Assembly: GCA_020137815.1 (NCBI GenBank)
Contig: CM035356.1
Span: 8,060,001-8,124,000, forward strand
From: Hormiphora californensis
Lineage: Eukaryota; Animalia; Ctenophora
Direction: 5' to 3'
DNA: 64,000 nucleotides
Notes under the pieces: generated by a model
The model's input: the letters and a program-made list of their open reading frames with translations, nothing else
What the model was told of the DNA's origin: nothing
The model's database searches: none
Part shown: piece after piece, positions 1-64,000 of the stretch
How the letters are laid out: every line of letters starts with the position of its first letter
Position numbering within the stretch: the stretch's first letter is position 1
Program-made: the position numbers and the translations under genes

Positions 1-180
1 GTTTAAAATAACACACATGGCGGGGTGTAACTTACACACTAAACAAAACTAAACATACAAACAGTAGTTATTGCATCTGAATATGCCCATAGATCATGGA
101 CCATGATAAATAATATGGGGGGGGGGGGGCAATGAAATTTCTGTAACCCCTCTGATATGAGCATCAATTAGATTATAGTA

Positions 181-2641
<2,461 letters not shown>

Positions 2642-3107
2642 TTTTAATTTCCACAACACAAAACACTTCATAGATTGTGTTAATTTGCTCTCTGAAAATA
2701 ACAATAGAAGTGTTTATTACAACGAAATAATACAGCTGTATTTAGGACGTATTTAGAAGTGTTTATTAGATATCTCCAGATTTACTGTTGGATTAAAAAA
2801 GTGTTTTCCTGGGTGACAGTATTAACTTACTTTACGCGGCTAACTGTCATCCTATTGTCCGTGTACTTGTTAACATAACGCTATAAACTAGGAAGGAGGT
2901 TAGGAAAGAAGTAAAATTGGTCAAATCAAACAGTCTACATAAAGAATATAATTAGGTAATAATTAAACATTGAATAAGTCCATCCAGCGGAACTAACACA
3001 ATGTCCAGCCTTGCAGCTCGACCCTCTCTCACAGCACACAAATATAATATTGTAAAGGAGAGTTAGAACAACATAGTATCTCTAGCCCAGTTATAACAAA
3101 CAGTCTC

Positions 3108-6100
3108 TCAGTTATTGTCCTCGTTTTCTGTTTTGTTCTGGAGTTGTGGCGCTGTCAGATTGGGTGTCATGTGGTGTGGCTGCTGCATGGGTGCTCTCAG
3201 CATCCTAGGAGCGGGTGACAAACAGGGGATGTTAGCACCACGGGGGCCAGGACCACCACCACCCACATTGTGGATTGGGGCCGGTTTGAGAGTTGGGGGA
3301 CCTACCGGGGGTCCTACCGGCCTCATCAGTCGAGGAGCTAAACCTCCCATTGCTGGGGACAGGGACGGTATACCGGGGGGTTCGCCCATCTTGACCAACT
3401 TGGCTGGCTTCTTCATGTCACTCCCATCTCCTCCGTCCAGGATTGGGCGCTTCCTCTTTTGGGCGATAATATCTGGGGGACTGGGCAGTTTTGAGTTGTC
3501 ATACGGACTTGACATGGCAGGGGGAGTCCGGATTTGAGGCATAACATGGGACATATGAGTCATTCCCTGTGACATTTGGGGCATTTGTTGCATTCCTTGA
3601 GACATCTGAGGCATTCCTTGAGACATCTGAGGCATTCCTTGAGACATCTGAGGCATGCCTTGGGAGTGAGACATTTGTGGCATTTGCATACCTTGAGAAA
3701 TTTGGGGCATCTGCTGCATGCCCTGTGACATTGGAGGCATTCCCTGAGAATGTGACATGGGTGGCATTTGGTGGCTCATCTGTGGCATGCCCATGGCGTG
3801 CATCATTCCCTGCTGGGACATGGGGGGCATTTGGTGTCCTGTCATGTTGGGAGGCACCCCCTGAGACATTGGTGGCATACCATGATGTGCCATCATCTGG
3901 GGCATGCCCCCATGCTGTTGTGCCATGCCATGCCCCATGTGGCCCATCCCCATGCCAGGGTGGCCCATGTGCCCGTAACTGTGGGCCGGTGGTTGTTGCA
4001 GCTGGGGAGGTGGTTGCATTGCTGGCTGCTGGGGTGGTGGGGCAGGCACCTGAGGAGGAAGAGGTGCAGATTGAGTCGGTGGTTTGGGTGTCTCCAACTG
4101 GGGAGGGGTGTCAGTGGACGAGGTATCGGTGATTTTAAACTCATACTCCTTCCGACCCTCTCCGCGGGTCTGGGTAATCTTGGGCACTGTGACACCCTTC
4201 TCATGGTGGTGGACAAGGATCCGGAGGAGTCCGTGGAGTGTCAGGGGGATTGAGAAGAATCGGGAGCACACTTTCTCCAGGGCACCTTTCTTTAGAGTGT
4301 CCGCAGTTAGCACAGAGATGGAGGAGGGAGCAATATCGAATGTGACCACGGAGAGAGTTGGTAGGCGGGGATGGGCGAACATACACTCAATGGAGTCCCC
4401 CGAAACGAGTGATATATCAACTGTGATGCGGTCAGGGGTAGGGGAGGGTGAGGCCTTGGTGTTGCTAGGAGAGGAGTTTTCGTTGCTATGGTCGCTCTTG
4501 TATTTGCAGCTCAGAATAAGGGTGTTGATTAACTCCTGCTGCCGTAGAGCGTCAACGATGAACGGGATCTGGAAATAGGTGTTGTTAGAAAAACAGGACT
4601 TCTTGACCTGCCCAAAACGCAGAAAAAAGACTAAATATTTGACACGAAGTGTAGCAACGGTTTTTGTTTTGGTCTAATTGATTGTCTCACCTGTGTAGGG
4701 TGATCAAAGGGGATGCGGTGAACAGTGATCGCTTTAGTAGTATCCACAGGAAGGTAGTAGTCGTGCTTCAACTTTTCATGGGTCAGTACCTTGTCTTCCC
4801 TGTAGGAGAAGAGTACTGGTTGTAATTGGTTACTGTGGTTACTTAATACTTTAAATCGCTTGCTTTTTACACAAACTAGGGAACCCTTGTTTGTCGACTA
4901 AACAGTGAAAAATCATATTTTTGTACGATTTTGAGACGTTTTACGCCATAACTCGATCATTTCTCAACTGGTTTAGGAAATCTTGGGCTCATTGGAAAGG
5001 GGACGTCAAACTCTTTTGAAAAGAGTTTGACGTCCTCTTTTCAAAGAGCTATTCTCACGAACCCTTTCGGTAAAAGAAGGGAGAGTAGCGTTGTCTGAAT
5101 TCCACTAGTTTTAATCTGACTCCTACTACTAAGTTTCTTCAACAGCTTGTTCATCCTATCCACTGTTATTACCAGTGGTGTTCCTAATCTAGCCACAAAG
5201 CATGCCTCTAGATACTCTGGGCGGGGAAGATTTTATTAGAAGGGTTTAGAGATAATTTAGCTGCTGCTCAAAGCTGTGGAATATAATTATTTACCCGAGT
5301 TAGATTGGTCCCGTTGTTTGAACTCATTATTAGTGATATGAAGGGGTTCAGTAGCGAGCTGGTTGACAGCAGCACACTCTACACCAATCACTACCTCCCT
5401 CGACTCCTTTATCAAAACATCTTCCTCTAACTTTGCAGCTGTATCTCCGTTACTATGGTTATAGAGAATGCGAGCACCGAGGCCGCCACGTGACCCAATT
5501 ACATGACCAACTGGAGAGGTGTTGATCGTCTCACGTGTCAGGTCAGGTGATGAGACCATGCTTAGTAGATCTCGTTCTAGGGCCCTGGTGAAAAGATAAA
5601 CGCGTGTAAAGAATGGGACCGCAAACATTTAATTCTGGATATGAAAACATTGGTCATGTCTGTACCTGAGTGCTGAAAGGAGTGTTGTTCTAACCCGGGG
5701 CTCTGTTGGAATGTTAAACACACCAATGTAACCCTTTAGATGGGCGGTAAACGCCTCAAAATCACCCAATTTTAGGGTTTCTGATATTTCGGGTTGTGCT
5801 TCTGGTTGACCCTTATTCACCAGAGTAACCACTGCACCACCTGACCCGTCCTGTGGAATAAAATCAAGTGAAACATGAGAAGGTGTAACCTAGTGTAACC
5901 CAGAATTTGTTTTGTTTGCCACTGGGTGCGGGTAAACAGAGTCGAGCAAGGCAACCCAGAATGAAATAGAAATGAGAACATACAACACAGTAGGAACCGA
6001 CCGACACAAGTAAACAACCAATCAGAACTCGTTATTTAGGTCACATGACTGGTTATCAGCCAATCAGGGACCAGTATTTCCTGATTCGGTCGGTTCCTGC

Positions 6101-6928
6101 AACATAGGTATACTCACATTAGGGGGGAACTTTAGGTCAAGGTAAAACTCATTGGCATCAAAACTAATGTACGCAGTCAGCTCATTACCCTCTACATACT
6201 TTAAACCTGTAAACAAGGAAAATGTAACAAACAAGGGTAATGTAACATGCTGTTGCTGGACCAGGCAAATCATATGAAAGGCTCCAAGGAGTCTAAAACT
6301 TGGCCGGGTTTACTGATACTATTATGGGCAGATTGTTGTTTACAACACATGTTAACAGCACTCACCAATATCATTGCATATATGTTGAATTGTCAGCTTC
6401 TGTGCTCCAACTGTGTCTCTTCTCCCTGCCTTGTGAATCTTCATCATATTCTCCTTTAGATGCTTCTGCATTTGAACTAAAATACGGGGGAAGGAGTCAG
6501 ATAGATTGTATACTGTGTACTTAAAAGGATACGAACACATAAAATAATTGGTGAAAGAATAATTTTGAAGACATACCCGATCTTAGTAGTGGTTTCAGCT
6601 TTTCTATGTAGTTTTGTAACTGCCTGTCCATCCTAACCTCTTCCACTTTCATTTGTAATCGGGTAAACACTTGGTTCATCTGGGGAACAATCATTACAAG
6701 ATTGGTAATAGTTTTGGCGACACAGTCACCCTTACAACTCGTGCGCGTAGTGCACCAAAACGAAGCCCGCAAAGAGGTGACGGCACCACCAAGTAATAGT
6801 TTACTTACAAAAGAAACATCTTGTTTGATAGAACGAGGCCCAAACTCATGACGTGGTGTGTGAATCCGATAGTGCGAGAGGATCTCTTGGATTGCAGAGA
6901 AACTGTCCTCTACCGTCTGACACTCCAT
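3108..6928 (-). CDS. MED1: Mediator subunit 1 (about 9 exons) with an M/Q/P-rich C-terminal disordered tail
   Basis: Med1 motifs PFDHPTQ|IPFIVDALRQQELINTLILSC, ACFVARLGTPL and FSIPLTLHGLL; ATG 6928 follows ttaacag|ca; last exon about 4570-3108. Confidence 0.8.
5991..6099. mobile_element. 109-bp hAT-type MITE, copy 1 (MED1 intron)
   Basis: TIR (c/t)aggaaccgaccga...tcggtcggttcctg; 8-bp TSD caacacag/caacatag (1 mismatch); four more copies in the window. Confidence 0.9.
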
Positions 6929-7059
6929 TGCTGTTAAGAGAAAACAGATTCAGGATAGGATATCGGTTAATTAGCTTCATGATTAATCTTTGTGGAGTCT
7001 GAAGTACTTCCAAGCTGCAGCAATTAAGGGGAAAGACTTTCCGAAAGAGAAGCACGCAT

Positions 7060-7400
7060 TGGACGGAGCCACACCGCCGTGACGGCGGTGTTTGTCTCTA
7101 ATTGAAAAACACGGCAGTTGCATTGACAGATTTTAACCAAGTTGCTAGATAACCATAAACATCACCAATCATTGAACACTGTACAGTAAAAGTGTGTAGT
7201 TTGTACAATTTTGAAATTTTTTTGAGACGACAAAAAATGAAGAATTTTTTACTCAAAACTCATTTAAGAATTTTTTACTCAAAACTCATTAAAAAAAGCG
7301 ATGCGTATTTTAATATTTATAGTAATTGGCGAATTAAATTTAATACAACGCTGCGCGCGCCGCGCTTAAAGTTTGAATTTCTGTGACTTTTATTTCGTTC
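7060..7400. promoter_or_regulatory. Putative divergent promoter region of MED1/NPHP1 with CGCG motif and palindrome
   Basis: gcgcgcgccgcgc at about 7353 in AT-rich context; acaccgccgtgacggcggtgt hairpin about 7071-7091; lies between divergent 5' ends. Confidence 0.45.
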
Positions 7401-7589
7401 GTCCCTTCTTTCACTTTTTCTTTCTTTTTTTGATTTTTGATTTTTTGAACGTTCTCTCCATTTGAGGACCGTTAAGAAGGGGCAAAGTTAAAATCTGGGT
7501 GCTTTCCATTGCTAAACATTCATCGATTTTGGTGATCATACGGAATTTTCAAAAAAATCACAATCAAATCAGATTTTTGTTTTTACTAA

Positions 7590-10513
7590 AACTACATTGC
7601 AGATGCCCAAATCAAAATGCAAGGATACAGCACCTTCCGTTCTGACCGTCCTGACCGGAAAGGAGGAGGTTGTGTTTTATACATTCGTGAGGACATCCCA
7701 ATCAGCTACGCATACTCATTCAGTGACCGGGAATGCAGTCTGGTATTGGCTTTTAGTAAAGCTAAAAACATGTTGTTTTCATGTGTCTACCGTCCCCCCG
7801 ATTCATCTGACCAGTCCTTCATCACAGTTATGAATGATCTCCAAGATAAAATCGATCTCCTGTCCAATGAAAGGAGCCCTGAAATGTTTATGATGGGCGA
7901 TCTAAACTTGCCGTTGTTCAACTGGAAAGAAGAATCCCTGCCGTCAGCTGCTGCTAACATAGCGGCTTATCAACGCACTGTGAACTTCATTGAGGAAAAT
8001 TTCCTAACTCAGGTCGTAGACAAACCAACCAGAGGAAGTAATACTCTGGATGTTATAATGACCAACTCACCCCAATACGTATCAACTGTGACAACTGAAG
8101 AGACAAAGATCTCTGACCACAGGATAGTTAACTGTACTCTGGTGATAAACCCCCTTATGGAAACAGCAGACACCATCAAAAAGTGGGACCACATGAGTTT
8201 CCGAGGGTTGGACATTCAGAAAGCCAACTTTGAAGATATGAATGTAGACATTGCTTCTGTTGATTGGGACGAACTGCAGGCATTATGTGAGGAATCTGGA
8301 GACCCTGTTGGTGACAAATTCAAAGAACTTTTCATTCTAACTGTTTTGCAAATCACCATCAAACACACACCTCAGAAGGTTCAGCGAAGGAAATTCAGCC
8401 CCCTGGAACCACTGAAAAGGAGAAGGCGGAAACTAAAAACAAGACTGGAAGCAATCTCTTCTGTCAATGTTAACATCTCCAAAATCGAAGCACTCGAAAA
8501 CGAGCTCACAATACTTGAGGAGAAGATAAAACACTCTGTGGATGAATCAATCGAGAAGAAGGAACACAGCGCTGTTGATACGATCAAGGTCAACCCACGA
8601 TTTTTCTTTTCCTACGCAAAACGACTATCAAAAGTTAAATCGAACATTGCCCCTCTCAAACGTGATGATGGAACACTCACCACAGACAACACTGAAAAAG
8701 CGGAACTCCTGCAAAAACAGTACTGCCGTGCTTTCAGTGATCCAGACGGTGGAGACTTGCTGAAAAGTCTTTCTTGGGTTGAGGGTAGCAGTGCGATTTT
8801 GGAGGATTTCACATTTACGTCTGATGACATTAAAGGAGCCCTCTCAGAACTTGATCCTGCTTCTGCCGGACCAGATGGTGACATCCCTGCTAAAATTCTC
8901 AGTGCTTGTAAAGCCACTCTTGCTGTACCACTCTTTCTTCTTTGGGAGCGGTCCTTCGAAGAAGGAATAACACCCCCAAACCTGAAAAAGCAGTACATCA
9001 CACCAATCTTCAAGCGTGGTGACAAAACTCTTGCTGTTAACTACCGCCCTGTTTCACTGACTTCTAACTTGCTAAAAACATTTGAACGAGTTGTACGAAA
9101 CAAGTTGGTGGATCACCTTGAAAGTAACAATCTTCTACCAGATAGCCAACACGGGTTTAGGAAGCAACGAAGCTGTCTCACACAGTTACTTGATCACATG
9201 GACGGAATCTTTCGAGAGCTAAACAGCGGGAACGAAGTCGATGTAATCTATTTGGACTATTCCAAAGCCTTTGACCGTGTCAACCATGCTATTCTTCTTG
9301 CCAAGCTGGAAAAGCTAGGCATCAAAGGGAAAGTACTAAATTGGATAAAAGACTTCCTTTCTGGTCGGTACCAAACAGTTACTGTTGACGGTGAAAAATC
9401 GAACTTCGAGCTGGTCAAAAGTGGAGTCCCTCAAGGGACCGTGCTCGGACCAATCCTCTTTATCATCTACGTAGCTGATCTCCAAAGCCAAGTAATCCAC
9501 AGCAAAATCAGAACCTTTGCGGATGATACCAAGCTCCAAAAGAGTGTCGACTCGGAAGAATCAGGAGCAGAAATGCAAGAGGATCTCCAGCGGGTGGTGG
9601 AGTGGTCTGCAGCCAACTGTATGACACTTCATGAGGACAAGTTTGAGGTTATTCACTATACTCTGAACAGAACATCCCTTCTCAGAGAACTGCCTTTCAC
9701 CCATGACCTTAGCTCATATGTGACTCCAGGTGGAAATGAAATACAGCCAACGGATACAGTGAAAGACCTTGGCATCACTCTATCAAACAATGGCTCTTGG
9801 ACAGACCATGTCACGAGGATCTCATCAGAAGCACGAAGGATGGCCGCCTGGGCACTGAGAGCTTTTAAAGATAGGTCAGTAACCACTATGCTGACACTCT
9901 ACAAGTCACTAATAAGGTGTAAAGTAGAATACTGCTCACCTTTATGGTCGCCCTACAAGATTGGTGACATCCAGGCGCTGGAGAGTATCCAGAGACAGTT
10001 TACCCGAAGGATCGAAGACATGGCACAACTTGACTATTGGGAACGGCTGAAAAAGCTTAGACTGATGTCATTACAACGACGGAGGGAGCGATACTCGATA
10101 ATACAAATGTGGAAAATCCATAACGGTGCAGCCCCTAACAGCACGAATACCCGGTTTTACCATCATCAACGGCTCGGCATCCGAGCCGAAGTACCTACTC
10201 TTTACAGTGGAGCACAGAAGTCATTCTCAACAAAATACTTCCACTCTTTTACTGTAAGGGCCGCTCGGCTATGGAACACATTGCCGAAAGAGGTTAATAC
10301 AGCAGTGACCTTAGATACGTTCAAGATCCTGCTGGGCCGTTGGCTGGACCACTTCCCTGACAATCCACCTGTGAAGGGTTATTCTACCCGGAACAACAAT
10401 TCTATCATGGACTGGGTTTTGGAGGTTCGAGCTAAAGGGGGATGCTGAAAAGACTGACACCGGTTACGATTCTGTAATAAAGTTTATTTATCAAGTTTAT
10501 CAAGTTTATCAAG
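7590..10513 (+). mobile_element. CR1/L2-group LINE, 5'-truncated within the APE endonuclease, RT uninterrupted (ORF 7617-10448)
   Basis: RKGGG, VYRPP, GDLN and SDH APE motifs; YRPVSLTS, QHGF, YLDYSKAFD, GVPQGTVLGP and FADD RT motifs; AATAAA then (TTTATCAAG)n tail. Confidence 0.95.
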
Positions 10514-11050
10514 AGGCACGTGAGCCGTGAGGAACTGACACCTGTGTAACTTGTACACGAAGACGATAACAAGATAACAAGATAACAAGAGAGTTGCCAC
10601 TTGCCAACTTGATATGTACCCCCAGCACACCGCACGCCACACAATTTTTGGTCGCTACGAAATAACACACTCTCCTAAGTATCAACTTCTTAGGTGAATG
10701 AAACTGCATCATGACAGGATGTGTGGCATGTAGATTTGTGGATTGTTGCTGTGTTACTAAAACTGTATCTCTAGAATCACAACAGAGATTCACTTCCTCA
10801 CTTCCACCGAAACCACCAACACAAGCGCAACCACCAATCACCATCATCAAGACCAAATCTCAAGTCTCACTTGAATCAGATATTGATCCTATTGTGGTAG
10901 GTTCACTCTCCTATTATCCACCTAACATTCCTTGACAGGCCACGTTATCCCTCACAATAGCCGCTATCAGCTATGAAGCCTAGTCTGTCAAACTATTTCA
11001 TACCTTTGTTACATAAATGTATGTTTTTCATTGATCGCTAATTGTAGGCT

Positions 11051-14000
11051 ATGCAGAAGCGTTTTATCGAGGAAACAGATGAGCTGGCTCGAAAAGTGGA
11101 CCGGTTTGTGAAGGCTTCCAATAAACAACTTCAAAACTTCCAGATAGCAGATAATAACACCGAACTCGTGAGTTGGATTTTAATTTGGATTAATGATTTT
11201 AATTTGGAGGCCTTTTTAGCCTGAACCATTTGTATATCGAGTCTCACAATATCTGATCTCTCCATCTCCAGAAAGAGAAAATGTTGGGTGCTGCACGGGG
11301 CCACTACAAAGATCTAACGGCTCACAAACGGAAACTAGAAATGGCAAAACAAGAAGAGGAGGTGAAAAGGGTAGAAAAGATCCTGACACCTCTTGTTACA
11401 ATTATTGATAGACTGAACCCACACGCAGACGAGACGGACTACTTTAGGTCCTTACAGGCTGAGGACAACGAGTCACAGGTGTGGATACTAATCCAGTATT
11501 CAATAGATATGATAATGATTTGATAAAATAAGTAGCAATGAAACACGGAGATTTACGCAGACATATGTTTCACAGAATATAATATTCTGCTCATGATGTA
11601 TATATAATATATAAGTACAGCTGAGTTTCATTTTCTTCCATCTCATTCAGATTGAGACTGAAGATATGGGAGACGATGATGAAGATGATGTGACCCTCGA
11701 AGACGATGAAGACGATGAAGAAGAAGATGAAGATGATGAAGATGATGAAGATGATTATGAAGAGGGTAAGTTTAAAAGAAACCTGTTTGCCAAGTTGGGG
11801 ATCCTGGGAAACATCTTGCTTGACAACGGGGTGACAACATCATGCAGCACACCTTGCGTCTAACAATCTCACCACGAGGGGCTCTAATATCCAGTATCCA
11901 CCTAACTCTTACCTTGCCCTGTTTCCCCGGCCCTAACACCTGCACCTGATTCAGATGTGGATATTGAGGAGGATGGCGAGGATGAGGAGGAGGATGAGGA
12001 CGAGTACACAGAGACAAGTGAACCTAGTAGCACATTCAATAGTGTAGTTTGTGAGGCAATCGGAAATTACAATGCATCGGTAGGTTCAGGTGTTCCGGTT
12101 GTCATGGTAACAACTCTTAGTAACGGTAACTATAATAATAAGGCAGGTTGCTATAGTTACAAAAACACTCTAAACATTGTTTTGCCCTCCAGGAATCAGG
12201 AGATCTGTCAATTAAAAAGGGTGACAAATTAGTGATTCGGAGCCAACGAAGAGATGGGTGGTGGGAGGCTGAAAACCTGGAGACTGGACTTGTGGGCCTC
12301 ATCCCCAGCAACTTTGTAAAGGTCACCAACTATGATGTTCCTACACGGAGGAGGAAACAGGACACAGTCGAGCGAGATGAAAAGTTTGAGAGGTTGAGAA
12401 GTGGTCAGGTGCTGAATAGTGGCTCTAGGCCTTCTACTATCTCCCAATTCATGAAAGGTAACGATCAGTTGAAATGACCAGTTGGGCTATTAAACAGTAA
12501 TCACGACATATTAATTGTAACGATCAGTGTTAGAAAAGTCTATCTTCGCGGAACTATAATTCAGACTTCAGCCCCCTCGATCAGTATTCACCTCTCACTT
12601 TGTCTGTGTTCAATATTTGGGTTAATAGTTAGTTAACTGCTCTGAGTTTCCTCCAGTGGCAGCATCTGTAAAGCTCTGCTGTCCCTGTAGAATATGGAAA
12701 GGATATAAATATGAGTATTATTATTATTATTGTCATTATACACCCTACAGAGAGCAGTTTGTATTTGTTGAGCACGTGGCTGCACCCCCGTCTCTCCATC
12801 ACCTGTATATCCTTCAAGGACCAGGAAATACTGGTCCCTGATTGGCTGATAACCAGTCACGTGACCTAAATAACGAGTTCTGATTGGTTGTTTACTTGTT
12901 TCGGTCGGTTCCTGATCAATATACTACCCTCCAGAGAGCAGTTTGTACTTGTTGAGCACGTGGCTCCACCCCCGTCTCTCCATCACGTGCATATCCTTCA
13001 AGGACCTTCACTGGGACATGAGGAAGGGAAACATTGTCCCTGTTTCTGGAATCAACAGGATTATAACCCTCAATGTGATCAGAAACCTTCCTCCTCCAAA
13101 ACCTAACGCTCAGATTGTTGCTCGACGGGTGGGTTTTTCTGTTTGTCTCTCTCCTAAAAATTGCTTTTGTATCTGTCTGTTCCCATTAAAATCTTTACAG
13201 CACAGCCCCGTGATCTGTACTCACAACTAACCACTTATAACCACTCATCCCAACCCTCTCTAATACCCTGACCCCTCTGACCTTGGTAATAAAATTACCC
13301 CTCTATTATTAACTATGCAATGAAAGGGTTGACTTCGTAACCAACCTCTGACCCCTCATCTCCAGGTACACATGGCAGTTACAACACGGATGTCAGCACA
13401 GTCCATTCTCCTCAGTAACGCCCACACAGTGCAATGTACGTGGGCCCCAACAGACCCCTCGACGTGGAGGTTCCAAGGGTCCTCCTCCAGGGGATCACCC
13501 AGCATCTCCTGGTACTCTCCTAAAGTTATCTGCAGGATCGAGTCTAGTGATGCCAACGTGGGAATTCTAATGGAGGTAGGTGGTGGGAAGAGGTTGCCTT
13601 GTTCGACCCTCCCTCCCCGCGCCCCGTTTGAACAAAACAAGGAGGAGGAGAAGGAGCCACTTTACTTGAATGTAGTTAGGGGCAACTTCCTGAGTCATTG
13701 TTGATTTGTAGTTTTTGCATAAAATAAGAGGCGATAATAAATCCCCGGCTGGTTCATTTGTACAGCCCAGAGAGAATAATAAAAGCTCTGACAATCAAAA
13801 TAAGAGCGGTATGCTAATTTTGTACTGAACTTCACCCGATATGACCCGACCAAAATACCAGGTGTGTTGTGTGTACAAGAACGGAGAAAATGGAGAGGTT
13901 GTTGAGGCATGTGTAGGGTGGACCTTTGTACCCTTGTTCCTGAGTAATGGGAACCTAGTACCAAATAAATCACAGGTAATACCGAGCTAACCATAGTTAT

Positions 14001-15432
14001 CAGCTTTTGTGCGAGACAAAGTTATTGGATCGTTTTTTATCTGTTGAGTCGCTTGACACTGTTTCCGTGCTCATAAAGTATGAACAATTCAAGTTATCTG
14101 CTGATTTGTTTCAGTTTTATTGACAATCATGAACTTGCAGGCAGTTCCGTTGTACGGCGGGGGAGCATTTGAGCCTAATGTTGAGATTGATGATACCTGG
14201 CAGAGCAAGAACACATTTGGTCGAACTAAGAAACCCCAAATATCAATCAGTATCAGCTCAATATCTCGCTTCAAACACAACGTAATTAACTTTTCAAACT
14301 TGTTTCATTACCGCCGTCCGCGGGCCTATTTATATCTCTTGTGTGGGCTAATGGCTATCAGCAGGAAACGACCGAATCAGGAAATACTGGTCCCTGATTG
14401 GCTGATAACCAGTCATGTGACCTAAATAACGAGTTCTGATTGGTTGTTTACTTGTGTCGGTCGGTTCCTGGCTATCAGAAAGGCTCTAACTCACTACCCA
14501 GGAACCGACCGACACAAGTAAACAACCAATCAGAACTCGTTATTTTGGTCACGTGACTGGTAATCAGCCAATCAGGGACCAGTATTTCCTGATTCGGTCG
14601 GTTCCTGTCACTACCTCTATATAATTCAGGTGGTTTCAACACTTCCCAGCACGATCCTGACATCAACCCTGAACATCAAGACAGTCTCCCTGTTTCGCCG
14701 TGTCATTGGGGAGGTCCTGCTAAAAGATAATGAGTCATCACAAAACGGTGTGAAGTTCAACCCAACTATTGCTCTGATGTTACAGGTACAGCGATTATCA
14801 ATATACGTTGGGTCCGATCTTGTACTTTTTGCAAAGTGAAAACTACTTTCTGAAACACCCTGTATTGTGTACAATACCAAAACTAATTCTTGTAAACAAC
14901 TCCCTCTCTTCCAGATGGCTGACCAGCCCGTGCTGATGGACCTCTTCAAACGGTTCTATACTGAGAAGACTAGTGAGTTGAGGAGAGCTGATAAGGGTGA
15001 TCCAAAGTACATGAGAAAACACTTGGAAGATGTTTTAAAGAATCACATTTGGCCGGTATGTGGGGCATCAGATTGTAAAGCTCTTTTACTTACAAAATAT
15101 AAGTCATACATAATTTATTATTATTGTTTATCCTTACAATAATTCTCTAAACTTGAACAGATCACTGACTGTTCCCACTATCTGCTTTCCCTTGTGCAGT
15201 ACCCCGTAACCAAAGATCCTCCTCCTACGTTCAGGTTTTGGTTGGCTCGGAACCACAGCTTGCACATGATTTAGTAACCAGGGCTGAAATCATGGAGAGA
15301 TCCAACTTTGCGAGTGGGGTAGCATCCCAGGGGGCGCTGTCTCTCTTCATCAAAGAGGGGCCTCATGTCCCGTTCGACGTGTCCGAGTTGAGTTATGTGC
15401 CCCTTCACAGACAATACTTTGTAAACTTGTGA
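11051..15432 (+). CDS. NPHP1: Nephrocystin-1-like: coiled coil, acidic tract, SH3, nephrocystin homology domain (multi-exon)
   Basis: Acidic exons; SH3 GDLSIKKGDKLVIRSQRRDGWWEAEN..GLIPSNFV; LHPRLS..FKDLHWD, LSNAHTVQCTWAPTDPSTWRF and terminal HVPFDVSE. Confidence 0.85.
12822..12914. mobile_element. Truncated copy of the hAT-type MITE
   Basis: caggaaatactggtccctg...tcggtcggttcctg, lacking one TIR. Confidence 0.85.
14362..14470. mobile_element. hAT-type MITE copy (NPHP1 intron)
   Basis: Perfect 8-bp TSD gctatcag on both sides. Confidence 0.92.
14499..14607. mobile_element. hAT-type MITE copy, opposite orientation to the 14362 copy
   Basis: Perfect 8-bp TSD tcactacc. Confidence 0.92.
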
Positions 15433-15699
15433 TCAGTGATACAGAGAGAAGATTGAAAGCAATCCGTGTATGTATTGGACTCACTAGATAAATGGGTCAG
15501 GGGTGAAGGAGATTGAACGTGAATTGACCAGAGATATGAATGATGATGACAATGACAATTGAGACAAACTATTGTTATCCTGTAAATATTGTGCAATATT
15601 TATTATTTTTTATCGATCAACAAATCCGAGATGTTTTTTATTTGGTAACGGTTAAAACTTCGTTGTTGGCACAGCTTGTCACAAAACGAGTCTCAGTAC

Positions 15700-15900
15700 G
15701 AGTGTGAAATGGAACGCGCGAGGCATGACTTCGATGGAAAGTACATATTTCAGCACTCAGTGTTCACTTGCGCATGGAACAATAACTTGTGGGCCGCGCG
15801 GCGTAAGGTATGAGGCGCGGGCGCGGTTTCGTAAGTTTAGCGTTGCGAATGGAAGCCGCGCGATGCGAACAGCATTTTATTTTTTTGAAAATTCGGCCCG
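15700..15900. promoter_or_regulatory. CGCG-rich putative promoter
   Basis: Cluster of cgcg motifs (ccgcgcggcg, gcgcgggcgcgg, ccgcgcga) upstream of a + strand gene. Confidence 0.45.
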
Positions 15901-16517
15901 GTGTCTGTTCACAAATTTTCGTTCTGACTTCTTTAAAGATGACTAAAAGGCCTCTAGGAGAGTACAGGACACAGGTGACACACAGCCCCTTGACCCTGCT
16001 AGCAGAGGCTCTGCTCCGGCCCCTACAGTGTAGGGCCTACACACCGCCGCGGCTGCGCCCCTGGCTCCGTCCACAGAGGGACTAGCGCGGCTGAGAGCCA
16101 CACACCCTGACACAAAGGGGATGAGTCATATCATTCGTGTCATCTCAGATGACCCACAAAATGAGATATCATGAGATATCATGATGACTTGCGCATGAGA
16201 GTCGAGAGATCCCTGCAATTGAGACACCGAAAACTATATATTTCTTTGTTAACTTTTCATCTCAACCCTTGTTTATAGGATGCTCGGTTTAAAGGGGGAG
16301 GCAGCCCTTGTTCCACCTATAAAGTACAACACGAAATGTCAAGTTAATGTGTATGTTGAATGTTCACTATCCGGTACTGACAACATTATCCCACTAAAGA
16401 CGTGTTCCAGTATTGAGAAAGTCGTCTCAAGGTAATTAGAAATTCATGTTTAGATAAGAGGTTTGGGATATTGATGTCATGGTAACCAATGCTGACTCTA
16501 TTTTCAGGTGTTTGGTT

Positions 16518-18571
16518 ATGGAAGTTTTGTGTTGGAGACTTTACAGGTTGAAGAACACAACTGATGGTTATACTCACTGGGTCTCTAAGGCCAGCGAGGT
16601 ATGTACATAACTATACAAAAACAGAGTGTAATACATTTCTTTAAAAATAATTGTTTTCTTTTGTTTGAGTATTACATTTCGCATGATTTTTCGAGCGGTG
16701 TATTATCTATGCGTTATGTAGTAACATGCGAGATTCGTAGATTGAGGTTTATTTGTGTAAACACCTAACCAAGTGTATTGCGAGCTTTCCAAATATTGCG
16801 AACTATATATTGAGTATCTACATATCCAAATAATCCCTTTATATTGGTGATGCCATCCCCGGCTAGTGTAGGGGTGGCCGCGTCACCAACCCTTTATAAT
16901 AATCCCTTTATAAGCAAAGATATCCAAATATTGAAAATTTTGCTGTGTGCTTACACTGTACCCTCTCTTACCGGGCACCATCCCTAGAAATACGTCACGC
17001 ACCACATCACGAGAGAGTACAGCACAGGAGTGAGAGAAAAGAGGGGGGGGGGCCTCGTACCCAAAGTATTTTGAGCTTTACAAATGGCTATAATTCCCTG
17101 CAGGCGTTTTGTGAGCTATCCAAGGACCTGAAACAGATGGGTGCAGATGATGTTAAAGGGTATCTCCGGGAGAGGGGTGTCCTGGCACTTTTCCCAATGT
17201 TTGAGGCTTACGTTAACAATAACCTTCTCAAAACACCCTCAAAAACACCACTCAGATCACATCTGGCAACCTTTGCAGCGTACAGCCAGGTAACTGTGTA
17301 GTACTGTTAAGGGTCCAACCAAATAAGGGTCCAACCAAATACAACATTTTCTCTTTCTGCCAAGAGAATTGAGTGTCGAGAAAAGAGCCCTTCGGGATAT
17401 GATGATGTAGACCCCTCCCCTCTGGCCTTGAATTGGCAATTCACAGTGTGAGGAGACTCAACTTCAATATCTAACTAGTTTCTCGATCAGGTGGTATCAT
17501 TGTGTGAGGGAATGTTAGAGGAACTTCTCTACGGAGGATCCCACAAATACCTAGCCCACCAGTTGGCTCTCCTATACCAGGCACTGGCACTGGCAGGTCT
17601 TCACTTGAACGATTTTAGAATTAAGGTAAGACGAGAGGTCGGTCTCACAGACTCGCCAATTCTCACATCTCACTACATTATATTATGTGTATATAATTGT
17701 ATGTATATTGTATATTATCATTATGTGAACTAGTAAACCCGTTCGCCCTACGGGCGAATTTCTGGGAAATGGTAGCTGGATTAGGGAACACTGACATCAC
17801 CAGTCGAACTGTTGGCATGCACCGTACCGTAAAAGGAGCTCAGGCGGGATCGCTGCGAGTTTTAGAACTCCTCGCGTTTCATCTGTTTGCAGTATTCATC
17901 TGGGATTGATCACCGGTTCTGTCTAACCTCCAACGTCTTTTTCGTTGTCTCTGCACTTCTCAGTTCTCTTGGTGTTGCTGTATTTAAACCTTCAGTGTAT
18001 GGAAAAGTAGAGAATGGCGGTGAGATCTCCAATTGTCGATTTCGTAATCGTATATCAACGGTTGTTGAAGAGAGCATAATAGCTGGAACAGTGACACAAA
18101 AACAACGCAAGAACAGCTGCACGTGCAGCTGCAGTACATTAGTAACAATCCTTGGCAACGGCTCCCACCCCTGGCCCAACTCCAGCTATAGTACTCCACC
18201 TCTAAACCTGCACGTGCAAAATGCCATATTTGGTTAAAAAAACGGGACATGGGATTTCCCTATTTGCTTTAATAATAGTATGATATTGAGAGTATCGTTT
18301 AGAATATATTATTATGCAAGTTTCCCTTGCAACGGGAGGCCCGTTTCGATGTTAACCCGGGTTTATAGTTGTTATACCCCTACATCTCATTTCACAGGGT
18401 GAAGGTATGTTCAAGACAGTAAAAGGGGAGCTAGAACAGTACAGTATCCTATCTGTCGATACCATGGAATGCTTAGTTAATTTTCTGACATCAACACGAC
18501 AAGCTGCACTTGCCAGTGTTACTGATAATACGGCTACCACTCAGCTGAACGAGGCAGCCGAGCAGAGTTAA
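16518..18571 (+). CDS. Unidentified protein, 4 coding exons (16518-16598, 17104-17289, 17491-17625, 18398-18571)
   Basis: Phase-consistent GT-AG exons giving MEVLCWR...HKYLAHQLALLYQAL...AAEQS*. Confidence 0.65.
17730..18283 (-). mobile_element. Non-autonomous Helitron (about 554 bp) in an intron
   Basis: Minus strand A|TCATACTATTATT...TTCGCCC-GTA-GGGCGAA hairpin...CTAG|T: canonical 5' TC, 3' hairpin plus CTAG, A/T target, no TSD. Confidence 0.85.
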
Positions 18572-19163
18572 ACAATAATTGGAGCATAGTTTAACGATTG
18601 AAACGGTTTCAAGTTTATATGTTGGGAGAGGGGGGGGGGGGGTTCAACGATTGAAGCAGATTTTAACATTGAAATAGGTGATGGGGAGGGGATTGTACTG
18701 TTGATTCAAAGTACGGATTTGCCGGGCTACTTGGGGAAAGGGTGTTTTACTAAAAGTTTTGTTACCTATGAAATACGTCATATTTTGTTACTAACGTTTT
18801 GAGATTTTATGCATACTTATGTGATGCGTTGACTATTTATATTTGTTTGGTTCATATTGTGTTTATTTAATGTTTGTCAGAGAGTTGGATATTTATTTCA
18901 TTGTTTACTGTATTTCTATTTGATTTCTACGAGTTTCTAAGTTCCCTAATATACCCTTCCTGTTTGTATTGCTCCTATTTTCCATAAAGTTACAACGGTC
19001 ACTGTTACATTGTGAGTGACCAATGGGATTTTAGTCCTTCGCAACCGTGTTTTATTTTACACGATTGTCGATTGCGGTTGTGTCCCAGGTTTCACATCCT
19101 ATTTGACATCACCCTTCAAATACTACAGACTATTGTTCTAACCCGATACACTTTACAGCCATC

Positions 19164-20495
19164 ATGATAGTTGGTAAGATGATCAGAGGATCGATAACCC
19201 GGCCCCGATTTATCGTCACCCTCCTCTCCTGTTGTATAATCCTCGTTCCCCCGGGCGGTCTTGTCTACGGATTCTCATCCATCACCCCCTACCTCCTCTC
19301 CTATCTACACTCTCTAGGTCACACCACCACCAAAACCGCCTTCTCGTGGATCTACGCCGCTCTTCTAACCGGCCAGGGACTATCAATGATTTTGAGTGGC
19401 ATGGCCGAGCAGATATGGCCTACCCGGTATCTCTCCGTTATTGCTGTGTTCCTCTTCAACGGTAGTCTGTTGTTATTCACCTGGACGACATGTAATGTGG
19501 GCCTCCTTGTTCTGAGCTACTTCACCGCGGGGCTGTCCCTTGGTATGCTCTATGTGTTGAGTTTGGTGGTTGGGTTATCGTGGATTAACAAGGAGTACCA
19601 TGGACTGGCAGCGGGGCTACTTAGTTTTGGGTTTGGACTCTCCTCTGCACTCGTTGCACCCCTTCAGACTCTCTACATCAACCCTAATAACATGATACCT
19701 GTACATAATGAAACAATCGGTGATTACATCTTTGATGACGAGTCAGTGTATAATGCTGTTCCCCGGATGTTTACTGTTTTCGCTGTCCTATCCTTCATCC
19801 TCCAACTACCCCTCTCGTTTCTCCTCACTAAAAATACAGATCTACCCCCCTCAAAATCAGAGACCAGTATCAGGGAAATGCTGAGAAGGAGAGAGTTTTA
19901 CATCATGTTCACCATCTTCGCACTGAACAAATTACCCCTAGCTTACATCGCTTCATACGCTAAGTTCTACGGGGAGACATTTCTTACAGCGGATATGTTT
20001 CTCTCCGTGGTGCTAGGAGCTGCAGGAGTGTTTAACAGCTTGGGGAGGCCATTCTGGGGTTGGGTTCACGACAAACTCGGTGTGAGGTGGTCACTGGTTG
20101 GACTTGGAGGATTCACTGCTCTCTCCATATTCTCCTCCTATCTCTCCCGATTCTTGGAAGGGGCCCTCAACCAAAAAGGAGCATACACCCTCTCTGTTTG
20201 GTGTGCCTACTTCTGTTGTGCTGGCAATTACGCAGTTTTCCCCGCTGCCACGGTCCAGTATTTTGGTCACGATGGCCTAGGAGCCAAGTATGGCGTACTA
20301 TACCTCTCTCAAGGAGTTGGAGCCCTGCTATCCGCGCTTTATACTGCTGTTATTCCCTTCTGGGCTCCGCTAGTGATGAGTATAGTGGCTACGAGTGTGG
20401 TATCAGGGTGTCTTGCGTTGTTGTTACAAAGCAGGGAAGGGGTAAAGAGGGACCGAGAGGATAGGGTGGGGTTGTTAATGGGGACCCGCGGCTGA
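19164..20495 (+). CDS. Intronless MFS transporter, oxalate:formate antiporter (OFA)/MCT-like
   Basis: 443 aa, about 12 hydrophobic segments, GRPFWGWVHDKLG motif, GLAAGLLSFGFG; acceptor ttacag|ccatcATG. Confidence 0.88.
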   Translation: MIVGKMIRGSITRPRFIVTLLSCCIILVPPGGLVYGFSSITPYLLSYLHSLGHTTTKTAFSWIYAALLTGQGLSMILSGMAEQIWPTRYLSVIAVFLFNGSLLLFTWTTCNVGLLVLSYFTAGLSLGMLYVLSLVVGLSWINKEYHGLAAGLLSFGFGLSSALVAPLQTLYINPNNMIPVHNETIGDYIFDDESVYNAVPRMFTVFAVLSFILQLPLSFLLTKNTDLPPSKSETSIREMLRRREFYIMFTIFALNKLPLAYIASYAKFYGETFLTADMFLSVVLGAAGVFNSLGRPFWGWVHDKLGVRWSLVGLGGFTALSIFSSYLSRFLEGALNQKGAYTLSVWCAYFCCAGNYAVFPAATVQYFGHDGLGAKYGVLYLSQGVGALLSALYTAVIPFWAPLVMSIVATSVVSGCLALLLQSREGVKRDREDRVGLLMGTRG

Positions 20496-20887
20496 GGAGT
20501 TTGAGTTGGTTGAAAGGAGACAAGCGTATCCTGAACTTAATAACCGGTAATCAGATATCTCCACCTCTCTATCTTTGAATCTTTGAATCTACATCTATAT
20601 CGTAGCTCTGTGTATTGAGAGATGTATCTGGGACATTCAATTCAAACAGAGAATTCACAGTGCTGGGTGCTGCATAATATACATATTGACTTTTCTCTTG
20701 ATATCTTTGAGTAGAAATCATTTTCTCAGTTCTCGGATTGACTTGTTAGAATTCAGAGTCTGAACCCTAAAATGTCTGAACTTCAGACTGTCTCAACACA
20801 TTTTGACCAGTCGTCCACACTTGAACCGTTAAACGGTCGAATTTTCAGTTTCCCGTTATACGGTGCTATAATTTATATCATGACACT

Positions 20888-21012
20888 TTAAATATTGTTT
20901 GGGTATGATATTCCCTCATTTTTCTCCCTCTTGCGCTGTCCTCTCTCACGATATCGTGCACGCTACGTTTAGTTCCCAAAAAGAGAGGGGACATCGTACC
21001 CCAAAATATTTT
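20888..21012. mobile_element. Degenerate small TIR element; related reverse copy at about 16960-17075
   Basis: aaatattgtttgggtatgatattccctc...gagggacatcgtaccccaaaatattt imperfect inverted ends. Confidence 0.45.
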
Positions 21013-21253
21013 TTAGGGTGAAATTATGTTAAACTAATCTGGGTATAATGATTATGTAGCAACAGAGCTGCTAAGATTTTTCTTTAATATTTAATTGCTG
21101 TAAATTTCTACATTCAAATACAATATAGTTTCCCTAATATTTTCCATCCAGCTTTCACCTCTCGCATTTCTAACTCTCCTTTTATAGTGCCTCTAGATAG
21201 CACTATTATGACATCCAGGATAACTAACTATGGATAATTAAAGATAATTAATT

Positions 21254-38575
<17,322 letters not shown>

Positions 38576-39419
38576 GATGTGTCTACCTTAGTGATAATTA
38601 TCGTATATCTTGGATGAATTTGGTCAGAGAGAGAGAGAGAGAGAGACACACAAATTAAATGCTTCGTTGAACGAAAAACTGCTGACATTATTGCTATGCT
38701 TGCGGAATACTGATCCAAGTTAAATATGCAACTGCTGCGGCCGAATAATTATATGTACACAAACTTTATATGCTTACACACCAAATTTACATTCGTTTTG
38801 GACTTTGAATTCTTACACAGATATGAGTAGAGAGTTGAGAGAAGTTGAATGTTTTTACCAGTTTATTGTATCATTGTGTTTTATACATGTCACATTTCTT
38901 TCATCTACACATAATTTCTCCTTTTATTTCTGCGTGTAAAAAAAAGGGGGACAAGACATCGATCAACCCCAAACACTTCGTTCAGCGGACCGCATTTTAC
39001 ACAACACAATTCAGTACAGTAGCGCGCGGGGACATCAAGGTTAGGGTTCTGGCGCGCACGAGCGTATAAAGTTGGAATTGAGGTTTTTCTGGTCCGGGCC
39101 GGTCACGGATGGAGCAGTTTTGTTGGACCGGGATTCAGGATTGGTTTGTCAACAAGGATTTATAACTTGCTCCAGACCTGCTCACTGCTGTCTGCTGTAG
39201 TGCTGTGAGGCCTCTGAGGAGAGGGTTACGGGTAACTAAGGTCCGGGGAATGATACACACGTCAAACCTCAGCCTGTTGTTGTTTCCGGGAGTGCAACAT
39301 TGGTTGAACAAGTAAAAACAACACTCTTTACTGGAAGTTGAATTTGAGAGGCTGGATGAAAACATCACATTAATAATTAATTAACTAATTAACACATTGA
39401 GGGTCAATCAAGAACATTG

Positions 39420-40312
39420 GGCAGGTGAGAAGAAGCCCGACCGGTTAAGGGACCCTTTAAGGGACCCTTTTAGGGACCCTTTAAGGGACCCTTTAAGGGA
39501 CCCTAGAAAGTTAAGGGACCCTTTAAGGGACCCTAGGAAGTTAAGGGACCCTTTAATGAGGTAGAACGAATCGTGAGCAGTACCGTCGTATCAGTTCACC
39601 TTGTAAGCGGTTCCGCTGCTAATGAGGTACACCGAATCGTGGTCAGTACCCTCGTATCAGTACAAACCCCGGCACAAGAATTAAATAACAGGTCAGAAAC
39701 AATCGATATTATTAATACCATCTCCAGAAATGGAGAATGCTCCCTTGGGAGAAACCGCACCCTCGGGTGAAACCGCACCTTCGGGTGAATCAACGGGGTT
39801 GCTCCCCTCAATCCCGAACCCAAGGTCGAACCCACCTAAAGGGCTCCCCCTGCCCACACGCGACCTATCCCTCCCCCATGGGTCGTGATCCGTCACCTTC
39901 ACGTCCACACGCGACCTATCCCTCCCCCAAGGGGTCGCGTACCATCCTCCACGGTCATCATTAGCGGTGCTGGTATCACTAAGTGATTGGCCCCTGTGCG
40001 TAGGGTCCCCGCAAGGGGTTCACGCCCATGGCAACCGCTCTTATCAAATCAAATCAAATCAGTACACATTGTAAGCGGTTCCGTCGCTAATGAGGTACAC
40101 CGAATCGTGAGCAGTGAGCAGTACCGTGTATCGGTTCACATCTCTGTCTCTGTCTCTGTCTCTGTCTCTGTCTCTGTCTCTGTCTCTGTCTCTGTCTCTG
40201 TCTCTGTCTCTGTCTCTGTCTCTGTCTCTCTGTCTCTCTCGCTCTCTCTCTTTCTCTCTCTCTCTCTCTGTCTCTGTCTCTCAGCTATCTCCATCCTAAA
40301 AAGACAGAGAAA

Positions 40313-40348
<36 letters not shown>

Positions 40349-40817
40349 AAGAGACAGCGACAGAGACAAAGACAGCGACAGAGACAGAGGCCGAGAGAGA
40401 GATACAGAGACTGAGACAGAGGGAGAGACATAGAGAGGGACAGAGACAGACACAGAGGGGGAGACAGAGACAGAGGGAGAGACAGAGATGTGAACCGATA
40501 CACGGTACTGCTCACTGCTCACTGCTCAGCACGATTCGGTGTACCTCATTAGCGACGGAACCGCTTACAATGTGTACTGATACGAGGGTACTGACCACGA
40601 TTCGGTGTACCTCATTAGCAGCGGAACCGCTTACAAGGTGAACTGATACGACGGTACTGTTCACGATTCGTTCTACCTCATTAAAGGGTCCCTTAACTTC
40701 CTAGGGTCCCTTAAAGGGTCCCTTAACTTTCTAGGGTCCCTTAAAGGGTCCCTTAAAGGGTCCCTAAAAGGGTCCCTTAAAGGGTCCCTTAACCGGTCGG
40801 GATTCTTCTCACCTGCC
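39420..40817. mobile_element. Foldback element with tandem subrepeats and an inverted microsatellite core
   Basis: TIR ggcaggtgagaagaa...ttcttctcacctgcc; 8-bp TSD gaacattg; ttaagggaccct and about 66-bp subrepeats; (TGTCTC)n/(GAGACA)n centre. Confidence 0.85.
39665..40057 (+). mobile_element. Structured short retroposon inserted in the left foldback arm
   Basis: 9-bp TSD atcagtaca; (CAAAT)n tail; the empty site is preserved in the right arm (about 40570-40590). Confidence 0.75.
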
Positions 40818-41634
40818 GAACATTGGGTGACTAAGCAGGGTACTTCTCCCCATGCCTTACAGATATAGCAATTCGAGACACTCGCAATATGAGTATAGTT
40901 CAAACAGACAGCCGAAGCAGAAATTAAGCGTCTCTTCTCTTCTTGGCCACAAAGAAATAACAAAACAAACAATTCGCTAGTCGTGAGGCAGAAGCCTCGA
41001 CGACCGGCCAGGGAAATCCCCTGAAAATTAACAACTGTTTTTATTAACATGATAAAAAGGACTGTTTCTTGTCTCTGCTGCTGGCTATAGATGAGCGACA
41101 ATCCTTCCTCGCAGTCAGTGACACAAACAATGTGGTTTTGGTGGCTGTATTTGGGTATCCGGACTTCCTCTATCTTGTTCACTGTAATAATAATGTCTCT
41201 GTTGAGCTACCTGGAAGGGTTGAAAATGATGATTAGACCAGTTTTTAATGTTAATTGGATCAACAATGAAACTTGAAAGCCCAGAATTGTCGAGATCGAG
41301 TTGCTCCACTGCCGCGCCCATCCCTTGTCAAATCACGGCCCGCTTTTCGGCGCGCACAAAACTCCAATTGTTACACTCTCACCCAAACAAGAGCACCGCG
41401 CCTTACAACCAGTACTGGCTCTAAAATGGACAGAAATAGGGGCAGGACCTCCCGCGTTTGATTATCATGGTTCAGAAGGGAGGAAGTACCTATTTGGTGG
41501 TTGTCTACTACTACAGTAGCTGCTCCAGTGGATCAGTCATGGTTTGACAAATATAACTACAGTGGTTTCACTCTCTCTGAGCTCGACAATTTCTGTACGT
41601 GATTTTCAGAACTTACTCAATCTGTTGTAACACG

Positions 41635-47317
<5,683 letters not shown>

Positions 47318-47699
47318 GGCTGCTGTCATAAGAAAACAGTCTTGTTCGATGTGTTATCTGATTACTGGAATATTTAAATCCCAAGAATTAGGTACGTGTA
47401 CGAGAACAGAGAATTATGTTAGGCGAAAGCGCAAGATTTTTAGGCATCAAAAAATCTCATATCTACCACCAAAATCTGGGACGGAGCTGGCACAGGCCCC
47501 AGCGCGTCCGGAGCCAGCCGCTAAGGTCATGGGGTGTGATACCCCAAAAGCAGGGCCCAGGGTCGCAATTTTGACGTTTTGCGACGATTTAAACCGTCTG
47601 ACAGGCGACAGCGCTTGAAAGTGTAAAGGACAAAAGTGGTAACAAAAAACTGACACAAAAAAAAGGAAACGCGACGTGAAATTTGAAAATAAGAATTTT

Positions 47700-47780
47700 T
47701 TTTGCGAATCGAAAGTGCGCCGCGCGAGAAAATCTTACGCGCGGCGCAAAATTAGTTAATTTTGCATTTTTATCGCGCGT
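47700..47780. promoter_or_regulatory. Putative HELLS promoter with an inverted CGCG motif pair
   Basis: tgcgccgcgcg-agaaaatctta-cgcgcggcgca (47716-47748). Confidence 0.5.
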
Positions 47781-47918
47781 TACAGTTACTTAGCCCAAAG
47801 CGCTGGAGAGGGCTCAAATGGATTGCCAAGACCACCCTGACTTCCAGAGAACCAAAGCGACAAACCAATGCAAACGAAGTTTTTTGGAATGGATAAAAAC
47901 TAAATCACGAATGGCAAT

Positions 47919-48536
47919 TTATTCCTCTTGTTCTTCAACCGGTTGGGGCTGTCTTGAGCTCATAACCTGAGCGGCGATTCTGTCGGCATCCTTTCGTCCC
48001 TGGCTGGTGATCATCCTTCCACCGTCGGGGTGCTTGGCGATCATCTTCAACTCCTCGAGACCCATCAGGGCTTTCCTGATCACGGAGGCAGAGGCCTTTC
48101 GGTGATGGCTGGGGGCGGATCCCATGTTCTTTCGTCCTCCATAGACCTTCCTGAGGGCTCCAGTGCCGACTCCCTGTCGGAGGTACACTCGTCGGAGGAG
48201 GGCAGCAGTCCTGATGTAGTACCAATCGGGACTCTGAGGGAGAGGGAGATCGTTACTAGGAGAGTGGGGGAGAGAGCAGGTTTCGGGGGCAGAAAGGGAT
48301 ATGATCAAGAACTACTAAAAGGTGCTGGAAGTTACCTGAGGGGGCAGCTCTTTGAAGGTAGCGGTCTTGACGATGTCGGTCCAGGCGGGCACGTTCAGCT
48401 TGCCAGACTTCTTCAGGAAAGCAGCGAATTCGGCGACCCACAGCTGAGAGTCAACATCCTTGAGGGTGGTTCCTCCAACGTGTTTCTCCTTGTAAATGTG
48501 CTCCGGGATGGGGCCCAGTGACTGGTAGGTGGCCAT
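47919..48536 (-). CDS. RPS19: 40S ribosomal protein eS19 (exons 48536-48336, 48233-47919)
   Basis: [20 protein letters not shown]|[22 protein letters not shown]. Confidence 0.95.
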
Positions 48537-48719
48537 GTTATGTGCTACTAGACAGAGAGTGGAGGGTTAGACAAAAATGGACTTAGGGGCGGGCAAGGAG
48601 ATGGCTAGTTAGGCATTGAGATATGTCATCGGGTGTATTTTGAGGTGGGTAAGGCAAGACGAATAAAACACAAGGACGTCAATGTAATAAAAACAAAGTG
48701 TAAAAAACACTCCCTTTTC

Positions 48720-49274
48720 TTAACGGTAAGACTTCTGGTATCGTGCTCGGGCTCCGGGACCTCCGAACTTCTTGGGCTCGCACCGCCTGGGATCAGCCAC
48801 CAGCATCGTCTTGTCGTAACTCAGGAGGATGTCCTTGATCTCTTTCTTGCTCGTCTCATCGACAAACTTCTGGTAGTAGGCCACGAGGGACTTGGAGATG
48901 GCCTGTCGGATAGCGTAGATCCTGGCAGTGGAACCACCACCTCGGCACCTCACTCGGATGTCAACTCCCTCGAATCGCTTCTTTCCCAGGAGCAGGACGG
49001 GCTCGAGGACCTTGTACCGGAGGGTGGGAGGCTGGACCAGATCAACTGGAACACCGTTTACCTGGTGAGAGAAGAGGAATTAGGTTAGAAGCCCGTTAGA
49101 AGTAGGTTAAACAGGTTTTCCCTGATTAGTCAATAGCCCGTCAATAGTCATTAGAAAGTAGCAAAACATGAGCTGAGAAATAATACGAACCTTGATCATG
49201 CCATTTCCTTCCTTGGTGTAGGCGACAGCTGTGGCGGTCTTCTTTCGACCGAATACCTGAACAGACTTGACCAT
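48720..49274 (-). CDS. RPS16: 40S ribosomal protein uS9 (exons 49274-49191, 49061-48720)
   Basis: [14 protein letters not shown]...[24 protein letters not shown]. Confidence 0.97.
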
Positions 49275-49469
49275 TCTAAAGACACAGATATTGTTAGGGT
49301 GGTTGTTTAGAAGAGTGGTTAGCAGGAGGAAAAGGGAGGGGAAATATACCAGGGGTGAAGTAGTGAAAACGGGTTATGGGTTGTTACAAAAATAATTGAC
49401 AAACTATACACAATTAGATCAAACAATACACTTCAGCCCAACTAAATTCCGACACATACAGATCTATTT

Positions 49470-50225
49470 TCACTTGACAGGATCTTTGACGTTATCATCA
49501 AAACTGGCATTAATCCACCTATGTAACATTGGGTTCACCCCCGACCACTTATCAACCCCACTCTCCCTCACCCCACCCTTCAACAACCTCAACAACTCAT
49601 CACTGATCGGCTCCGTCTTATCATCATGTACGGTGAGAGCAGCCCCAGCCGGGACTCCCTCTCTCACAGCATCCAAAATGATATCCACCTCAGTTCCGGG
49701 AACTCCGCTAATTCTCAGAACCCGTCGGTGGGTTTTCAGGTAGATGGTTTCATCGAGGTTCTTGGTGTATCTGTTAGCGGGCTTCATGGTGGAGATCTTC
49801 TCTACCGTTGTGGGGAGTGCAACTCGTCCCTCTACTGAACAACCAATCTGGTGGGAGAGAGAGATTGTTACGATAACTAGGAGAGTGAGGGAGATCGTTA
49901 CTGTTGAACAACCAACCTAGTGAGGGGTGGTAAGAAAATAGACCCCAAATGGACCTAGATTGCACCAGTGTAAAGTAAGTGTCCCTAATTTACATAATAA
50001 ACCAACCTGTCGGCAGTAGGTAGAAGTGTGTTTAATGAACCGTTCCAGTTTCACATCATCATGTCCGCTCATATGGAAGTTTAGAGCGAGGGACAGGTTT
50101 GGGGCATCGAATGTCTCCTCGTATGCAATGGGAGTCCTATCACTGGAGATGTAACGAGCAGAGGATGAGGGGAGGGATGAGGATGGAAGGGAGCAGAATC
50201 GTTTACAATATTGTCGGACTAACAT
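49470..50225 (-). CDS. MRPL48: Mitoribosomal protein mL48 (exons 50225-50007, 49847-49470)
   Basis: Presequence-like N-terminus; LNFHMSGHD..ERF, VALPTTVEKI, LKTHRRVLRISGV, VPAGAALTVH match the mL48 uS10-like fold. Confidence 0.75.
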
Positions 50226-50288
50226 TGCGCTAAGAAAGAAAGGAAGGGTTAACATTGTGAAGTATAATAACAGACGATTAAGTATTAA

Positions 50289-51270
50289 GGCCAGAGGGGG
50301 GGGGTCCGGGGGTATAAAAAGTCACTTCCGGTATCTGGTCCGGCTCTTCGAGCCGGACCAGATGACATACTCGGAATCGATTTTGTGTACACTGTTATGG
50401 AGAAAATTGAGGTTAACTTTTGGCCCAAAATCAATGTTAACCTCTCTAATTCTTAGAGTTCGTGTATTGAGACAATGAAAACGGTTCTAAAAGTAAGGTA
50501 TCACTAAGGAGAGTATGTGGGAGCGATTTTATGGCGATATTCCTGGTAGTTCTTTAAATTTTGAGGTTAACATATTTCACCAAAAGTACCTTTTTGGTGA
50601 ATAACTTGGAACATTTTTACGAATCGCCACTACATTCATCTCATAGACGGCTAAGAGTTGGGCCTTGAAATTTGGCAGGCATGATCCTTAGATAATAAAC
50701 TGTGTTTTGAGTGTAACGATTTTTTATTGGAGCCTCCGTTCCCAAGATATTGAGGTTAACGTCTAAAAAATATCAGATGTGAAATATGTTAACCTCAATA
50801 TCTTGGGAACGGAAGCCTCAATCAAAAATCGTTACACTCAAAACACAGTTTATTATCTAAGGATCATGCCTGCCAAATTTCAAGGCCCAACTCTTAGCCG
50901 TCTATGAGATGAATGTAGTGGCGATTCAAAAAGTAAGGTGTGAATAAGACCAAAAAGGTTGTTTTTTGGGCGATAAGTTAACCTCAAACATCCGAACAAC
51001 TATATGGCTTAGACCTCTGAAACTTTGAACATTTGGTCTCCTTGATCAGATCTATCGATTGGTACCATTTTTATCTGTGAAAGCGACATAGATACAAGAT
51101 TTTTGAGGTTAACTTACATTTTCGGTCAAAAGTTAACCTCAAAAAACAGGGCCTCCTGATACACTTGGTGCGCAGCTACCCTATCCAAAAGTTTCCTACC
51201 ACCGAGTTAAATCACATATGTAAACCTCAGAAAAGTACATTTTTTGACCCTCGGACCCCCCCCTCTGGCC
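50289..51270. mobile_element. TTAA-flanked palindromic MITE between MRPS10 and MRPL48
   Basis: ttaa|ggccagaggggggg...ccccccctctggcc|ttaa; near-perfect inner palindrome about 50600-50930. Confidence 0.88.
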
Positions 51271-51392
51271 TTAAATAGGGTGTTTTACAAAATGTACAAA
51301 ATCAAACTAACATTTCACAACTATCTCGCAGTCTCAAATTCCTCAAACACACGTGATGTCCTTATAAGGCATTAATGACCATATTTGGTACT

Positions 51393-54300
51393 TCAATCCA
51401 CCTCTTCATCATCTGCTAACATGTCTTGGTTTGTTGTCTGGTAGTATGTAGAGAGGAAGTCAGTGTTCAGGGGCATCAACTGTTCCTCGGTTACAGCCAT
51501 TGTTACACCTGATCAATTAGGGGATACTAGTTAATTAATTGGGCAATTAATTAAAGCCTCTTTCTACCATCTCGGCGTCAGTTTGCAACGAATATTTCGA
51601 ACAAGAACTTTCCTTGTGTTTTAGTACACATTTCTTATAACCATTCAGTTTCAGACGACTTTTTTTGGTGAACATTTCCAATTTAGGACACAATTTGTCT
51701 TGCCAAGCTAGACTGCCTTTACAAATGTAAAGGGAGGGTTAGAAAATAACAAAATTTGTCATTGTGTGTCCTAATCGATTAGGGCACAATTTGTGTCCTA
51801 AATTCGAAAATGTTGGGGGGGGGGGGGGGGGGCGTCACCTTTTATTTTGCCCATATTTGCCCATATTTGCCCATATGGGCAAAAGTGAATTTTCAAAAAT
51901 CGTGGGACTTTGTAATACATGTGATTAGGGTAAGGACCAGGAATTTTGGGGGGGCAAGCTAATTCCTTCACTAATAGTTAGTCTAAAGGGTCCTTATGGG
52001 GGGGGGGGGGGCCAAGGCCAAAAAAAGCCAGATCAATCCCGGATTTTAGGGCGGGTTTGGCTTTTTTTGGCTTTTTTTGGCCCTACTTTTTTGGTCATTT
52101 TGGCATGTAATTCTGACATTATATGGTCTGTATGGCACTAAAAACACTTTAAAATGGCTTCTTTGATCTAGTTTTATCATTTTACATCGATAGTGAAATA
52201 ATATTTTTACCGAAAAAAGTTTGATTTAAAAAAAGCCAGATCAAAAAAAGCCATATCAAAAAAAGCCAAAAAAAGCCAGATCAAAAAAAGCCAAAAAAAG
52301 CCAGATCAAAAAAAGCCAGATCAAAACTGCCAAATCAAAAAAAGCCAGATCAAAAAAAGCCAAAAAAGGCCAAAAAAAGCCAGATCAAAAAAAGCCAGAT
52401 CAAAAAAAGCCAAAAAAAGCCAGATCAAAAAAGCCAGTTCAAAAAAAGCCAAAAAAAGCCAGATCAAAAAAAGCCAGAAAAAGCCAGATCAAAAAAAGCC
52501 AGATCAGACCCGGATTTCAGGGCGGGTTTGGCTTTTTTTGGCCTTGGCCCCCCCCCCCTTATTCACCAAAAAAAAGTTTTAAATCTGAAGTGGTGGGGAA
52601 GACCTCTATAATTGGCCTTAATTGGCGGTAATTGGGTATTCCCCTAACTTGGCTTAGAAATGGAGTAGAGACAAAAGTAAGGACACTAAAATGTGTAGAA
52701 TCATCACATTATAGGGGGTAGAGACCATTACTGAGTCGATATCTCCAATACTAATTGATATAATTGAGTTAATTGGATAATTCATGCCGCGCATGGTTGC
52801 CAAATACAAATCGTCTTAGAATAGGAGTAGAAATGAAAATAGGGACACTAAACTGTGCAGCGTCCTCGCATTAGTGGGGGTAGACACCCATGAAAAGTTC
52901 CTATCTCAATTTGTTAATTGGATAATTGGATAATTAGATATGTGCATAGCCGTATTAGCCTATTAGATACTCAGCAGACCATATATACGATACACCCCTA
53001 GTACCCTCTTAAACACCCCTCAGACCCTGCTAGATACCTATTAAACTCCATTAGATGCCCCTCGAAGCTTCCTAGATAGCCCTTACAGCTCATTGGGTAA
53101 CCCTTCTACCGTCCTATACACCCCTCAGACCCTGCTAGATGCATTTTAGATCTTCCTAGATACCCCTAAAACTCTCCATGATACACATTAGACTGTACTA
53201 GATACCCCTTAGACCCCGTTAGATACCCCTAAAATCCTTCTAGATACCCCTCAGATCTTCATAGATACCCCTAGTACCTTCCTGGGCACTCCTCAGATCT
53301 CAGACCATATAAGATACCAATCAAACATCATTAGATACCCCTCACAGCTCCCTAGATACCTTCACAGCTCCTTAGATAGCCATTTTACCCCTCTAGATAC
53401 CCATCAGACCCTGCTAGATACATATCAGATCTTGCTAGATACCCCTGAACTCCCAAAGATACCCCCAGAAATCAGAATCTGCTAGATTCATACCCCCTTA
53501 GACCCCATTAGATATCTGTCAGACCATTCTAGATACCCCTCCAGCTCCTTAGATAAGCCTATTACCATCCAAGACACCCCTCAGACCCTGGGCTTCTTAG
53601 ATACCCATTACACCCTATTAAATACCCTTCAAGCAAGAGCTTCCTAGATACCCTAATAGACTCCCAGATACCCCTGGGCCCTGAAACCCTCCATTAGATA
53701 GCGCTCTGAGGAGTGAAGGGTGTCTAGGAAGCTCTGAGGGGTATCTAGAAGGATCTGAGGGGTATCTGATGGTGTAGGGTTAAGGGTGTATACTATACAC
53801 TGTATAGTAGAGTCGGATACCTGTAGGCTGTAAGACCCTTCAAGATACCCTTCAGAGCTTCATACCTGACCCTGGGCCTACTAGATACCCATCATACCCT
53901 ATTAGATGCCCCTCAAGCCTCAATGCAAAGCTTTATATACATACCCCTCACAGCTCCTATTAATCCTATTAGCCTCCTAAACACCCCTCAGACTTTGATC
54001 TACCGAACCCTCCCAAGGGGTGTGAGCCACACAACGCAGACCCTACTAGATACCCCTAAAACCCTCCAAGATACCTGTCCGACTCTACTATATACCCCTT
54101 AGACACTATCAGATACCCCTCAGATCCTTCTAGATACCCCTCAGAGCTTCTTAGACACCCCTCAGACCTCAGAGCACTATCTAATGGAGGGTTTCAGGGG
54201 TATTGGGGTATCTAGGAGTCTATTAGGGCGTCTAAAAAGCTGTGAGGGGTATCTAGGAAGCTCTTGAGGGGTGTAATGGGTATCTAACAAGCCCATGGTC

Positions 54301-56372
54301 TGAGGGGTATCTAGGAGGGTAACAGGCTTATCTAAGGAGCTGGAGGGGTATCTAGAAGGGTCTGACAGATATCGAATGAGGTCTAAGGGGGTTTCTAGTA
54401 GCTACTGGGGGTATCTTTTGGGGGTTCAGGGGTACCTAGCAAGATCTGATATGGTTCTAGCAGGGTCAGATGGGTATCTAGAGGGGTAAAATGGCTATCT
54501 AAGGAGCTGTGAAGGTATCCATGAAGATCTGAGGGGTATCTAGAAGGGTTTTAGGGGTATCTAACGGGATCTAAGGGGTATCTAGTACAGTCTAATGTGT
54601 ATCATGGAGAGTTTCAGGGGTATCTAGGAAGATCTAAAATGCATCTAGCAGGGTCTGAGGGGTGTATAGGACGGTAGAAGGGTTACCCAATGAGCTGTAA
54701 GGGCTATCTAGGAAGCTTCGAGGGGCATCTAATAGAGTGTAATAGGTATCTAGCAGGGTCTGAGGGGTGTTTAAGAGGGTACTAGGGGTATGTAGGAGGC
54801 TCTTAGAATCTCAGTGTATCGTATATATAATGGTCTGCTGAGTATCTAATAGGCTAATACGGCTATGCGCATATCTAATTATCCAATTATCCAATTAACC
54901 AATTGAGATAGGAACTTTTCATGGGTGTCTACCCCCACTAATGCGAGGACGCTGCACAGTTTAGTGTCCCTATTTTCATTTCTACTCCTATTCTAAGACG
55001 ATTTGTATTTGGCAACCATGCGCGGCATGAATTATCCAATTAACTCAATTATATCAATTAGTATTGGAGATATCGACTCAGTAATGGTCTCTACCCCCTA
55101 TAATGTGATGATTCTACACATTTTAGTGTCCTTACTTTTGTCTCTACTCCATTTCTAAGCCAAGTTAGGGGAATACCCAATTACCGCCAATTAAGGCCAA
55201 TTATAGAGGTCTTCCCCACCACTTCAGATTTAAAACTTTTTTTTGGTGAATAAGGACCCTTTAGACTAACTATTAGTGAAGGAATTAGCTTGCCCCCCCA
55301 AAATTCCTGGTTGGCCCGATTATTTACCCAAATCACATGTATTATTGGGCTAAATGGGCAAAAATGGGCAAAAAAATAACTCCTGTACCTTACATCATAG
55401 ATAGGTTTATAGCCACTATAATCGAAGCAGAATTTCACGCTGAGGAAGATGCTTGTATTTATTTTGTTCTAGGACGTTTCTAAAACCCATTAAAGCCAAA
55501 AAACCTAAAAAACCTAAAAAATCCTAAATTTAGGATTTGACCACTAAAAACAATTTGACTACTAATTAGACACCTAAGACCATTCTGACCGAGTTTTTAA
55601 GAGATGACATCAAGGTATAGAGTTGAAAAAAGGACATATAACACTGAAATTTCATTTTGCCCATTTTTGCCCAATTTTGCCCATTTTGCCCATATGGGCA
55701 AAACCAAAATTCGCTGGGATTATGGGCAATGGGCAAAAAAAAGGTGACGCCCCCCCCCCAAAATGTTATAATCCTACCTGCGGGAATGTTTCGCTGCACG
55801 TAGGCCAGATACACATCAGCAGTTGTCCCAGAAATATCATTCAATATCAACTTCCTATTCCAGATATCTCGTTTAAACCGGTCCTTGTGCTTTCCATGAA
55901 CATGGGGTGACCGGTTAACTGTGTACACCCCCGTAACGAGTTTCCCATTTTGTAACTCTGTTTTGATCCTCAGGCAATGTGCTGCAAAGTTGGCGAACAC
56001 TAGGTAACTACGGAGGGTATTGTAACAGCTTCCCTTGACGCTGAGAACGAGTCTGCTGATACACCGCTCACCGTCACCTCCTGATATCTCAACCTAGAGG
56101 GGGGGGGGAGGAGGGGTAATGTCAGTAATTGAGGTTAACATGGGGTTAACGGGGTTAACAGCTGCAGAACAATACTATCACAAGGGGAATGTTTCCAACA
56201 ACTATGAAATGGAAAGTGTAGTAAAACTACTTACAGGGAGGGCAGCTTTCTCCAGACTTCCAGGGTCATCCAGAACGAACTGTTTGGGACTAAGGGTTTT
56301 CTTGTGGAGGATGTTTCGGTACGGGTTTATAGTGTCATACCTAGGAAGGGGAGTGTTACAATCTGGGACCTA

Positions 56373-56423
<51 letters not shown>

Positions 56424-56654
56424 GTAGAGAGAGGGAGAGAAACAAGTATCTCACCGCATATCTCCCCTGTCCTCTTCTGTTCTAAATTCAGCCCTTCTCA
56501 GTTTCCTCTTTCTACTGAGAGAAAGGACACCACCCTTCTCTGGATCAGAAATTAACTTCTTGGGTGCAACTTCAGAGGTGCCAACACGAGATGAGAGATG
56601 GCGGGTCAGTGGGGCGCTTTCCCGTGTACAGATCAGTCTCGTTAAGTTGAACAT
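51393..56654 (-). CDS. MRPS10: Mitoribosomal protein uS10m (4 exons; last intron about 4.3 kb)
   Basis: NRSPHVHGKHKDRF, ISGTTADVYLAYVQRNIPAG|VTMAVT; presequence-like start MFNLTRL. Confidence 0.85.
51815..55759. mobile_element. About 3.9-kb foldback element with poly-G/poly-C termini in the last MRPS10 intron
   Basis: aaaatgtt|Gn-cgtcacc...ggtgacg-Cn|aaaatgtt (8-bp TSD); kb-scale inverted arms with tagatacccc subrepeats. Confidence 0.85.
51997..52556. mobile_element. Nested poly-G-ended element with aaaaaagccagatc repeats
   Basis: ccttat|Gn-ccaaggcc...ggccttgg-Cn|ccttat; the empty site is visible in the opposite arm (about 55240-55265). Confidence 0.8.
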
Positions 56655-56862
56655 GTTAGCTAGAGCGGGTAATTAGTTAATTAGAGCTTTAATTACAATA
56701 ATTAATCAGTTAATTAGAGCCTTAATTGCACTAATTAATTAGGTTTAACTTCACCAAAGAAAAGAAATTGATAAAGGTATTATCTTTAACCCAAAGAAAA
56801 TCTCCATAAACAAATCTAGCCCACATATATTAAAAGCACACAACACGTACAACGTGTTTATA

Positions 56863-56971
56863 CAGTCAAACCTCGATTAACCGGACTATAACATTGATTT
56901 ACCGAACTCCTCAAGTGGAAAATGGAAATGATTTTGTACGGCATAGGTCCCGGTAAATCGAGGTCTGACTG
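56863..56971. mobile_element. Tigger/pogo-type MITE; degenerate relative at about 21401-21468
   Basis: ta|cagtcaaacctcgatt...aatcgaggtctgactg|ta. Confidence 0.85.
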
Positions 56972-57120
56972 TATTTCTAATACCAAGCTAGTAAAAAACA
57001 TACTATTTACAGATACAGTAACACACAAGTTTTGAAATTATTTCACCTCATGCGCTTTGGAATGGGGAGGTAATGAAATGAAAAAAAGAAAGAATAACCC
57101 CGGCCCGGCGTTGACGTCAT

Positions 57121-59447
57121 CTAGATGGTCTCTTGAGATGAGAAGCTGGGGTATTTTGAGGTGGCTTCAGACCATGCTAGCTGATCGGAACACAGTTGAT
57201 TTACCACACTGGCTACCTCGTCAAGGGGCACTCGGATCTGAAGAGAGGAGATTTAGTACACAGATGCAATGGGGTATTAGCGTTCACTGATCGTACACTT
57301 CAGGTGAAAGTAGTCAGAGATCTGGGCCACACAGCCACGGCTGGTCAGTGGTCACGTGATAAAATCAGATCTGAATGTGAATCTCACCTGGGTACACGTG
57401 TTTCTCTCTCTCACAGTGACGGAATTCAACTTGACTGTATCGAAATCAACTGTGATGCCGAAGGGGATTCCAATTTCATCAGTTCGAGCGTACCGTCTGC
57501 CGATAGCCCCAGAAGAGTCGTCAACCTGGAGTGGAGTGACGTTAATAATTTCGACGTGGCGGGGAAAAGTTAGACATCGTTGAATAAAGATTTGGTAAGG
57601 AAATTCTTTGTTATGTTCTAACCCTCCCTTTAAGTGAGAGGCTCGCGGAAGGCAGTCTAGCTTGACAAGGGAATTCTATATCTGGAGGAGATGGCTCTAC
57701 TTTGACAACATAGTGAGAGGTGTATGACGTCACAGATTAGTGACGTCACGTAATTACCTTATTAGGGATGCCCAGTTTCCTCAGACTGGCACTGATCTGC
57801 TCGATGTAAGGGGTAAACACGTCGTTAGAGGAGAGAGGCAGAACGGAGCACTTGGTGGGAGCGATTAGAGGGGGTAGGTCCAACCAAGTTCTCTTCTCGT
57901 CTGATTCTCGAACCTGTAGTGAGAGATTCATTGTTTTGAATGTCCAATAGAACACAAGGAAAGTTTATATCCTGGATATCTGAGTACACACAGTGAGATA
58001 TCGCAATTACATTTTAATTTATAAAAATCTTTTTAGTGGAGGGTCCAACCCCCCCGCAAAATGAACGTGATAGAAGAGGGGTGGTATAGAGGATGATATA
58101 ATTTGGCCCTAATTTTCTGGGTTCTTAAGCTTATCCAAAAGGCTTTTCATGATCTCTTTACTGTTTATTAGGCTTTACCTAGGCATAATTGATCTAACTT
58201 CATGACTTTGTAATATCATTTTCATTTAGAAATTTTCTAATGTATGATTAAAAAAAGGCCAGATCAAAAACAAAAGGCCATAGTAAAGAATTATAGTAAA
58301 GAATTCAGAATACACATGTACATACTACCAATTAGAACACAAGGAAAGTTCCTATCCTGGATATCTGAATACACACAGTGGTATTCAAAAAATAGCTTGA
58401 AATAATTCAAAATCTTTTTAGTGGAGGGTCCAACCCCCCGCACTTATATCAGGGTATCACTTGGTGAGGTATCAATCTTTTCATAATTACCTTGAAATTA
58501 CACTCCAAGATACAGTAGAGAATCCTACCAATGCCAAAGGAGGGCTCAATCACACTGGGGACAAACTCTCGGACGTGCTCTGTTTTAGTGACTGTCTTCA
58601 CACCACTAATCATGGCGGGAGTCACTTCGTAGGAGTTATCTCCAACTGTTAACTGAAAAGAAGAGAGATTTACATTTCATTTTGAGGTTAACGACACAAT
58701 GTTGATGTTTATCTGGCGTTTGTCAGTTAGAAAATGTAACACACATACCTGGTAAGACCCACTCTCCAACTGAGCCTTCATCTCCTCCTTCTGCTCATCA
58801 CTCAACTCAGCGATGGCTGCACTCACTTTACCAGCCTCCTTCTTGAACGCTTTACCAAGGATTGCCTTGTTCAGGCTAACCTCCGTAACCTCCCTAGAGA
58901 CGGGCTCATGCAAGGCGCTGCTGGGCTACAAACTTGGTAGATGCCGCCTGGGAGGGGGGCGTGTTAGCATATAGTAGGAGACATGAGAGGAACTGATACT
59001 AAACTGGTTGGGGCGTTTGTACCAAGAGATGAAAGGGGGGGGGGGGCATGAATTGTTAGACAGATGTTACAGTACTAAAAGGGAGGGGGGTATTGGCTCC
59101 ATGTTTCTGAACCACCCTGTATCTGGAGAAATATCCTACCTTTGCATGGGCGTTAAGATCAAAACAGCTCCTATCAGCACACCCCACTATCTCGACCCAT
59201 CCATAGGTAGTTAGACATTCAGCATCCCAGCAGTCACAGGCGTAATGTGCCATCTCGTTCCCCATGTGTTGCCTGAAGCGCAGTTTCTCGGCTGGTATCC
59301 CCACAGAGGTAAGATATTGTTGGATTCGTGCCAGGAAATAACCCATCGTCTCACTGTTTATCACTCCCTGGTGGATGGGGGTTAGAAATTGGGTTTGAAA
59401 GAGGGGGAATTGTGGATTATTATCATCATATTGCATTGTGTATTTTA

Positions 59448-59495
<48 letters not shown>

Positions 59496-61000
59496 AGAGA
59501 GAGAGATAAAGAGAGAGAAATATTAACCTGTTCAAGTGCCTCCCCGATGGTAATATTGAGGAGTTTACCCCCTGATACTTGTGCTTCTCCAGAGTACATG
59601 GTAACAGGGACGTTCTTGACCAGCTTAAACTTGGGGTGAGACTTGTCTTGGGGATCCAAAAAGTGCTCAATTTCAGCCTGGAAAAAGAGATGTTAGGGAA
59701 GAATAGAGATGTTACAAGATAGGACAACACGAGATATGACCAAATATGGTGTTATTATGTGACCAAATATGGTATCAACATACCTGGCAGAATTCTCGAA
59801 CTCGTAACAGCCCAGATCGGGGTGAAATCTCATTCCTGAATGACTGGCCAATCTGTGCCCCGGCAAAGGGTACCTTGTCCTGGTTATATTCTAGTAGTCG
59901 CTTGAAATTCACAAAGATACCCTGAAATTAAATCTCACGTTACCATGGTTACACCACGGGAGGGTGTGTCACTGACAGAATAAGAGCAGATGATGAAAAG
60001 TGGAAAAACAGTTGTGACTCACCCCTCCCCCAAATAAAATCAAAGACACCCAAGATTTTACCTGTGCAGTTTCGGGCCTCATGAATCCCCTCAACAGTCC
60101 AGTGGGTCCTATCTGTGTTCCAAACATAAGATTAAACTCAGCTGGATCGCTCAAATCATTCCCAGTAGCAGGTGCTTTACACTCATACTTTCTGATGAAC
60201 CCTCCAATCTCCTCCAGACCATAATTATCAATCTGCCTTAGCACCGCCTCCATCTCCTCCTTCTTCTCGACAGTACACCCCTTGGCCTCAATCGCCTTCT
60301 CTAGATGGGCCTCCAGCAAGTGATCCGCTCTGTAACACTCTCCCGTCTTGACATCCTTCACCATGAAGTCAGTGAACCTGTCAACATGGCCCGATGCTTT
60401 TAACACATATTCAGGTGTTAACATGGTACATTCCACCTCTAACATGTTCTCTTCCACTACAAAATGGTTCCTCCAGTAATTCACCATGTTGGCCTTCAGG
60501 GCACATCCAGCCGGCCCTAGATCGTATAACCCTGCTACTCCACCGTAGACGGAGAAGGCAGCACCGTAGAAAAACCGTCGCTTCATCAGGTTTTCAAACT
60601 TGGCCCGGTCCACTTTTGGAGATCCATCTTTTGCTGCTTTCTCAGCGGTGGCCAAGGCCGCTTTCCTGATCTTGAGTTCCTCAACAGCAGATGCAAGTTC
60701 ATCGGGAGAGGGATTGCTTTCTTTGAGCTTCCTAACTGCAGCGCCTTGGTCCGCAACCGCTGTCCTCAGGTCATCCATGGACACGGTACTACTGGGCATG
60801 CTAGGAGAGGTGGATATGAGTCTTGTGGTGGGAGGAAGGGTGGATATCAGTCTCGTACAGAGAGGAAGGGTGGATATCAGTCTTGGACAGGGAGGTTGGG
60901 AGAAGGAGCGAGGTATAGGAGGTTGGATAGAACGGGGTCTTGAACAGGAGATGGGAGAGAACCTTGATATGAGGCGTTTTGCTAGGAGGGTTGCTAGCAT
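57121..61000 (-). CDS. GARS1: Glycyl-tRNA synthetase, eukaryotic alpha2 type, with presequence and WHEP domain; about 9 exons, one apparent +1 indel near 58914
   Basis: [73 protein letters not shown]. Confidence 0.95.
57945..58443. repeat. About 110-bp imperfect direct repeat in a GARS intron
   Basis: tagaacacaaggaaag...gtggagggtccaacccccc at about 57948 and 58334. Confidence 0.75.
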
Positions 61001-61184
61001 ATAAGCATGCTAAAATAGGAAATCAAGGGGGTAAATTTTAATATATCCGGGAAATAACTTTGCAAATTGCAACGAAAATAAAATTAATTAGATAAACCAA
61101 TCATCCTCTCTGAACCATTTCACCCAAAACCACACTCACTCACCCACACACAGACAGACAAACACACTACCTATTCTTGACACG

Positions 61185-63291
61185 CTACATGGACGTCTCA
61201 ACCCGTTTAACTAAGTCCTTCAGAAGCGGCATCAGATCCGTCTCAGGTAGGTATTCACACTTGTTGAGATAGAGTGCTATACACAGAGTGTGTTTTACAT
61301 TGTCACTGTTAATCCACACCCGGCCATTGATACCAACACATATCTCGAACAGTTTGAAGTGTGCAAAAAGGGGCTCTAGGAGGGGCAGGGGCCGCTCGTG
61401 GCGGAGCAGCTTTCGACAGAGACCGAGTGAGCAGTTTACCAGGTAGCCTCCCTCTAGAACCTGAGAGAGAAGGGTCAAATACAAGCAAGGCTGGGGCACT
61501 ACCACTTTCAGGGAGAGAGAAGTAAAATAAGGAAATATTGAAACTTGAACGACGTTAATTTCTAACCAGGGAGCATTAGGTAAGTAATTAGGGATTATAA
61601 TAATAGGGGAACTGACCTGTAGTCCGTTAGATTTCCCGTTCTTGTGAACACAAGACAGCTCTGGCTCAACATCCTTATTAGCAGCTACAACTTTACCATA
61701 CACTAAATTACCAATCTAACAAAAAGGGACGTGTGTTAGAGAAGTTAACCCTAACAAAGCGCCAACAGGATATGTGTTAGATTGTTATGTTCTAAACCTC
61801 CTTCCGGAGCGCACGGAAAGAGGGTCGAGCAAGGGAAGTGTTAGAGGGGTACTGGGACAAAAGGGGGGGGGGACAAAAGCTGCAGGACAGGAAGCGAGAC
61901 AGTAAGAGCTGAAGAGTGTTTACCTTCAAGTCAGGTTTGTTTCGTTGTGTAGCCCCCTCAAACGCGATACTACTCATCATAGCATGGTGGGCTCCACCTA
62001 TATCCACCCTGTATTCGTCTGCCATTCGACCCGCTATGATTCCTATTACTCGTTCTTCAAGCGCGGGAACATACCTGGACGAGAGGGAGATTTAGAACGA
62101 GAGAGGGACGGAGAGAGAGAGAGAGAGATGGGGAGGGAGAGGAGGGGGGCCGGCTGAAGTTTTTGAAGTTTTTGAAGTGAACTTCAAAAACTTCAAAGAG
62201 AAACTTAGGGTGGAAAACTTCAAAAACTTCAAAAACTTCAAAAACTCATATCTCCTTAACCGTTGGAGATATGCCCTATGTTGCTTCATAACTCGTATAT
62301 AAAGTTGCATATTCCGAACAAGATACACCCCTTTAAAAAGCCTATAGTCACTCATAAACCATTAAAACTGGTCTAGCCCAAAAAAGTCATGCGCACACAC
62401 AAAATTATGAAAATATCCCATTATCCCTCGAATTAGATGAGGTGGAGACTTCATTTTGGCACGTACCCCCACTAACTCGAGGCCGCTGATGATTTTAGTG
62501 TCCATATTTTTTTCACTACTCCCTTCATAAAAAATTTGCATTTTGTGAAACTGGCAAAAAGGGTGTGGCCCCAAAAAAAATTTTGAAAATTTACTTTATA
62601 ATTTTTTTAACACTTTCTTAGCATTTTCTAGGCAATTTTTTGAGTTATAGAATGAAAATAAAATCAGTTTTTACAAAAAATTTAAACTTTTTACACCAAA
62701 TTGTGCCATGGATTTCACGGCTAGGAATCATTGTAAATATCCTAATTTGCGGTGGAAAAAGGGCAGACAAGGACGGATAACTTTGCCACACTATGTATTA
62801 AGCATGAAACTAACCTAAACAAGTGTAATAATAGTCACTGATAGCATATAAAAGTAGTTTAGAGTTTTTGAAGTTTTTGAAGTTTTTGAAGTCAACTTCA
62901 AAAACTTCAAAAACTCAAAAAGTAGGGTGGAAAACTTCAAACTTCAAAAACTTCAGCCGGCCCCCCCCCCCGAGGGAGAGAGAGAGACGAGTTTAGATGG
63001 TACTGGTAAGTTTGGGATAGATCAACATGTGATAACCCTAAAATGTACCAGACTGTACAATAGTAGGGGATGAAATGGGTTATGAAATGTTCACACATAC
63101 CTCCTACTGTTTCTGTCAATCCAAACTGATTTCCCAGTTGACCTAATAACACCAGGTTTTGTACAACTAATCTGATCGTTGATGTATCTCAATCCTGGAC
63201 CCACTTTCAGGTTCTTATCTTTGGGGAGAGAGAAAGTGTCTCCACACATGACAATAGCAGGGGAGGGCGGTAGAGACCTCCCCGTCTCCAT
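61185..63291 (-). CDS. EXOSC3: Exosome component Rrp40 (4 exons)
   Basis: VGPGL, WID.NSRR|YVP, YRVDIGG, AFEGATQRNKP, EPELSC, GINGRVW. Confidence 0.92.
62141..62971. mobile_element. Poly-G/C-ended TIR element with tttttgaag subterminal repeats in EXOSC3 intron 1
   Basis: gagggaga|g(g)aggggggccggctgaag...cttcagccggCn|gagggaga. Confidence 0.8.
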
Positions 63292-63384
63292 ATCTTGATA
63301 ACTTGGCTAGAAGGGGAAGGTGAGAGGTCAGGTATCTGGATATAACAGATCACATATCTGAGGCGGGGGAGACAGCTCTAAGAA

Positions 63385-63480
63385 GAGGGCGCGCGGCGCG
63401 AAACACTACCGAAAAAGTGTTTACTCGCTTTAAGTTTAAAGTTCCTACACAGTGCGAATATTCGCGCGTGCGCACCAGTC
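63385..63480. promoter_or_regulatory. CGCG-motif promoter upstream of EXOSC3 (head of the putative operon)
   Basis: gcgcgcggcgcgaaa at about 63389 and ttcgcgcgtgcgc at about 63461. Confidence 0.5.
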
Positions 63481-64000
63481 TCCCCTAACTGTGGCAATGT
63501 CGGTCACAAAATCCTGCAGTTACACGCACAACAGAAGGGACAGCTGCAACCGCTGTCGAAAGTTCACTTTTTCAAACAATTCGGGCAAGCAAAAGTCGGG
63601 AAAAAGAGAGAGACAAAATAAACTATTCATGACCATCAAGGAATCGGCAAAAAGTAGTCTCAGCTGGCAACATATGGCCCTACGAATACACTACATTAAT
63701 ACATAACACGGCCAATTTGCAGTACAAAACCTGAAACGATAAGTGATATCGAATGTTCACACAACATTCAATCGGGATGTTTAATAAGATACACCATACA
63801 AGTTTAGAGGTTTAGTTACTGCTTGGAAAACAGGTCTGAGTAATGCAAAATGAATTATATGTTAAAAAGCTGAAAACAACCAGGACGCAAGGGTTACTAA
63901 ACAAACTTCCAATAATTTAGAGTGGGACAGGGTGGACACTATTTCACCTGCATTAAGTGTATTACTGACAGCATGTGGACCTGCACAAGTAACAATATGA

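What the first reader, a model, noticed from the sequence alone, without database searches (positions are those of the whole stretch)
47919..63480. Candidate six-gene SL-trans-spliced translation operon: EXOSC3-GARS-MRPS10-MRPL48-RPS16-RPS19
Seen: six minus-strand genes, all for ribosomes, tRNA charging or rRNA processing. Stop-to-ATG gaps are 184, 466 (about 355 without a MITE), 1167 (about 181 without a MITE), 195 and 183 bp. Each ATG has a pyrimidine tract and AG 1-15 nt upstream (AG at 63308, 61011, 56661, 50231, 49277, 48549/48546), mostly with a ctaac/ctgac-like branch site, and no strong donor in the short gaps. CGCG clusters occur only before EXOSC3 and after RPS19. Known: SL trans-splicing occurs in ctenophores, and nematode/tunicate operons are enriched for growth genes. 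Inference: one polycistron co-regulating cytosolic and mitochondrial translation with near-fixed spacer length.
Basis: partly seen in the sequence, partly recalled or inferred. Interest (0 to 1): 0.88.

Follow-up and report, generated by a model that had tools for sequence, protein, structure and literature searches.

The report
Candidate comb-jelly six-gene translation operon
Six same-strand genes for ribosomes, tRNA charging and rRNA processing sit almost end to end in a comb-jelly genome; at least two of their mRNAs receive the spliced leader exactly where predicted and the core trio stays linked in other comb jellies, so this is a credible but still unproven operon in a phylum where none has been reported.

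Summary
Pfam and PDB searches confirm RRP40/EXOSC3, GARS, MRPS10, MRPL48, RPS16 and RPS19 on the minus strand. Stop-to-ATG gaps are 184, 466, 1167, 195 and 183 nt. The 1167-nt gap holds a 985-bp dispersed repeat, which leaves 182 nt.

The genome matches Hormiphora californensis. Contigs from four marine RNA studies carry the 3' end of its published spliced leader (SL) joined at AG 48549/8 (RPS19, three printed, a fourth implied). Two studies show it at 49277/6 (RPS16). A relative's MRPL48 contig ends at 50231 with 22 unmatched letters. The RPS16 poly(A) site lies about 130 nt before the RPS19 acceptor.

MRPL48, RPS16 and RPS19 are also neighbours in Mnemiopsis, Bolinopsis and Pleurobrachia. 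CGCG-rich, promoter-like DNA flanks the cluster but is absent from all five gaps. In a 14-gene ribosomal-protein survey, the 10 genes without CGCG all lie 177-774 nt behind a same-strand gene.

Co-transcription is not shown. No contig bridges a gap, and the SL marks at least 56% of this species' mRNAs, so it is not diagnostic. RPS16/RPS19 also look far more abundant than their upstream neighbours.

Verdict: operon-type organisation is likely (about 0.55); one strict six-gene polycistron is less so (about 0.3). The scan has flagged about 100 similar clusters elsewhere in this genome.

The parts
63390..63468 (-). CGCG/CpG-rich promoter-like block 82-157 nt upstream of the EXOSC3 acceptor. It contains a TTTCGCGC (E2F-type) word.
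   Evidence: 19 CpG in 292 nt, against 2-4 per roughly 190-nt gap. The same kind of block lies upstream of the 'head' ribosomal-protein genes RPS8, RPL21 and RPL37Ab.
61185..63306 (-). EXOSC3/RRP40 gene. Four exons: 63306-63101, 62074-61924, 61715-61617, 61460-61185. ATG at 63291, stop at 61187-61185.
   Evidence: Pfam Rrp40_N, RRP40_S1 and KH_6. Exon borders read.
63307..63308 (-). Predicted SL acceptor AG of EXOSC3. The resulting 5' UTR would be 15 nt.
   Evidence: Sequence context only. Not covered by the reads call.
61001..61184 (-). Gap 1, EXOSC3 stop to GARS ATG: 184 nt, no CGCG, 3 CpG. It holds GTGAGT donor-like words at 61143 and 61139.
57121..61009 (-). GARS (glycyl-tRNA synthetase) gene. 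ATG at 61000, a short upstream ATG at 61008, stop at 57123-57121. Predicted SL acceptor AG at 61011/61010.
   Evidence: WHEP-TRS, tRNA-synt_2b and HGTP_anticodon. Human GlyRS at E=2e-90. Acceptor context; not tested by reads.
56655..57120 (-). Gap 2, GARS stop to MRPS10 ATG: 466 nt, 14 CpG, no CGCG. It holds a 113-nt hairpin (56861-56973) and a 2 x 33-nt TAATTA-rich repeat (56670-56735) directly before the acceptor AG 56661/56660.
51393..56659 (-). MRPS10 gene. ATG at 56654, stop at 51395-51393. The last intron, 55777-51509, was confirmed by RNA contigs.
   Evidence: Pfam Ribosomal_S10. In one search the loose end at 51511 equals the exon sequence ending at 55778. Relatives found.
50226..51392 (-). 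Gap 3, MRPS10 stop to MRPL48 ATG: 1167 nt. Positions 50290-51274 are a dispersed 985-bp repeat that ends 59 nt upstream of the acceptor.
   Evidence: at least 30 full copies, 77-97% identical.
49470..50229 (-). MRPL48 gene. Acceptor AG at 50231/50230, ATG at 50225, intron about 50021-49848, stop at 49472-49470.
   Evidence: Weak Ribosomal_S10 match. Full-length ctenophore relatives of 191-196 aa with PF00338. In one search, X2 record 10 (a relative, about 93% identical) ends at 50231 with 22 unmatched letters.
49275..49469 (-). Gap 4, MRPL48 stop to RPS16 ATG: 195 nt, 2 CpG, no CGCG, pyrimidine-rich (0.62) like the introns.
48682..49275 (-). RPS16 (uS9) mRNA body. SL acceptor AG at 49277/49276, ATG at 49274, intron 49188-49062, stop at 48722-48720, poly(A) site about 48677-48684.
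   Evidence: SL letters were printed behind 49277 in runs X2 and X4. The joint 49059/49189 appears in all four runs. A poly-T loose end sits before 48682 (X1), and contigs end at 48682-48714.
48537..48719 (-). Gap 5, RPS16 stop to RPS19 ATG: 183 nt, about 130 nt from the RPS16 poly(A) site to the RPS19 acceptor. No CGCG, no donor-like word.
47880..48547 (-). RPS19 (eS19) mRNA body. SL acceptor AG at 48549/48548, ATG at 48536, intron 48335-48234, stop at 47921-47919, 3' end at 47880-47888.
   Evidence: SL letters were printed behind 48549 in X1, X2 and X4. X3's contig has 24 unmatched letters there. The joint 48233/48336 appears in all four runs.
47670..47779 (-). CGCG cluster (7 CGCG) between the RPS19 3' end and the next minus-strand gene, a HELLS-like SNF2 helicase with ATG at 47329. 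This is the likely promoter of that next gene and the downstream boundary of the cluster.
   Evidence: 36 CpG in 550 nt; SNF2-rel_dom.

Best explanation
This is an operon-type gene cluster of the kind resolved by spliced-leader trans-splicing. RNA polymerase II probably starts at the CGCG/CpG-rich block near 63.4 kb and reads through several, perhaps all, of the six genes. Each upstream mRNA is released by cleavage and polyadenylation about 35-40 nt after its stop codon. Each downstream mRNA gets its capped 5' end by trans-splicing of the 44-nt leader onto an AG 1-15 nt before its ATG.

Shown: the SL junctions of RPS19 and RPS16, the 3' ends of both, the cis introns, the lack of CGCG in every gap, and conserved linkage of the core trio.

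Inferred: co-transcription itself, the position of the promoter, and SL use by EXOSC3, GARS and MRPS10.

I put co-transcription across the tight junctions (EXOSC3 to GARS; MRPL48 to RPS16 to RPS19) at about 0.55. A single promoter serving all six genes is about 0.3. The rest of the 0.55 allows for internal promoters (a 'hybrid' operon), most likely in the 466-nt gap or the repeat-bearing gap.
For: 1. SL junctions at the predicted acceptors. The loose ends read ...CTACTTTAAACAAATTAATTTG followed by the AG at 48549 (printed in three studies, unmatched letters in a fourth) and at 49277 (printed in two studies). This is identical to the 3' end of the published H. californensis leader (PMC8527503), which is present in the genome followed by GT.

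2. The RPS16 poly(A) site at about 48680 lies only about 130 nt before the RPS19 acceptor. That is close to the roughly 100-nt spacing I recall for nematode operons.

3. Four of five gaps are 182-195 nt after discounting a proven repeat insertion. By the working definition used for chaetognath operons (under 250 bp plus an SL on at least one gene; PMC12460157), EXOSC3-GARS and MRPL48-RPS16-RPS19 qualify.

4. CGCG clusters and high CpG occur only at the two ends, and no gap holds a single CGCG.

5. Genome-level control on 14 cytosolic ribosomal-protein genes. Ten have no CGCG in the gap or within 600 nt upstream, and all ten lie 177-774 nt behind a same-strand coding gene. The four with CGCG include the three that have no close upstream neighbour (Fisher p about 0.011).

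6. No shared ribosomal-protein-specific upstream motif appears in the gaps, only branch-site-like TCTAACC.

7. The 985-bp repeat sits 59 nt from the MRPL48 acceptor. This is tolerated if the gap is merely transcribed spacer.

8. Linkage is conserved. In M. leidyi the locus tags are G002993 (MRPL48), G002994 (RPS16) and G002996 (contains RPS19), all on one contig. In Bolinopsis, RPS19 and RPS16 have consecutive accession numbers on one contig. A Pleurobrachia gene model fuses MRPL48 directly to RPS16. MRPS10 fragments share contig lengths with MRPL48 and RPS16 relatives.

9. The gene content fits the housekeeping bias of known metazoan operons (PMC12460157).
Against: No contig bridges any gap in four RNA runs; bins 49308-49441 have zero depth. 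These are mostly oligo-dT metatranscriptome assemblies, which would rarely keep precursors.

SL trans-splicing is generic here, on at least 56% of mRNAs. All 12 other ribosomal-protein genes have the same AG-ATG layout, including ones with their own CGCG promoter.

RPS16 and RPS19 contigs were present in all four runs at depths of 5-80. Same-species MRPL48 contigs were absent, and MRPS10 pieces were few and mostly from relatives. The tool warns that depth is a poor measure. If the difference is real, it needs either an internal promoter or large differences in mRNA stability.

Gap 2 is 466 nt with intermediate CpG content. Gap 1 carries GTGAGT donor-like words.

The CGCG block is only a sequence proxy for a promoter. 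In Mnemiopsis an Era-like GTPase is fused upstream of RPS19, so the RPS16-RPS19 junction is not invariant.
Confidence: 0.55

Rival explanations
1. Six separate transcription units. Each gene has its own compact, CpG-poor promoter inside the roughly 130-450 nt between the upstream poly(A) site and its acceptor. SL trans-splicing only trims a very short outron. The genes stay together through inertia, shared chromatin or short shared regulatory DNA, not through a common transcript.
For: The SL is not diagnostic, since at least 56% of mRNAs carry it and the AG-ATG layout is universal among ribosomal-protein genes. RPS16 and RPS19 appear much more abundant than MRPL48 and MRPS10 in four runs, as expected if they have their own strong promoters. 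No bridging RNA was seen. Gap 2 is long enough for a promoter.
Against: Only about 130 nt would have to hold a terminator zone, a promoter, a start site and an outron with branch site and pyrimidine tract. No CGCG or CpG enrichment occurs in any gap, while 'head' genes, including ribosomal-protein genes, do have it. No shared ribosomal-protein motif is found in the gaps. A 985-bp repeat 59 nt from the MRPL48 acceptor would have cut a gap promoter off. Linkage is conserved over three further genera.
Confidence: 0.33
2. The strict version of the reader's claim: one promoter, one 15.5-kb six-cistron precursor, with a spacer length held nearly fixed by selection.
For: CGCG blocks occur only at both ends. 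Four gaps are 182-195 nt. RPS3A elsewhere has a 177-nt gap.
Against: The apparent abundance gap between the two cytosolic ribosomal-protein genes and the four upstream genes. The 466-nt gap 2, whose 'MITE' is unconfirmed. A tolerated 985-bp insertion and other same-strand pairs with gaps of 241-774 nt show that the length has a floor and is not fixed.
Confidence: 0.3
3. Read-through transcripts are cis-spliced from donor-like sites in the upstream 3' UTR (GTGAGT at 61143/61139, GTATGT at 49459) to the downstream acceptor. This would give mature bicistronic mRNAs, or non-coding first exons, rather than SL-capped monocistrons.
For: Donor-like words lie in gaps 1 and 4. Gene predictors fused MRPL48 to RPS16 in Pleurobrachia and an Era-like gene to RPS19 in Mnemiopsis.
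Against: RPS16 contigs in two studies carry the SL at 49277, not upstream exon sequence. Fused models are a common annotation artefact at SL acceptors.
Confidence: 0.07

Closest known systems
Caenorhabditis elegans SL2-type operons
   Same: Co-oriented genes. Roughly 100-130 nt between the upstream poly(A) site and the downstream trans-splice acceptor. Very short 5' UTRs after trans-splicing. Enrichment for mitochondrial and gene-expression machinery genes. The nematode features are from general knowledge of the system.
   Different: No sign of a dedicated downstream leader. RPS16 and RPS19 carry the same leader 3' end as the general published SL. The phylum is Ctenophora. Precursors have not been shown.
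Chaetognath (Paraspadella gotoi) operons, PMC12460157
   Same: Defined as same-strand genes under 250 bp apart with an SL on at least one gene. No operon-specific leader. Housekeeping bias; the longest operon mixes ribosomal-protein, ubiquitin and proteasome genes. Two blocks here meet that definition.
   Different: An independent lineage with an unrelated leader. Here two junctions exceed 250 bp (466 and 1167 nt).
Tunicate (Ciona, Oikopleura) operons
   Same: SL-resolved clusters of housekeeping genes with a single leader type (general knowledge).
   Different: As I recall, Ciona operons have almost no intercistronic spacer. Here there is a floor of about 130 nt between the poly(A) site and the acceptor.
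Kinetoplastid polycistronic transcription units
   Same: mRNA levels of neighbouring cistrons can differ greatly through post-transcriptional control. That is what a single-promoter reading would require here.
   Different: Those units hold tens to hundreds of unrelated genes, and every mRNA is trans-spliced. Here promoters (CGCG blocks) recur every 1-15 kb.

Membership tests
SL-resolved eukaryotic operon | Two or more co-oriented protein-coding genes with short intergenic spacers | tested here: met
   Six minus-strand genes. Gaps are 184, 466, 1167 (182 without the repeat), 195 and 183 nt.
SL-resolved eukaryotic operon | Downstream mRNAs begin with the spliced leader joined at an acceptor just upstream of the ATG | tested here: met
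   Met for RPS19 (48549) and RPS16 (49277) in independent RNA studies, and probable for MRPL48 (50231). Not tested for GARS, MRPS10 or EXOSC3, because the single reads call covered only 47700-51700.
SL-resolved eukaryotic operon | A polycistronic primary transcript spans the intergenic spacers | tested here: inconclusive
   No contig bridges a gap in four runs. These are assembled, mostly poly(A)-selected metatranscriptomes that drop rare precursors. No further reads call was allowed.
SL-resolved eukaryotic operon | One promoter upstream of the first gene and none before the downstream genes | tested here: inconclusive
   Sequence proxy only. CGCG/CpG blocks lie at 63390-63465 and 47670-47776 and none lie in the gaps. 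The proxy is backed by the 14-gene ribosomal-protein survey. No TSS or chromatin data are available.
SL-resolved eukaryotic operon | Gene linkage conserved among related species | tested here: met
   MRPL48, RPS16 and RPS19 are neighbours in Mnemiopsis (locus tags G002993, G002994, G002996). RPS19 and RPS16 have consecutive accessions in Bolinopsis. MRPL48 is fused to RPS16 in a Pleurobrachia model. EXOSC3 and GARS could not be tested.
Nematode SL2-type operon | A specialised leader (SL2) used for downstream genes | tested here: not met
   The 19-27 leader letters seen on RPS16 and RPS19 equal the 3' end of the general published leader. The 5' half of the leader was not visible.
Chaetognath-style operational operon (PMC12460157) | Same-strand genes under 250 bp apart, with at least one carrying an SL | tested here: met
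   MRPL48-RPS16-RPS19 (195 and 183 nt, SL on two genes). EXOSC3-GARS is 184 nt apart but its SL was not tested.

The most novel reading that the evidence does not exclude
Ctenophores, probably the sister group of all other animals, have true SL-resolved operons. This cluster would be a conserved 'translation operon' whose MRPL48-RPS16-RPS19 core predates the split between cydippids and lobates. Most cytosolic ribosomal-protein genes of this species (10 of 14 sampled) would be promoter-less downstream cistrons fed by the promoters of unrelated upstream genes, with their high mRNA levels set after transcription.
Probability: 0.45. Interest if true: 0.8.

Novelty: new variant of a known kind. Interest (0 to 1): 0.62.

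Why it matters
[quoted passage not shown] The H. californensis genome paper (PMC8527503) describes ubiquitous leaders but never mentions operons. My later literature searches also found nothing.

If co-transcription is confirmed, it would add another phylum in which trans-splicing goes together with operons, in a lineage that matters for reconstructing early animal genome regulation. It would explain why gene predictors fuse neighbouring genes in ctenophore annotations. It would also raise a concrete question: how do ribosomal-protein mRNAs reach very high levels from promoters they share with low-abundance genes?

The locus is a good test case. The junctions are now mapped to the base, and three short gaps can be bridged by simple RT-PCR.

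Tried and rejected
Synteny had to be inferred from locus tags, consecutive accessions, fused gene models and shared contig lengths.

MRPL48 exon 2 found no relative. The RPS16 query found only other eukaryotes at 77% identity or less.

3. The RPS16 protein search returned mostly non-ctenophore hits. It became useful only through the later cluster look-up.

4. The MRPS10 representative search gave unnamed singletons, so the M. leidyi MRPS10 locus tag could not be read.

5. The hairpin in gap 2 taken as a MITE had no second copy.

6. Rfam found nothing in 46000-64000.

7. A k-mer search for a shared promoter motif in ten ribosomal-protein gaps found only the branch-site-like TCTAACC, at a level shuffles also reach.

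8. Most genomic copies of the leader are heads of retrocopies, not leader genes. I did not pursue the leader genes.

9. Spliced coding sequences were never joined.

10. The single read-laying run covered 47700-51700 only. The acceptors at 56661, 61011 and 63308 remain untested.

Full report
**What is there**

The region 47,880-63,470 of the window carries six minus-strand genes. Pfam on exon-sized open frames gives the following:
- Rrp40_N, RRP40_S1 and KH_6 (EXOSC3/RRP40)
- WHEP-TRS, class-II core and HGTP_anticodon (GARS)
- Ribosomal_S10 (MRPS10, and weakly the paralogue MRPL48)
- Ribosomal_S9 (RPS16/uS9)
- Ribosomal_S19e (RPS19)

The first GARS exon matches human glycyl-tRNA synthetase at E=2e-90. 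Full-length ctenophore relatives of MRPL48 (191-196 aa, PF00338) exist. All searches were run exon by exon by reference.

**Geometry**

The stop-to-ATG gaps are 184, 466, 1167, 195 and 183 nt (the MRPL48 ATG is at 50225). Positions 50290-51274 in the third gap are a dispersed repeat with at least 30 full-length copies at 77-97% identity. The original gap was therefore about 182 nt.

The 113-nt hairpin in the second gap has no other copy in the genome search.

Every ATG has an AG 1-15 nt upstream, behind a pyrimidine tract and CTAAC-like words.

**Which organism**

The assembly has 110.7 Mb in 45 contigs. This fits the published Hormiphora californensis genome of 110 Mb in 44 scaffolds with 13 chromosomes (PMC8527503).

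That paper gives a 44-nt leader ending ...CTACTTTAAACAAATTAATTTGAG, found on at least 56% of Iso-Seq reads. It says nothing about operons. The same 3' leader sequence occurs in this genome about 400 times. Most of the copies I looked at are heads of retrocopies, as earlier notes of the scan had said.

**RNA evidence**

I had one reads call and used it on 47700-51700, with contigs from four marine RNA studies.

- RPS19. Contigs in all four runs cover 47880-48233 and 48336-48549. In X1, X2 and X4 they then continue with letters whose reverse complement is ...CTACTTTAAACAAATTAATTTG. X3's contig has 24 unmatched letters at the same place.
- RPS16. Contigs end at 49277 with the same letters in X2 and X4.
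- MRPL48. A contig from a relative (about 93% identical) ends at 50231 with 22 unmatched letters. That is the same length as the leader stub on RPS16 in that run. The letters were not printed, so I call this junction probable.
- 3' ends. RPS16 ends at about 48677-48684 (a poly-T loose end), roughly 40 nt after its stop and about 130 nt before the RPS19 acceptor. RPS19 ends at 47880-47888.
- Introns. Both cis introns were confirmed, and so was the 4.3-kb last intron of MRPS10.
- No contig enters any gap.

**Why the leader alone does not make an operon**

I located 12 further cytosolic ribosomal-protein genes in the same genome by Pfam six-frame search and fetched 3 kb upstream of each. All 12 have an AG 0-14 nt before the ATG. 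This layout is generic in this species.

**A promoter proxy**

In the window, clusters of CGCG occur at nine places. Two of them bracket the six genes, at 63390-63465 and 47670-47776. No single CGCG lies in any of the five gaps. CpG counts are 2-4 per short gap, against 19 in the 292 nt before EXOSC3 and 36 in the 550 nt after RPS19.

The ribosomal-protein survey gives this proxy some weight.

Genes with CGCG words upstream:
- RPL21, RPL37Ab and RPS8 have CGCG clusters 120-530 nt upstream.
- RPL19 has one CGCG.

Genes with none, each lying behind a same-strand coding gene (distance from that gene's stop to the ATG):

| Gene | Distance (nt) | Upstream same-strand gene |
|---|---|---|
| RPS3A | 177 | 338-aa ORF, no Pfam |
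| RPL27 | 241 | UBX (weak match) |
| RPL37Aa | 262 | its tandem twin RPL37Ab |
| RPL34 | 326 | RNase PH exosome subunit |
| RPL24 | 401 | 842-aa ORF, no Pfam |
| RPS4 | 457 | peptidase M3 |
| RPL15 | 548 | nucleoside diphosphate kinase |
| RPS17 | 774 | acidic ribosomal protein P1/P2 |

Adding RPS16 and RPS19, 10 of 14 ribosomal-protein genes are CGCG-less followers. The four with CGCG include the only three that have no close same-strand neighbour (Fisher p about 0.011). The ten follower gaps share no ribosomal-protein-specific motif; the only recurrent word is the branch-site-like TCTAACC.

This pattern is what polycistronic transcription predicts. It is still indirect.

**Conservation**

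I therefore used cluster membership.

- Mnemiopsis leidyi: MRPL48, RPS16 and an RPS19-containing model carry locus tags ACHWQZ_G002993, G002994 and G002996 on one 15.9-Mb contig.
- Bolinopsis microptera: RPS19 and RPS16 are XP_063684620 and XP_063684621 on one 20.1-Mb contig.
- Pleurobrachia bachei: a 314-aa model is MRPL48 fused directly to RPS16.
- MRPS10 fragments sit on ENA contigs whose lengths equal those holding an MRPL48 relative (128,869 nt) and an RPS16 relative (236,140 nt).
- The Mnemiopsis RPS19 model is fused to an Era-like GTPase. In Hormiphora that GTPase lies on another chromosome. The cluster has therefore gained or lost members.
- EXOSC3 and GARS linkage could not be tested.

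**Weighing**

In favour of operon-type transcription:
- exact leader junctions;
- about 130 nt between a mapped poly(A) site and the next acceptor;
- four gaps at a floor of 182-195 nt;
- promoter-like DNA only at the ends, backed by the genome-wide survey;
- a repeat insertion tolerated 59 nt from an acceptor;
- conserved linkage;
- a gene set typical of metazoan operons.

Two blocks meet the working definition used for chaetognath operons: same-strand genes under 250 bp apart with a leader on at least one gene (PMC12460157).

Against:
- no bridging RNA;
- a leader that is not diagnostic;
- a 466-nt gap with intermediate CpG content;
- the apparent excess of RPS16/RPS19 mRNA over MRPL48/MRPS10 in all four runs (with the tool's caveat about depth). 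One shared promoter could produce that only with strong post-transcriptional control.

I therefore rate co-transcription across the tight junctions at about 0.55, a strict six-gene single-promoter unit at about 0.3, and fully independent units at about 0.33.

**Novelty**

[quoted passage not shown] Later literature searches found nothing.

The scan itself has about 100 first-stage notes of operon-like runs in this genome. One follow-up, on a DMC1 cluster, reached a similar 'credible but unproven' verdict.

This report adds base-level leader junctions, a mapped poly(A)-to-acceptor distance, cross-genus linkage for this cluster, and the ribosomal-protein promoter survey.

Noticed in passing
window 62870-64000 plus L091:1-1392, copied at L091:3300-5863 (about 4.4 kb further upstream): A second copy, 97% identical, of the EXOSC3 promoter block, exon 1 and the start of intron 1. 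A retroelement RT-like ORF (L091:1506-3275, minus strand) lies between the copies. The upstream copy has several 1-nt deletions in exon 1 and has lost the GT donor. It is either a decayed duplicate or an unpolished haplotype left in the assembly.
   Followed up: partly
window 52557-55255, inside the last MRPS10 intron: A large foldback structure. The outer arms (52557-52982 and 54830-55255) are 426 nt and 100% complementary. The inner arms are 98% complementary and are built of 21-nt tandem units.
   Followed up: no
window 49470-56654: MRPS10 and MRPL48, both with the uS10 fold (PF00338), lie in direct tandem. They also share contigs in Mnemiopsis-like assemblies. This may preserve the original tandem duplication.
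   Followed up: partly
window 61000-61011: After the predicted GARS acceptor the 5' UTR reads cATGcttatATG. The short upstream ATG is out of frame with, and overlaps, the main start. The first 70 codons look like a mitochondrial presequence containing three 30-nt repeats (60803-60892).
   Followed up: no
window 56670-56735: Two 33-nt TAATTA-rich tandem units lie directly before the MRPS10 acceptor, in place of a normal pyrimidine tract. Similar TAATTAA words precede the last MRPS10 cis acceptor at 51520-51550.
   Followed up: no
L125, L129, L120 (upstream of RPS3A, RPL27 and RPL15 in the same genome): The 60-100 nt before the acceptor of several ribosomal-protein genes consist of two or three tandem copies of a unit that holds a TAAC branch-like word, for example ccatgttaacacccc repeated three times. 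This could be a trans-splicing enhancer layout.
   Followed up: no
G000:C1:8390574-8391366: Two RPL37A copies lie in direct tandem, 262 nt apart from stop to ATG. Only the upstream copy has a CGCG cluster.
   Followed up: partly
G000:C9:7523400-7526650 and C5:5271800-5275000: Further translation-themed same-strand pairs: an RNase PH exosome subunit gene 326 nt before RPL34, and acidic ribosomal protein P1/P2 774 nt before RPS17.
   Followed up: partly
P0151 (M. leidyi KAL5269356.1); G000:C2:9488083-9489013: The Mnemiopsis gene model fuses an Era-like GTPase (MMR_HSR1) to RPS19. The Hormiphora orthologue of that GTPase is on another chromosome, so the cluster's content differs between genera.
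   Followed up: partly
window 45626-47329 and 47670-47776: The next minus-strand gene is a HELLS-like SNF2 helicase (SNF2-rel_dom, E=3e-69). It sits behind its own CGCG cluster and has no convincing acceptor directly before its ATG.
   Followed up: no
window 61139-61148 and 49459: Consensus donor-like words (GTGAGT twice, GTATGT once) lie in the 3' UTR zones of EXOSC3 and MRPL48. They could allow cis-splicing of read-through RNA onto the next gene's acceptor.
   Followed up: no
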